Part shown: positions 1 through 64,000 of the stretch, piece after piece
How the letters are laid out: the number at the start of each line of letters is the position of its first letter
How positions within the stretch are numbered: the stretch's first letter is position 1
Origin: Planctomycetota bacterium
GTDB lineage: Bacteria; Planctomycetota; JAJSAM01; JAJVHW01
DNA: 64,000 nt
Assembly (NCBI GenBank): GCA_965248445.1
Contig: CBDFJG010000003.1
Span: 1,632,001-1,696,000 of the forward strand
Direction of reading: 5' to 3'
Made by a program: the position numbers and the translations under genes
Notes under the pieces: generated by a model
Told to the model about the DNA's origin: nothing
The model's database searches: none
The model's input: only the letters and a program-made list of their open reading frames with translations

Positions 1-1
1 C

Positions 2-175
2 TGCCCCTGGTGCGAGAGCCGGATCGAAGTGGCGATCGAGGACACGTACGCGGGCCTTCACGCCGCTCCGAGCCTTCTCGGCTGGGCCTGGGACATGCAC
101 GTCGTGGAGTACCACGGGATGAAGCCGAAGCGAGAGCGTAGGACCTGGCCGTGGGAGGAGGAGCCGTGTGGCTGA
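2..175 (+). CDS. 3' end of a hypothetical phage protein (partial at window edge)
   Basis: Open frame CPWCESR...HGMKPKRERRTWPWEEEPCG* ends at TGA 173-175 and overlaps the methyltransferase start. Confidence 0.5.
   Translation, partial: CPWCESRIEVAIEDTYAGLHAAPSLLGWAWDMHVVEYHGMKPKRERRTWPWEEEPCG
112..158 (+). repeat. Imperfect direct repeat, copy 1 (upstream of C5 methyltransferase)
   Basis: CCACGGGATGAAGCCGAAGC...AGGACCTGGCCGTGGGAGG matches 1396-1445. Confidence 0.85.
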
Positions 176-1406
176 TCCCCTCCGCGTGTTGTCGCTCTTC
201 TCCGGTATCGGCGGGCTCGACCTCGGGTTCCACGCCGCCGCCCGACGAGTGGATGTCGCTCCTGTCGCAGTCGGCTACGTGGAACGGGAAGCACTCTGCG
301 CCGCGGTACTGGCGTGCGCGATGGAGGTCGGCGACCTGGCTCCGGCGCCTCTGTTCGTCGGTGACGTTCGAGAGTTCCCTGCCGAGGATCTGGCGAGGGC
401 GGTGGACGTCGTCCTCGCCGGCTTCCCCTGCCCGCCCGTCTCCGCCGCCGGGAAGCGCGGGGGCATCGACGACGAGCGGTGGCTCTGGCCCGAGGTTGTC
501 CGCGTGGCTCGAGAGTCTCGGGCTCGCTACATCGCCATCGAAAACCCCGTCGGCATCCTCACGTCCAACGGGGGGCGGGAGTGGGCGGCGGTCCTCGGCT
601 CGCTGGCCGAAGGCGGGTTCTCTGCGGAATGCACGAGTGTCTCCGCGTCGGATGTCGGAGCGCCGCACGGTCGCGCCCGGGTCTTCCTTCTGGCCCACGC
701 CCAGGACGATCAGCGGTGGACCGGAGAGCGCGGAGAGGAAACAGGAACTCGGGCGATCGAACGCGGGCGGCGGGGATCTCCAAGCGGCGGTGTTGCTCTG
801 GCCGACGCCCAGGTCCTCCGACGGGCCGAAGGGCGGCCCGAACCAGCGGGGGAGCAGCGGGGACCTGATGCTGCCGAGTGCGGCGATGGCGTGGCCGACG
901 CCCCGTGCGAACGAGCGGAACCAGAGCAACTCGCAGGATGCGGGCGTGGCCTTGAGCCGAGCCGTGAACGACTGGCCGACGCCGGGAGCAGCCGACGCCA
1001 AACAGGTCAAGGCGCACAAGGGTGGGAACCCGTCGCTCCACCACGCAGCGTCGTTGTGGCCGACACCGAGCGCGAACGACCACAAGGGCTCGTATCGCCC
1101 GGGCCAGCGCCGCGGCCAACTGAGCGAGGCGGTGGAGACTGGCCCCTGCCCTGGCCTCCCGGCTTCCGAGGAGACGACGACCGATGGGCTGCTGTTCTCG
1201 GCCATCGCCCTGACCTCGCACCCCGTCTGCCGACTGTCGCCGCGCTTTGTGACCTGGCTCCAGGGGTTCCCCCCGGGTTGGTGCGAGCCGTGGAGCAGGC
1301 CATGAGCGACCGCACGTTGAAGCTCCGGGCTCTGGGGAACGCCATCGCGCCAGCGCAGGCAGAGGCGGCGTTCCTTGAGCTTCTGTCTCGGGGGTCCACG
1401 GGATGA
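168..1406 (+). CDS. DNA (cytosine-5)-methyltransferase, main (alpha) frame
   Basis: Motif I LSLFSGIGGLDLG, motif IV AGFPC, motif VI IENP, motif VIII HGRARVF, motif X LRALGNAI. No motif IX in this frame. GGAGG RBS upstream. Confidence 0.93.
   Translation: MADPLRVLSLFSGIGGLDLGFHAAARRVDVAPVAVGYVEREALCAAVLACAMEVGDLAPAPLFVGDVREFPAEDLARAVDVVLAGFPCPPVSAAGKRGGIDDERWLWPEVVRVARESRARYIAIENPVGILTSNGGREWAAVLGSLAEGGFSAECTSVSASDVGAPHGRARVFLLAHAQDDQRWTGERGEETGTRAIERGRRGSPSGGVALADAQVLRRAEGRPEPAGEQRGPDAAECGDGVADAPCERAEPEQLAGCGRGLEPSRERLADAGSSRRQTGQGAQGWEPVAPPRSVVVADTERERPQGLVSPGPAPRPTERGGGDWPLPWPPGFRGDDDRWAAVLGHRPDLAPRLPTVAALCDLAPGVPPGLVRAVEQAMSDRTLKLRALGNAIAPAQAEAAFLELLSRGSTG
652..1305 (+). CDS. Overlapping-frame (beta-like) methyltransferase polypeptide with WPTP repeats and motif IX; start uncertain (frame open from 151)
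   Basis: Five WPTP repeats followed by RLSPRFVTWLQGFP, which matches the C5-MTase motif IX consensus RxLTxRExxRLQGFP. Confidence 0.7.
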   Translation: MSERRTVAPGSSFWPTPRTISGGPESAERKQELGRSNAGGGDLQAAVLLWPTPRSSDGPKGGPNQRGSSGDLMLPSAAMAWPTPRANERNQSNSQDAGVALSRAVNDWPTPGAADAKQVKAHKGGNPSLHHAASLWPTPSANDHKGSYRPGQRRGQLSEAVETGPCPGLPASEETTTDGLLFSAIALTSHPVCRLSPRFVTWLQGFPPGWCEPWSRP

Positions 1407-1445
1407 AGGCGAAGCCGGAGCCCCGCAGGACCTGGCCGTGGGAGG
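1396..1445 (+). repeat. Imperfect direct repeat, copy 2 (downstream of C5 methyltransferase)
   Basis: CCACGGGATGAAGGCGAAGC...AGGACCTGGCCGTGGGAGG matches 112-158. Confidence 0.85.
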
Positions 1446-1452
1446 GACGCCG

Positions 1453-2932
1453 ATGAGCGGAGACCTTCGCCGGCCATGGTGCTGCGTCGAGCCGCGGTGC
1501 ACCGCCATCCACCAGCTCGCGAACCGCTCCGACCTGAGCGACGCGCGTCCAGGGGACTCGTTCGCCTGCTTTGGGATCATGCCCCAGCAGATCGTCTTCA
1601 CCTACGACGGCGACCGGCACGAGAACGACCTCCGCTCGTGCGTCTACACACCGCTCAAGGGCATGGTGGCGTGGCAGGAGAACGCCAACGACTGGGCGAT
1701 GATGCGGGACGCCTACACGGCGGCGCTCGCCAAGCTGGAGGACGGTTCGCCGGGGCGTGCCCATCCACCTGAGCCGGACAATCTGTGCGGGTGCGGCGCT
1801 CCGACCAACCCTCGATACGGGTGCGTGGTCTGCGGCGGAACGGGCGAGGTGCCGTCCGGCATCGGGAGCCACTCGGGAGAGCGCCGCGTGACCACCACCC
1901 GCATCCTGGTGGGCGACGTGCTCGACCGCCTCTCGGAGATCCCCGAGTCGTCGATCCACTGTGTTGTCACGTCCCCTCCCTACTGGGGCCTCCGGGACTA
2001 CGGCGTAGAGGGCCAGATCGGTCTGGAGGCGACGCCCGAGGAGTACGTGGAACGGATGGTGGCGGTGTTTCGGGAGGTCCGGCGTGTCCTGCGGGATGAC
2101 GGGACGCTCTGGCTGAATCTCGGGGACTCGTACGCTGGCGCTCGGCGCGGTCCGGAAGGCGACCTGTCCACCCTTCAGGGCAGCCGGAGCTCCCAGGCGG
2201 AGTCGCGCCGCGCGCAGCGGGCGATGACCGCCTCCCGCCGGCGCGATGATCATCCGAGCCCGAGGTCCGACGTCGATGTCGCTGGACTCAAGCCGAAGGA
2301 CATGATCGGGATGCCTTGGCGGGTGGCCCGCGCGCTACAGCTCCCGGACCTACAGTGCGTCGGGTGCGAGAAAGAGGCGCCAGGGGTCCTCTGGGGCCGC
2401 CAACCCTCACGGGGAGGCTTGATCTGCCCGACGTGCTACTGCTCCACCGGGAACAGAGTCGTCCGGCCCGGGTGGTGGCTCCGCTCCTGCATCGTCTGGG
2501 CGAAGCGCTCGTGCATGCCGGAGAGCGTGGCCGACCGGCCGACGACGGCGCACGAGTTCATCTTCCTGCTCACCAAGAGCCCCGCGTACTTCTACGACGC
2601 GGACGCCATCCGAGAGCCCGTGTCGGGCACGGCCCACGCGCGCGGGTCCGGCGTCAACCCCAAGGCGCGCGCGAACGGCGCCAACGTGAAGGGCCAGCGG
2701 ATCAAGCAGAACGAGAGCTTCTCCGCCGCGGTGTCGGGACTGGTCTCATCCAGGAACGCCAGGACCGTCTGGACGATCAACTCGCAGGCGTTCCCGGAGG
2801 CGCACTTCGCGACGTTCCCCGAGGAACTTCCGAAGCGGTGCATCAAGGCGGGGACGAGCGATCGGGGGTGCTGCCCTGGGTGCGGAGCGCCGTGGGAACG
2901 GGAGGTGGAGCGCAGCGGCGCGCCTGAGAAAC
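1453..2932 (+). pseudogene. Site-specific N4/N6 DNA methyltransferase (class beta), 3'-truncated by IS3, in frame with an upstream Cys-rich domain
   Basis: ILVGDVLDRL...CVVTSPPYWGLRDY, LWLNLGDSY, HFATFPEEL. The frame runs into the IS3 IR at 2933 before the SAM-binding FxGxG motif. Internal GTG 1888 has a GGAGAG RBS. Confidence 0.85.
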
Positions 2933-2987
2933 TGGAGTTCCCCCGGTTCGGTGGACACCCGACCACTGAGGTTGGGAGGATGTCCAG

Positions 2988-3302
2988 ATGCCCAGATCGA
3001 GACCACCGTACGACGAGGAGTACAAGCGCCAGATCGTCGAGTTGCACCGCGCCGGCCGGAGCGTGATGAGCCTGTGCCGCGAGTTCGAGCCGACGGAGAT
3101 GACGATCCGCAAGTGGATCAAGCAGGCCGCGCTGGACGCCGGAGAGCGTGACGACGGCTTGACCACCGCGGAGCGCGATGAGCTGCGCAAGCTCAGACGA
3201 GATGTGCGCCGGCTGCGCGAGGAGCGCGACATCTTGAAAAAAGCCGCGGCCTGGTTCGCTCGGGAGACGCGCTCGATCCCAGAGAAGGGTTCGGGTTCGT
3301 GA
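2988..3302 (+). CDS. IS3 transposase OrfA
   Basis: YDEEYKRQIVEL HTH and leucine-zipper-like ELRKLRRDVRRLREERDILKKAAAWFA. Confidence 0.92.
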   Translation: MPRSRPPYDEEYKRQIVELHRAGRSVMSLCREFEPTEMTIRKWIKQAALDAGERDDGLTTAERDELRKLRRDVRRLREERDILKKAAAWFARETRSIPEKGSGS

Positions 3303-4156
3303 GCGATCACCAGGCAGAGCACGACGTGGCCACCATGTGTCGGGTCCTCGGCGTCTCGAGGAGCGGGTACTACGCATCGCGCGGCCGTGCGCCCTCGAAG
3401 AGAGATCGCGAGGACGCTGCCCTGACCGAGCGCGTCCGCGAGATCCACGAGCGCTCTCGCCAGACGTACGGATCACCGCGCATCCATGCCGAGCTGCGCT
3501 ACGAGGGCCTCCACATCGGTAGGAAGCGCGTCGAGCGCCTCATGCGCCAGGCTGGGATCGAGGGCGTGAGCCGCCGCAAGAGAGCCAAGACCACGAAGCG
3601 CTCGCAGCGTCAGGCGCCGGCCGCCGACCTGGTCGATCGCGACTTCACGGCCGACGCACCCGATCAGCTCTGGGTGGCCGACATCACGTACGTGCCGACC
3701 TGGACGGGGTTCCTGTACCTGGCGGTCGTCCTCGACGTCTGGAGCCGCCGGATCGTCGGCTGGTCCATGGCCACGACGCTCCACACCAAGATCGTGCTGG
3801 ACGCACTCGAGATGGCCGTGCGCCAGCGCCAGCCCCTCGGAGTCGTCCACCACTCCGACCAGGGCTGCCAGTACACGTCGCTCGCCTTCGGGCGGCGCTG
3901 CAGAGAAGCGGGCGTCAGGCCGTCCATGGGATCGGTCGCAGACGCCTACGACAACGCCATGTGCGAGAGCTTCTTCGCCACGCTCGAGACCGAGTTGATC
4001 GACCGCACCAGCTTTTCGACCAAGTCCGCAGCGCGGTTGGCGGTGTTCGACTTCATCGAGGGCTTCTACAATCCGCAGCGGCGACACTCCTCCATCGAGG
4101 ACCTGTCGCCCATCGAGTTCGAGAGGCGGCGACGGCCGGAGGCCGCCGTATCATAG
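3299..4156 (+). CDS. IS3 transposase OrfB (DDE)
   Basis: WVADITY, HHSDQGCQYTS, DNAMCESFF motifs. Confidence 0.95.
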   Translation: MSDHQAEHDVATMCRVLGVSRSGYYASRGRAPSKRDREDAALTERVREIHERSRQTYGSPRIHAELRYEGLHIGRKRVERLMRQAGIEGVSRRKRAKTTKRSQRQAPAADLVDRDFTADAPDQLWVADITYVPTWTGFLYLAVVLDVWSRRIVGWSMATTLHTKIVLDALEMAVRQRQPLGVVHHSDQGCQYTSLAFGRRCREAGVRPSMGSVADAYDNAMCESFFATLETELIDRTSFSTKSAARLAVFDFIEGFYNPQRRHSSIEDLSPIEFERRRRPEAAVS

Positions 4157-4189
4157 TCCCCGGGTGTCCACCGAACCGGGGGAACTCCA

Positions 4190-4563
4190 AGCAGCGCTTC
4201 GCAATAGACGATGTCGGCGCCCGTATTCGGTCTGTACACGGTCACTCCGTGGCTGTTGGGTGCGTCGGAGAGCCTACGACGCCACCCGCCGTTCTCTATC
4301 ACGGGACCCATCGCCGAGCACTGCGTCGGATTCTCCGTGAGGGTATTCGGCCCATGCGCCGGCAACACGTCCACCTGTCCGCAGACGCCACGACTGCCAG
4401 GCACGTCGGCTCACGACGCGGAGACTCGGTCATCTTGCGTGTCGATGCCGCAAGACTCCACGCGAGCGGAGCTCAGTTCTTCGCGTCTACGAGTGGCGTT
4501 TGGCTCACGGCGAGTGTGCTGCCTGCGTACCTACATGTCCTTGCGGGCGCGGACGCGTCCTAA
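4190..4563 (+). pseudogene. kptA: RNA 2'-phosphotransferase (KptA/Tpt1), C-terminal half only
   Basis: KQRF...IRSVHGHSV, LYHGT, RQHVHLS, VILRVDA motifs. The N-terminal half is missing at the IS3 boundary. Confidence 0.85.
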
Positions 4564-4693
4564 CGCTCTCGCGCGGCGAGCGATGCGCCAGCATGGTCGG
4601 TCGTGCCCGGGCGGAGTTCGTGTCTCTGCCCGTCAGACGGAGCTCGGTTGGTCCCGTGCGTCGCGCGGAGAGCAGCAAGGTGCAGCCCGAGTG

Positions 4694-6225
4694 GTACCCG
4701 TTCAGCCCTTGGTTCTGAGCTCGGATCCAGATCGCTTTCCGTTCGGTCGATGAATCGGATGTGGGCACCGATGAGCTGCGTGATCTGGTCGAGCGCCTGA
4801 CCCGTCGTCTGGACGCTCGGGACGAGACGATTGCCGAGCAGGCGGAGGTGATCGAGCGGCAGGCGGCACGGATCGACGATCTCGAGAGCCGTCTTCGCCG
4901 GGACTCCCGCACCTCCTCGCGCCCACCGTCCTCGGATCCGTCGTGGTCCAAGAAGCGGCGGCGGCGCAAGCCGCCGTCGGACAAGCGCCAGGGTGCGCAG
5001 CCCGGCCACAAAGGGGCGACGCGCAAGCTCGTGGACGAGTCCGAGGTCGATGGCGTAGAGGACCACCGCCCGCGCGAGTGCAGCGCGTGTGGGAGCGACG
5101 TGCTCGTCCCGATCGATCGCGCCCCGACACGCCAGCAGGTCTTCGAGGTCCCGCCACGGCTGATCCAGGTGACCGAGCACCGGTTGCACCGGGCACGGTG
5201 CACGGACTGTGGCGCCACGTCCACTGCCTCGCTGCCAAGCGGTGTGACGGCGAGTCCCTTCGGCCCGCGACTCTGTGCGCTCACCGCGGCTCTGGTCGGC
5301 GTCTTCCGCCTGTCGCGGCGCGAGACCAGTCGTCTGTTGCGTGACGTCATCGGCGTCTCGATGTCACCGGGCACGGTCAGTGCGATCGAGGAGCGGGTGT
5401 CGGGAGCCATCTCCTCAGCGCACATCGAGGCCCTCGGGGCCGTACGCACGAGCAGCGTCGCCTATGTAGACGAGACACCGTGGTCGCGTCGTGGCACGCT
5501 GCATTGGCTGTGGAGCGCGGTCTGTGAGCACGCCACGGTCCATCGTATCGATCGGCGCAGGAGCGCCAAGGCCATGCGGCGACTCGTGGGCAAGCGCTTC
5601 AGGGGCGTCCTCGTGACCGACCGTATGGGCGCTTACGACCAGCATCCCACCGAGCGCCGCCAGATCTGCTGGGCGCATCTCGAGAGGGACTTTCGAGCGC
5701 TGGCCGAGGGCTCGCGCGGCGGCCGGCGCTTCGGCAAGCAGGCCGTGCGTCTCGCCCAGGCTGTCATGCGAGCTCAGCGTCACTTCGGCGAGCACGGGGA
5801 CCGCGACCGCATGCGGCGTGAGCTGCGTCTCACATGGGACCGACTCCTGACGCTGCTCGTGCGCGGCGCAGACAGCAAGCACCGCCGAGTACGCGGAACG
5901 ACTCGGCATCTGCTCGACCGAGCGGAGGCTCTGTGGACCTTCGCCGACGTCCCTGGCGTCTCCCCGACGAACAACGCCGCTGAGCGCGCGGTGCGCAAGC
6001 CGGTCCTGTGGAGACGCGCAACGCACGGAAGTCAGAGCGAGCGCGGACTCCGCTTCGTCGAGCGCATCCTGACCGTCACCGCCACGCTCCGCCAGCGTGG
6101 CGAGAGCGTCTTCGATTACCTCGCAGACGTCAGCGCGGCACTCGCGCACAACCGCTCGCCGCCGGCTCTCGTCGCGCTCCCGATCACGCGCTGAGGCCGC
6201 GGATCGTCATACCCTGAACGGGTAC
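4694..6225 (+). mobile_element. IS66-family insertion sequence (single ORF), copy A
   Basis: IR GTACCCGTTCAG/CTGAACGGGTAC; 8-bp target duplication CCCGAGTG at 4686-4693 and 6226-6233. Confidence 0.93.
4761..6194 (+). CDS. IS66 transposase
   Basis: N-terminal coiled coil, SSRPPSSD, GAQPGHKG, CxxC zinc finger, VDET, TDR, QICWAHLER, TNNAAERAVR. Confidence 0.95.
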   Translation: MGTDELRDLVERLTRRLDARDETIAEQAEVIERQAARIDDLESRLRRDSRTSSRPPSSDPSWSKKRRRRKPPSDKRQGAQPGHKGATRKLVDESEVDGVEDHRPRECSACGSDVLVPIDRAPTRQQVFEVPPRLIQVTEHRLHRARCTDCGATSTASLPSGVTASPFGPRLCALTAALVGVFRLSRRETSRLLRDVIGVSMSPGTVSAIEERVSGAISSAHIEALGAVRTSSVAYVDETPWSRRGTLHWLWSAVCEHATVHRIDRRRSAKAMRRLVGKRFRGVLVTDRMGAYDQHPTERRQICWAHLERDFRALAEGSRGGRRFGKQAVRLAQAVMRAQRHFGEHGDRDRMRRELRLTWDRLLTLLVRGADSKHRRVRGTTRHLLDRAEALWTFADVPGVSPTNNAAERAVRKPVLWRRATHGSQSERGLRFVERILTVTATLRQRGESVFDYLADVSAALAHNRSPPALVALPITR

Positions 6226-6241
6226 CCCGAGTGGGCCCGTC

Positions 6242-7693
6242 TCACTCCCGCGCGAGCAGCTCCGCGGTTCCCACGAGCGCGCCGCGCGCGTGCTCGTCCA
6301 ACCGCTCCCAAGCGACCAGAAGGGCGGCGAGACGCGAGTCGCGGGGAGTCGTCGGACGGCCCTCGCGAGCGCTCCCTCCATCGAGTGGCGTACTGCGCCG
6401 ACGCGACGGCTTGTCGCTCACAGCCGCCGCGTCCGTCCCCGTGGCACGCACGGCCTCGATCTCCGGCTGCGCTCCGACGTCCGGCAACCTCTCGATCGCC
6501 TTCCGATCGTCATCCCGCCCGAGCACCGTGTAGACGTTCGCGGTCAGGACCGGCGTGCTGTGTCGCAGGAGCCGCTGCGCGAGTTGCAGTGCAACGCCGC
6601 CGCGCGCGAGGTTCGTCGCGAACGTCACGCGCAGGCTGTGGAAGTCCACAACGCGGCCGGCGTCGTCCTCGTAGGGGATCTTCGCGACTTCGAGGTCAGC
6701 GCGCAGCATCACAGCGGCGCGGAAGTCCTTCGGGAGCGTGAAGACCCGGGCGGCCGGAAGCCGCTCGCGAACGTGCGTGCGGAGAGCGGCAGCCAGATTG
6801 AGCCGAAGCGGCAGATGCGCCTCGCGGCGGTTCTTCGTGTTCGTCGCACGGACGTTCACGGTGGCGCGATCGATGTCGGCGATGTCCAGGTCGGCGACGT
6901 GGAGGGTCTTCATCTCGTTCCTGCGCAGGCCCGTCTCGGCGGCCATTCGGTAGAGGAGCGCTCGTTCGGGTCCGGGGATGCCGCCCTGGCGCTCGGCTCC
7001 CGTCGATCCATCGCGCGGGAGACCCTCCGCGGTCTTCGCCAGGAGTCGCGCCAGTTCGTCGGCCGTGAGCGCACGTCGCTTCTGCGTGCTCTGGACGTCG
7101 AGTGGTCTGAGCACTCGGAGCGGGTCCTCGCTCGCGAACGCCGTGCGCACCGCCCAGCGACTGAACTGCCGGACGGCCTGCAGGTGGAAGTTGCTCGGGC
7201 TCGGGCTGACCCCGCCCTCGCGTTCGCGTTCGGTCTGGAGGAACTGCTCGACGTGCGTGGCGTCGATCTCGCTCCAGTAGTCGGCACCGATGCCGGACAG
7301 CACTTTCCTCGCCCGGCTTGTCACCAGCCGGACGTGGCCCTCGGTGTTGCCGCGCGCCCGCAGGTGTGCCTCCCAGTCGTCGAGCAGTTCGCCGAGCGGC
7401 CGGAGGGCCGCGACCTGCGTGGCTGTCAGCATCCCGCAGTCGGACAGCCGGTCCCGGAGCGCTGGAGCCAGATCCTCGATCCAGCGCCGCATCTCCTCGT
7501 CGGGCGTGGCTGCTGTGGCTCGGAGTGCGGCGAGCCGCTTGAGCTTGCGTTCGAACTCCCGTGACGCCGGGCGGTCCGCGAAGCCGGGGAACCGCTGGCG
7601 CCGACCGAGGTGGTCCTTGAACTCCACATGCCAGCGCTTGGTGCGGCGCTGCTCGCCGTTCCGGTCGCGGTAGTTCAGGCGGAAGACGCTCAT
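6242..7693 (-). CDS. Tyrosine recombinase/phage integrase
   Basis: TGLRRNE, DFHSLRVTF, LLRHST...TANVY catalytic motifs. Confidence 0.95.
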   Translation of the reverse strand: MSVFRLNYRDRNGEQRRTKRWHVEFKDHLGRRQRFPGFADRPASREFERKLKRLAALRATAATPDEEMRRWIEDLAPALRDRLSDCGMLTATQVAALRPLGELLDDWEAHLRARGNTEGHVRLVTSRARKVLSGIGADYWSEIDATHVEQFLQTEREREGGVSPSPSNFHLQAVRQFSRWAVRTAFASEDPLRVLRPLDVQSTQKRRALTADELARLLAKTAEGLPRDGSTGAERQGGIPGPERALLYRMAAETGLRRNEMKTLHVADLDIADIDRATVNVRATNTKNRREAHLPLRLNLAAALRTHVRERLPAARVFTLPKDFRAAVMLRADLEVAKIPYEDDAGRVVDFHSLRVTFATNLARGGVALQLAQRLLRHSTPVLTANVYTVLGRDDDRKAIERLPDVGAQPEIEAVRATGTDAAAVSDKPSRRRSTPLDGGSAREGRPTTPRDSRLAALLVAWERLDEHARGALVGTAELLARE

Positions 7694-7953
7694 CGATCAG
7701 ATTCCCACGCGTGGCGTGGAGGGCACCTTCGCTCTACCCAGCGAAGGAGATCAAGTCGTGTCCAACGCCGCAGGCGGCCTATCTGGATCGGGCGCGGAAC
7801 CTCTCCTCGGGCGTCCCAGCGGTAGAAGACCGAACGGGAGATGCCGAGCAGGGCGGCGGTCTGCGCGGCCGAGAGGAGCAGCGGCGCGTCAGCCATTCCC
7901 GCGCCGACTTCGACGTTGGGGTTCGGGGCCTGCTTCTCACGGCGAGTGGTCAC
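7690..7953 (-). CDS. AlpA-like/excisionase HTH regulator
   Basis: LLSAAQTAALLGISRSVFYRW...PRPIQIGRLRRW; stop overlaps the integrase start. Confidence 0.85.
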   Translation of the reverse strand: MTTRREKQAPNPNVEVGAGMADAPLLLSAAQTAALLGISRSVFYRWDARGEVPRPIQIGRLRRWTRLDLLRWVERRCPPRHAWESDR

Positions 7954-8018
7954 GGCGACCTACCGGGCCCGCGCTTCCACCGCCATGTCGGCGGGGTCAA
8001 CTGGGTCGCGGAGAGAGC

Positions 8019-8372
8019 TCACAGGTACCGCTCGAGGTACACGAGCATCGGGACGGTTCGACCGGGGAGTTCGGCGAGGTGCTCCTGACGCGACACCCGC
8101 GGCTCGCGCGTCAGCTCCCAATCGAGGTCGACCGGCAACACCGCCCTCAGCAGTGCGCCGAGGTGTTCGAGCGGTACGCCGCCCTCGGTGGCGTCGACTG
8201 CGTCGTACTGAGCCAGGGAGAAGATCACGTGGAAGTGCCGGTCGCGCATGGCCGGCCGGAGATTGACGCTGGTTTCAACCTCCTCGTCCGAGCCGTGAGC
8301 GGTGGTGGCGACGCCCCCTTTGTCGCCCGTAGGCGCGAGATCGATGAGACGAAGCGCGTCATCTAGCGTCAT
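8019..8372 (-). CDS. Hypothetical protein
   Basis: Co-oriented ORF with a GGAGG RBS. Confidence 0.5.
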   Translation of the reverse strand: MTLDDALRLIDLAPTGDKGGVATTAHGSDEEVETSVNLRPAMRDRHFHVIFSLAQYDAVDATEGGVPLEHLGALLRAVLPVDLDWELTREPRVSRQEHLAELPGRTVPMLVYLERYL

Positions 8373-8526
8373 CGAGGGACCTCCGTTGCGACGCGAACAG
8401 GGAGCGCGTCGCGGGGTTCACTGGCGGCGTCCGACTCGCGCTGAGTGCGACTTCGTGGTTCGCTCGCGACGCGCGGCAGGCCGGTCCGGATGCCGCCGCG
8501 ATAGCGTGAGTTGACGAGGAGTGGCG

Positions 8527-9753
8527 TCACGCTGGCCTCCGCTCGGCCTTCTCGCCCGTGTAGTTCTCCCAGCGGTCGACGCTCACGTCGCACCAGGCGG
8601 GGTCCAGTTCGACGCCCGCGCATCTCCGGCGCGCGCGCGTCGCTGCGATGACCGACGTGCCGCTGCCGAGGAATGGGTCGTAGACCAGGTCGCCCGGCTT
8701 GCCGTGATTTCGCATCGGGCGCTCCATGCACTCGACGGGCTTCTGTGTGCTGTGAGTTGTGCTGCCGGTGTCATCGGCGCGAGCGATGTTCCAGACAGTC
8801 GATTGCTTGCGGTCCCCACACCACGCAGCTGGGCGGCCCTTGCGTACCGCGTACCAACACGGCTCGTGCTGCCAGTGGTAGTGACCGCGGGAGATCTGCA
8901 GCGACGGCTTGGCCCACACGATCCCCGCCCTGATCTGCAGTGAGGCGGAGAGCAGTCCCTCCGCCACGTCCCACGAGTGCAGACTGGCATGCCACACGTA
9001 CGCAACGTCGCCGGGGAACAGTCGGTAGGCAGCACGCCAGTCGGAGCGGTCGTCGTTCAGCACCGCTTCGGTGCGACGGACCGACGAGCCGAGACCACCG
9101 TCGGCGGATGAGCGTGCTCGCCACGCGGGGTCGTACTCCACGCCGTATGGCGGGTCCGTCACCAACTGGAACGGAAGCTCACCATCGAGGACTCGGGCCA
9201 CGTCCTCGGCGTTTGTGGCGTCGCCGCAGAGCAGACGGTGCTCCCCGAGCACCCACAGGTCACCCGGCTTCGTCACGGGATCAACTGGCGGCTCAGGGAC
9301 CTGGTCTGGATCGGTCTCACCCGAGACCGGATCCAATAGCCGTGTGATCTCGGCGTCGGTGAAGCCCGCCACCGAGTGGTCGAAGTCCGGCGCCTGCTGC
9401 AACTCGGCGAGCAGTCGCCCGAGTGCGTCGTCATCCCACCCGGCGAGTTCCGCTGACCGATTCAGCGCGATCCCGAGGGCAGTGGCGTTCAGGTCGTCGA
9501 CGTCCACCTCGACAAGGTCCACGCCGCCCACGCCCATCTCTCGCAGAACGGCGACACGGCCGTTGCCGCCGATCACGCGTCCCGTGGACTTCTGGACAAC
9601 GATTGGCTCGACCTGTCCGAAGCGCTCGAGGCTCGAGCGGATCGCGTTGAGATTGCGGGGATCGTGGGTGCGCGCGTTGGCGGGGTCGAGTGTCAGTTCG
9701 TCGAGTCGACGTCGGACGACTGCGAGCTCGGGGGTGGCGGGGGCGCGGGTCAT
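8527..9753 (-). CDS. ParB-N-domain DNA adenine methyltransferase (phage type)
   Basis: DPANARTH...IGGNGR ParB domain; HRLLCGD, TDPPY, HSTQKPVE, YDPFLGSGT. Start ATG 9753 overlaps the upstream stop. Confidence 0.9.
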   Translation of the reverse strand: MTRAPATPELAVVRRRLDELTLDPANARTHDPRNLNAIRSSLERFGQVEPIVVQKSTGRVIGGNGRVAVLREMGVGGVDLVEVDVDDLNATALGIALNRSAELAGWDDDALGRLLAELQQAPDFDHSVAGFTDAEITRLLDPVSGETDPDQVPEPPVDPVTKPGDLWVLGEHRLLCGDATNAEDVARVLDGELPFQLVTDPPYGVEYDPAWRARSSADGGLGSSVRRTEAVLNDDRSDWRAAYRLFPGDVAYVWHASLHSWDVAEGLLSASLQIRAGIVWAKPSLQISRGHYHWQHEPCWYAVRKGRPAAWCGDRKQSTVWNIARADDTGSTTHSTQKPVECMERPMRNHGKPGDLVYDPFLGSGTSVIAATRARRRCAGVELDPAWCDVSVDRWENYTGEKAERRPA

Positions 9754-9992
9754 CGCTTGAGCTCCTTCAGCTTCCGCGCTGCGAGCGCGTTCATCACCGC
9801 AATGGCCTCGGGAGCGACGCTCCCGTCCTCGCGAACAAGTCCGTGCCGCAGTAGGACGGCGCCGAGCTTCTCGGCCGCGACAATCGGCACGCCGGCGCAG
9901 AGCGCCCACGCGGCGGAGGTGTCCTCATCAGGGCGCTCCTGCATCACCTCCGCAACGTGCGGCCACGCGATCGCGAGCCGCTGCGCGGACAC
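9750..9992 (-). CDS. Hypothetical protein
   Basis: Short ORF whose stop overlaps the ParB-MTase start (ATGA). Confidence 0.55.
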   Translation of the reverse strand: MSAQRLAIAWPHVAEVMQERPDEDTSAAWALCAGVPIVAAEKLGAVLLRHGLVREDGSVAPEAIAVMNALAARKLKELKR

Positions 9993-10047
9993 GTCGCTGG
10001 CAAGGTGTGCGACTGCGATGGCGGTCAGACTGAGTTCGGGAATGCGT

Positions 10048-10542
10048 TCACCTCGCCGAGTGCCTGGTGGCGGGTCCGAGGATGCGCTCCCTTGCGGTGA
10101 GACCGGCGGTCGGGAGCGATGGAGTGGTCGCGCGAACCGTGGTCCGCGCGGACGGAGAGAGCCCGAGTTCTCGAGCAGCTGCGAGCAACTGTGCTCTGGC
10201 CGACGCCGCGAGTTGCGTGTACGGAGACGTGAAACTCCGGCCGTGCGTGTCGATCAGTACGCCGCCCTCGACACGCAGTGCGTACTCGGCTCGGGCGAGT
10301 TGAGACCAGGCGGTGGTGTAGGTCGTCAACACCGCCCGGTCGATCACTTCGAGCAACCCACGCCGAACGAGTTCCGGAACGAGTCGGTCCCACTCCGCGC
10401 GGGCAACGTCATCGAGAAACTCAGGCGGGTCGGGCGCGCCCGGGATCACGGGCGGCTCACTGGGGTTGCTGCGGCACGGTTGGTCCGTTCCACGGAGCCG
10501 CTTCACAGCGGTCGGCAGTGGCTTCGGTCCTCGCTTACCCAC
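10048..10542 (-). CDS. Phage terminase small subunit, P27 family
   Basis: MGKRGPKPLPTAVKRLRG, PPEFLDDVARAEW, ELGLSPSAR. Confidence 0.9.
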   Translation of the reverse strand: MGKRGPKPLPTAVKRLRGTDQPCRSNPSEPPVIPGAPDPPEFLDDVARAEWDRLVPELVRRGLLEVIDRAVLTTYTTAWSQLARAEYALRVEGGVLIDTHGRSFTSPYTQLAASARAQLLAAARELGLSPSARTTVRATTPSLPTAGLTARERILGPATRHSAR

Positions 10543-10614
10543 TATTGAGACCTCCGACGGTCAGGCCGTCGTGTGCGTGCGCGTACGCATGCGCGCCCGC
10601 GCCACGCGCGGGAA

Positions 10615-10712
10615 CTCCGAAACCTGCACGCGCGGGAAGTTGGGTGATCCACCGGTCTACGGGCGCGAGGTGCCAGAGATCAGACCCCCCTCCCCCCCTC
10701 GCCAGGGGGGGC
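10615..10712 (-). other. Candidate cos/packaging site
   Basis: G-run GGGGGGGAGGGGGGTCTGATCTCTGG...GACCGG...CGCGCG directly upstream of a P27-type terS, a layout reminiscent of HK97-like cos regions. Confidence 0.5.
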
Positions 10713-10962
10713 AGCCGGTTGCTGATCGCCTTCAAGTCGGAGGTGTGAGCACGCTCGGCAGCACTCGCCTCCAAGCCGCGGACCAGACGACGCCAGGGAG
10801 ACGGACTCTCGAGTAGTTCACTCGCCGCGCCACATCCGGACGCGGCGAGGAGGAGACTCCAGACTGACCAGTCCTGACGCATGACGCGTCCTGACGCCTC
10901 CGCCGCAAAGCAGCCTTCGCGCGCGCGTTGAGTAACGGTTGTGAAGCACGAGTCATGAGGCG

Positions 10963-12731
10963 TCATGCGTCAGGACTCCTCTCGACGAGTGGGTCGGCGC
11001 GCAGCCTCACTCCCAACCAGAGCCGTGCCTTCTCGGTGCGCTTCTGCCCGAAGCCCCGGTCTCGCAACTCCCGCGCGAACGCCCGACTCCCCAGCGCCTT
11101 CTCGCCTGCGCGCTCAGCGAAGTCCTTGTAGGCGTGGAAGAGCACCGACCCCGCGACGCTGGCGTGTGCGTCCAGCTCGCACGCTGCGAGCAGGAAGGGC
11201 CCAAGTGCGTCCTCGGCGGCCCTGTACTCGGAGGTCGCCCCGGTCACGGCCGATGCCGTCCCGAGGCGGTGTCGCTGGTACGCGAGGCAGCCGCGAACGG
11301 CCCAGGCCAGAATGCCAGGACCCTCCGCCTGCAGTGTCGCCGCAAGGTGCGGATCGGCCCGGTCCCCGAGGAACTGCTCCTTGAACGGCAGGAGCTTCAC
11401 GCGGCGCCACGTGCCGTCGGAACTGTCCCGGATCGACGGCCTATGATTCGTCGAGAGGAACAGCGTGAACTTCGGCTCGAACTCGAAGTGCTCGCCGAAG
11501 AGGAACCTCGCTGTCTGCCTCCCGCCGCCAGTGATCCCCTTGACAGTCGCTTCGTCCAACCGACGGTCGCGTCCGGGCTCCTCGGCTGTCACGATCCGGG
11601 CTGGGGCGAGGCGCGCGAGGTCATTCCGCGGTCGCGAGACGTCGCGTCGGCGGAGGAACGTACTCGCCTCCGCATGGATTGCGTACGTACCAAGCATCCA
11701 CTGCAGGGTCCGTATCAAGACCGTCTTGCCGTTGCTGCCGGCGCCCCATAGCAGGACGATGAGGTGCTCGAGAACGACGCCAAGGAGCGAGTAGCCGACG
11801 AGCCGCTGGAAGTAGCAAATCAGGTCCCCGTCACCCGCAAAGACCTCCATGAGGAACCGCTCGAATCTCGGGGCTGTGGCATCCTGATCGAACGCTACCC
11901 CCGCCTGTCGGGTGATCAGGTCCTCGCGCTGATGCGGCCACAACTTCCCGGTCCGAAGGTCCAGCAGACCATTCGCAACCGAGAGCACCCACGGGTCCGC
12001 GTCGAGTTGGTCGGCCCAACGGTCACTCCGGAACGGCTGGCGGTGAGGTGTAGCGCGGCGGTGAGCGCGCGGTGGCTCTCGGACCGTTGGGCGAACTTGA
12101 GCAACTCGTCCCGCCGGTCCTTGTTGTCGATATCCGCAGCTGCGCGGGACAGCGCTCGCGCGGTGTCCCCGGCGCGGCGCAGTGCGGCGCCGTCTGTGTC
12201 GGTCTCCCACAGGCCACGGTCCTCGCTGTAGACGAGCCACTTTCGCTCCGCGGCGTGGAAGCGCATGTCCGCGCCGTGGACCGCGTGGATGCGTTCCGCG
12301 AATCCGAGCTCCGTGCATGGCGCATTGACGAGGACGGAGGCAGCGTCGCGCCGGTCAGCCGCCGAGGTGACGAGCCTGAGATGGCGCTCCCACTCCCTCA
12401 CCGGAAGGTCGCTCGAGACGAGGCCGGCAACGAGACCGACAGCGTCGGACACACCGCGCTGCCGTAGTTCCTCGGTGACGCGCACAACGTCCGGTGTGCC
12501 ACCGTCCGTAGACGCCCGCAGCGCGTCGTGAAGTCGCCGGCGGAGGTGGTGTGTCTGATGGCTGCGCGAAGTCCGCGCAAGGATGGCCTGAGCCGCCTCG
12601 TTGTCGAGGAAGCACGCCCTCAACAGCGCTGCCTCCGACAGAGCCGGCGCACCCGGTACTTCTGTGCCGGTCAGTAGATCGTGAGCGCCGGCCATCGCCA
12701 CCGCGGCGCCGTTGAGACGGGCGCCCGTCAC
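10963..12731 (-). pseudogene. P4-type D5/SF3 helicase with DnaB-N-like N-terminus, frameshifted near 12015
   Basis: 12731-~12020 carries TELGFAERI (D5_N). The second frame continues ADQLDADPW...NGLLDLRTG, Walker A GAGSNGKT, VKGITGG, STNHRP. Confidence 0.82.
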
Positions 12732-12991
12732 GACGGCTCCGCGACTGTCTCGGGTCGTCCACCGTCGGGACACCCTGCAACGTCTGCCAGCAACTCCGCG
12801 ACCGCTTCCCGAGGGACGCGCACGTGCGCGCCTGGTCCGTGGCCGAGTTTCACAGCGCGAAGGCGACCCGCGGCGATGTAGCGCTTGACCGTTCGCGGGT
12901 CGACGTTGAGGGCGCGCGCGACCTGAGCTACGCGTGCCAGTGGTGGGAGATCGAGTTGCAGGCGTCTGTCCGGGCGATGCATGACCGACAT
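12728..12991 (-). CDS. Excisionase-family HTH DNA-binding protein
   Basis: RVAQVARALNVDPRTVKRYIAAGRLRAVKLG...VRVPREAV. Confidence 0.82.
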   Translation of the reverse strand: MSVMHRPDRRLQLDLPPLARVAQVARALNVDPRTVKRYIAAGRLRAVKLGHGPGAHVRVPREAVAELLADVAGCPDGGRPETVAEPS

Positions 12992-13103
12992 ACTGACCCC
13001 CCGTTTCGCGGGGTCGGTCTGCAGCGCGGGAGAGCCCGAGCGCGTGCCTAGCGAGTGGCCAGGCCGCTCACTTGCGGCTCCCCGGTACACACCTTGGCGT
13101 GGC

Positions 13104-14603
13104 GTAACCGTTCACCCCTTCGTCGCGAGCCAGGATCCAGATCGTTCGGCCATCGGTCGATCAAGATGTTGTGGGCGAGCGGCAGGACGAGGATCTGCGG
13201 GCGATGGTCGAGGGCCTTCTGGCCTGGATCGAGGAGCTGGAGCGTCGCGAAGCGAAGCATCTGCGCCGCATCGACGAGCTCGAGTCGCGTCTGAAGCGTG
13301 ACTCCCGCAACAGCTCGAGGCCTCCGTCGTCGGACCCGGCGTGGTCCAAGCGCCGTCGCGGCCGAAGGCCGCGTAGCGGTCGCAAGCAGGGCGGACAGCC
13401 GGGCCATGAGGGCACGGCGCGCGAGCTGGTGGATCCGTCCAACGTCGATGAGACCAAGGAGCACCGTCCCGACCTCTGCGACGCGTGCGGACACGACGAT
13501 CTCGAGCAGGGCATCGGCGATCCGTACCGGCACCAGGTGACGGTGCTCCCGCGCGTGCTCGTCACGGTGCGGGAGCACCGGCTGCACAAGGCGCGGTGCC
13601 GGCGCTGTCGTGCGGTCACGACGGCGGTCCTGCCCGATGGCGTGCCGACCGGGGCCTTCGGTCCGCGGCTGACCACACTTGCCGGCGCGCTGCGCGGCGT
13701 GTACCGCGTGAGCGTGCGGGAGACGCAGCGGCTGCTCGGTGAGATCTTCGGTGTGAAGATGTCGCTGGGCAAGATCAGCGACTGTGAGCGTCGGCTCAGT
13801 GACTCTCTGCACTCGTCGTACCTCGAAGCCCTCGGGGCAGTCCGCACGTCGCTGCGAGCCAACGTGGACGAGACGTCGTGGAAGGAACGGGGCCGGGTGT
13901 GCTGGCTGTGGGCGGCGGAGAGCGAGCACGCCACAGCCTTCGGGATCGATCGCCGCCGCAGTGCCAAGGCGAAAGGGCGGCTGATCGGGCGGCGCTTCGG
14001 TGGCACGGTGATCAGCGACCGGATGGGTGCCTACGAGTCACACCCACTTGCCCGCCGCCAGCTCTGCTGGGCGCACATCGAGCGCGCCTTCCGTGCGCTG
14101 GCCGAAGGCCCGCGAGGACATCGCCGCTTCGGCAACAAGGGCGTCATGATCGCGCAGTCGGTCATGCGCAGCTACCGGCTCTTCGGTGAGCACGGCGACC
14201 GTGACCGGCTGCAAGGCGAAGCCGCTGTGCTGCGCGGACGGCTCGAGCGACTGATCGCGAACGACGACTCGGCTCTGGCCAACCATCTGCGCCCCCGCGT
14301 GGTCGCCCTCTTCACCTATGCGCGGACCCAGGACGTGAGTCCGACGAACAACGCCGCCGAGCGCGCGGTCCGCAAAGCGGTGCTCTGGCGCAAGGGCTCC
14401 TTCGGAAGCCAGTCCGCTCGCGGACTCCGCTTCGCCGAGCGCGTGTTGACCGCCGCGGCCACGCTGCGACGCCGTGGCGACCAAGTCTTCGACTTCCTCG
14501 CCGACTCGGTCGCCGCGCACCTCACCGGCGCCGACCCGCCCGTCATGGTCCCGCTGCCCGTCGCACGCTGAGGCTCACACGCTGTCAAGGGGTGAACGGT
14601 TAC
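13104..14603 (+). mobile_element. IS66-family insertion sequence (single ORF), copy B
   Basis: 17-bp perfect IR GTAACCGTTCACCCCTT/AAGGGGTGAACGGTTAC. No flanking duplication. Confidence 0.93.
13171..14571 (+). CDS. IS66 transposase
   Basis: NSSRPPSSD, GGQPGHEG, VDET, QLCWAH, TNNAAERAVRK; paralogous to 4761-6194. Confidence 0.95.
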   Translation: MGERQDEDLRAMVEGLLAWIEELERREAKHLRRIDELESRLKRDSRNSSRPPSSDPAWSKRRRGRRPRSGRKQGGQPGHEGTARELVDPSNVDETKEHRPDLCDACGHDDLEQGIGDPYRHQVTVLPRVLVTVREHRLHKARCRRCRAVTTAVLPDGVPTGAFGPRLTTLAGALRGVYRVSVRETQRLLGEIFGVKMSLGKISDCERRLSDSLHSSYLEALGAVRTSLRANVDETSWKERGRVCWLWAAESEHATAFGIDRRRSAKAKGRLIGRRFGGTVISDRMGAYESHPLARRQLCWAHIERAFRALAEGPRGHRRFGNKGVMIAQSVMRSYRLFGEHGDRDRLQGEAAVLRGRLERLIANDDSALANHLRPRVVALFTYARTQDVSPTNNAAERAVRKAVLWRKGSFGSQSARGLRFAERVLTAAATLRRRGDQVFDFLADSVAAHLTGADPPVMVPLPVAR

Positions 14604-15431
14604 TCGCGCCTTGGCGACACGCGCGACGCGCTTCGCCCAGTAGTTGTGCTCGCGCACGAAGAGCGTGTGCATCGCAGTGAGGCCGCATTGCTCGTTCGCC
14701 CGGACGTCGCCCGCGAGGAAGTAGCCGGCGTCGGACGACGGCGCGTTGGCAAGACCGTCTTCGTTGTATGGGAGCAGGTGCCCGTCGCTCTCGCAGAGCC
14801 GCCCCGTGCCGTCGAGCGTGCGCAGCGCGAGCGCCCTCTCATCGTCGGAGCCGTAGACCTGCGACGCGTCGATGAAGGCCGTGATTCCGTTGGTCTGTTC
14901 ACGAACCCCGTCCACGACCGCGTATGCGGATCGCAGCAGCGGGATGATCGCGGCGCCCTCACCGGCCGGATCGAACCACGCATCGCCGACCGGAACGATC
15001 ACGAAGAACGGCTCGGCCGGGTCCGCCTCGGGCGTGAGATCGATGTCGTGGTCGAGGAACTGCCCCCACTGCCAGAACATGTCGGAGACGCCGGCGGCGT
15101 TCGGGAGATCCCCCTCTTGCTCACAGACGGCGTTGCTGACCGCGCGAGCGTTCGGGCGCTCCTCGCCGGACGGAGCCGCAGCCCCATCGGCGTAGGCGCT
15201 CGCCAGCCGGCGCACGTACGCGATCCCGGGCGTTCCGAGAACACCGTCGGCGTGGTTGCCCGTGCCGTCGACGGTCCGCGTCTCGCTGAGACTGGTGGCG
15301 GCCAACCCCTGATCGAGTCCGCGGGCGTCCGACACCGCGACGAACGTGACCAGCGTGCCCAGGACCAACATCTGGATTCCGGCCGCAGCCCGGTTCCGAG
15401 CGGCGGAGTGCGTATGCATGAGTTCGTGCAT
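14604..15431 (-). pseudogene. Animal-type heme peroxidase (peroxidase-cyclooxygenase family), secreted, 3'-truncated by IS66
   Basis: RTVDGTGN, WGQFLDHDI, REQTNGITAFIDASQVYG, AGDVRANE, HTLFVREHN. The proximal-His half is absent. Confidence 0.88.
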
Positions 15432-15575
15432 GACTGTTCCTCCGTTGCGATCCGCTGATGACGAGCGTGGACCCTGTGTCCTGCGCAAATCTGAAGCAGT
15501 TCACGAGTCGCGATCGCCGTCCGGATTCATCGCGAACGCAGAGGAGGAGCTACCTCGACGTGGGGTCCGGCTCCG

Positions 15576-18500
15576 TCACCGGCCGAGCAAGCGCGCGGCC
15601 TGGTTCTTCGAGTTCTGGAAGCGCGGCTGCCACTCACCGCTCGCGATCTGCTCGAGCAGCGGGCGCGCCAGGTCGTGGCGGCCGCGGCGACGGAGCAGTT
15701 GGGCGCGGGAGAACAGGATGTCGGCATTGGTCGGCTCGATGTCGAACGCGGTCTCGTAGGCTTTGTCCGCCATGACGTACTCGTTGGTCTGCGCCATGCG
15801 CTGCGCCAGGTTGGTCCAGGGCGCAGCCTCGTTCGGCTTCGCGTCCAGCGGCGTCGTCAGGTAGTCCCACGCGAGCTCGTCCTCGCCGAGCGATGCGAAG
15901 ATCGCCCCGGCCATGTTGCTTGCGCCGGTCGGGTCGTCGTCCAGCGAGCGCCAGCGGTCGGCAACCGTCACGATGCGCGTGCGCACTTCGTCGCCTACCG
16001 ATGCGTCCAGGACGCCGGCCGCGTTCGCGAGCTGCTGGAAGCGGGACATCAGCTGTTGGTACTGCTGCCGCACCTGCTGCAAGTCGATCACATCACCCAG
16101 CCGGCGGTACTCGATGTCGAGCGCCTTCTCGTGGTAGGCGAGGGCGCGCTTTCCGTCACCGGCCTGCTCGGCCAGCGTGGTCGCCAGCGTCCAGAGCGGG
16201 GCGATCTCCGCCGTGTCCTCACGGTCCAGAAGCGGCTCGAGCTCCTCGAGCGCGCGCTGCTGGTTTCCGGTCATCATCCAGTGCTCGACGATCGAGATGC
16301 CGAAGAGCAGTTCACGCCCCTCCGGCAGCTCCTTGCGGGCGTACTCGATCAGTTCGTCCGCCAGCGCGCGGTCGCCGATCTGCGAGCACTGCGTCGCCAG
16401 CAGGGGAACGACGGCGTGGCGCTCGCCTGCGACCATCCGCCGAGCCAGTCCGTGCCAGAGCTCCCGCCACTCGGGCTCGGCGCCGGAGAACGCGTTGCGC
16501 AGACGATGGTCCACGGGCGGGAGGTATCCCTGCTCCAGGACTTCGGCGTGCAGCTTCGCAAGGTCGCTGCGGGCTCGCTTCACGAGGTCCGGGTCGCCGG
16601 TCTGCTTGCGTAGGATGGCGGCTTCGTACCGGGAGCGGTAGCGGTCGATCCCGCGCTCCGCGAGTCCGTCGAGCGCATCCGCCAAACGCGCCCGCACATC
16701 CTGCGCACGGCCCCAGTTTTTGAGAACGAGCGCGAGGAAGTACGCGCGTTCGGGGTCCGCCTCGGACTCGATGAGATCCATGACCCTCGCGGTGGCGTGC
16801 GTCTGCTTCTCGGCGTCCTGCGTCGCTCGACCGGACGCGAAGTCCGCCGTCTCGTTGCGCAGACGGGCGAGCCCGGCCAGCCACTGGTCGTCGATCTCGT
16901 CGATGCTCGCAACGCGGCCCGCGTCACGCTGTGCGATCTCCTTGACGTACCAGGCCAGCGCGCTGTCGGGGTGCTCGCGCGTGGGATCGAGCGCCTGCTG
17001 GTCCGGCTTGGACTCGTCGTTGATGGAGTGCGGATTCCACTGCCAGCCTGAGGCGAGGAGGAGCGCGTAGACGCCCAGGCGCCGGTCGTCGTGCTGCACG
17101 AGCTGCTGCTGCAGGAACTGTGACTGCGACCCGAAGCCCCACTGAATCATCTGCGTCACGCCCATGGCGATCCGCTCGTCATCCGTGTAGTGCTTCTGCG
17201 GCTGACTGGCGGCCTTGTCTCCGCCCCGCGTCTTGACGGCCTCGTTCGACCGCTGCTGCAGGAAGTTCCATTCGCGGAACGGGAGCTCGATCACGACGAG
17301 GTCCTCGTCCAGGCACAGGTCGATCGGTGGGTTCCGGCCCGCGACGCGATGAGCGGCGATGTCCACGACGTGCTCGTCCTCGCCGGCCGTCTGCGTTACC
17401 CGAATTCCGTCATCCGTCGAGGTGTAGGCCTCGCTCGCGACGACCTCGCCCTTCTCGTTCTCGTACCGGCGCCCTTCGAAGGCACCGGACTCGCTGAACG
17501 AGAACACCGTCCGTCCGGAGCCGGAGTGCGGTACGACGTGCACAGTTCGGTCATCGACGTAGACCACGTCCGAACCACGAGCGAGTCGCTCGACCGTCGG
17601 GAGCGTCCAGGGCGCCACGTACGCGAGTTCTTCGCGCAGCGCGGACGCCGGGAGCCTGCGTGCCGCGAGACCGGTCGACGGATACGCGTGGATCACATGC
17701 TGCCCGTCGTGGACGACGATCTCCTGAAGACCGTCCGCGTACGTGCGCTCGATGCGGAAGTGGCCGCGGCCGTCGACAACGGCCTTCGTCGCGACACCGT
17801 CGTCCGAACGCAACAGCACTTGCGATCCGCTGGTACGCATCAGCTCGATGATGTCCCGCGCCTTGCGGTCGATCTTGCCCTGCCGCGGCGCGAGAGCCGG
17901 GAGTTCTTGCTCCACGATGTCCCAGACGTCGCTCCAGGAGACGGTCATCGCCGGCATGCGGCCCAGTAGGTCGGAGAAGTACGCCAGGTCCGTCATCGGA
18001 GACGCCTGCTGCAGGAACAGCCCCTGCTGCCACGTGCCGTGGTAGTAGCCCTGCAAACGGTGGCGGATGCGCGCGTCCGATGCGGCTGCCCGCGTCTCGG
18101 CGCTCCGAGTGCCCGCGAATGCCCCGCCCGTCGGTCCGCTCAACGGACGCGGTAGACGCTGCATGCGCATACCCCCGCCGAGGAAGCCGCTCCCGCGGAT
18201 GTTCTTGCCGGCGCTGCGGCGACCGTCGTCGAACCAACGCTCCGCGGACTGCTTGCCGTTCCACCGCTCCCGCTTGCGCCCGATGGGTCCATCGAACGGA
18301 GCGCTCGCCGTGAACCACGGCTCGCCGGGAGGCATGCCCATCGGCATCTCGAGATCCCGCCGCGCGAATTGGTCCGCGAACAGTCCCGACAACGCGTAGT
18401 TCACCTCACTCATCGGTGTCGTGGCGTTCAGGTTGAAGCCGGCACTGGATCTGAGTTGCACCTGGCCCCACGATCGCCGTCCCCACCGCCCCCCGAAGCG

Positions 18501-21335
18501 CCCGTTCTGCGCCTGGGACTCGCGGACGCCCTCCAGTCGGTCGAACACGTTCTCGGTCCGGGTGCGGAACTCTCCGTCACCGTCGGAGTCCGATAGCCAG
18601 CCCCCCTCGTCGAGTCCGTCGTTGAAAAAGGCGCCGCTCAGCCCGTACACGCCGTTCGAGAACGCCACCGTCGTGTCGTAGGCGTTCCTCGTGTAGCCCT
18701 GGCCGTACCAGTTGCTGCCGTCGTGCACCAGCCGAGTCGGCTGGCGCATCAAGACCGTGCGCATCACACGCTCGATGTCGGCGCGCGTGACCGTCCCGTC
18801 AGGCGTCTGCACGACGTCCTGCTGGCCGATGGGCTCGCGCACGACCTCGATGCGGTCGGGTGCGGGGTACATCGCCCAGTGGTCGCTGCGACCGCGATCC
18901 ACGTTGAACTGTTTGTACATCTCCTCGCTCTCGAGAACGAGCAGCGACGTGAGGGGCGACATGACGTACGACGACATGCTGAGCGCAACGATCTCCTTCT
19001 CGTGCTTAGCGGAGTCGTCCGCCACGAGCCGCTCGATCTCGAGACGCGCCCACTGGCGCGGCAGGTAGCCCGCGTCGGCCTGGGCGTTCGCCACCGGGAG
19101 CGTCTTGGCCCACGTCGATCCGTCGCGCACTCCCGAGATCGTCACCGTCTCGGGGAGCGCTCTACCCTTCGGGAGCCGTGCGATTGCCGCGACCTCTGCG
19201 CCGTCGCCGATCGCGTCGGCGAACGACAGGAACGTGAGCTTCTCCGCGTCGTCGACGACGGAGATACTCCGCAGCCCGGGCGCGGCCAGCGTCGCGGCCA
19301 GGTCGAAGGCCCGCCAGTTGATCGGCTCATCGGGCTGGATCTGCGTGACGTGTCCGCCCGTGCGCGCCGCAGCCGCCTTCATGAAGGTCCGCGACCAGCG
19401 CCGGCCGACGGCCACACCGACGTACTTCGCGCGGTCAGGAACCTGCTTCGCCAGCGTTCCGGGGTCCCGTTCGCCGAGCGTCGCTACGCCGCCGCCCAGG
19501 TGGACGATGTAGGGATTGGCGGCCGTCATCGCGAAGTCCGACGCAGCGGCCAGGGCCTTCTCGAGGTCAAGCGCGCCGATCAGGTGCGTTGAGTCCATGA
19601 ACTCGCGCGCAGCGGCGATGTTCTCGGCCGAGAGCGGCAGCAGTGCGTCGGACAGCGCACGAACGCGGGTCCCGGCGGTCAGCACCGTGAACGTATCCCC
19701 GGCCTCCGCATGGTCGAGCAGCGTGCCGACGACGTCCGCCTGCACTCGGGCGAGCAGCGGATCACGGCTGCCGGAGGACTCCACGACGAACACCCAGTCG
19801 CGGCGCTCTCGCCGCTGCGAGCCCGCGAGATGCGGACTGTGGCGCACCATCAGATAGCGGTGCCCATCGTGCTCGACGGTGTCGAACCGGGTCGCGTTGC
19901 GGGCCATGCGCGTGCGGCGCAGCCGCAGCACGACGTCGTCCTTCAGCAGGACGTCGTGCTTGGACTGTGCCACGCGCAGGTCGCCGCCCGCGGTCGTCGC
20001 GGCGAGCGCGTGCGAATCGCACTCCCATGCCGCCGTGGCTCCGCCCGCGACGGTCGCACCGAACGACCAGTCGCCGACGGCGTCGAGCGTGTGCCCGACG
20101 GGGAAGCGGTACTTCGTCTCGCCGTAGAGCGTCTCGAGACGCTGCGTGTAGGAGAGCACAATACGCTTCTCCTCGCGGGGCTCGAGCGGGAACACGCGCA
20201 TCTTGAACGTGCTTCCGTCCACCCATTCGAGGAGCGCAGGATCGCGGCGGCGGGTAACGATCTGCTCGTACACGTTCCGCGCGTGCCTGCGTTCGCTCAT
20301 CCCGCCTTCCATGCGGACGGCGCCCACGTACATCGCGAGACGTGAGAGCGAGGCGTCCGCAGGAAGCGGGAAGTAGAACGTGCCTTCGAGCCGCCACGTG
20401 GCGTGGTTGAAGTACGTCTGGTCAATCGTGGTCCGCGCGAAGCCATCCTCGATGTGAACGTCGACGCTGTACTTGCGGAGCGAGAGGCGTGCCTCCTGGC
20501 CCCACGGGTCGAACGCCACCAGCGCGCCGCCGCCGTAGTCGCTCTTGGGGACAAGCGGGGACTCGGCGGCGGCAACCAGTTCGCGGGTCCACTCGAGGAG
20601 GTGCGAGACACGCGGGGCGCGCTCGACCGTCTGCTCGCCGTCGCGGTCGGTGAAGCGCTCACCCGAGAAGACGGCATTGCGCAGGCCGCTCACGCCGACC
20701 TTGCCGTGCGTCACGACGAGGTCGGTGGCGGCGTCGGCGACCGTCACGCCGAATCGCGTTCCGAGAGCCGTGAAGCGCCGTTCCGGGGTCTTCACGACGA
20801 ACTTGCGGGACGCGTCCGGTCGCACCTCGAGGTAGACCTCGCCCGCACGGACGTCCACACCGCGCGCGCTCGTCACACGAACGTCCGAGCTGCCATTCAC
20901 GTAGAGAACCGAGCCGTCCGGCAGGACGATCCTGCGGCGCTCGTGCGCGCCGGTCTCGATGGCGTCACCGACCGCGACGCGCGTGCTCTCCGGGGCGTCC
21001 CCGCGCGGACGCGGGACCTGGCCGAAGCTGCCGCCGCGAGGCGCGAGGACTCCGGCCGGACCCCGGAACGGGTCGATGTCGACAGGGAGCTCGCCGTCCG
21101 TCCCGGCGACGAAGACCGCCGCCACGAGGCCCGCCGCCGCGGCCATCGCCGTGAGGCGCTGTACCGTCACGGAACGCGACGGGCGGCCGGTCGGGCGCGC
21201 TGAAGCGGCTTCCGCCAGCAAGAGGTCCTCGACCCGCGCGACGAAGTCCGGCGCCGGATCCTCCGGCCGGTAGCTGCGGCTGATGAGGCGCTCCACGTTG
21301 CGGTCGCCGTGCTGGTTCGTGTTGTCGTGCGTCAT
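15576..21335 (-). CDS. Giant putative anti-sigma factor: TM-FecR-VIT-vWA-(LolA/RseB-like)-TPR
   Basis: Short N-terminal domain and TM; FecR-like IVLPDGSVLYVN/ALGTRFGV; VIT ARTTIDQTY...LEGTFYFPLP...DPALLEW...FKMRVFP; vWA FVVESSGS; C-terminal TPRs. Directly downstream of an ECF sigma factor. Confidence 0.82.
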   Translation of the reverse strand: MTHDNTNQHGDRNVERLISRSYRPEDPAPDFVARVEDLLLAEAASARPTGRPSRSVTVQRLTAMAAAAGLVAAVFVAGTDGELPVDIDPFRGPAGVLAPRGGSFGQVPRPRGDAPESTRVAVGDAIETGAHERRRIVLPDGSVLYVNGSSDVRVTSARGVDVRAGEVYLEVRPDASRKFVVKTPERRFTALGTRFGVTVADAATDLVVTHGKVGVSGLRNAVFSGERFTDRDGEQTVERAPRVSHLLEWTRELVAAAESPLVPKSDYGGGALVAFDPWGQEARLSLRKYSVDVHIEDGFARTTIDQTYFNHATWRLEGTFYFPLPADASLSRLAMYVGAVRMEGGMSERRHARNVYEQIVTRRRDPALLEWVDGSTFKMRVFPLEPREEKRIVLSYTQRLETLYGETKYRFPVGHTLDAVGDWSFGATVAGGATAAWECDSHALAATTAGGDLRVAQSKHDVLLKDDVVLRLRRTRMARNATRFDTVEHDGHRYLMVRHSPHLAGSQRRERRDWVFVVESSGSRDPLLARVQADVVGTLLDHAEAGDTFTVLTAGTRVRALSDALLPLSAENIAAAREFMDSTHLIGALDLEKALAAASDFAMTAANPYIVHLGGGVATLGERDPGTLAKQVPDRAKYVGVAVGRRWSRTFMKAAAARTGGHVTQIQPDEPINWRAFDLAATLAAPGLRSISVVDDAEKLTFLSFADAIGDGAEVAAIARLPKGRALPETVTISGVRDGSTWAKTLPVANAQADAGYLPRQWARLEIERLVADDSAKHEKEIVALSMSSYVMSPLTSLLVLESEEMYKQFNVDRGRSDHWAMYPAPDRIEVVREPIGQQDVVQTPDGTVTRADIERVMRTVLMRQPTRLVHDGSNWYGQGYTRNAYDTTVAFSNGVYGLSGAFFNDGLDEGGWLSDSDGDGEFRTRTENVFDRLEGVRESQAQNGRFGGRWGRRSWGQVQLRSSAGFNLNATTPMSEVNYALSGLFADQFARRDLEMPMGMPPGEPWFTASAPFDGPIGRKRERWNGKQSAERWFDDGRRSAGKNIRGSGFLGGGMRMQRLPRPLSGPTGGAFAGTRSAETRAAASDARIRHRLQGYYHGTWQQGLFLQQASPMTDLAYFSDLLGRMPAMTVSWSDVWDIVEQELPALAPRQGKIDRKARDIIELMRTSGSQVLLRSDDGVATKAVVDGRGHFRIERTYADGLQEIVVHDGQHVIHAYPSTGLAARRLPASALREELAYVAPWTLPTVERLARGSDVVYVDDRTVHVVPHSGSGRTVFSFSESGAFEGRRYENEKGEVVASEAYTSTDDGIRVTQTAGEDEHVVDIAAHRVAGRNPPIDLCLDEDLVVIELPFREWNFLQQRSNEAVKTRGGDKAASQPQKHYTDDERIAMGVTQMIQWGFGSQSQFLQQQLVQHDDRRLGVYALLLASGWQWNPHSINDESKPDQQALDPTREHPDSALAWYVKEIAQRDAGRVASIDEIDDQWLAGLARLRNETADFASGRATQDAEKQTHATARVMDLIESEADPERAYFLALVLKNWGRAQDVRARLADALDGLAERGIDRYRSRYEAAILRKQTGDPDLVKRARSDLAKLHAEVLEQGYLPPVDHRLRNAFSGAEPEWRELWHGLARRMVAGERHAVVPLLATQCSQIGDRALADELIEYARKELPEGRELLFGISIVEHWMMTGNQQRALEELEPLLDREDTAEIAPLWTLATTLAEQAGDGKRALAYHEKALDIEYRRLGDVIDLQQVRQQYQQLMSRFQQLANAAGVLDASVGDEVRTRIVTVADRWRSLDDDPTGASNMAGAIFASLGEDELAWDYLTTPLDAKPNEAAPWTNLAQRMAQTNEYVMADKAYETAFDIEPTNADILFSRAQLLRRRGRHDLARPLLEQIASGEWQPRFQNSKNQAARLLGR

Positions 21336-21353
21336 GGATGTCCTCCCGCCGGA

Positions 21354-21965
21354 TCAGGTCGCGGCGTCGAATTGGAGGCCGTTCGCCAGGGTGGTGAACG
21401 TGGCGCGGAACGCGGCGCGGGCGCGGCCGAGCTGAGACTCGACCGCCTTCTCGGTCGCACCGAGCGCCGTCGCGATCTCCCGCACGCTGTGTCCGAGCAT
21501 GTACTTGGACTCGAGCGCCTCGCGGTAGTGCGGCGGCAGTTGCGCCATCGCGGCGTTGACCATCGTGCGCGTTTCCTCGCGCTCGAGCACGGCGTCGGGG
21601 AGCGACTCCGCATCGAGCTTGCTGTAGACGTCGAGAAGCTCGGCGTCCATGCGCTCCCACAACACGTCGAGCGACACCTGCCGCTGTGTGCGGGTGCGGT
21701 GTCGCTTGATCTCGTTGCGGGCGAGTCCGGTCAGCCATCCGAAGATGCGCCCGCCGCTGCGCACGGGCTCGAACTTCTCGAGCTGCCGCAGCGCCTTGAC
21801 GAGCGTCTCCTGGACGACCTCTTCGCACACGTCGTGGTCACGTCCCACGCGATAGAGACAGAACGCGTACACCGGACCGAGAGCCTCCTGGCTGAGGCGA
21901 CGGATCGCGTCGGGGTCACCCGCCTGCGCCCGTCTCTGCCAGCTCTCGTCAAAATCTGAGGTCAC
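21354..21965 (-). CDS. ECF RNA polymerase sigma factor
   Basis: EEVVQETLVKA, GWLTGLARNE, region 4 SVREIATALGATEKAVESQLGRAR. AGGAG RBS before GTG 21965. Confidence 0.92.
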   Translation of the reverse strand: MTSDFDESWQRRAQAGDPDAIRRLSQEALGPVYAFCLYRVGRDHDVCEEVVQETLVKALRQLEKFEPVRSGGRIFGWLTGLARNEIKRHRTRTQRQVSLDVLWERMDAELLDVYSKLDAESLPDAVLEREETRTMVNAAMAQLPPHYREALESKYMLGHSVREIATALGATEKAVESQLGRARAAFRATFTTLANGLQFDAAT

Positions 21966-22098
21966 GTTCTGCTCCTGTGTCCGCCCAGCTTGCAAACGAC
22001 ATGCTGTGGCGGCCTCCAGGACTCTCTGTCCCGCCGGTCCGCCAATCCCTCGCGAAAACTCTGGATGCGAACGGAGTGGCGAGAGTTCCCGAGGGCGG

Positions 22099-24015
22099 TC
22101 ACTCGGCCGGCAGCGCGGCCAGGGCAGCGGAGGCTGCCTCCCGCACGGACTTGTCCTTGCTGGCCTCGAAGTCGGAGATGGCGGCGCGGGCCTCCGCAGC
22201 GTCGCCCCCTACGGCGGCCAGCGCCTCGATCAGCCGGCGCTGCACGACGTACTTGCGCTCCTTCGCCAGGCGGGCGACGAGCGCCGGCGCGGCGCGTTCC
22301 GCGACGGTGCCCCAGGCTGTGAGCGTCTTCGCAGCTTGTTCCCGCGCCGAGACATTCCTGTCGTCGACGCGGTCCGCAACGGTCGCCAGCAAGCCGGGAG
22401 TGGGAAACGCCGCCAGGACACGCACCAGGGTGATCCGGATCGCTTCCTCGTCGTGGATGCGCAGAGCGTGGAGGGTCTCGTGGGCCGCCCCACCCGGCGG
22501 GACGATGCGCACGAGTGCGACCCCTGCCGCAAGGCGCACCCATCCATCCCCATCGTCGAGCATTGCCATCAACGGCGCCTCTGCCGCTCGGGCCGACGGA
22601 CCAATTCCCCCGAGGGCCCCCGCAGCGTGATGATGCAACTTGCCACCGTTTCGGAGCATGTCGATCAGCCTCGGCACGCCGGCCGCGCCGGCCGCCCCGA
22701 GATTGCCCAGCCCGCCGATCGCGTGACGTCGAACGTGGAAGTCCGGATCATCGAGACCGGCGACGAGCGCGGCGACGACTGCCGGATCAGTCGATGCGAT
22801 CCGGCCCAGACCCATCATGGCCGAACGGCGGACGCCGATATTGTCGTCACGCGCCCTCCGCGCGATCGCCGGCGCCGCTGATCCGACGCCGCGGACGCCG
22901 AGTGCGTCAATGGACATCGCGCGCACCTCCGGGTCGTCGTGGTCCAGGTTCTCGCCGAGCGCGGCCAGCACGTCCTCCGAAGCGTCTGCGTCGTCGGCAT
23001 CGTAAGCCATCCACTTGGCCGCCGCCGCGCGTACGTCGTCGTCGTCCGCGCGCAGCGCCTGCGTCAGAGCCCAGGGGCCGATGCGCCCGAGCGCATCGAC
23101 CGCGGCCGGAGTCGTCGTCGGTGCCTCCGACGCTACGCGTAGGATCTCCGGCACCGCCGCACCGGCACCCGGCCCGATCCCGGCGAGCGCCGCGAGCGCC
23201 TGCCGGGCGAGATCGGCGTCGCTCTCTCCGAGAAGTCGCGTCATCGCGCCGACGGCGGGTTGCGCCTGCTCCCCCAGTCCCCGGAGTGCGTTCAACGCAA
23301 AGACCGCGTCATCGCCGCCCCGCGACATGTACTCGACCAGCCCCGGCACCACGAGGTCGACGTGCTCACGCATCTGCGCAACGGCCACGGCAGCAGCCGA
23401 TCGCACATCGGCGTCGTCATCCTGCAGGGCGCGGACAGCGGCCGCGGCGACTTCGCGCGTGTGCTCCTCGCCGTACCGCAACACGTGCAGACCAGCCGCG
23501 CGCACGAGAGGGTCCTCGTCACTCAAGGCGCGGAGCGCGTAGCGGAAGCTCGCAGGATCGAACTTCGAAAGGACGTGGGCCGCCGTATCCGCGTACTCGG
23601 CGTCGAGCAGATACCGGCCGAGCGCGTCGAGCACGAACTGCGGCGGGTCCTCGACCCGTCTGAGCGCGAACAGCGCGAGGAACGTGGCATCCCCGCCATC
23701 ATCGAGCGAGGCGACGAGCTCGCGCAGACCGGACTCTCCCAGCGTCGCCAGGCGCCAGGCCGCCGCCCTCCGTTCGGCGAGCAGCATGTCGTCGTTGCGA
23801 AGCCGGTCGCCCAGGACGACCTCCGGCGCCCTCTCGTCGCCCTTCTCGGTGTCTGCGCGCACTCGCTGCGAACGCGGCGCGCCGTCGACGGCGCTACCGT
23901 CCGCGGCCCCCGCGTCTGCCGGACCGTCTCGCAACACGCTCGGCGGCGCGCTATCTCCGCAGCCCCACGTCGCGAACGCGACGAGCACCCAAGCAGCTAG
24001 CGTTCCTGACCTCAT
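22099..24015 (-). CDS. HEAT-repeat lipoprotein
   Basis: Lipobox-like TWGC; many DxDxxVRxxAxxAL repeats. Confidence 0.85.
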   Translation of the reverse strand: MRSGTLAAWVLVAFATWGCGDSAPPSVLRDGPADAGAADGSAVDGAPRSQRVRADTEKGDERAPEVVLGDRLRNDDMLLAERRAAAWRLATLGESGLRELVASLDDGGDATFLALFALRRVEDPPQFVLDALGRYLLDAEYADTAAHVLSKFDPASFRYALRALSDEDPLVRAAGLHVLRYGEEHTREVAAAAVRALQDDDADVRSAAAVAVAQMREHVDLVVPGLVEYMSRGGDDAVFALNALRGLGEQAQPAVGAMTRLLGESDADLARQALAALAGIGPGAGAAVPEILRVASEAPTTTPAAVDALGRIGPWALTQALRADDDDVRAAAAKWMAYDADDADASEDVLAALGENLDHDDPEVRAMSIDALGVRGVGSAAPAIARRARDDNIGVRRSAMMGLGRIASTDPAVVAALVAGLDDPDFHVRRHAIGGLGNLGAAGAAGVPRLIDMLRNGGKLHHHAAGALGGIGPSARAAEAPLMAMLDDGDGWVRLAAGVALVRIVPPGGAAHETLHALRIHDEEAIRITLVRVLAAFPTPGLLATVADRVDDRNVSAREQAAKTLTAWGTVAERAAPALVARLAKERKYVVQRRLIEALAAVGGDAAEARAAISDFEASKDKSVREAASAALAALPAE

Positions 24016-24059
24016 CCCCCTCCGATCCTACGCCGACGGGGGTCTGCTACGCTCTTGGC

Positions 24060-25370
24060 GTGGCGGGAAGATCTCTCACGGCACTCCTTCTCGGCCTCGT
24101 CATGGGCGGGGCCATCGGCGCTGGGATCACCGCAGCCGTCCTGGTCGCGGGTGGTGACGACCCGGTCGTCGACGTCGCCCCGGCATCCGAGTCTGTCGAT
24201 GTCGGGGACACCTCGGATCCGATGGAGCACCGCCGTGTGGCGCGCCGGATGGAGGCGCTCGAAGACGAGAACCGTGCGCTGCGCCGTCAACTGCGTGTGC
24301 GCGTGACGCCCCCTCCGAGCGGTGCCGTCGGAGCGAGCGGAACAGCCCCAGGCGGCCCGCCGAACGATCTGCAGAGGCAATTGCAGGCGGCGATGGCCCG
24401 CACGAACACGGCGAACGCCGCCGCTGCAGCGGAGGCCGTGAAGCCGGAGGAGCTGCTTGCCGCGATCCGCGACACATCACGAGACGCCGGCGCGCGACGA
24501 AGGGCGTTCCAGACACTCCTGAAGACTCACCCGCAGCTCGCCAAGGAGGTCGCCGCCGAGATGCTCGCCGCGGGCGAGACCGACGAGCAGTTGCGCCAGT
24601 ACTCGCTCTACGCGTTGCGCGTGGGCGCGGTCGAGGGTCAGAACGTGCATCCCTCCGTCCGCGCAATTGCGTTCGACGGTGGAGCAAGCCGGAAGGAGCG
24701 GTCGCTGGCGCTCTCCATCGTCGCGGTCAAGTCGCCGGACGAGGGGTTCCCGACTCTCGAGAGCCTCATCTCGTCGCCGGATCAGAACGAGCGCAAGCTC
24801 GGCATCGAGGCCGCGCTCAACGTGGACACGCCGCGCGTCGGAGAGCTGTTCGCGCGCAACATCAACCGAGACGCGCTCCGCCCGTACGTCAAGCCGATGG
24901 TCGACGTGATCGCCCGCCACAAGCACAAGCGGTGGAGTGTCCAGCAGATCGTCGGAGCTCCGGACCTGCCGGTCGGGGCGGACCTCGCCACGGCGTGGGC
25001 CAGCAAGAAGCCGGACATGGGCAAGGTCTGGGTCGAGCTGACGTTCCGCTCGGCGGTCGAGCTCGCGGAGCTGCGAGTCCACGAGACGTTCAACGCCGGG
25101 GCGATCATCGAGATTTCCGCGCACGACGAGGACCGCAACGAGTGGGTCATCCTGTGGACGGGCAACGGCGCCGCCGCCCAGACGCCGCGCTGGTTTGCAC
25201 CCCCGCTGTCCTCGACAGACTTCAAGACACGCAAGGTGAAACTGGTCCTCGACACAGACGCGGTGAAGGGCTGGAACGAGATCGACTCCGCCGAGCTGAT
25301 CGGCCAGGGCGGCCTTCGTCAGTGGGTCCAGTCCGCGCGGGCGAGCTCCGACTACACGACCGGCAAGTAG
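24060..25370 (+). CDS. Membrane-anchored protein with coiled coil, HEAT-like region and C-terminal jelly-roll-like domain
   Basis: N-terminal TM; WSVQQIVGAPD...AWAS...VHETFNAGAI...WNEIDSAELIG. Confidence 0.75.
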   Translation: MAGRSLTALLLGLVMGGAIGAGITAAVLVAGGDDPVVDVAPASESVDVGDTSDPMEHRRVARRMEALEDENRALRRQLRVRVTPPPSGAVGASGTAPGGPPNDLQRQLQAAMARTNTANAAAAAEAVKPEELLAAIRDTSRDAGARRRAFQTLLKTHPQLAKEVAAEMLAAGETDEQLRQYSLYALRVGAVEGQNVHPSVRAIAFDGGASRKERSLALSIVAVKSPDEGFPTLESLISSPDQNERKLGIEAALNVDTPRVGELFARNINRDALRPYVKPMVDVIARHKHKRWSVQQIVGAPDLPVGADLATAWASKKPDMGKVWVELTFRSAVELAELRVHETFNAGAIIEISAHDEDRNEWVILWTGNGAAAQTPRWFAPPLSSTDFKTRKVKLVLDTDAVKGWNEIDSAELIGQGGLRQWVQSARASSDYTTGK

Positions 25371-25377
25371 CCGTCCG

Positions 25378-26352
25378 TCACTCCGCTTCGATCACGAACT
25401 CCATGTGCGTCTCGCGCCGCATCACGGTGATGTTCTGATCGTCGCTGATGCGGAATACGCCCTCCCCGTCGAGCGAGAGCGTCGCGCGCTCCGGCACGAT
25501 GTCGGTCAGGCGCGCATCGACGCGGCCCGTGCCACTCGCCACGAGCCTGGTCAGCCGCGCGCTGGCGCTCTGGTCCATGCCGGGCATCGCGATCGGACCG
25601 GGGTTCGCCGCCTGCTGCACCACGACCTCCAGAACGACCCGCCGTGCGTCTCGGTGAATCAACTCGTAGGTGCGCGTCATCCGCACTTCGGCGCCACTCC
25701 GCACTTGCGGCGAGACGACCTCCCACCGTGCGCCGATGCCGACCGGTTCGGCGGGCACGGGCACGGAGATCACGTCCATTGACTGCTGGATGCTCTCCTC
25801 GACCCCGGGAGGCTTCGGCCCCAGGGCGCCGGGCGGCGCAGCCACGCTGGTGACGGTGCACAGGCCGCGCGCGTCGCGGACGAGCGTTCCGCTGATGCCG
25901 ACGCCCGCGCCGAGCATCCGCCGGAACGACTCGACTTGAGCGGGCGGCGCCTCGCCCTTGAAGATCGGTTCCGCCGCGGTGATCGCGAACGCGAGTTCGA
26001 GCGCGCCCGCTTCGTCGGTCTCGCCGGCGGTCACAGCCATCTCGAGCCGCGTTCCCACGAGCGGTGACGAGGTCTCCACCGGACGGCCGTCCACGGTCAG
26101 TGTGCCGGATGTTCGCGTCTCGATGCGGACGGTCTGCATCGATCCCGGAGCGACGTCGAACCGCAACGTCGCGCGGCTCTTGCCGCCTGGATCGAGAAGG
26201 CGAAGTTCTGTCTCGGCCGGGATCGCGACGACGACCTCCGCCTCCAGCGGTTGCACCGGGGTGAACGGACGCGGCGCAGTCTGCACCGGGGGATCGGCTT
26301 CGCCGCACGCGGCCAGCGCGAGAACGAGTCCGATTGCGGATCGCAACTTCAT
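25378..26352 (-). CDS. Hypothetical lipoprotein
   Basis: Lipobox LAAC; PVPAEPVGIGARW motif. Confidence 0.72.
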   Translation of the reverse strand: MKLRSAIGLVLALAACGEADPPVQTAPRPFTPVQPLEAEVVVAIPAETELRLLDPGGKSRATLRFDVAPGSMQTVRIETRTSGTLTVDGRPVETSSPLVGTRLEMAVTAGETDEAGALELAFAITAAEPIFKGEAPPAQVESFRRMLGAGVGISGTLVRDARGLCTVTSVAAPPGALGPKPPGVEESIQQSMDVISVPVPAEPVGIGARWEVVSPQVRSGAEVRMTRTYELIHRDARRVVLEVVVQQAANPGPIAMPGMDQSASARLTRLVASGTGRVDARLTDIVPERATLSLDGEGVFRISDDQNITVMRRETHMEFVIEAE

Positions 26353-26425
26353 TGCGCCCAGGGTCGGGACCGGGTACCCGGAAGAAGTCATAGATTTCGA
26401 GCGCTGCCCCGGCAGGCTGGGCGCG

Positions 26426-26770
26426 ATGCAGGTTGGACACGTCGAGCTGCCGGTCCGCGACGCGCTGCGGAGCGCGCGCTTCTACACAGAGGTCCTCGGG
26501 TTCACCCTGGAGGCGAACCAGGCGGACCGATTCGTGTGGCTGACCTCCGGGCAGCTCACGCTCCTCCTCCGTCCTGGTTTCGACGGTGCTCCGGAGAACG
26601 ACCTCTCGGCAGTCAATCTCGTGCTCTACACGGACGACGTGCCGGGCGCTCGCGCGCGCCTCGAGGACGCGGACGTCGCCTGGAGCGAACGCGCGAACTG
26701 CCTCCACTTCCGCGATCCCGACGGGCACTGGCTGCAGATCGTGGATCCACACGAAGACCACTCCGGCTAG
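26426..26770 (+). CDS. VOC/glyoxalase family protein
   Basis: HVELPVRD...FYTEVLGF...FRDPDGHWLQI. Confidence 0.88.
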   Translation: MQVGHVELPVRDALRSARFYTEVLGFTLEANQADRFVWLTSGQLTLLLRPGFDGAPENDLSAVNLVLYTDDVPGARARLEDADVAWSERANCLHFRDPDGHWLQIVDPHEDHSG

Positions 26771-26775
26771 CGCAG

Positions 26776-28146
26776 ATGGCGGTGTCCGGCTCCGGTCTTG
26801 TGCGCGCGGCGCCCTGGGCGCTCTACGCAGCGTGTGCCGGCGCCATGGCGTGGTTCCGCATCCCGTGGGTCGACGAGGCGTGGGTCGCGGGCCCCGCCGC
26901 GACTCTGCTGAGTGAAGGCGTGATGCTCGACGTCGGCGGTCCGCTGCCGGACGAAGCAACGAGGCAAGCTCCGCTGCTGGAGTTGTTCGGCCTGGTCCTG
27001 GCTGGGTGGTTCAGTGCGTTCGGCGTCGAGATCGTCCGCGCGCGTGTGCTCACGGTGATCACGGGAGCGCTCTTCCTCGTCGTGTCGGACCGAGCGTTGC
27101 AGGCCGCCGGCACGCCCGACCGCACGCGCACGATCGTGCGGTGGCTCTTCGTGACGAGCTACTTCTTCCTGTTCACGTCGTCGTGGGTGCGGCCGGACAT
27201 CGCCGCAGTGACGCTCGCGTTCGCAGGTGGGCTGGCCGTCGCAAGGTGGTCGGTGGACGGCTCGCGGAGGTTGCTCGCGCTCGGGCATTCCGCGCTGATC
27301 CTCGCGACGTCCATGCACCTGCAGGCCGGGTTCGTGGGCCTCGCGATGTGGGTTGCGACGCTCGGAGCCGCACGGCGGCCCGCCCGCGGTGACCTCCTCG
27401 CGTTCCTCGCCCCATACGGCGCGGCACTCGCACTGTCAGCAGCGGTGTACTGGAACCGGATGGACGCCGTGGCGCACGCGTTCGCACGGGGCTTCTCGGG
27501 AGACATCGTCGCGCATTCGGGCGGCGTTCCGGGTGCGCTGCTCCGCTACATCGACACTGGACGCTGGGAAGCCGTCGCGGGGATGACGCTACTCGTCTGC
27601 GTCGTGGCGTACGGACCGTGGGCGTTTTACCGCGACCGGCGCACGCCGGTGTCCTTGACCGTTGCGCTTGCCGCGTGGGGCGCTGCCGCGTCGTGGTTCC
27701 TGACGACGGCGGTCGGCAACAACTACCACGCCGTGTGGATCACGCCCGCGCTCGTCCTCGGCGCCGCCGCAGCATGGACCCCCGCAGGCGCACTCGTCCG
27801 GTGGCGCTGGCCGCAGATCGCCGTCCCGGCCCTACTCGCGATCTTCGGCTTGGCTCTGACCGCCCAGACCGTTCGCGATGACGGGCGGAGCGGCTACGAA
27901 GCTGATCTCACTCGCCTCGACGCAGCGTACGGCCTGCGCGCCGGAACGCTCTCCGGAGCGCGCGAGATCCAATGGCACTATGACTTCGACCGCAAACTCA
28001 TACGCCACCTCGCGGACGGTCACCGGCCGGAGTGGTTGCTGGTCCTCAACACGCGCGATGCACCCGAAGGACGATTGCGACGCGGCGGCCGAACGTACCG
28101 GCGCGTGGACACCGGCCGCGTCCTCACGCTCTACCAGCGCGACTGA
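26776..28146 (+). CDS. Multi-pass membrane protein, GT-C/ArnT-like glycosyltransferase
   Basis: PWVDEAW and VRPD motifs, many TM segments. Confidence 0.62.
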   Translation: MAVSGSGLVRAAPWALYAACAGAMAWFRIPWVDEAWVAGPAATLLSEGVMLDVGGPLPDEATRQAPLLELFGLVLAGWFSAFGVEIVRARVLTVITGALFLVVSDRALQAAGTPDRTRTIVRWLFVTSYFFLFTSSWVRPDIAAVTLAFAGGLAVARWSVDGSRRLLALGHSALILATSMHLQAGFVGLAMWVATLGAARRPARGDLLAFLAPYGAALALSAAVYWNRMDAVAHAFARGFSGDIVAHSGGVPGALLRYIDTGRWEAVAGMTLLVCVVAYGPWAFYRDRRTPVSLTVALAAWGAAASWFLTTAVGNNYHAVWITPALVLGAAAAWTPAGALVRWRWPQIAVPALLAIFGLALTAQTVRDDGRSGYEADLTRLDAAYGLRAGTLSGAREIQWHYDFDRKLIRHLADGHRPEWLLVLNTRDAPEGRLRRGGRTYRRVDTGRVLTLYQRD

Positions 28147-28910
28147 CGCCTGGGCCCGCGCGACCTGCCGGACCGCCCTTCGCGGCGATACACGAGCACG
28201 GTCCGCTCGTCGAGGCCGGGAACATGCGTCATCTGCGCCTTCTTGACGCTCAGTCTCCGGCGCTTCGCGACGAGCGCGGCGCTGCGCACCTCATCGGCCG
28301 CCAAGTTCGGTCCCTTCATCATCAGGATGCAGCCGCTCTGTGCGGTCAGTGGTTCCAATTCGAGGACGATCGGCGCCGTCTTGCCCACGGCCCGGGCCGC
28401 GCACACGTCGAACGAGCGCTTGAACTCGGGCCGAAGCTCCGGCAGGTCAGCCCCGCGCGACCACACGCCTTCGACGTTCTCGATCCCGGCGGCGGCGAGG
28501 CACTCTTCGACAAGCCGGATCTTCTTGCCCGTGCCGTCTGCAACGACGACGGCGCTCCGCGGCCACGCCACGGCCAGCGGCACACCCGGGAAACCGCCTC
28601 CGGTGCCGAGGTCGAGCACACGAGCCGGCTCCCGCGGACCGGCCAGCTCGTGCCAGACCCCCACGAGCGACAGGCTGTCGACCAGGTGGCGGACCACGGC
28701 CTCGCCCCGATCGCGGATCGAGGTGACGTTGATCCGCTGGTTGGCCTCGAGCACGGCATCGAGGTAGGCGAGGAGCTTCCGAGCGCCCTTGTCGTCGAGC
28801 GTGGCGCCGACCACTCGCGCGCCCTCGAGGAGCGCTTCGATGTGCGGGTCGGCAGAGTCCTCGGAGTCGCTCAAGCGTCCGGCGTAGGATACGGGCTTCG
28901 ACGAAGCCAC
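28131..28910 (-). CDS. rsmG: 16S rRNA (guanine527-N7)-methyltransferase (start approximate)
   Basis: NQRINVTSI, RHLVDSL, LDLGTGGGFPGVPLA, ARAV, MKG. Confidence 0.92.
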   Translation of the reverse strand: MASSKPVSYAGRLSDSEDSADPHIEALLEGARVVGATLDDKGARKLLAYLDAVLEANQRINVTSIRDRGEAVVRHLVDSLSLVGVWHELAGPREPARVLDLGTGGGFPGVPLAVAWPRSAVVVADGTGKKIRLVEECLAAAGIENVEGVWSRGADLPELRPEFKRSFDVCAARAVGKTAPIVLELEPLTAQSGCILMMKGPNLAADEVRSAALVAKRRRLSVKKAQMTHVPGLDERTVLVYRREGRSGRSRGPRRQSRW

Positions 28911-28935
28911 ACGCACTGCGTACCAAGGAGAAGGC

Positions 28936-30561
<1,626 letters not shown>

Positions 30562-30616
30562 CGCCCGTATCGCGTCCCGGCCGGACGAGGCCCGGAACCA
30601 GCGGTAGGATGCAGGC

Positions 30617-32707
30617 GTGCGCGCGCGCCTCTTCCTGCCCGGATTCGTCCTGCTCGTGGCCGCTCTCGTGCCCACGGTGCCGGACCGGGTGCGGGCGCAG
30701 GAGAGTGACCTCGTCCGGCTGGCGGACGCGTTCCCGGGGGTGACGTTCAGCCGGCCGCTCTTCGCGCTGCAGCCGCCGGACGCGACCGACCGCATGTTCG
30801 TCATCGAGCAAGGCGGGAAGGTGTTCATCGTGCCCCACCCGGCGCCGGCGGAGGGGCCGATCCCGAGAGTCGAGTTCCTGGACGTCGACGTCGAGCGCGG
30901 GGGCAACGAGCAAGGTCTGCTCGGCTTCGCGTTCCATCCGCAGTACGCGAGCAATGGTCTGTTCTACGTCAACTACTCCCGCGACGGTGACGGCGCGACC
31001 ATCGTGTCGGAGTTCTCGGTGTCCGCGGGCAACCCGGACCAGGCGAACGCCGGCAGCGAGCGCGTGCTGATGACCGTCGCGCAGCCGTACTCGAATCACA
31101 ACGGCGGGATGATCGCGTTCGGGCCGGACGACATGCTCTACATCTCGCTCGGCGACGGCGGCTCGGGCGGCGATCCGCAGGACAACGGCGAGAACCTCGG
31201 CACGCTCCTCGGCGGGCTGCTGCGCATCGACGTTGACGACCAGGACCCTGACCTCCAATACGCCGTGCCACCCGACAATCCGTTCGTGGCGCGGCAGGGG
31301 GCACGGCGGGAGCTCTGGGCGTACGGCCTGCGCAACCTGTGGCGATTCTCGTTCGACAGGTCGACCGGCGAGTGCTGGGGCGGCGACGTCGGGCAGAACG
31401 CGTTCGAGGAAGTCGACCTCATCTCGGCGGGTGACAACCTCGGCTGGGACCGCCGCGAGGGCTTCGTCGCGTTCGAGGGCGACGGCGGAGCGCCCGTGGA
31501 CCCCTTCGTCGATCCGCTCCACGTCTACGGTCGCAACCTGGGCCGGTCGATCACCGGCGGATACGTCTACCGCGGGGACCTGATCCCGGAGCTCGTCGGC
31601 CAGTACCTGTTCGCGGACTACGTGACCGGCCGCATGTGGCAGCTCGCGCACGACAACGGGGGCAACGTGCAGGTCGATCAGCTGCTCTCGACCGGCGAGA
31701 GCGTCGCGAGCTTCGTCGAGGACCGCGACGGCGAACTCTACATCTGTACGTTCGGCGGTCGCATCCTCGCGATCCTGCCCACAGACGTCCCGGAGCCGCC
31801 GCCTCCGCCAGAAGCGCTGCCCGAACTCCTGTCGCAGACGCCGCTCTTCCGCCGCATCGACAAGCACCGGAAAGCGCGCGGCGCCCTGCGTTACGGCGTG
31901 CGTTCCGAGCTTTGGGCCGACTTCGCGGAGAAAGACCGCTGGATCGTCCTGCCGCCGCGCGGCGTCATGACGACCAACGGCGAGGACTCGTTCGACGTGC
32001 CGGTCGGAACGTGGATCGCGAAGACGTTCCGCCTTGGACCGAGGAAGACTCGGCGAGCGCTCGAGACGCGCGTGATCCTGTACGGCGAGGAGCGCTTCCT
32101 GTTCGGCACCTACAAGTGGCGCGCCGACGGCAGCGACGCCGACCTCGTCCACGAGCGCGAGACCGAGACCGTGCAGGGACCGCAATCACCGCAGGAGTGG
32201 ACCTACCCGTCTCCCGAGGACTGCCTCGAGTGCCACACCGAGGCATCGTCGCGCGTGCTCGGGATCACCGCGACGCAAGTGAAGGCGCGCCGCGGCCGCC
32301 GCGGCGTCATGCGGCGCTGGCGTAGCAAGGGCGTCCTCGACGGCGACGGAACCGACGTGCCGCACTTCCTGCCGGTCGCGGGCCGCAAGAAGCATGACCG
32401 GCGGGTGCGGAGCTACCTCGCGTCGAACTGCGCGTACTGCCACCGCCCGGGCGCACCGGAGCCGGCGGGCCTGGATCTGCGCGCTTCCGTACCCCTGGCC
32501 GACACCGGCTTGCTCGACCTGCCGGAGCGGAGCGTCCCCGCCATCCCGGACGCGCGCGTCGTGTTCGCGGGTGACCCCGACAAGAGCGTGCTCCTGTCCC
32601 GCATGGCGCTGCGGGGCGACGCGGAGCAGATGCCGAAGCTCGGTTCGGCGTTCGCGCACGAGACCGCTCTCGACCTCGTCGAGGGCTGGATCCGCGACCT
32701 CGAGTAG
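30617..32707 (+). CDS. GSDH-type PQQ-dependent sugar dehydrogenase fused to a diheme cytochrome c domain
   Basis: GLLGFAFHP, NHNGG, GDGG, AYGLRN, GDVGQ; heme motifs CLECH and CAYCH. Confidence 0.88.
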   Translation: MRARLFLPGFVLLVAALVPTVPDRVRAQESDLVRLADAFPGVTFSRPLFALQPPDATDRMFVIEQGGKVFIVPHPAPAEGPIPRVEFLDVDVERGGNEQGLLGFAFHPQYASNGLFYVNYSRDGDGATIVSEFSVSAGNPDQANAGSERVLMTVAQPYSNHNGGMIAFGPDDMLYISLGDGGSGGDPQDNGENLGTLLGGLLRIDVDDQDPDLQYAVPPDNPFVARQGARRELWAYGLRNLWRFSFDRSTGECWGGDVGQNAFEEVDLISAGDNLGWDRREGFVAFEGDGGAPVDPFVDPLHVYGRNLGRSITGGYVYRGDLIPELVGQYLFADYVTGRMWQLAHDNGGNVQVDQLLSTGESVASFVEDRDGELYICTFGGRILAILPTDVPEPPPPPEALPELLSQTPLFRRIDKHRKARGALRYGVRSELWADFAEKDRWIVLPPRGVMTTNGEDSFDVPVGTWIAKTFRLGPRKTRRALETRVILYGEERFLFGTYKWRADGSDADLVHERETETVQGPQSPQEWTYPSPEDCLECHTEASSRVLGITATQVKARRGRRGVMRRWRSKGVLDGDGTDVPHFLPVAGRKKHDRRVRSYLASNCAYCHRPGAPEPAGLDLRASVPLADTGLLDLPERSVPAIPDARVVFAGDPDKSVLLSRMALRGDAEQMPKLGSAFAHETALDLVEGWIRDLE

Positions 32708-32782
32708 CCAATCCCAGGCGCCTTTCGGGGGCCGCTGCCGGGCCGGGTAGAGTCCCGGACCCGGTCGAAGGCGGAGGTCCGA

Positions 32783-35467
32783 GTGAGCGTTTATCCCGAG
32801 TCCCAGGATCCCGATCCCGTCGAGACGACGGAGTGGCTGCACTCTCTCGAGAGCGTGGTGCAGACGCACGGCCAGGACCGGGCGCGGTACCTGCTCGACA
32901 GGATGATGGCCCGCGCCCGGCTCGGAGGCTTCTCGCCCGACCAGCTCCTCACGACCGACTACGTCAACACGATCGCACCCGCAGACCAGCCGCCGTTCCC
33001 TGGCGACGAAGTCATGGAAGAGCGGATCAGCGACATCATCCGCTGGAACGCCGCCGTGATGGTCAGCCGCGCCAATCACGAGTACCCCGGGCTGGGCGGC
33101 CACATCTCGACGTTCGCGTCGTCGGCCGAGCTCTACGACGTCGCGTTCAACCACTTCTTCCGCGGGATCGAGGGCAGCGGCAGCGGCGATCAGATCTACT
33201 TCCAGGGGCACGGCTCGCCCGGCATCTACGCGCGCGCGTTCCTCGAGGGACGCCTGAACGAGGGCCACCTGAATCGCTTCCGCCGCGAGACGGAGCGCAC
33301 GTTCGAGCAGTGGCAGGGACTGTCGTCGTATCCGCACGCGCGGCTGATGCAGGACTTCTGGACGTTCCCCACCGTGTCGATGGGCATCGGCCCGATCTTC
33401 TCGATCTACCAGGCGCGCTTCAACCGCTACTTGCACGCGCGCGGAATGGCCGACACCAGCCAGTCGCGTGTGTGGTGCTTCGTGGGCGACGGCGAGTCCG
33501 ACGAGCCCGAGTCGCTCGGCGCGCTGTCCGTCGCCGCACGCGAGGGTCTGGACAACCTCGTCTGGGTCGTGAACTGCAACTTGCAGCGCCTCGATGGACC
33601 GGTGCGGGGCAACGGCCAGATCGTGCAGGAGCTCGAGACGGTGTTCCGCGGCGCCGGCTGGAACGTCATCAAAGTGCTCTGGGGCAGCGAGTGGGATCCG
33701 CTCTTCGAGAAGGACGAACGCCGGCTCATCGTCACGCGCATGAACGAGGCAGTGGACGGTGAGTACCAGCGTTTCAGGGCGGAGAACGGGGCCTTCATCC
33801 GCAAGCACTTCTGGGGTACGAACCCGGACTTGCTCGAACTTGTCTCCCACTTGTCGGACGCCGATGTCTGGGCGATGCGCCGGGGTGGCCACGACATGCA
33901 GAAAGTCCACGCCGCGTACAAGGCGGCGGAGGAGCACAAGGGCCGCCCCACAGTCGTGCTCGCCATGACCGTCAAGGGCTTCTCACTCGGCGGCGGCTTC
34001 GAGGCCACCAACGCCACGCACCAGATGAAGAAGATGAACGTCGAGACGCTGCGCGGCTTCCGCGACCGGCTCGACCTTCCCATCGACGACGACAAGCTGG
34101 AACGCGCGCCGTTCTACCACCCCGGCGCTGACAGCGACGAGGTCGCGTACCTGCGCGAGCGGCGTGCGGCGCTCGGCGGACCGGTGCCCGTGCGGCGCAC
34201 GACGTTCAGCGTGCAACTCGAGCTCCCCGAGCCCGATCTCTACGACGAGTTCCTTGGCGGTTCGAAGGGACGCGAGTTCTCGACGACGATGGCGTTCGTT
34301 CGGTTGCTCGCCAAGTTGATCAAGGACAAGGGGATCGGACGGCACATCGTGCCGATCATTCCCGACGAGGCGCGCACGTTCGGTATGGAACCACTGTTCC
34401 GCACGGTTGGCATCTATGCGGCGCAAGGACAGAAGTACGAGCCCGTCGACAAGAAGCAGCTCCTCTACTACCGCGAGACGAAGGACGGTCAGGTGCTCGA
34501 GGAGGGCATCACCGAAGCCGGGTCGATGGCGAGCTTCATGGCGGCGGGAACGTCGTACGCAACGCACGACACGCCGATGATCCCCTTCTACACCTTCTAT
34601 TCGATGTTCGGGTTCCAGCGAGTTGGCGACCTCGCGTGGGCGTTCGCGGATGCGCGCGGCCGCGGCTTCTTGATGGGTGCGACGGCCGGCCGCACCACGC
34701 TGAACGGAGAGGGGCTCCAGCACGAGGACGGACACAGCCATGTGCTCGCAGCGACCGTGCCGAACGTCGTTGCCTACGACCCCTCGTTCGCGTTCGAGAC
34801 TGCGCTGATCGTGCGTGAAGGCATGCGGCGCATGTACAGCGAAAACCAAGACGTCTTCTATTACGTCACGGTCCACAACGAGAACTACGCGCAGCCGCCG
34901 ATGCCGGCGCTCACCGAGCGCGGCGTCATCGAGGGCCTCTACCTCTTCGAACGCGCCAAGGAGCAGGCAGAGCATCACGTGCAGCTGTTCGGCAGCGGCT
35001 CGATCATGATGCAGGTGCTCGCAGCGCGCGACATGCTGGCGGAGCGCTTCGGCGTGTCGGCCAGCGTCTGGGGCGCAACGAGCTACCAGCAGTTGCGCGT
35101 CAAAGCATTGCGCGCCGAGCGCTGGAACCGCCTGCATCCGGACGAGACGCCGCGGTCATGCTGGCTGCAGGACTCGCTCGACGGCATCGAGGGTCCGTTC
35201 ATCGCAGCGAGTGACTTCATGATGCTCGTGCCCGACCAGATCGCCCGCTGGGTGCCCGGTACGTTCGTCCCCCTCGGCACCGACGGCTTCGGCATGAGCG
35301 ACACGCGCGAGGCGTTGCGCCGCCACTTCGAAGTCGATGCCGAGTCGATCGCGCTCGCCGCGCTCTACGGCCTGCACAAGGACGGCAAGCTGGACGCCGC
35401 AACCGTCAAGAAGGCCTACGACGACCTCGGCTACGACACCGAGAAGCTCCGCCCCACGGCGATCTAG
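32783..35467 (+). CDS. aceE: Pyruvate dehydrogenase E1, homodimeric type
   Basis: DPVETTEW, GGHISTFAS, GLSSYPH, GDGESDEPES, LQHEDGHS, LGTDGFG. Confidence 0.97.
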   Translation: MSVYPESQDPDPVETTEWLHSLESVVQTHGQDRARYLLDRMMARARLGGFSPDQLLTTDYVNTIAPADQPPFPGDEVMEERISDIIRWNAAVMVSRANHEYPGLGGHISTFASSAELYDVAFNHFFRGIEGSGSGDQIYFQGHGSPGIYARAFLEGRLNEGHLNRFRRETERTFEQWQGLSSYPHARLMQDFWTFPTVSMGIGPIFSIYQARFNRYLHARGMADTSQSRVWCFVGDGESDEPESLGALSVAAREGLDNLVWVVNCNLQRLDGPVRGNGQIVQELETVFRGAGWNVIKVLWGSEWDPLFEKDERRLIVTRMNEAVDGEYQRFRAENGAFIRKHFWGTNPDLLELVSHLSDADVWAMRRGGHDMQKVHAAYKAAEEHKGRPTVVLAMTVKGFSLGGGFEATNATHQMKKMNVETLRGFRDRLDLPIDDDKLERAPFYHPGADSDEVAYLRERRAALGGPVPVRRTTFSVQLELPEPDLYDEFLGGSKGREFSTTMAFVRLLAKLIKDKGIGRHIVPIIPDEARTFGMEPLFRTVGIYAAQGQKYEPVDKKQLLYYRETKDGQVLEEGITEAGSMASFMAAGTSYATHDTPMIPFYTFYSMFGFQRVGDLAWAFADARGRGFLMGATAGRTTLNGEGLQHEDGHSHVLAATVPNVVAYDPSFAFETALIVREGMRRMYSENQDVFYYVTVHNENYAQPPMPALTERGVIEGLYLFERAKEQAEHHVQLFGSGSIMMQVLAARDMLAERFGVSASVWGATSYQQLRVKALRAERWNRLHPDETPRSCWLQDSLDGIEGPFIAASDFMMLVPDQIARWVPGTFVPLGTDGFGMSDTREALRRHFEVDAESIALAALYGLHKDGKLDAATVKKAYDDLGYDTEKLRPTAI

Positions 35468-35479
35468 AAGGAACTCCGC

Positions 35480-35725
35480 ATGTCCGTATTGCTGGCCGCA
35501 ACGGACGAGCCGTACTGGCTGGAGATGTTCTGGGGCGTGTGCAGCATGCTCATCGGCGTCTACTCGGTCACGGGAGCGGTCTGCAACTGGGATTGGTTCA
35601 TGAACCACCGCAGCGCGGCAATCCCGGTGGCGCTGCTGACGCGCACGGGTGCGCGGCTGTTCTACATCGCCGTCGGAGTGGCGATCTTCGTCATCGGTGT
35701 GAACTGGGTGATCCCCGACGCGTGA
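35480..35725 (+). CDS. Small membrane protein, Imm17-like
   Basis: GAVCNWDWFM...RTGARLFYIAVG with two TM segments. Confidence 0.65.
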   Translation: MSVLLAATDEPYWLEMFWGVCSMLIGVYSVTGAVCNWDWFMNHRSAAIPVALLTRTGARLFYIAVGVAIFVIGVNWVIPDA

Positions 35726-36273
35726 TCAGCCGTCACGACTTCGGCCAGCTCCGTCCGGTACCATCCCGGTCCGCGGCCGCCCCCCGATCACGCCGGCGCC
35801 GCGGCGAGGAGACATCGCCATGAGTAGCACAATCGGGTTGCCGCCCGAGGCCGACCTCGCCGCACTCGGGTTCACCGTCCATCGCTACGAGGCGGACTCG
35901 CTGGCGCTGCAGCGAGAGCCGTTTCGCATGTCGTGGATCGCCACGCAGCTCGTCACGTTCGTGTTCGTGATTCGCAGACAGGTGACGTCGTGGGAGGAGA
36001 TGGCTGCGGACTTCGCCGCGATGAAGTCCTTCGCGAAGCAGCACAAGAAGACGTTCCTGCCGATGGGCTTCCAGTGCGGGTACGCGCTGCTGCCGATCTA
36101 CGTCGGTGCAGGTTTCTCCGACGAACTCAGGGAGACGGTGCGTTCCACGTTCAAGAAGCGGTGGTGCATGATGCACCTTCCGTCTCTGCTCGACCTAGCG
36201 ACGGGCGAGTGCACCTCGCTCGCGGCGAATCACATCTGGGGCGTCATCTACCGCACCTACGTCGCGGACACCA

Positions 36274-37890
<1,617 letters not shown>

Positions 37891-37899
37891 CCCGGCATG

Positions 37900-37936
37900 T
37901 TACGAATTTCCGTAATCTTGTGACGTGAATTCGTGA
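37900..37936. promoter_or_regulatory. Tandem palindromic sites, candidate enhancer (UAS) for the bEBP
   Basis: TTACG-N6-CGTAA at 37900-37915 and TGACG-N6-CGTGA at 37921-37936, about 90-120 bp upstream of the sigma54 promoter. Confidence 0.55.
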
Positions 37937-38022
37937 AATCCGAGATCTCGCGATCCTGGACGGTCGCGCGTCACAGACTTAAGCTTACTCTTGATAAGGA
38001 GTTATGTCTCTATCGCTGTGGC

Positions 38023-38038
38023 TGGCACGCCATCTGCG
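38023..38038 (+). promoter_or_regulatory. Sigma54 (-24/-12) promoter
   Basis: TGGCAC-GCCAT-CTGC against consensus TGGCAC-N5-TTGC; divergent from a bEBP gene. Confidence 0.8.
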
Positions 38039-38076
38039 TTTGTCGGGCATCAGCATCTCGCCACAAGGAGGCACCG

Positions 38077-38640
38077 ATGTCCCGACTCACCCTTCCCAGA
38101 CAACAGGCCATCGATCCGAAGGCGCAGCGGGTGCTGCGAGCCATCCGGAGTTCGCTCGGCTTCGTGCCGAACATGTTGCGCTCCATGGCGAGCGCGCCGG
38201 CAGTGCTTTTGGGCTACACCCAGCTGTCATCCACCCTCGCCGGCGGGAACCTCAGCGCAGAGCTGCGCGAGAAGATCGCCCTGCTGGTCGCGCAGGAGAA
38301 TGCCTGCGAGTACTGCGTGGCGGCTCACAGCACGACCGCCGGCGCAGCCGGTCTCAGCCTGGAGGCGATCCTCGATGCCCGCCGCGGCACGGCTGTCGGC
38401 CGCACCGAGCAGGCCGGGCTCGACTTCGCGAGGGCCGTGCTCGAGCACAAGGGCGCGGTCGCCGACACCGATCTCGCGGACGTCCGGGCCGCCGGATACC
38501 GCGACGGCGACATCGCCGAGATCGTCGCGAACGTCGTGCTCACGATCTACTCGAACTACTTCAACAAGGTCGCCGAGACGGAGATCGACTTCCGCCGCGT
38601 CCTGCCCGTCGCGGCCGTCGCGACCGCCCACGCAGCCTGA
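38077..38640 (+). CDS. AhpD/carboxymuconolactone decarboxylase family peroxidase-related protein
   Basis: LGFVPN, REKIALLVAQENACEYCVAAH, NYFN; AAGGAGG RBS. Confidence 0.9.
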   Translation: MSRLTLPRQQAIDPKAQRVLRAIRSSLGFVPNMLRSMASAPAVLLGYTQLSSTLAGGNLSAELREKIALLVAQENACEYCVAAHSTTAGAAGLSLEAILDARRGTAVGRTEQAGLDFARAVLEHKGAVADTDLADVRAAGYRDGDIAEIVANVVLTIYSNYFNKVAETEIDFRRVLPVAAVATAHAA

Positions 38641-38707
38641 CCCCTTTCGTTCCCCCCGGCCGGGGGTCGCGCACGCAGCCCGACAGCCCCACAGAAAGAG
38701 CCACCCG

Positions 38708-39322
38708 ATGACAGCCATCGCCCCGAACACCGACGTCGTCTTCTCCCCCGCCGTCAAGCGGCAGCAAGCGCGGCTCGGCTCCCGCAACATGATCGAGCGG
38801 TGGGAGCAGCGCGGCGGGTTCCGCGAGGACCGCGACGCGGAGCTGTACGCGTTCGCCGCGGAGCGCGACTCGTTCTACCTCGGCACGGTCAGCGCCGAGG
38901 GCCAGCCCTACATCCAGCACCGGGGCGGGCCGCGGGGCTTCCTCAAGAAGATCGGCGGGCGCAAGCTCGCGTTCGCCGAGTTCGCGGGGAACAAGCAGTA
39001 CGTCTCGTACGGCAACCTCGACGACAACCCGAAGGCGACGATCTTCCTGATGGACTACGCCAACCGGAAGCGGATCAAGGTGTGGGGCCGCGCCGAGGTG
39101 GTGGAGGACGATCCGGAGCTCCTGGCGCTCGTCGACGATCCCGAATACGCGTCACGCCCCGAGCGAGCGATCGTGTTCCACGTGGACGCGTTCGACACGA
39201 ACTGCCCGCAGCACATCCCCGTGCTGCTTCCGGCGGATCTGGTCGCGAGCGAACTCGAGAAGCTGAGAGACCGCGTCGCGGACCTCGAGCGCGAGAACGC
39301 CGAGCTCCGCGCCGCAGTCTGA
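38708..39322 (+). CDS. Pyridoxamine 5'-phosphate oxidase family FMN-binding protein
   Basis: PYIQHRGGPRGFL, GNKQYVSYGNL, LMDYANRKRIKVWG, NCPQHI. Confidence 0.9.
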   Translation: MTAIAPNTDVVFSPAVKRQQARLGSRNMIERWEQRGGFREDRDAELYAFAAERDSFYLGTVSAEGQPYIQHRGGPRGFLKKIGGRKLAFAEFAGNKQYVSYGNLDDNPKATIFLMDYANRKRIKVWGRAEVVEDDPELLALVDDPEYASRPERAIVFHVDAFDTNCPQHIPVLLPADLVASELEKLRDRVADLERENAELRAAV

Positions 39323-39376
39323 AGCCGATCGGTCAGCTGGCGAGCACCCGGCCTCACGCATCCGCGGCGCGTTCGC

Positions 39377-41038
39377 TCAGCGGGGGAGACGTTCCGCCAA
39401 GACCGCCGCGATCGTGCCCGCGAGCCCCGGTGGAGCCTCGGGATCCGAAGCAGCCAGCTGCTGCGCACGCTGGAGCAGCGCCACCCCGTCCTCGGTTCGG
39501 TTCTGCTGCAGGGCGACCAGGCCGGCGTGAAAGTGCGCCACGGCGTGGTCGGGATCAAGCGCAAGCGCCCGGTCGTATGCCTCAGCCGCACGCGTCCGCT
39601 GCTCGCGGCGGGCGTGCACGTCGCCGATCAGGACCCACGCCCAGGCCTTCGGACGGAGCTCGATGCTCCTCTCAAGGTGGCGCAGCGCACGATCGGGCTC
39701 GTCCCGCAGGATCGCCGCGTTCGCCAGCCGCATCCGGCGCTCGGCGCTGGCCTGGCCGATACGTTCGAGCAGAGCGTCCGCGCGCTCGGCGGCTTCGAGG
39801 TCCCCGCGTTCGAGCGGCCTGCGAAAGCCGACTTCCGGCTCGACCGCCGCGAACACGGTGAGAGCGAGTGCTGCCGCGCCGCCCAGCCACAAGAACGCGC
39901 GGACCGTCACGGGAGGCAGCGTCGGCGCCTCCGCGGCCGCGGCAGACCGCGGCACCAGGAGGATGCGCGCGATGCGGCCCTCGCGCAGCTTCCAGATCAC
40001 GCCGTCGAGCACGAAGTGGTGGAGGTTCACCAGCGACGCGACCATGACGGTCAGGCCCTCGTCGTAGGGGAGTCGCCCGAGCATGCCCGGAGCGAACAGG
40101 ACGGCGGGCACCGCCCAGAGCGCGCAACCGGCCAAGAGCGCCTTCAACAGGAAGGCGGGCAGCCGACGGGCGCGCCCCTGCGCCGACGCGAAGTACGACG
40201 TGATCCACAAGTACTGCACCGCATGTCCGGCTCCGATCCACAGAAACGCGTAGTGCGCGTGCGTCGTGCCGAGCGGCTCGACGCCTCCGAGAACACCGAA
40301 CTCACGCGCCAGTGCCGGCACCGCGAACCAGAGCGACTGCGTGCCGATCAGCAAGATCGCAGGCAGCAGTTCGCGCAGTGGCGCCGCTCGGCGCAGCTGC
40401 ACGACGGCCGCGGCAGTCACGACCGCGTACAGAGCGCCGACGGCCGCCATCAGCCACGAGGACGCGCCCGCCGGGATGCCGGCGAGTGGACCGAGTGCCA
40501 CGAATGCGTAGACGTCGCCGGGAATCTGGTTGGGCGCGTAGCTGGCGGCCGGGTCCTCGCCGTGCAGCGCGAGCAACGCCAGCAGGCAGGACAGGATGAA
40601 CGAGTAGTGCAGGAACTGCCGTGCGCGGGGGGTCACGTCGACGCCTCGCCGGCGCAGGAACATCATCGCCACGCCGAAGTTCTGCCCGGCGTAGTGCCAC
40701 GGGCTCCAGGTCAAGTAGAGCGTGACGAACCACGAGCCGAGCGCCTCCCAGTAGAGCCCGGAGGCAAAGCCAGCGCCGAGAAGGAGCGTCGTCCAACCGC
40801 TGAAGAGCATCCATGCCCGCCGGTCGGCCGCCCGCCCGTACGCCCGCATCGCCGTGGCGCCGTAGTGAGCGCTCGCCAGGATCGTGATCGGGATGATCGC
40901 GATCGTGGCCGGCATGACCTCGCGCACGCTCTCCCCGGCGAGCGACAGGGCCGTGAAGACGATCGCGTAGACCAGCCCGCACCCGAGCAGCAGGTCGGAG
41001 GCGGGGCCGTAGAGCCAGCGGCTCGTCCCGGGAGTCAT
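39377..41038 (-). CDS. Multi-pass membrane protein with C-terminal TPRs
   Basis: AHYGAT, WSPWHYAGQNFG, HAVQYLW, HHFVLDGVIWKLR; TPR tail. Confidence 0.75.
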   Translation of the reverse strand: MTPGTSRWLYGPASDLLLGCGLVYAIVFTALSLAGESVREVMPATIAIIPITILASAHYGATAMRAYGRAADRRAWMLFSGWTTLLLGAGFASGLYWEALGSWFVTLYLTWSPWHYAGQNFGVAMMFLRRRGVDVTPRARQFLHYSFILSCLLALLALHGEDPAASYAPNQIPGDVYAFVALGPLAGIPAGASSWLMAAVGALYAVVTAAAVVQLRRAAPLRELLPAILLIGTQSLWFAVPALAREFGVLGGVEPLGTTHAHYAFLWIGAGHAVQYLWITSYFASAQGRARRLPAFLLKALLAGCALWAVPAVLFAPGMLGRLPYDEGLTVMVASLVNLHHFVLDGVIWKLREGRIARILLVPRSAAAAEAPTLPPVTVRAFLWLGGAAALALTVFAAVEPEVGFRRPLERGDLEAAERADALLERIGQASAERRMRLANAAILRDEPDRALRHLERSIELRPKAWAWVLIGDVHARREQRTRAAEAYDRALALDPDHAVAHFHAGLVALQQNRTEDGVALLQRAQQLAASDPEAPPGLAGTIAAVLAERLPR

Positions 41039-41133
41039 CGCGTCACTGTACGCGCACGGGTCGTTCGTCTCGCGACCCGGCGGCCCACCGGCCTTTAGGA
41101 TCGTCGGCTTCCACCGAACCGGGAGCCGCAAGC

Positions 41134-44055
41134 ATGATCACCACCGCCACACGCACAGTCCTCTTCGCAACGGGAGTCTCTCTCGTCCTCCTCGCCGGCT
41201 GCGGCCAGGAGCAGACGATGACGCCGCCCGCACCGGGAACGGTGGGAGTCGCCGACAAGACTGCCGATCCGCGCAGTGACGATCCGCGCACTGCGGACCC
41301 GCGTCCGTGGGCGCACGAGCGGTCGGACATCCCAGTCGATCCGCGCATCAAGTTCGGTCACTTCGACAACGGCATGCGTTACGCGTGGGCGGCGAATTCT
41401 GAGCCGAAGAAGCGTTGCTACGTCCGACTGCACGTCGACGTCGGAAGCCTCGGCGAGAACGACGACGAACAGGGGGTGGCGCACTTCCTCGAGCACATGG
41501 CGTTCAACGGCACGAAGAACTTCGAGCCAGGCACGCTCATCGAGTGGTTCCAGGAAAACGGAATGGCGTTCGGCGCCGACACGAACGCACACACTGCGTT
41601 CAGCGAGACGGTCTACAAGCTGGACCTGCCCGACAACGACGCGGAGACGATCCGCGAGGGACTGACTGTGCTGCGCGACTTCGCGGACGGCATGTTGCTC
41701 GCGGAGGAAGAGGTCGAGGCCGAGAAGGGCGTCATCGACGGCGAGCAGCGCGAGCGCGACTCGGCGCGGTTCCGCATGATGGAGAAGGAACTCGACATCG
41801 TGTTCGCCGGCACGCTCGTGGCCGAGCGCATTCCGATCGGCACGAAGGAGGTGCGCGACACGTTCAACGCGGCGAAGGTGCGCGCGTTCTACGAGCGCTG
41901 GTACCGCCCCGAGAACATGACGCTGGTCGCCGTCGGCGACTTCGGCGAACTCGATCCGGTGCCGCTGTTCGAGGAGGCGTTCGCCGACATGCCGGTGCCG
42001 GCATCGCCCCTGGTCGAAGAGCCCCAGCCGGGCAAGCCGGCGAGCTACTCGCACTTCTACTCCATCTACGAGAAGGAGATCCCGCAGGTGCAGATCGGGA
42101 TCGCGCGCCTGCGCGAGTGGGAAGACGAGCCGACAACCATCGCCGAGTGGACGGAGGATCTGCCGCTCCAGTACGCGTACTCGATGCTGAACATCCGCTT
42201 CTCGGAACTCGCCAAGAAGGACGACGCACCGTTCCTCGGCGCGAGTGCGTCGAATCTGACGATGTTCGAGGTCATCGACGGCGAGAGCCTCGGCATCCGC
42301 GCAGCGCCGGAGAAGTGGAAGGAAGCGCTCGCCGCCTCCGAGCAGGAACTGCGCCGCGCGATCGAACACGGCTTCGCGCAGGGGGAACTCGACGAGGTCC
42401 GCGCCAACGCGTTGCGCGGCCTGGACGAAGCGGTCGAGCGCGAGGCGACGGCTCCGAGCCGCGCGTTGCTGCGTCGGATCCTCGGCGCCGCCGAGCGCGA
42501 GACGGTGCCGACAACGGCGGAGACGCGACGCAACATCATGAGGCCCGCCGTCGAGGCGCTGACCGTCCAGGGATGTCACGACGCCCTCAAGGCCGCGTGG
42601 AGCACGGGCGAGTTGTCGATCGACGCGTCGGGCAATCTCGATCTCGGCGAGGACGCCGGCGAGCAACTGCGCGCAGCGTACGAGGCCAGCACGAAGGTCG
42701 CGGTCGAGGCGCGCAAGGTCGTCGAGACCGATGAGTTCGCCTACGCATCCGACGCGTCGAAGGCAGGCGCCGTCGCGAGCCGCGAGCACGTCGAGGATCT
42801 CGACATCCATCTGGTGCGCTTCGAGAACGGCGTTGCGCTGAACCTCAAGCGAACCGACTTCCGCGAGAACCAGATCATGATGAGCGTGCAGTTCGGAGAG
42901 GGCGCGCTCACGCTCGATCCGAAGGATGTGCTGGTTCTGCAGATGGTCGCACCTGCAATCGTGAACGGCGGCGGACTCGCCGCACATACGACTGACGACC
43001 TGCGGAGGCTGATGGCCGGCAAGCAGGCAGGGGTCGGATTCAACGTGGGCGCCGACCGGTTCGCGCTGCGCGGCGGCACGACCGCCGAGGACCTCCTTCT
43101 CCAGTGCGAACTCGCCTCCGCATACCTGCGCGCCCCGGGATGGCGCGAGGACGCGCTCGGTCAGCTGCGCCAGCGCGTGCCCATGATGTTCGAGGGCATG
43201 AAGCACCAGCACAACGGTCCGGCGATGATGGAGTTCATCCCCGCGCTCTACTCGGGCGATCCGCGACACGGCCTCCCCGATCCCGAAGCGATCCTCGGCA
43301 CCGGCGCAGCGGAAGTGCGCGCGTGGCTCGAGCCGATCCTCGCCGACGCGCCGATCGAGGTGTCGATGGTGGGGGATCTCGACGTGGACGAGGCGATCGC
43401 TGCGGTCGCGCGTACGTTCGGCACGCTGTCGAAGCGGCGTGACTGGATGCCGTTCGACGAGCGGCGCGTCAAGCCCGCGCCGAAGAGCGGCCTCGCACAG
43501 AAGCACACCATCGCCACGCAGGTCCCGAAGTCGCTCGTGTTGATCGCCTTCCCGACGACTGACGGCATCGAGATGCTACGCCGCCGCCGGCTGAACATGC
43601 TGAACCAGGTGGTCCGTGACCGCCTGCGCCTCGAGGTCCGCGAGAAGCTCGGCGCGGCGTACAGCCCGGGGTCCCAGACCCAGGTCAGCACGGTCCATCC
43701 CGGCGACGGGTTCCTGATGATGCAAGCCATGGCGGATCCCGACAAGGTGGACGCACTCGTCGAGGCGTGCCTCGCCGTGGGCGATTCGCTGGCCAAGGAC
43801 GGCGTGCAGGACGAGGAGTTGGACCGCGTGCGACAGCCGATCTTAAAGCAGCGCCGCGACGCCAAGCGCACGAACCGCTTCTGGATGCAGGCCCTCGCAC
43901 GCGCGCAGAGCGAGCCGGGCCAACTGGACAACATGCGCTCAGGTGACGACTTCTACGAGAACGTGAAGGCGGCCGACCTCACGCCGCTCGCCGCGGAGTA
44001 CCTGAAGAGCGAGCGCGCCTCGACGCTCGTCGTGAGCCCAGAGCCCAACGAGTAG
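41134..44055 (+). CDS. M16 family zinc protease (PqqL-like) lipoprotein
   Basis: Lipobox LAGC; AHFLEHMAFNGT (inverted HxxEH), FYERWYRPENM, VREKLGAAYS. Confidence 0.93.
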   Translation: MITTATRTVLFATGVSLVLLAGCGQEQTMTPPAPGTVGVADKTADPRSDDPRTADPRPWAHERSDIPVDPRIKFGHFDNGMRYAWAANSEPKKRCYVRLHVDVGSLGENDDEQGVAHFLEHMAFNGTKNFEPGTLIEWFQENGMAFGADTNAHTAFSETVYKLDLPDNDAETIREGLTVLRDFADGMLLAEEEVEAEKGVIDGEQRERDSARFRMMEKELDIVFAGTLVAERIPIGTKEVRDTFNAAKVRAFYERWYRPENMTLVAVGDFGELDPVPLFEEAFADMPVPASPLVEEPQPGKPASYSHFYSIYEKEIPQVQIGIARLREWEDEPTTIAEWTEDLPLQYAYSMLNIRFSELAKKDDAPFLGASASNLTMFEVIDGESLGIRAAPEKWKEALAASEQELRRAIEHGFAQGELDEVRANALRGLDEAVEREATAPSRALLRRILGAAERETVPTTAETRRNIMRPAVEALTVQGCHDALKAAWSTGELSIDASGNLDLGEDAGEQLRAAYEASTKVAVEARKVVETDEFAYASDASKAGAVASREHVEDLDIHLVRFENGVALNLKRTDFRENQIMMSVQFGEGALTLDPKDVLVLQMVAPAIVNGGGLAAHTTDDLRRLMAGKQAGVGFNVGADRFALRGGTTAEDLLLQCELASAYLRAPGWREDALGQLRQRVPMMFEGMKHQHNGPAMMEFIPALYSGDPRHGLPDPEAILGTGAAEVRAWLEPILADAPIEVSMVGDLDVDEAIAAVARTFGTLSKRRDWMPFDERRVKPAPKSGLAQKHTIATQVPKSLVLIAFPTTDGIEMLRRRRLNMLNQVVRDRLRLEVREKLGAAYSPGSQTQVSTVHPGDGFLMMQAMADPDKVDALVEACLAVGDSLAKDGVQDEELDRVRQPILKQRRDAKRTNRFWMQALARAQSEPGQLDNMRSGDDFYENVKAADLTPLAAEYLKSERASTLVVSPEPNE

Positions 44056-44083
44056 GGCGGGCGCCCTGGCCGACGGCTCCGCT

Positions 44084-44110
44084 GTAGGGGCGGGGCGCTG
44101 CCCCGCCCGC
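44084..44110 (+). repeat. GTAG-type REP-like palindrome
   Basis: GTAG-GGGCGGGGC-GCT-GCCCCGCCC perfect 9-bp stem in an intergenic region. Confidence 0.5.
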
Positions 44111-44299
44111 GCACTGTTCATGTCGTTCGCCCCCGCCCGCGCTCGCACGCGCGCACCGGGTTGCGGGCGTTCGGGCGCGCAGCAGTTCCAGGAATCCATA
44201 CGCCCCGCGCCCGCCCGGGCGATCGCTTCCGCGTCCTTCCGTTGATCGTCTACTGTCAAGAGTTGGCGACAGCGGGGAGGCCGAAAGGAAGGCAAGACA

Positions 44300-44959
44300 G
44301 TGGACGCAGCATCAATTCTCGGAGCCCTGTTGGGCAACAAGTCGAAGGCCTCATCCGGTGGCGGCGGCGGCGCGGGCGGACTGCTCGGCAGCGCGCTCGG
44401 CAGCGTGTTGGGCGGCGGTAAGAAGACGCCGGCTCCTCAGCCGAAGGCGCAGCCGACGCAGAGCCGCACTCCCTCGCACCACGCGACCGGTGGCGTCGAC
44501 GATCTCCTGCGCAACGCGTACTCGAAGTACCAGACGCGCAGCGGTCAGTGCAACGACCAGAATCACGCGGCTCCGACTCGTTCGTCGCACCACGAGACCA
44601 GCGAGCTCGACAACGAGCAGGCAGTGACACTGGTCCGCGCGATGGTCAACGCGTCGAAGGCCGACGGACAGCTCGATCAGAACGAGCAGAACCGGATCGT
44701 CGAGCAGCTCGGCAACGTCACGCAGGAGGAAGTCGAGTTCCTCAACACCGAGTTCAAGGCCCCGCTGGACGTCAAGGCGTTCACGTGGTCGGTGCCTCTC
44801 GGACAGGAAGAGAGCGTGTACGCCGTCTCCGTGATGGCGATCAACCTCGACCTGCAGAAGGAAGCGACGTACCTGAAGGACCTCGCGCACGGCTTGCGGC
44901 TCGCGCCCGAGACCTGCAACAACATCCACGACCGCTACAACGCGCCGCGGATCTTCTAG
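44300..44959 (+). CDS. DUF533 (YebE/TerB-like) protein
   Basis: LVRAMVNASKADGQLD, VYAVSVMAI, YLKDLAHGLRL. Confidence 0.82.
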   Translation: MDAASILGALLGNKSKASSGGGGGAGGLLGSALGSVLGGGKKTPAPQPKAQPTQSRTPSHHATGGVDDLLRNAYSKYQTRSGQCNDQNHAAPTRSSHHETSELDNEQAVTLVRAMVNASKADGQLDQNEQNRIVEQLGNVTQEEVEFLNTEFKAPLDVKAFTWSVPLGQEESVYAVSVMAINLDLQKEATYLKDLAHGLRLAPETCNNIHDRYNAPRIF

Positions 44960-44979
44960 TCAGCTAGCAAGCGACACTC

Positions 44980-45012
44980 ACGCGGGCGGAACTCCGGTTC
45001 CGCCCGCGTTTC
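44980..45012 (+). terminator. Hairpin, probable terminator between convergent genes
   Basis: ACGCGGGCGGAAC-TCCG-GTTCCGCCCGCGT followed by TTT. Confidence 0.65.
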
Positions 45013-45046
45013 GATTCCGCGCTGCTACCTTTCGATTCCGCGCTGG

Positions 45047-45418
45047 CTAGAGGTGGCCGCGTGGCCAGCCGTAGTAGTTGCGCATGTGCTTCGGAGCGCC
45101 GAACTCGCGCCGGGCGTCGGTGGCACCCGCCTTGCCGCGGCCCTCGGCAGGTTCGTCGCTCACTCCGCCGGCCGCGATGGCCTGCTCCAGTTGCCTGCGG
45201 CGGCTCTCCCGTGCAGCTGCACGGAACGCGCGACGCCGCTTGCGCCCGAGCACCCAGTCGGAGAGCACGGCGATGCCGAGCACGGCCGCGGCGAGGAGCG
45301 GCCCGGCAACCAGGACCGGCACGGCGATCACGGGGGCCACCACGGCGATGAGGAGGATGCGCGGCCAGTTGCGCGCGGTGCGCAGCGGCAATCGACGGCG
45401 GGTGGTCTCGGCGGACAT
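45047..45418 (-). CDS. Hypothetical membrane protein
   Basis: Two TM segments and a basic tail. Confidence 0.6.
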   Translation of the reverse strand: MSAETTRRRLPLRTARNWPRILLIAVVAPVIAVPVLVAGPLLAAAVLGIAVLSDWVLGRKRRRAFRAAARESRRRQLEQAIAAGGVSDEPAEGRGKAGATDARREFGAPKHMRNYYGWPRGHL

Positions 45419-45514
45419 CTCTCAGCTACTGATCGTAACCGGCTGCTGGGGGCCTCCGTTCCGGCCGCGAGCGATCCATTGACCCAGCGAGCCTGGACGC
45501 CGATGCTCGCCCGC

Positions 45515-46471
45515 ATGAAGACGCTCACACTCCACGACGGCACGAAGATCCCGGCGCTCGGCCTCGGCACCTGGAAGCCCCAGGGCGACGACGTCTACAA
45601 CGCGGTCCGGGCGGCGCTCTCGGCGGGCTACCGGCACATCGACTGCGCCGCGATCTACGGAAACGAAGACGTGATCGGGCGCGCGCTCGCAGACGCCCTC
45701 GCAGCGGGGGACGCGCAACGCGAGGACCTGTGGATCACCTCGAAGCTGTGGAACACCGAGCACGCTCCGGACGCGGTTCTTCCCGCGATCGAGAAGACGC
45801 TCTCCCGGCTCCGACTGGAACGCCTCGACCTGTATCTCATGCACTGGCCGGTCGCGCTCCGGCAGGGCGTCGTCTTCCCGCAGAAGACCGACGACTTCAT
45901 CGCGCTGTCCGAACTCCCGCTCGAGGCGACGTGGACGGCCATGGCCGGGTTGCGCGAACGCGGACTGACCCGGCAGATCGGCGTCTCGAACTTCAGCGCC
46001 GCGAAGACGCGGAGACTCGCCGACGCGACCGGCGTGCTCCCCGCCGTCAACCAGGTGGAGATGCACCCGTATCTGGCGCAGAACGAGTTGCTCGCCACGT
46101 CGCGCGAGATGGGAGTCGTGCTGACCGCGTACTCGCCGCTCGGCACGCCGGACAGCAACGAGATGTTCAAGCGCGGGGATCCGTTCAAGCTCCTCGACGA
46201 CACGGTGATTGCGGGTCTCGCGGCGGCGCACGGCGCCTCGCCTGCGCAGGTGATGCTCGCCTGGGCAGTGCAGCGAGGCACGTCCGTGATCCCGAAGTCG
46301 AGCAACCCTGGGCGCATCGCCGAGAACCTCGCGGCGGCGGACCTGACTCTCACGGACAGCGACATGGCTGCCATCGGCGCACTCGACAAGCACCACCGCT
46401 TCGTCAGCGGTTCGTTCTGGTGCCCCGAGGGCTCGCCGTACACGCTCGCGAACCTATGGGACGAGGCCTGA
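45515..46471 (+). CDS. Aldo/keto reductase
   Basis: LGLGTW, GYRHIDCAAIYGNE, ITSKLWN, LDLYLMHWP, IGVSNF, NQVEMHPY, IPKS. Confidence 0.95.
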   Translation: MKTLTLHDGTKIPALGLGTWKPQGDDVYNAVRAALSAGYRHIDCAAIYGNEDVIGRALADALAAGDAQREDLWITSKLWNTEHAPDAVLPAIEKTLSRLRLERLDLYLMHWPVALRQGVVFPQKTDDFIALSELPLEATWTAMAGLRERGLTRQIGVSNFSAAKTRRLADATGVLPAVNQVEMHPYLAQNELLATSREMGVVLTAYSPLGTPDSNEMFKRGDPFKLLDDTVIAGLAAAHGASPAQVMLAWAVQRGTSVIPKSSNPGRIAENLAAADLTLTDSDMAAIGALDKHHRFVSGSFWCPEGSPYTLANLWDEA

Positions 46472-46920
46472 TGGCGGGCACGCTGCACTTCCAGCCCGAG
46501 TGACTCTCTCTCATTCTGATATGCAATTAGGCATGCTTCAGCACGTTTTCTCTCGCAATGATAACCACGAGATTTTCACTATCAGCCTGATAAGGATGCT
46601 CAACTAAAACGATAAACATCAAAGAATGCAATTCATGGGGTTGCCGCATGGACTCCTGCGGGGTGTACTCATGCCGGAGGAACGAAGCCATGCAGCGCAG
46701 CGCACTGAAGTCGATCGGGAAGTCCATTGCAGCGAGTGCCGAAGAGGCAACGCTCGAGGATCTCAAGAGGACCGGGAAGCGGAAGGAGTGGGCGCCACGC
46801 TTTCGCCAGTCTCCCGCCGCCGGTCGCCGAGGCTAACACGGTCCCTGGGCGCGGGGGTGGACCGACCCAGAGCCGCCAGCATGGCCCCCGACATGGCCCC
46901 AAGCTCTCGGTCGTGGCGGC

Positions 46921-47394
46921 ATGACACCGCGCCAACGATTGCCTCGTCCCCCGTGCGCCCGCTGCGGGCAGCCCGCGGGGCAGCGCCACAACAAGCACTG
47001 CTCTCGTGCGTGCGCTCGGGAGGCCGCTGCGCAGGGGCTTCGCAAGTTCGACCTACCCAACGACGAACTCGCCCGGCTCGTGTGGGAATTCACGATGCCG
47101 GAGCTGGGTCGCCGGTTCGGGGTGTCTTCGACGGCGGTCGCGATCCGGTGCAAGAAGCGCGGCATCAAGACCCCTGTCCCGGGGTTCTGGAACGGACGCG
47201 CCTCTGGGCGCTTCGATGCGCGCGGACGGTTCCGTAATCAGATCGTCTGGTGCGGCTGCGGCTGTGGCGAAGTCATGAAGGGGCGTAGCGGCTACCGCCT
47301 GCAGGAGGCGGGGCTGGTCGAACTCACCGTCGCGCCGGGGTTGTCCGACTGGCGGCGGCTGCGGAAGTCCCCCACCCAGAGCAAGGAGACGTGA
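46921..47394 (+). CDS. Hypothetical phage protein (Cys clusters, possible HTH)
   Basis: CARC...CSRAC, TMPELGRRFGVSSTAVAIRCKKRGI, CGCGCG. Confidence 0.6.
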   Translation: MTPRQRLPRPPCARCGQPAGQRHNKHCSRACAREAAAQGLRKFDLPNDELARLVWEFTMPELGRRFGVSSTAVAIRCKKRGIKTPVPGFWNGRASGRFDARGRFRNQIVWCGCGCGEVMKGRSGYRLQEAGLVELTVAPGLSDWRRLRKSPTQSKET

Positions 47395-48041
47395 TGGCGG
47401 AAGTGACGTTCAACGAGACGACGCTCCTCTTCGCAATCTCGCAGGGCTGGAAGCTGACCGGTGGAAGCGGCTCTGTGTTGTTCCACCGGCCCGACGGGAC
47501 GACGTGCGGGCAGAGCGTCGCAGAGACGGAGATCCCGCAGTGGTACGCAGAGCAGCAGTCCCGCGTCACCGCTGGGGACGCGCTACGGGAGGCCGTTCAG
47601 TCGCCCACCGTCACTGAGTGGTTGGCGCTTGATGGGCCGTCCTTGGCGGACTCGTTCGCTCCCGCGCACGACGACACGCAAGCCGAGGCTTGGTGGCGGC
47701 GCGCTGCGTGGTCCCTTGCCCAGCAGCTCGCCGACCTGAAGAACGCGGAGAAGGGGGAGCCCGAGGAGGAGACAGTCCAGCGTTGCCGCGCATCCCAGAC
47801 GGGCGTGGACAAGTTCTGCTCGCGGCCACCAGGTCACCTCGGCGACCACATCGCGCGCTTCGGCCACGAGGAAGCCGGTGCGCTCATGGAGTGCTGGCCG
47901 CAAGACGCCTGGATCGAGGAGGCGGCTGCGCGGGCATGGGATGAGCACAAGCGCCAGTTCCCTCGCTTCAGCGAGTGGATCGGCACCGAGCCGCTCGCCA
48001 GCATCATCCGCGACTGCTACCGGAACCGAGGCGCGAAGTGA
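47394..48041 (+). CDS. Hypothetical phage protein
   Basis: AAGGAG RBS; coupled to neighbours. Confidence 0.6.
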   Translation: MAEVTFNETTLLFAISQGWKLTGGSGSVLFHRPDGTTCGQSVAETEIPQWYAEQQSRVTAGDALREAVQSPTVTEWLALDGPSLADSFAPAHDDTQAEAWWRRAAWSLAQQLADLKNAEKGEPEEETVQRCRASQTGVDKFCSRPPGHLGDHIARFGHEEAGALMECWPQDAWIEEAAARAWDEHKRQFPRFSEWIGTEPLASIIRDCYRNRGAK

Positions 48042-48307
48042 GCCACTGCCAAGGGTGCGCCACGCTGGAGGCTGAGGCTCTAAGCCTTGCTCGCGACCAT
48101 CAGTTCCAGATGGAGAAGCGCGTAGCGGCTGAGGCCGAGGTCAAGCGACTGACTGCGGAGCGGGACGACCACTCTCTCCGCGCCATCGGCCGACGCATCG
48201 TCGCCGAGGCGCAGGCCGACACGACACCCGGATCCCCGTTCGCCGCCCGCATTGAGGAGGCAGCCGTGCGCGTCTTGCGCGAGCAGCTCGAAGGGAGCGC
48301 CACATGA
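48038..48307 (+). CDS. Hypothetical phage protein
   Basis: GTGA overlap; CxxC and coiled coil. Confidence 0.55.
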   Translation: MSHCQGCATLEAEALSLARDHQFQMEKRVAAEAEVKRLTAERDDHSLRAIGRRIVAEAQADTTPGSPFAARIEEAAVRVLREQLEGSAT

Positions 48308-48723
48308 GCGCTCGCTGTCCCCACTGCCAAGAGAGCAAGCGACTCACCGAACTCGAGGAACGCGTCGCAACGCTCGAAGGGCTGATCAAGGGCACCGGCA
48401 CCAGCGATCGCTTCGACGGCTCGCTCAGCACGATCGTCGAGACCGTCGGACGCCTCTGGCTCCTGAAGCCGGCCGTCATCATCGGCCCGCAGCGCACGAA
48501 ACGCATCTCCGAAGCGCGCCAGGTCGTGTTCTACATCGCGTGCCTCTCTCTGGATGAGTCGCTCGTGGAGATCGGCCGGTGGCTTGGCGGGCGCGATCAC
48601 AGCACCGTCATCTACGGCCGTGACCGAGCGACCGCGCGACTGGCGACGGACAGTGCGTTCGCTGATCGCGTGACGGGTGCGCTCGCTGCGCTCGGACTCC
48701 TGGAGACGGAGCAGGCGGCGTGA
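48304..48723 (+). CDS. DnaA C-terminal (domain IV)-like HTH protein
   Basis: ARQVVFYIA...SLVEIGRWLGGRDHSTVIYG matches the DnaA-box-binding signature. Confidence 0.85.
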   Translation: MSARCPHCQESKRLTELEERVATLEGLIKGTGTSDRFDGSLSTIVETVGRLWLLKPAVIIGPQRTKRISEARQVVFYIACLSLDESLVEIGRWLGGRDHSTVIYGRDRATARLATDSAFADRVTGALAALGLLETEQAA

Positions 48724-49778
48724 GCACCACGAAGATCGAGTGGACACGCGGCGACGACGGAACGCCGGGTAAGACGTGGAACCCGTTGCGCGGCTGCAGC
48801 AAGGTCAGCGCCGGCTGCAAACACTGCTACGCCGAGACGATGGCGATGCGCTTCTCCAAGCCGGGACTCTGGGGCCACGGCGTCGCCGATGCGAACGGTT
48901 GGACCGGCAAGGTCGTCCTCGCTCCCGAGAAGACGCTCACGGCGCCGCTGCGGTGGCGGAAGCCGTGTCGCGTGTTCGTCAACTCGACGAGCGACCTGTT
49001 CCACGAGCGGGTCGCGTTCGAGTGGATGGCGCTGATCTTCGCGGTTATGGCGCTCTCGCCACAGCACACGTTCCAGTGTCTGACCAAGCGGCCGGCACGG
49101 ATGCGCCGGTTCGTCGAGATGCTCACCCCACCAGGCGAGTCGCGTCGCCTCATGGCGGACGCACTCGGGCGCTACCCCGTCGATCTCCCGAAGCGGAACG
49201 GCGGGTGGCAGGTCCCGTACGAGTGGCCCCTCCCGAACGTGCACGTCGGCTTCTCAGCATCCAACCAGGAGACGTTCGACGCGCGCGTGGACGACGCCGT
49301 CGCGACGCCGGCTGCGGTCACGTTCGTCTCCCTCGAGCCCATGCTCGGGCCGGTGGATCTCACGGGCTGGTTCCCGGACCGACTCGCGCCCGGCGCGCGC
49401 TGGGCGGACTGCCTCTGCGCGGAGATCGACCCGAGTGACGTGCCCTGCGTCGTGTGCGAGGCGCAGAACGGAATCGACTGGGTCATCTGCGGCGGCGAGA
49501 GCGGCCCCGGCGCGCGGCCGTTCGATCTCAAGTGGGCACGGTCGGTTCGCGATCAGTGCGCCGATGCGGGCATCGCGTTCTTCCTGAAGCAGACCGGCGC
49601 CTGGCCGATGGACACGACGCATAACCTCCTCGACGCCGGGTCGTCGGCGTACGCGAACCGCTGCGCCACGGGTATCCACGACAAGAAGGGTGGGGACCCA
49701 TCGGAATGGCCGGACGACCTGCGCACCTGCCGCGCGTTCCCCGCGTCCCCCCAGCAGCCCGGAGGTGCAGCGCAGTGA
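48720..49778 (+). CDS. Phage Gp37/Gp68 (DUF5131) family radical-SAM-like protein
   Basis: TKIEWT, TWNPLRGCSKVSAGCKHCYAE, FVNSTSDLFH, LTKRP, SLEPMLG, DWVICGGESG, FFLKQ. Confidence 0.92.
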   Translation: MSTTKIEWTRGDDGTPGKTWNPLRGCSKVSAGCKHCYAETMAMRFSKPGLWGHGVADANGWTGKVVLAPEKTLTAPLRWRKPCRVFVNSTSDLFHERVAFEWMALIFAVMALSPQHTFQCLTKRPARMRRFVEMLTPPGESRRLMADALGRYPVDLPKRNGGWQVPYEWPLPNVHVGFSASNQETFDARVDDAVATPAAVTFVSLEPMLGPVDLTGWFPDRLAPGARWADCLCAEIDPSDVPCVVCEAQNGIDWVICGGESGPGARPFDLKWARSVRDQCADAGIAFFLKQTGAWPMDTTHNLLDAGSSAYANRCATGIHDKKGGDPSEWPDDLRTCRAFPASPQQPGGAAQ

Positions 49779-49801
49779 AAACCCATAACAGGAGGAACGA
49801 C

Positions 49802-50269
49802 ATGGACATCGAACGACTGAGACGATCCACGCTGCGTGTCGGAGGCGTCTGTAACACGACGACCCGCCGCAAGGTCATCGAGGACGCCATCGCTGCGATC
49901 CAGGAGGACGGCGTCACGGCGCTCGCTCGTGAGTTCATGGGCGTGAAGCGGTACGCGCACTTTGGAGACCAGCGCACGGACTGCGCGTACGGCATGGGGC
50001 CGCGGCACGGGTCCATCGCCTTCAGAGTCGGGCGCGACACGTCGCACCGCAGTCGCGCGCCGCGTCCAGACCTCGGCCCCGACGACGTGTACTTCCTCGA
50101 GTGCGCGCGGGACTTCCCCGGCGTCGAGCGTCCAGACAAGCACATCCGCAACCGCACGGTCCGCGACGGGCTGAGCACGGTGCTTGACGCGCTCGCGCGG
50201 GCCGAGGGCGAGGTGGAGCTGCTCCGCGGTGCGCTCACGACAGACGTTGAGGAACACGCGGTCGCGTGA
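49802..50269 (+). CDS. Hypothetical phage protein
   Basis: AGGAGG RBS, coding-like. Confidence 0.6.
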   Translation: MDIERLRRSTLRVGGVCNTTTRRKVIEDAIAAIQEDGVTALAREFMGVKRYAHFGDQRTDCAYGMGPRHGSIAFRVGRDTSHRSRAPRPDLGPDDVYFLECARDFPGVERPDKHIRNRTVRDGLSTVLDALARAEGEVELLRGALTTDVEEHAVA

Positions 50270-50616
50270 GCACACTCCCGCCCTGCCACCGCCCCCGCGA
50301 CTGCCCGCTCTGCGGGAAGGCCGCGATCCGCGCAGGTCGGAACCGTGCCGGCGTGCAGCGGTATCGGCTGAAGTGCGCGTGCGACCGCCCCGCGGAACCA
50401 CCGCTCCCAACCGACTGCCCGCAGTGCGGGGGCAAGCGTTCCATCGTGCGTCACGGCATGCGTCGGGACCGCACCACGCGGTTCCGGTCGAAGTGTGGGC
50501 CGTGTGAGAACGAGGCGAGCCGCTTCAGTAGGGCGGGCCAGTCACTGCCGGAGTCGCAGCTGGACCCGTACCTGCAAGTAGCGATGGCGGTGAGCCCGCT
50601 GTGGAGGACGCCGTGA
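50266..50616 (+). CDS. Zinc-ribbon protein
   Basis: Two repeats of CPxCG...G....RY/F..C. Confidence 0.55.
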   Translation: MSTLPPCHRPRDCPLCGKAAIRAGRNRAGVQRYRLKCACDRPAEPPLPTDCPQCGGKRSIVRHGMRRDRTTRFRSKCGPCENEASRFSRAGQSLPESQLDPYLQVAMAVSPLWRTP

Positions 50617-50918
50617 CGACCGACCGGGAGATCGACGGGCTGCGCACCAAGCTCCGAGAGGCGAAGCGCGCCCAGGACGACGAATTCGGTCGGCGGCGTC
50701 GCGCCGAGAAGGAACGCGATGAACTCGCCGGACACCTCGGCAACGTCGGCAACGTGCTCATCGAGTTCGGGTTCGACATCGACAAGGAGCGCGCGTGGGC
50801 GTTCATCCGACGGCGGCTCACCGACCACGCCAAGTGCCGAGACCAGGCGCAGGAGGTCTCCAACTTGAAAGCGCGAATCCGTGGTCTGCACGCGGCTGCG
50901 AACCGGAGGACGCCGTGA
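50613..50918 (+). CDS. Hypothetical coiled-coil phage protein
   Basis: GGAGG RBS, GTGA overlap. Confidence 0.55.
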   Translation: MTTDREIDGLRTKLREAKRAQDDEFGRRRRAEKERDELAGHLGNVGNVLIEFGFDIDKERAWAFIRRRLTDHAKCRDQAQEVSNLKARIRGLHAAANRRTP

Positions 50919-51166
50919 GCCGCCCTGCGAAACGCCTCCCCGTCCCCGGGCTCGAGGGCACCTGGTGGCGCTGCCCCGTGCACGGCCTGACCCAGGACAC
51001 CCACATGCTGCGCGGCATCGAGGACGACGAGTTCCACGCCTACTACTACTGCCGCGTCGACACCTGTTCTCGCGAGCTGGAGGACGTCCAGGGCGCCGGC
51101 CGCGACATCCGGAAGATCTCGCACTGGAACAGGCCCCCGAAGACGAAGGGAGCCCTCGCGTCGTGA
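50915..51166 (+). CDS. Hypothetical phage protein
   Basis: GGAGG RBS, CPVH...C...C. Confidence 0.55.
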   Translation: MSRPAKRLPVPGLEGTWWRCPVHGLTQDTHMLRGIEDDEFHAYYYCRVDTCSRELEDVQGAGRDIRKISHWNRPPKTKGALAS

Positions 51167-51585
51167 GCTGGATCCACATGCGGCCAACCGCTTCCTCGGG
51201 TTCTCCACACGCCGACATGCGGAGCCTTGTGGGGGTGTCTGTCGGCGACAATGGAGGGCGTGTTCAGCGCTTCGACCGACGGCGTTCCGTCTCGTCCGTT
51301 CTCCCCTGTGACATCGTGCCCGTTCTGGGTCGCGCTGAACACAGCACGGGGTCGAGAGCGGGCGGGATGGAGAGCCGGGGAATCCGTCGATGAGCGCGAC
51401 GCTTGCGTCTCTTGAGCCCTGCTACGGTGGCCCCGCGCGCGAAGACCTGACGCGCCACACGATCACCGACCTGGGTTTCCACAGCCACCTCGTGTACGTG
51501 ATCTCGGCGCGGTCCCTCTGTGCCAACGTGGCTGAGACACCGACCCCACGGATGATTACTGTGCAGGGCGGTGGAGGAACCAGCG

Positions 51586-52089
51586 ATGACGAACAACCAC
51601 AACACAGCGCCGGGGGAGATCCCGGAGCCGAGGGAGGGCGAGCATAGCGAGCGCGATCGAGGCGGAGGGGGCTCCCCCGGGGCGCGCGGCCCGGGGGACG
51701 TTGGGGTGCGCGACCCCGAGGTCGTGCCGCGCGCCTCGCGGCGGCGCTTTGGCGCCGCGTACAAGCTACGGATCATCGAGGCGGCGGACGCGTGCACGAA
51801 GCCCGGCGAGATCGGCGCTCTCTTGCGCCGTGAGGGGCTGTACTCCTCGCACTTGTTGACGTGGCGGCGCGCGCGGGACCAGGGCCAGCTCGAGGCGCTC
51901 TCGCCCAAGCGGCGTGGTCCCAAGCCCGATCCGGACCGTGCGCTCAAGAAGCGCAACGAGCAGCTCGAGCGCGAAGTCGCCCGTCTCGAGAAGCGGCTCG
52001 AGACGGCCGAGGTGATCATCGACGTGCAGCGAAAAGTCTCACGGCTGCTGGGCATCGAGATGCCCGAGACGAGCGGGAGCGACACGTGA
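51586..52089 (+). CDS. IS3-like transposase OrfA
   Basis: RRRFGAAYKLRI, IGALLRREGLYSSHLLTWRR. Confidence 0.88.
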   Translation: MTNNHNTAPGEIPEPREGEHSERDRGGGGSPGARGPGDVGVRDPEVVPRASRRRFGAAYKLRIIEAADACTKPGEIGALLRREGLYSSHLLTWRRARDQGQLEALSPKRRGPKPDPDRALKKRNEQLEREVARLEKRLETAEVIIDVQRKVSRLLGIEMPETSGSDT

Positions 52090-53114
52090 TTGCGGCGGAG
52101 GAGCTGGGGGGACGCGTGGGCGTCGCCCCCGCGTGCCGCGCGCTCGGAGTCACGCGCGCCACGCTCTATCGGCGCCGAACGGCACGCACGTGCCCCCGGC
52201 CCCAGCAGCCGCGCCGGCGCTCGCCGCGCGCCCTCACGATCGACGAGCGTCTTACCGTACTCGCGGTGCTGAGCGAGGAGCGCTTCTGCGATCTGTCACC
52301 GCTTGCGGCGTGGGCGATCCTGCTCGACGAGGGACGCTACCTGTGCTCGGTGCGCACGATGTACCGCATCCTCGGTGCGGCTGGTGCTGTGCGTGAGCGC
52401 CGCAACCAGCTGCGTCATCCCGCGTACAAGAAGCCCGAGCTCCTCGCGACCTCCCCGAACCAGGTCTGGAGCTGGGACATCACCAAGCTCCGCGGCCCGG
52501 TGAAGTGGAGCTACTTCTATCTCTACGTCGTGCTCGACATCTACTCCCGCAACGTCGTGGGCTGGATGCTGGCGGACTGCGAGAGCGGTGCGCTGGCGAC
52601 GGCACTCATCGAGCAGTCCTGCGAGAAGCAGGGGATCGCGGCGGAGCAGCTCACGATCCACTCCGATCGGGGGCCGCCGATGATCAGCAAGCCGGTGGCC
52701 TTTCTGCTCGCCGATCTCGGCGTGACGAAGTCGCACAGCCGGCCGTACACGTCGAATGACAATCCGTTTTCCGAGAGCCAATTCCGCACGCTGAAGTACC
52801 GGCCGGACTTCCCAGCGCGCTTCGGCTGCATCGAGGACGCGCGGGCGCACTGCCGCGCCTTTTTCCACTGGTACAACCGCGAGCATCGTCACTCGAGTCT
52901 CGGGCTGCTGACGCCCGAGACCGTGCACTACGGCCGCGCCGAAGCGGCCGTCGCCGCGCGCTCGGTCGTGCTCGATGCCGCGTACGCGGCGCATCCCGAG
53001 CGCTTCGTGCGCCGTGCGCCGACGCCGCCGGCTCTGCCGACCGAGACGTGGATCAACCCGCCGGCCCGGGAACTCGCGGCGCTGGAGACTGCGACACAGG
53101 AGGCTGCTCACTAA
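52086..53114 (+). CDS. IS3-like transposase OrfB (DDE)
   Basis: PNQVWSWDITKL, IHSDRG, SNDNPFSESQFRTLKY. Confidence 0.93.
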   Translation: MIAAEELGGRVGVAPACRALGVTRATLYRRRTARTCPRPQQPRRRSPRALTIDERLTVLAVLSEERFCDLSPLAAWAILLDEGRYLCSVRTMYRILGAAGAVRERRNQLRHPAYKKPELLATSPNQVWSWDITKLRGPVKWSYFYLYVVLDIYSRNVVGWMLADCESGALATALIEQSCEKQGIAAEQLTIHSDRGPPMISKPVAFLLADLGVTKSHSRPYTSNDNPFSESQFRTLKYRPDFPARFGCIEDARAHCRAFFHWYNREHRHSSLGLLTPETVHYGRAEAAVAARSVVLDAAYAAHPERFVRRAPTPPALPTETWINPPARELAALETATQEAAH

Positions 53115-53244
53115 ACTCGAAGACGCGGTGTCTCAAAGTCGTTGACACGTCCCGCTCCCCCGAGAGCTACGAGTCCGACATGGAGATCCTGCGGAAGGCG
53201 TTCTGAGCGAGCCGTAGCGCCTGGCGACACCGTGAGCCATCTGG

Positions 53245-53305
53245 CACCGGTCTCGGTATGGCGCGGTATGGCGCGGTATGGCGCACGGTACGGCGCAGTA
53301 TGGCG
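53245..53305 (+). repeat. Tandem 10-bp repeat (CGGTATGGCG)n
   Basis: Three exact and two degenerate units, headed by CACCGGTCT. Confidence 0.85.
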
Positions 53306-53306
53306 A

Positions 53307-54311
53307 TTAGGGCTGGCCCAGGTCCACCGAGTACGGGATCTGCGCGAGATCAAAGGCTCCCGTCAGCGAGATCTTCTGCCCGCCGGCGCTCTCCGCCGAG
53401 ATGCGATACGTGCCCGTCATCTCACCGACGACCACCGGCGCGTTGCTGAACTTCAGGCCCGCGATCCGGATGTCTCCGGACGTGTTGCGGTCGTAAACCG
53501 TGCCGCCGCGCGTGATCACGATTGTCGCCGTGTCGTCTGCGTCACTCACCAGCGCGACGGGGCTGAAGCCGATCTGGCGGACCGTCCAGTCCATCGTCAC
53601 ATCCGAAAGCTGCTGCGTCGCCGGCTGAGCATCGACGTGCAGGTGGAGAAGAAGAGTGCCGGCCCACGACGTCGCGTCGACCGCGACCGTCCCGGCCGTC
53701 GCGCCGTTGATCGTGTAGTCGAACTGACCGACGACGCCCGATAGCGGGTCGCCGGTGGGGATGATCGGATCCGGCGGCACGAACGCGATGGCCCGCTCGG
53801 CAGCGACGACCTTCCTGGTCGCGCGCAAGAGGAACCGCGCACGCTGACCGCGCGGACCGGCCGAGGCCGCCAACGTCTCGAAGTCGCGGGCGCGACCGAG
53901 GAACGCCTCTGCCGTCGCCTGTCGCTGCGCATTCGCGGCCTCGCCGGTGATCTGCTCCGCGTCGAAGATGCGGTTGGAGACGTCCGTCGCGAAGCCGTCC
54001 AGCATTCCGTCGAGCAACGGGCCGAACTCCGCGTCTCCCGGGAAGCGACGATCGATGCGCTGTGCAATTCTCCTCGCCGAGGACAGATCGCGCTTCAGGC
54101 CGCGAGGAACGCGAAGCAACACGCGCGTGACACCACGCAACGTGCGCAGTTGACGCCGCTCCGCGCGATTCGCAGGAGTCGCGAGCTCGCCGCGCCGCTC
54201 GTCCACCTCGACCGCGAGTTCCTCGAAAGGAGTGCCGTCCGTCGCCGCGCCGCCGATCGACGTCAGAGCGAAGACTGCGCAGAGCGCGAGTGCGGTCCGT
54301 CTGGTGCCCAT
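53307..54311 (-). CDS. Hypothetical secreted protein
   Basis: Signal peptide, helical N-domain, beta-rich C-domain; GGAGG RBS. Confidence 0.7.
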   Translation of the reverse strand: MGTRRTALALCAVFALTSIGGAATDGTPFEELAVEVDERRGELATPANRAERRQLRTLRGVTRVLLRVPRGLKRDLSSARRIAQRIDRRFPGDAEFGPLLDGMLDGFATDVSNRIFDAEQITGEAANAQRQATAEAFLGRARDFETLAASAGPRGQRARFLLRATRKVVAAERAIAFVPPDPIIPTGDPLSGVVGQFDYTINGATAGTVAVDATSWAGTLLLHLHVDAQPATQQLSDVTMDWTVRQIGFSPVALVSDADDTATIVITRGGTVYDRNTSGDIRIAGLKFSNAPVVVGEMTGTYRISAESAGGQKISLTGAFDLAQIPYSVDLGQP

Positions 54312-54410
54312 CCATGCCTCCCCGGGAGGGTCATCCCGGCCACAGTCTAGCGGCGACCACCGGATCGCCCACCCTCGGCGCGCCGGAGCGCCACGCCGGA
54401 CGGCAACAGA

Positions 54411-54429
54411 CACCGGTCTCGGTATGGCG
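54411..54429 (+). repeat. 19-bp direct repeat of 53245-53263
   Basis: CACCGGTCTCGGTATGGCG exact match. Confidence 0.85.
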
Positions 54430-54438
54430 GGCTCGGCG

Positions 54439-55164
54439 TCAGCGACCGCGGGGCTCGATGTCGCCTGACCCGCTCGTACTCTCGCCCACCGTGGGTGGGT
54501 TGCCGGCGTACGTGATGTCGCCGCTGCCCCTCACTTCCCCGTCGAAGCTCCAGGTCGCGTGCACCTCGACGTCGCCGCTGCCGTCGACCGTCACGACCGC
54601 TTCCCGCGAGATCAGCCCGAACAGTGCGGCGTCGCCGGAGCCCGCGACGGTCACCGTCAGTTGCTCGGCCTTGCCCGACACTTGAACGTCACCGCTGCCC
54701 GTGATGCGTACGTCGAACGCCTCCGCGTCGACGCCGACGACGACCACGTCACCCGAACCGGTCACCGACACGCCCTCGAGTGCGGTGACCGTGACGTTGA
54801 CCGTCACACCGATGCTGGTGAAGTACGACTCGTCGCTCGAGACGACGAGCTCGCCGTCGATGACCTCGGTCTTGATGACAGGGAGCAGGTTGTCGTCGGC
54901 CGAGACGTGCACCGTCTGCTCGTCACCGACGACCACGCTCACGTCCGTGCTGCCGACCACCTTGACACGCGCGAACTCCGGCACGTCCCGTCCCTCGGTT
55001 GCCGCGACACCCGAGCCCCGGACGTCGACCATCTCTTCTGCCATGAACTCGAACGAGCGCGCGCCGTAGAGCCAGACACCCCCGCAGCACAGGAGGCCCA
55101 GTACGAGGAGGATGAGGACCACCACCAGAACGACCTTGCCGCCGCCACCGTCGCCTTCCGCCAT
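54439..55164 (-). CDS. DUF2807/head-GIN-domain beta-helix protein
   Basis: VRGSG, ADDNLLPVI, repeated xGSGDx. Confidence 0.85.
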   Translation of the reverse strand: MAEGDGGGGKVVLVVVLILLVLGLLCCGGVWLYGARSFEFMAEEMVDVRGSGVAATEGRDVPEFARVKVVGSTDVSVVVGDEQTVHVSADDNLLPVIKTEVIDGELVVSSDESYFTSIGVTVNVTVTALEGVSVTGSGDVVVVGVDAEAFDVRITGSGDVQVSGKAEQLTVTVAGSGDAALFGLISREAVVTVDGSGDVEVHATWSFDGEVRGSGDITYAGNPPTVGESTSGSGDIEPRGR

Positions 55165-55380
55165 CTCGATGCTCCTCCAGACCCGTAAATCACCGCAGCT
55201 CCCCGCCCGGTGAACCGGCCCAACGGCTGGTGGTTCGTCGGGCGCCCTGCCGGCCTGCCGGTAGGGTGCGCGCGATGGACGAGAGCATACTCGCGCAGTG
55301 CCGCGAGGCGCTGCTGGACTGTGAGCACCTCACGCTCGACGATCGTCAGCGTGAGGATCAACTCGGCTGAGAGGACCACG

Positions 55381-55851
55381 TTGCCCCACGTCTACGTAGA
55401 TGCTGACGACTGCCCGGTGAAGGAAGAGGTCGTCCGCGTGGCGAAGCGATACGGGCTGCGCGTGACGTTCGTCGCGAACACCTGGATGCAGATCGCGGAG
55501 CGCGACGGCATCGAGATTGTCGTCGTCCCGAAACAGCCCGATGCCGCCGACGACTGGATCGCCGAGCACGTTGCCGCCGACGACATCGTGATCTGTTCGG
55601 ACATCCCGCTCGCCGCGCGCTGCGTGGAGCGCGAAGCGACGGCGATCAACTCCCGCGGGCGTCTGTTCACCGAGGACGATATCGGCGAGACGCTGGCGAC
55701 CCGCGACCTCCTGTCGTCACTGCGCGAGTCCGGGCTGACGACCGGCGGTCCCAAGCCGTACGGCCCGCGCGATCGTTCGCAGTTCCTGCAGAGCCTCGAC
55801 AAGCAGGTGCACGTGTCGCGCAAGAGCCGCAAGCTGCGCGCTCTCGAGTAG
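55381..55851 (+). CDS. YaiI/YqxD (UPF0178) family protein
   Basis: YVDADDCPVK, DAADDWI, SDIPLA, TGGPKP. Confidence 0.9.
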   Translation: MPHVYVDADDCPVKEEVVRVAKRYGLRVTFVANTWMQIAERDGIEIVVVPKQPDAADDWIAEHVAADDIVICSDIPLAARCVEREATAINSRGRLFTEDDIGETLATRDLLSSLRESGLTTGGPKPYGPRDRSQFLQSLDKQVHVSRKSRKLRALE

Positions 55852-55853
55852 CG

Positions 55854-56900
55854 TCACTCCACGGCATCCAGCAATTGCTCGAGGCGGGATGCTGGGTACT
55901 CCGTCGTGAGGTCCGTGATCAGGCAGCGGTAGAACTCGCCGATCGCGAGCGCCACCGGCCCTCTGCGCGCGACGTACTCGCGCACGGCAGCGGGCACACT
56001 TGCGATCGCTGCGTGCGTGCCGTCGATCAACTCGCGCACCGTCTTCCGCCAATCCTTCCTCGCGTCGTAGCGAGTGACGAGCGAGTGGACGTTGCTGGTG
56101 ATGGCCGTGCAGCGATCGAAGTTCTGGTGCCGGTCGAAGAACGCGAGTTCTGCGGCGTCGAGATCGAATTCCGGCGAGATGGCCAGCCCGTGGTCGCTCA
56201 GAAACAACCCGCTCCCGTCGGTGAGGATGTTCTCGAAGTGGGCGTCCATGTGCAGCACGCCCTGACCGTTCACGAACGCGAGCAGGTCCAAGAGCGCGGC
56301 CTCGGTCTGCGCCACGGCGTTCGCGCGATCGAGTTCGGCGATCGGCCGCTCGCGGGTCCACTGGAGCAGCGTCATTGGAAAGTGCTCCAGGAACAACGCG
56401 ACCGACGACGTCGCCTCCAGAACCGCCGCGGCCCGCTGCTTGATCACGGGCTGATGGCCCCAGATCTCGGTGCTCGTCCTGTCGTCCTCGAGCGCAATCG
56501 CCATCGGAAGAACGCGCCAGTCGTGCAACAGCACGAAGTCAGGGCACTGCCCGCTGAGGACCCACTCGTTGGCCTGCCGGTGGACCTCCAGCTCGCGCCA
56601 CGCGCCGAAGCCACAGCCCCCGAGCCGGTGCTGGTAGTAGGTCGGGAGTCCGAACAGGTTGGCTGTCGAGTGACGGTGCTCCGGCCGCAACTCGAGAGCG
56701 GTCAGCGGCACCAGCTTGACGAACACGTCCGCGTTGACGCGCGGCACGCAGACGGTCCCGTGGCCGCCCACGGACAGGCTCGACCCGGAGAGCCAACGAA
56801 CGAGTTCTTCGTCGCTCAGCGCGCGTAGCTCGGCCTCGATCTCGCGATGGCGCGCGATGCGCGCTGCGAGCGCGGGGGCGGCGGGGGTGTCAGCGCGCAT
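55854..56900 (-). CDS. Protein-kinase-like fold protein
   Basis: VFVKLVPLT, GAWREL, LHMDAHFENILTDG...LSDHGLA. Confidence 0.72.
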   Translation of the reverse strand: MRADTPAAPALAARIARHREIEAELRALSDEELVRWLSGSSLSVGGHGTVCVPRVNADVFVKLVPLTALELRPEHRHSTANLFGLPTYYQHRLGGCGFGAWRELEVHRQANEWVLSGQCPDFVLLHDWRVLPMAIALEDDRTSTEIWGHQPVIKQRAAAVLEATSSVALFLEHFPMTLLQWTRERPIAELDRANAVAQTEAALLDLLAFVNGQGVLHMDAHFENILTDGSGLFLSDHGLAISPEFDLDAAELAFFDRHQNFDRCTAITSNVHSLVTRYDARKDWRKTVRELIDGTHAAIASVPAAVREYVARRGPVALAIGEFYRCLITDLTTEYPASRLEQLLDAVE

Positions 56901-57471
56901 CGCCCGGTCGATTGGGCGCCGCGGAGACGTCGTACCGCAGTTCCGCGTACTCCCCGGCTCGCCGGACCGACGTCAGCCGCAGCGACGGTGGATCGATCCG
57001 GCGGGGAAGCAGCGGGAAGCCGGCGCCGAGAGTGGCGGGGGCGACGTGGACCATCACTTCGTCCAGGAGTCCGGCGTCGTGGAACTGGCCGGCCAGGTCG
57101 CCGCCACCGATGACCCAGACGTTCTTGCCGTTCGCCGCCGCCACCATGTCCGCGTGCACGGGACGCACGTCGCCGCGGACGAAGCGTACGTCGGCGCCCT
57201 CGACCGTCGGGAGGTCATCGCGCGAGCTGAAGACCCAGCACGGGGCCTCGTAGGGCCACGCCGCCTCGTTGCCGGCCGCCCGTTCCCGTTCGAGGTGCGC
57301 CGCGACCCACCGGTACGTCCCCGAGCCCATCGTCAACGCACCGACCGCGGCGATGAACGTTACGTAGTCGTTGGGGTCGCCCTCGCCGGACGCATCAAGC
57401 CAGTCGATGCCGTGGTTCTCGTCGGCGATGAAGCCGTCGAGTGTGGAGGCGACGTAGTACTGCGTCTTCAT
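56890..57471 (-). CDS. Dihydrofolate reductase/RibD C-terminal family protein
   Basis: YYVASTLDGFIAD, MGSGTY, VWVIGGGDLA, GLLDEV. Confidence 0.9.
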   Translation of the reverse strand: MKTQYYVASTLDGFIADENHGIDWLDASGEGDPNDYVTFIAAVGALTMGSGTYRWVAAHLERERAAGNEAAWPYEAPCWVFSSRDDLPTVEGADVRFVRGDVRPVHADMVAAANGKNVWVIGGGDLAGQFHDAGLLDEVMVHVAPATLGAGFPLLPRRIDPPSLRLTSVRRAGEYAELRYDVSAAPNRPGDAR

Positions 57472-57764
57472 GGATCGTCATCGTAGCGAGGCAAGACGCC
57501 GATGGCGCCTGGCGCCGCCTAGACTGCCGTGATGCAGCCACCACGCCGGCCCGCGAAATCCCGTCCGCGACTCAGGTTCGCGACGCTCCTCGTGGTCGGT
57601 CAAGTCCTTGGCGATGGTTTTCTTGCCGGGCGTCTGCGTCGCCTTGCCCTCGCTCCGACAGGCCGACGGACTCAGAAGATCGATGTCGACGAGCCGTCGG
57701 CCCAGAGTCGGAACCGGGTCGGCGCGGGCTGGCCTGCCGCCGCGTCCAGGTCCATCCTGGGTGC

Positions 57765-58430
57765 GTGCAGGCGCCCGAGCTCATCGACGAAGCAAGGACC
57801 CCCGCCGGCGAGCGGATCCGGCTCACGCGGGAGTCGGGCTACTTCCTTGTGCACGTGGACGACGTGCTGCTCATGACGAGCGGCGCGCACCACTCCGAAG
57901 AGCTCATGGCGACGATCGGCTGCCGGGGGCTGCGCGGGCGGAACGACACACGCGTGCTCGTCGGTGGTCTCGGCCTGGGGTACACGCTGCGCGCGGCACT
58001 GAACGCCGTGGGGCCGCGCGCGACGGTCGTCGTCTCGGAGTTACTGGAAGCCGTCGTCGACTGGAGCCGATCTCACGTCGGCCACCTGGCTGGGCATCCG
58101 CTGGACGACCCGCGCGTAGTCGTCGAGGTCGGCGACCTCGTGGCCTACGTCCACTCACGGCCGGAGCCGTTCGACGCCCTGCTGCTCGACGTGGATTGCG
58201 GGCCCGACTCGTTCACCTCGAAGGGCAACGGACGCCTCTACGACCGGGACGGACTCGCGTTGCTCCGGCAGCTGCTCCGGCCGGGCGGTACGTTGGTCGT
58301 CTGGTCGGCGTATCAGTGCCCGCCGTTCGTGCGGGATCTGAAGAAGGCGGGGTTCAAGCCAGAGGTCGTCACCGCCCGCGAGCGGGGCGACCGAGGCGCG
58401 CTGCACACGCTCTACGTCGGGCGCCGCTGA
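57765..58430 (+). CDS. Spermidine-synthase-like SAM-dependent transferase
   Basis: VLVGGLGLGYTL, FDALLLDVDCGP, LRPGGTLVVWS. Confidence 0.85.
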   Translation: MQAPELIDEARTPAGERIRLTRESGYFLVHVDDVLLMTSGAHHSEELMATIGCRGLRGRNDTRVLVGGLGLGYTLRAALNAVGPRATVVVSELLEAVVDWSRSHVGHLAGHPLDDPRVVVEVGDLVAYVHSRPEPFDALLLDVDCGPDSFTSKGNGRLYDRDGLALLRQLLRPGGTLVVWSAYQCPPFVRDLKKAGFKPEVVTARERGDRGALHTLYVGRR

Positions 58431-58456
58431 TCACGTCACGTACGGACGCAGCCCGG

Positions 58457-59795
58457 TCACTCCTCTCGCGCGACGAGACGCTCGACCTGGCCGGCTGCCG
58501 TCGTCAGTTCCGCCAGCACCTTCTCATCCTGCTCCGTGCTCTCGGCGTCGCGCAGGTACTGCAGCACGGTCTCGTCCGCCCGGGACGCGAGGCCCTTCAC
58601 GGCCGTGAGCCGGAGTTGCTGTGTGTTCGACTTGTCACGGACGATCCGCATCAACTCGGGCGCCGCCCGCGCATCGGGGGAGCGTGCGAGGAACCGCGCG
58701 CCGTCCAGTCGCTGGACATCGGAGTTGCCGGCCGCCACGCGGCCGACCGCCATTTCGACGTACTCGTTCTGGAGGTCGGGGTTGAGCGGTTCGACGAGCT
58801 TCTTGTACGCATCGAAGAACGGAGGCATCGCGAAGGTGAGCTGTCCCAGCGCGTTGTTCGTGAAGCCCGCACCGTAGCCGCCGTTCCGTGCGCGCTCGAT
58901 GTACCGCTCCATGTAGTCGTTCTTCAATGGGGCGGTGGACTCCACGAACGTGAAGGCCTGCATCATCACCGCGCGGATCTCGGCCACCACCTCGGGATCG
59001 GTCTCGGCCGCGTCGAAGGCCATGATGGCGTCGAACTGCTCGCGCGTCATCTTGCCGAGCTCGGCGACGAGGATCGGTCCCAGCTCGTACTGGTTCGCGC
59101 CCGCTTCCTGCATCCGGACGAGAATGCCCATCACGCCGGCATACATCTCCTGGATCTCCTCCCAGCGCTCGTCGCGGGAGACCTCGCCGTCGCGGCTCGC
59201 GGCCTGCGAGCCGGAGGTGAGTTCCTCTACCCGCGCATCGAGAGCGGCGATCGCCAGATCCCGCTCATCGAGCTGACCGCGCAGCAGCTCCAGGTCCGCT
59301 CCGAGGCCGCCGATCTTGGCGGCGCTGCGCGACCGCTCGTCGTCGAGCTTGCTCCGCATGGACGCGAGGTCCTCGCGGTCGGACTCGAGCTGGCCGCGAA
59401 GCTCCGCGACCGCCGCGTCGTGCTCATCCGCAAGCCCGGATGCGAGGAGCTGCTGCGACAGTGCTGCGCCCCCCACCAGACAAGAGATGGCGAGTACGAA
59501 CGCCCCTACGACAGTCTTTGCCTGCATGACGACTCCTCCTGCTGTGGCTCCCTTGGCAGCCAGCGTTTCAGTCAGTGCTGTTTGGGCCGACGCTGCGGTG
59601 GTGGCAGCGGCCGACGCCGAGAAGTAGCTATTGACGGCCTCTCGCGCGGCGGAGACCACCTGCGGCGCAACGGCGTCCAGCACGACTTGCCCGTGCAGCG
59701 GGGGCACGAGCAGCGCGCCCAGCGACACGCCACCGACGAGGCGGCGATTCAGTATCCCGAGTCCCTTGCGAAGGCGCTGATGCACCGTCTTCTGG
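58457..59795 (-). pseudogene. C-terminal part of an ECF sigma factor with membrane-spanning extension (coiled coil, HEAT); 5' part missing
   Basis: Begins QKTVHQRLRKGLGILNRRL (end of sigma region 4), then Ala-rich linker GGVVM, TM, coiled coil. Upstream in-frame stop at 59809. Confidence 0.6.
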
Positions 59796-62495
59796 AGTGG
59801 AACGGTCTACGTGATCGCAGAGGACGGGAAGGACCTGCGCCTCTACGCGTTCGAGGGGCGCACGGGCACGTTGATCTCGGAGCGCAAGCTCGGTCGGAGC
59901 CGTCCCGCGACACTCGCCGCGTGGGGTAACCGCGTGATCGTCGTGCAGGACGGCACGGTCAGCGGCGTCCCACTCAAGGACGGCGCGTTCGGCATGCCGT
60001 GGCGCAAGAAGGGCGACTACTCGGGCGCCCCGTGCGTCTGGAACGGGCGCCTGCTCATCCGCGGCAAGAAGGGCCTGAACCTGATGGACGCGACGACCGG
60101 GCGCGTCATGACGACCGGGGACGGTCCGTCGCCCGCCAGCAAGGCCGTTGTCACCAACATCGGCTCCGTCGCGATCCGCGTCGTGAACGACACGCCGGTC
60201 GCGTCGTGGGTGACGCACACCAACTACAAGGATCCCGGCACCGACGACGTCGTGGTGCTCAGCACGCTGGGCGTACTCGACGCGGAGTCGCGCAAACCGA
60301 AGTTGAAGGGCGTGCGTGGTGCGGGTGGCTTCAAGACGCTGAAGCCGAAGCAGAGTCTCGACGTGGATCGCGCGCCGCTCGCCACGCTGGCATGGCTCGG
60401 TGGGGACAACTCCGGGGACAAGGGCGTCATGCTCATGATCTCCGCGGACTGCGGGGCATGGTCCGGCTCGATCGGCCTCAATCCGAAGGGCGGTCAGCTC
60501 GGACCACAGATGACCGGGCAGCCCTCGTTGATGGACGGAACGCTCTACGGATTCGCAAAGAGCGGCGAGCTGCGGGCGATGAACCTCGAGAGCGGCAAGG
60601 TGCGGCCGCTCGCCAGCGTCGACAAGCTACCCAAGGGTGCGCGGCCCGGACCGTCGTGCTCGTGGTCGGACGCCGTGTGCTTCGGCAACTGGGCGATGGA
60701 CATGTCCACCGGGCGCACGCTCTGGGTGCTTCCGGACCTCCCCGAGATCGTCGCGACCGTTCCGATTACCGACGGCTTCCTGATGCTCGCTACGAAGACG
60801 AACGAACGGATCGGCCTCGCCGAGCCCGGCCGCGCAGTACCAGCGGCAGCCGTGACGGGCGCCGACGGCCCCGCCGTGCGCACAGCGGGGAGCGAGGCCG
60901 CCCCACCCGCGCCCGCACCCGGAGACGGCATCCTGATGAAGGACGGCCGCAAGGTGCTCGGCACCGCCGAGGCCAGCGATGACACAGTCACCATTACGCC
61001 GACCGAGGGCGAGCCGTTCGACGTGCCGCGCGATCAGGTCGCCGCCGTCGAGGAAGGCGGCGAGATCGTCCTGCGAGGCGAGGAACCCGCGGTGCTCGGC
61101 GCGTGGCAGACGGTGCTCGACGGCATGGTCGTGCGCACGCTCGCCGAGCAGATCGACATCTACCGCAAGGAGAAGCTGATCAAGGCCTCGCGGCGGCTGC
61201 TCGACCAGATGCGCACGTTCAACATCGGGAGCGCGTACGCGGACGAGTTGCAGAAGTCGTTGTCCGGCCAGCGCGAAAACCCCAACGCCGACCTCAAGAT
61301 GAAGCGGCTCGGTCTGGAAGAGGAGAAGCGGCGCGACCTTCTCGAGAAGGCCGTCAACGCGGCGATCGACTGGTGCGAGGAGAACGACTACCCCGGTGCA
61401 GCAACTGCGCTCCTCGATCACGCAGGACGACTGGGCGTGTCCGACGACGACGTCCTCGCCCGCGCTAAGGAGCTGATGCCCGACGAGTTCCCGTGGAAGG
61501 ACGACAAGACCGCAGCCAAGCAGTGGCTCACCTGGGCTCTCGAGATCGTCCCCGCCGGCGGCGCGTTCCTCGACGAGGACCACTCGCTGCGCAATCGCGC
61601 CGGTAACGAGCCCTGGTACGAAGACACGATTCTCCTGCGCACCGAGAACCTGCTCCTGTTCTCCCGCGCGCACGACCCCGGCGTCGTCGGCATGTGTCTG
61701 CGCACCGGCGAGGGCACGGTGCGCGCACTGCACGCGCTACTCGGCGAGAGCGCCACCGGCGGCAGCGGCCTGCTGGACATCCGCCTGCACGCCAACCGCA
61801 AGGAGTACCTCGCCGAGGAGACCCGGGGCGAGAAGGCGCCCGTGTGGAGCGCCGGCTACTACTCCCCCGGGCTCAGCGCATCGCGCTTCTACGTGTCCGG
61901 CCCCGGCGACGCGGAGTCGACGCGCGGCAACCTCGGCCGCGAGCTGAAGTCGACGCTGTCCCACGAGATCACGCACCACTGGTTGTCCGAGCGGTGGATG
62001 TCCGCCGGTTCCAGCCGACGCGGGTCCGCGGTGCCCGGCTACTGGATCGTGGAGGGCTTCGCGCGCTTCATCGAGGACCAGTCCCAGGAGATGAGCCGCC
62101 GCCGCGGACGGCTCGACGACGAGACGGCACCGTCCCTCGACTCCGCGTCGCAAGTCGCGCGCGTCGACAAGCTGATGGACACGGCGGAACTCGTCGGCAT
62201 GAACCAGTTCGAGTTCGGACAGATCAAGGAGAAGCCCGTCGCGACGATCACGCTGCGCAACACGATGCAGTCGCGCGTCGTGGACGTGCGCGGGCTCTTC
62301 TACGAGCAGTCCGGCGGACTCGTGTTCTTCCTCATGAACAAGTGCGGCGAGGACACGCGCGAGGCGATGATCAACTACATGCGCCAGCACTACGAGGGGC
62401 GGTCCCCTTCCGAGCCGTTCAGCAACCTCGGCTTCGAGGACGGCAAGGACTTCCACGCGAAGTACGAGGCCTATCTCAAGTCGCTGGCGGAGTAG
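59787..62495 (+). CDS. PQQ-like beta-propeller plus gluzincin (DUF1570-like) metallopeptidase protein, probably 5'-truncated
   Basis: PxxW.GxV repeats; HEITHH...WIVEGFA; FYEQSGGLVFFL. No signal peptide or RBS at the 5' end. Confidence 0.72.
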   Translation, partial: VFWSGTVYVIAEDGKDLRLYAFEGRTGTLISERKLGRSRPATLAAWGNRVIVVQDGTVSGVPLKDGAFGMPWRKKGDYSGAPCVWNGRLLIRGKKGLNLMDATTGRVMTTGDGPSPASKAVVTNIGSVAIRVVNDTPVASWVTHTNYKDPGTDDVVVLSTLGVLDAESRKPKLKGVRGAGGFKTLKPKQSLDVDRAPLATLAWLGGDNSGDKGVMLMISADCGAWSGSIGLNPKGGQLGPQMTGQPSLMDGTLYGFAKSGELRAMNLESGKVRPLASVDKLPKGARPGPSCSWSDAVCFGNWAMDMSTGRTLWVLPDLPEIVATVPITDGFLMLATKTNERIGLAEPGRAVPAAAVTGADGPAVRTAGSEAAPPAPAPGDGILMKDGRKVLGTAEASDDTVTITPTEGEPFDVPRDQVAAVEEGGEIVLRGEEPAVLGAWQTVLDGMVVRTLAEQIDIYRKEKLIKASRRLLDQMRTFNIGSAYADELQKSLSGQRENPNADLKMKRLGLEEEKRRDLLEKAVNAAIDWCEENDYPGAATALLDHAGRLGVSDDDVLARAKELMPDEFPWKDDKTAAKQWLTWALEIVPAGGAFLDEDHSLRNRAGNEPWYEDTILLRTENLLLFSRAHDPGVVGMCLRTGEGTVRALHALLGESATGGSGLLDIRLHANRKEYLAEETRGEKAPVWSAGYYSPGLSASRFYVSGPGDAESTRGNLGRELKSTLSHEITHHWLSERWMSAGSSRRGSAVPGYWIVEGFARFIEDQSQEMSRRRGRLDDETAPSLDSASQVARVDKLMDTAELVGMNQFEFGQIKEKPVATITLRNTMQSRVVDVRGLFYEQSGGLVFFLMNKCGEDTREAMINYMRQHYEGRSPSEPFSNLGFEDGKDFHAKYEAYLKSLAE

Positions 62496-62499
62496 CGGC

Positions 62500-63348
62500 G
62501 TGCGCCTTGTCGTCGCGCTTCTCCTCGCACTGGCGCTCGCCGCATGCGGTGGCGGAGTCGAGGAGCCAGATCCTGCGACCGCCGGCACCGAGGACCCGCA
62601 ACCGGCGAGACCGCTGCCGCTGAGCGTCGCCGACGGCGCGAGCGTTCGATACTCGCACTCGCTCCTGCTCTCCAAGGACGGGAAGAGAGAGTTCGAGATC
62701 GTGCGCGATGTGCGTCTCGCGCGCGAGCCCGCGGCGTCCGGCGCGATCCTGTCGTTCGTTTGCGAGCGATTACGGGTCCGGATGGGCGATTCGCAGGGCT
62801 TGTGGGACTTCGACTCCGACGACTCCACGGTGGAAGACGTGATGTCGGTCGAAAACCCGCCGGATATCGTGCGCGCCGCGAGATTGGCCGACACGGCGCT
62901 CGGCGATTACTCCGCGCAGTTCGACGCAGCGGGAGTCCTGCGGAATCTCGAGGCGATCAAGGGTGAGCTCGCCACGGGCGACGGGGAAGACGACCCGGTT
63001 CGCTCCCTCCTGGCCGAACTGTCCCACCGGCCCGAGATGTTCCTGCTCACCGAACTCGACAACGGCTGGTGGAAGCACGACGAGCTCCACATGACTCTGC
63101 TCGGCCCGCGCGTTCGCGGGACCCTGGAACTCTGGAAGAGCGCGCGTCCTCGGCCCCATGACGAGGCGTGGCTGTGGGACGGTGAAGCGGTCCTTCGTGG
63201 ATTGGACGGCACGGACCATCCGGCAGAGGTGGTCATGTCCTATCGCGGCGACGGCCCGGGCCCGCGACACACGGCGAGCGTGAAGCTGGTCACGAAAGAC
63301 GGCGAGGCGGGGCTTGGGCTCTACGTATCCGTCATGCGCCTGGAGTAG
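62500..63348 (+). CDS. Hypothetical lipoprotein
   Basis: Lipobox LAAC. Confidence 0.72.
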   Translation: MRLVVALLLALALAACGGGVEEPDPATAGTEDPQPARPLPLSVADGASVRYSHSLLLSKDGKREFEIVRDVRLAREPAASGAILSFVCERLRVRMGDSQGLWDFDSDDSTVEDVMSVENPPDIVRAARLADTALGDYSAQFDAAGVLRNLEAIKGELATGDGEDDPVRSLLAELSHRPEMFLLTELDNGWWKHDELHMTLLGPRVRGTLELWKSARPRPHDEAWLWDGEAVLRGLDGTDHPAEVVMSYRGDGPGPRHTASVKLVTKDGEAGLGLYVSVMRLE

Positions 63349-63385
63349 CGCGGCCTCCTCTAGGTCGTCGCGCTATCGTCACCAC

Positions 63386-64000
63386 ATGAAAGCCGCCCTC
63401 CTGGTCGCGCTCGCGCTGTTCGCGGCGGGGACCTGTGCGTGCGACACGGCGACAGAGCCCGTGGCCGGCCTTGTGCTCGCCGAGGGCGAGTCCTCGCAGT
63501 TCGTGCGTCGGTTCACGCTCTCGCGCGGCGATGAAGTGCAGCTCGTAATCGCGCAACGGCTCTCCGTCACGCGCGAACCTGCCGAGACGGGTGAGATCAT
63601 CGGCGTCACCTGCGAACGGGCGCGCGTCTGGTGGGGTAGCAGCGAGGGCACACCCGACTTCGACTCCGATGTCCAGTCCGTCGCCGACATCATGGCAGAG
63701 CCAGATGGTGACGTCGGAGTCGAGTACGCCGCGACCTGGGCGGCCCCCGCCATGCTCGGTCTCGTGGCGCATCTGGACGACGACGGCAACGTCACGTCGC
63801 TCTCTGCAAGCACTGGGGAGCTCGAGTCCGGCGACGAAGAGGAGGACGCGGCGCACGCGGTGCTCGCCGAGGCCATCAGCCGGCCGGAGAGCCTGCTCAT
63901 CTCCAACTTCGACCGGCGCGAGCGACCCACACGCGCCGCCGCGGCGTTCGGACCCCGCGTCGCCGGCGAGCTCGCGAACAAGGGGAAGATCGCGACCGGA
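63386..64000 (+). CDS. Hypothetical exported protein, paralog of 62500-63348 (partial at window edge)
   Basis: MKAALLVALALFAAGTCAC; shares REPA..G....CER.RV..G....DFDSD with the upstream gene. Confidence 0.7.
   Translation, partial: MKAALLVALALFAAGTCACDTATEPVAGLVLAEGESSQFVRRFTLSRGDEVQLVIAQRLSVTREPAETGEIIGVTCERARVWWGSSEGTPDFDSDVQSVADIMAEPDGDVGVEYAATWAAPAMLGLVAHLDDDGNVTSLSASTGELESGDEEEDAAHAVLAEAISRPESLLISNFDRRERPTRAAAAFGPRVAGELANKGKIATG

Follow-up and report, generated by a model that had tools for sequence, protein, structure and literature searches.

The closest described system is M.EcoHK31I of Escherichia coli (YGGCCR), an α/β cytosine C5-methyltransferase (C5-MTase) whose β chain is encoded wholly inside the α gene in another reading frame. 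Motifs I–VIII and X are on α and motif IX is on β; association requires the N-terminal part of β, internal starts work, and the TRD has been predicted on α (PMC2836561 and PMC3404938, accessible parts). M.AquI (CYCGRG) is a two-subunit C5-MTase divided in the variable region (PMC3404938, accessible part). The multispecific C5-MTases of Bacillus phages (SPR, H2, phiBssHII) carry tandem TRDs that give several targets, and they are read as anti-restriction enzymes (PMC8936443 and PMC12707154, accessible parts).

Here we describe a prophage gene of about 1.2 kb that is open in two overlapping frames, found in a 64,000-nt stretch of a Planctomycetota genome (the window). The comparisons that follow hold as far as the accessible parts of those publications describe the enzymes. 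M.EcoHK31I is the closest known enzyme by its published description rather than by sequence alignment, and its sequence was not found among the annotated matches. The original prediction had drawn this comparison, and it is apt: as in M.EcoHK31I, β is nested in α in another frame, motifs I–VIII and X are on α, and motif IX is on β. Unlike M.EcoHK31I, the gene is a probable phage orphan, no endonuclease having been recognised among the neighbours scanned; its β carries an array of PTP cassettes with selection acting on β over an unconstrained α middle, and β likely starts 2 nt from the α start on one Shine-Dalgarno (SD) sequence. The Bacillus phage enzymes are likewise phage orphans with tandem modules in the variable region, but they are single polypeptides with TL-type TRDs, whereas here PTP modules with a putative recognition role lie on an overprinted second chain. 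As in M.AquI, two chains are predicted, and AquI-like variants with motifs IX and X on the second chain occur in the family; unlike in M.AquI, α keeps motif X and the whole of β is nested. Dual coding of this phage family was not found described in the literature searched, which lay outside most subscription journals and REBASE, nor was it found mentioned in the accessible parts of PMC11954522 and PMC9030533.

Two coding frames in one methyltransferase gene

The gene and its second frame comprise the following features.

168..1406, + strand: α chain, 412 aa; motifs I–VIII in 168 to about 700, a middle part that shadows β, and motif X at about 1308–1380.
166..1305, + strand: nested β chain in the +1 frame; a start at 166 would give 379 aa.
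156..170, + strand: SD sequence AGGAGGAG common to α and β, followed by GTGTG with GTG166 (β) and GTG168 (α), a putative twin start.
1231..1287, + strand: motif IX in the β frame, RLSPRFVTWLQGFPPGW, with a profile match and a model helix.
1302..1305, + strand: ATGA, the β stop overlapping an ATG of the α frame, probably incidental.

On α we found motifs I (198), IV (GFPC with its PC, 420), VI (EN, 540), VIII (PHxRxR with its RxR, 663) and X (LGNA, 1329); these labels follow standard C5-MTase usage and were checked against M.HhaI alignments. The catalytic residues C88, E125, R169 and R171 are present, and the Pfam match (PF00145, E 1e-28) is confined to residues 6–182. The prediction of an α frame with these five motifs and without motif IX thus stood in all its coordinates. 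The middle of α, over the repeats, is poorly constrained and shows no protein-level constraint, so it is unlikely to hold a TRD. α is likely the catalytic chain of one two-chain DNA cytosine methyltransferase.

The β frame (α+1) has no stop from 142 to 1305. Five WPTP codons (691, 799, 892, 973 and 1057) and then RLSPRFVTWLQGFP at 1231 lie in this frame at their predicted positions. No other WPTP cluster occurs in the genome. The predicted second frame, 151–1305, was confirmed as an open frame, though not its start at 151: GTG151 is disfavoured with an SD energy of −4.4 kcal/mol, as against −11.5 at GTG166. In the PHROG search α matched phrog_363 and β matched phrog_1008 and phrog_27243, separate families labelled DNA methyltransferase or unknown.

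The missing motif IX is on β. It matches the profile of motif IX from homologues that carry motif IX on α, such as P0103 with motifs I–X on one chain, with a probability of 97.7%. The model of P0103 has a C5-MTase fold and is confident in the IX–X region (pLDDT 78.9; Foldseek match to M.HhaI, E 4e-14). The motif IX profile is also in register with M.HhaI 271–307, a match whose score alone is not significant. In the β model the motif IX helix reaches a pLDDT of 83–90. The model is poor overall (pLDDT 59.7, pTM 0.28), so the absence of a fold match in the structure search is uninformative. Neither the β sequence nor the β profile gave a meaningful match in the PDB, and none of 128 β sequences matched PF00145. 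ESM Atlas returned PF00145-labelled viral clusters at 0.87–0.88 for β, a lead that Pfam searches of the 128 β sequences did not support. In the alignment of these 128 sequences, one carries an HNH_3 match and one an AP2 match, probably reflecting an inserted homing endonuclease.

Within the window, the open frames are weak evidence because the DNA is 71% GC: by synonymous resampling, the chance of an open frame was 0.46 between motifs I and IV, 0.30 between IV and VIII, and 0.12 for α across the repeats. The dual-coding claim is therefore carried by the family. Searches for related loci with α gave mostly weak matches. β matched 1336 of 2094 candidates and 111 of 50,697 phage records. We classified 413 loci and the window by layout, with some contigs recovered in several searches. 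The fairest comparison comes from 239 listed loci chosen by the α motif VIII pattern, and among these matches the nested (+1) layout was found in 122 of 150 classifiable loci; 14 others have motif IX on α, seven are AquI-like and seven are of other kinds. The rest were incomplete (87, mostly fetched without flanks) or lacked a core (2). What was treated as a single curiosity in M.EcoHK31I is thus the prevailing layout in a family of methyltransferases common in phages. Four of six annotated phage records have one methyltransferase CDS with the nested ORF unannotated, and two annotate two genes; the likely specificity determinant has thus been invisible in many cases. Among 5426 complete E. coli genomes, 69 match the nested-type gene of phage SEN5, and the matches are annotated as DNA cytosine methyltransferase.

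Dereplication of 217 complete cores at 80% gave 130, of which 91 are nested. In these 91 genes, chance predicts 185 stops of the +1 frame between motifs IV and VIII, and only four were observed. The corresponding numbers, observed against expected, were 167 against 198 between motifs I and IV, and 329 against 357 in the +2 control frame. No α-frame stop occurs over the repeats in the nested class, by definition of the class. We also compared substitution positions in 113 gene pairs from 152 unique genes. Substitutions peaked at α position 3 in three regions: motifs I–III (0.34), IV–VIII (0.31) and X (0.27). Over the repeats the peak was at β position 3 (0.24 versus 0.09), as it was in motif IX (0.23 versus 0.09–0.10). 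Over the repeats, codon conservation thus shifts into the WPTP frame, as had been anticipated. From just before motif IV on, four-fold sites of α are more constrained (mean 0.39 versus 0.16, uncorrected for kinship), most strongly immediately upstream of motif VIII. These results show that dual coding is real and conserved in the family, and that protein-level selection passes to β over the repeats and motif IX and back to α at motif X. For the family, two chains are very likely on this sequence evidence.

The hairpin, the cassettes and a proposed mechanism

Two elements of β precede motif IX.

604..663, + strand: hairpin motif of β, WPKAGSLRNARVSP, lying over the α codons of motif VIII and those immediately upstream.
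691..1122, + strand: five WPTP cassettes of 27–36 aa, starting at 691, 799, 892, 973 and 1057; the end of unit 5 is approximate.

The hairpin has the family pattern WPxSGxMxNGxxxxLP, and its profile was found in all layouts of the family. It is one of the two confident stretches of the β model (pLDDT 85–90, strands at 75–78 and 81–84), and α third positions are constrained over it. The hairpin is a candidate α-docking element.

The cassettes are distinct tandem modules and occupy the interval from motif VIII to motif IX, the place of TRDs. Across 622 internal units, the median length is 34 aa and the pattern is (W/L)PTPxAxD...L. We analysed cassette types in the window gene and in 79 others selected by motif patterns, 80 genes in all. 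There, 75 of 197 units fell into 28 types common to several genes, and 122 were singletons. Among the 72 pairs with a shared type, 50 have an α identity below 60% and 33 lie at different positions; a shuffled control gave 0 pairs. No two similar units were found inside any one of the 80 genes, and we rejected tandem duplication as the origin of the repeats. In the window each of the five cassettes is a different type. Close matches numbered 47 for unit 1 and 59 for unit 2, but most come from a biased set, the proteins that the window β had itself retrieved. The predicted variable repeat array is therefore an array in the β frame, but its units are different types rather than copies of one repeat. 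Because the cassettes are distinct and unduplicated inside genes, their type and combination are likelier to matter than their number, contrary to the idea that repeat number tunes specificity.

From these patterns the cassettes are probably specificity (target-recognition) modules. We propose a nested-frame two-chain C5-MTase with the β cassettes as predicted recognition modules, a reading that as a whole is more probable than not and the one to prefer. Ribosomes loaded at AGGAGG would start at GTG168 to give α or at GTG166 to give β, so that one AGGAGG for both starts would couple production of the two chains; in relatives without a twin start, β would start from an internal AAGGAG and ATG after motif III. 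β would dock on α through its hairpin and motif IX and rebuild the small domain, and the α middle would loop out as a passive linker. Each cassette would act like a TRD of the multispecific Bacillus phage methyltransferases, in which case the set of cassette types would decide the methylated sites. The resulting methylation would shield phage DNA against restriction by the host. Should the cassettes prove to be recognition modules, the methylation pattern of a phage could be predicted from its cassette types, and the family would hold a natural library of small swappable DNA-recognition modules.

More tentatively, the family may be a large class of phage C5-MTases with an overprinted specificity subunit, a common ribosome-binding site, a conserved hairpin as anchor and cassettes of about 34 residues passed among distant phages, which would give a programmable multi-target anti-restriction enzyme that annotation has overlooked. 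In such a class motifs IX and X would be mobile between frames, and the hairpin and cassettes would stay in +1.

The enzyme may instead have two chains and a low or fixed specificity, with cassettes that serve as a flexible scaffold or clamp DNA non-specifically. This is unlikely, though it has several points in its favour. The cassettes are unstructured, at low confidence, in both the β and the P0103 model, and β lacks a PF00145 or PDB match. The TL consensus P(STCA)PT(ILV)(TASV), as given in the accessible part of PMC2413257, is missed at one position, where the cassettes have P in place of I/L/V; none of 770 units has the consensus, a zero by construction because units were defined by TP, and 610 of the 770 have PTPx[TASV]. 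Among the matches listed, 5 of the 122 nested loci have no unit by the pattern used. Against a scaffold, cassette types are conserved residue by residue in distant genes with their order shuffled, they occupy the place of TRDs, and the unconstrained α middle is an improbable site for one. We therefore retain the cassettes as predicted recognition modules.

Genomic context and state of the window copy

The host genome is 5.4 Mb with 69% GC, the gene is its only C5-MTase match, and β matched in 1 of 40 other related genomes. Upstream are a phage-type nucleoside deoxyribosyltransferase (phrog_12607) and small ORFs; downstream are a 145-aa ORF, an N4/N6 methyltransferase gene running into an IS3 element, a kptA fragment and a second transposase gene. 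We infer that the gene lies in a decayed prophage. It had been called an orphan, and no endonuclease was recognised among the neighbours scanned, though several of these are small ORFs without a family match.

The N4/N6 methyltransferase region (window 1888–4563) covers 1–182 of the 221 positions of the PF01555 profile and meets IS3 at about 2930. On the far side of IS3, an RNA 2'-phosphotransferase gene is represented by its C-terminal part; the rest was probably lost in a deletion. On the opposite strand, 6242–12773 (−) is a second integrated element with a tyrosine integrase, a ParB-fused DNA methyltransferase and a primase in two overlapping ORFs. A 1919-aa ORF at 15576–21335 (−) has no PHROG match.

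The gene is flanked by a direct repeat.

101..158, + strand: left copy of the direct repeat (D2, 37 nt, 78%; D6, 22 nt, 95%).
1385..1445, + strand: right copy of the direct repeat.

In one frame both copies encode HGMK...RRTWPWE, and each ends at the SD sequence of the gene that follows; the 18-nt core occurs only twice in the genome. It is as if the methyltransferase gene had arrived as a cassette between direct repeats.

The window copy may be inactive, given its rare residues, its long branch in a quick tree and the decayed element around it. Motif IV reads PCP where PCQ is near-invariant elsewhere (1 of 91), and motif IX has Q for a near-invariant M. Besides the interrupted N4/N6 methyltransferase gene, more IS elements lie near, and no structural genes were found among the nearby ORFs scanned. 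Still, that the family works as proposed and this copy is a decaying, inactive remnant is rather improbable, since both frames, both starts, the catalytic residues and all five cassettes are intact.

Translation starts and layout variants

The SD energies at the twin start are −11.5 kcal/mol for GTG166 (β) and −12.1 kcal/mol for GTG168 (α). α and β likely use this twin start on one AGGAGG, to judge from the signals in the DNA. Two frames started 2 nt apart on one SD sequence, as inferred here, with selection passing from one to the other and back, would offer a clean bacterial model for the origin and persistence of overlapping genes.

To score twin starts in 90 genes, we counted a +1 ATG or GTG within −11 to +10 nt of the α start. 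The +1 frame is open from the α start in 35 genes, of which 30 have a twin start versus 5 of the 55 others; the +2 control gave 1 of 35 versus 7 of 55. Of the 30 twin-start frames, 29 run on into β, with offsets of −2, +4, −5 and +7. The Fisher p of 1e-13 is overstated, because twin-start genes are largely one clade: in the quick tree the window falls in a 34-row clade in which 31 are open from the α start. The offsets vary across long branches, and some twin starts fall outside this clade. Among the genes whose +1 frame closes early, 33 of 51 have an ATG with a good SD sequence before motif IV versus 12.1 expected, often an AAGGAG and ATG after motif III. As a rule β runs past the beginning of motif X; its stop precedes the motif X core in 25 of the 91 genes.

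A programmed +1 frameshift close to motif VIII, followed by a return or by re-initiation at ATG1302, would give one long product or three pieces, but separate initiation of two chains is the better fit. Assembly by frameshift had been offered as one option, and the ATGA overlap is present in the window copy; variants with the cassettes in frame with the core also exist. The option is nevertheless very improbable. β is open for hundreds of nucleotides upstream of motif VIII, with the constrained hairpin there, and has its own start signals. In most loci α has no stop before motif X, although by chance only about 5 of 91 (about 5%) would be so. Re-initiation at ATGA fares no better, as only 13 of 91 genes have this sequence at the β stop.

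An assembly artefact of two compensating indels, or chance openness, which 71% GC makes common in the window alone, can be dismissed: the same layout recurs in more than 100 other loci spanning 39–72% GC, and Logan contigs of four runs match 1–2005 or 1–2127 without a mismatched letter or gap, an agreement that is not independent because the four runs are one sample, probably the source.

The family also has other layouts, in which the cassettes, IX and X are on one chain with the core, or IX and X are on the second chain. A further 120 loci, mostly of actinobacterial type, included 74 with a core: 42 with motif IX on α, 28 split and 4 without motif IX. In 36 of 37 complete genes with IX on α, we examined the nested ORF by eye. 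Of these 36, 35 have such an ORF in the +1 frame, containing the hairpin motif and in most cases a PTP unit, and the units were confined to the +1 frame in 25. Because these genes keep both the hairpin and the cassette, these are the constant part of β, and motifs IX and X can be on either chain. Actinobacterial-type genes (L417–L495, for example L428, L440 and L461) have motifs I–X on α and keep a nested +1 ORF with the hairpin and up to seven cassettes but without motif IX; this ORF is a candidate recognition-only β.

In AquI-like loci, α ends after motif VIII and the +1 ORF has the cassettes, IX and X. They comprise L035, L036, L080, L093, L095, L130 and 24 of the further 120. Their scatter on the quick tree (seven changes for eight rows) suggests that they arose repeatedly. 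In L038, L449, L489 and L492, the cassettes are divided between the +1 ORF and α within a single gene, the outcome expected if the array had undergone a one-base shift.
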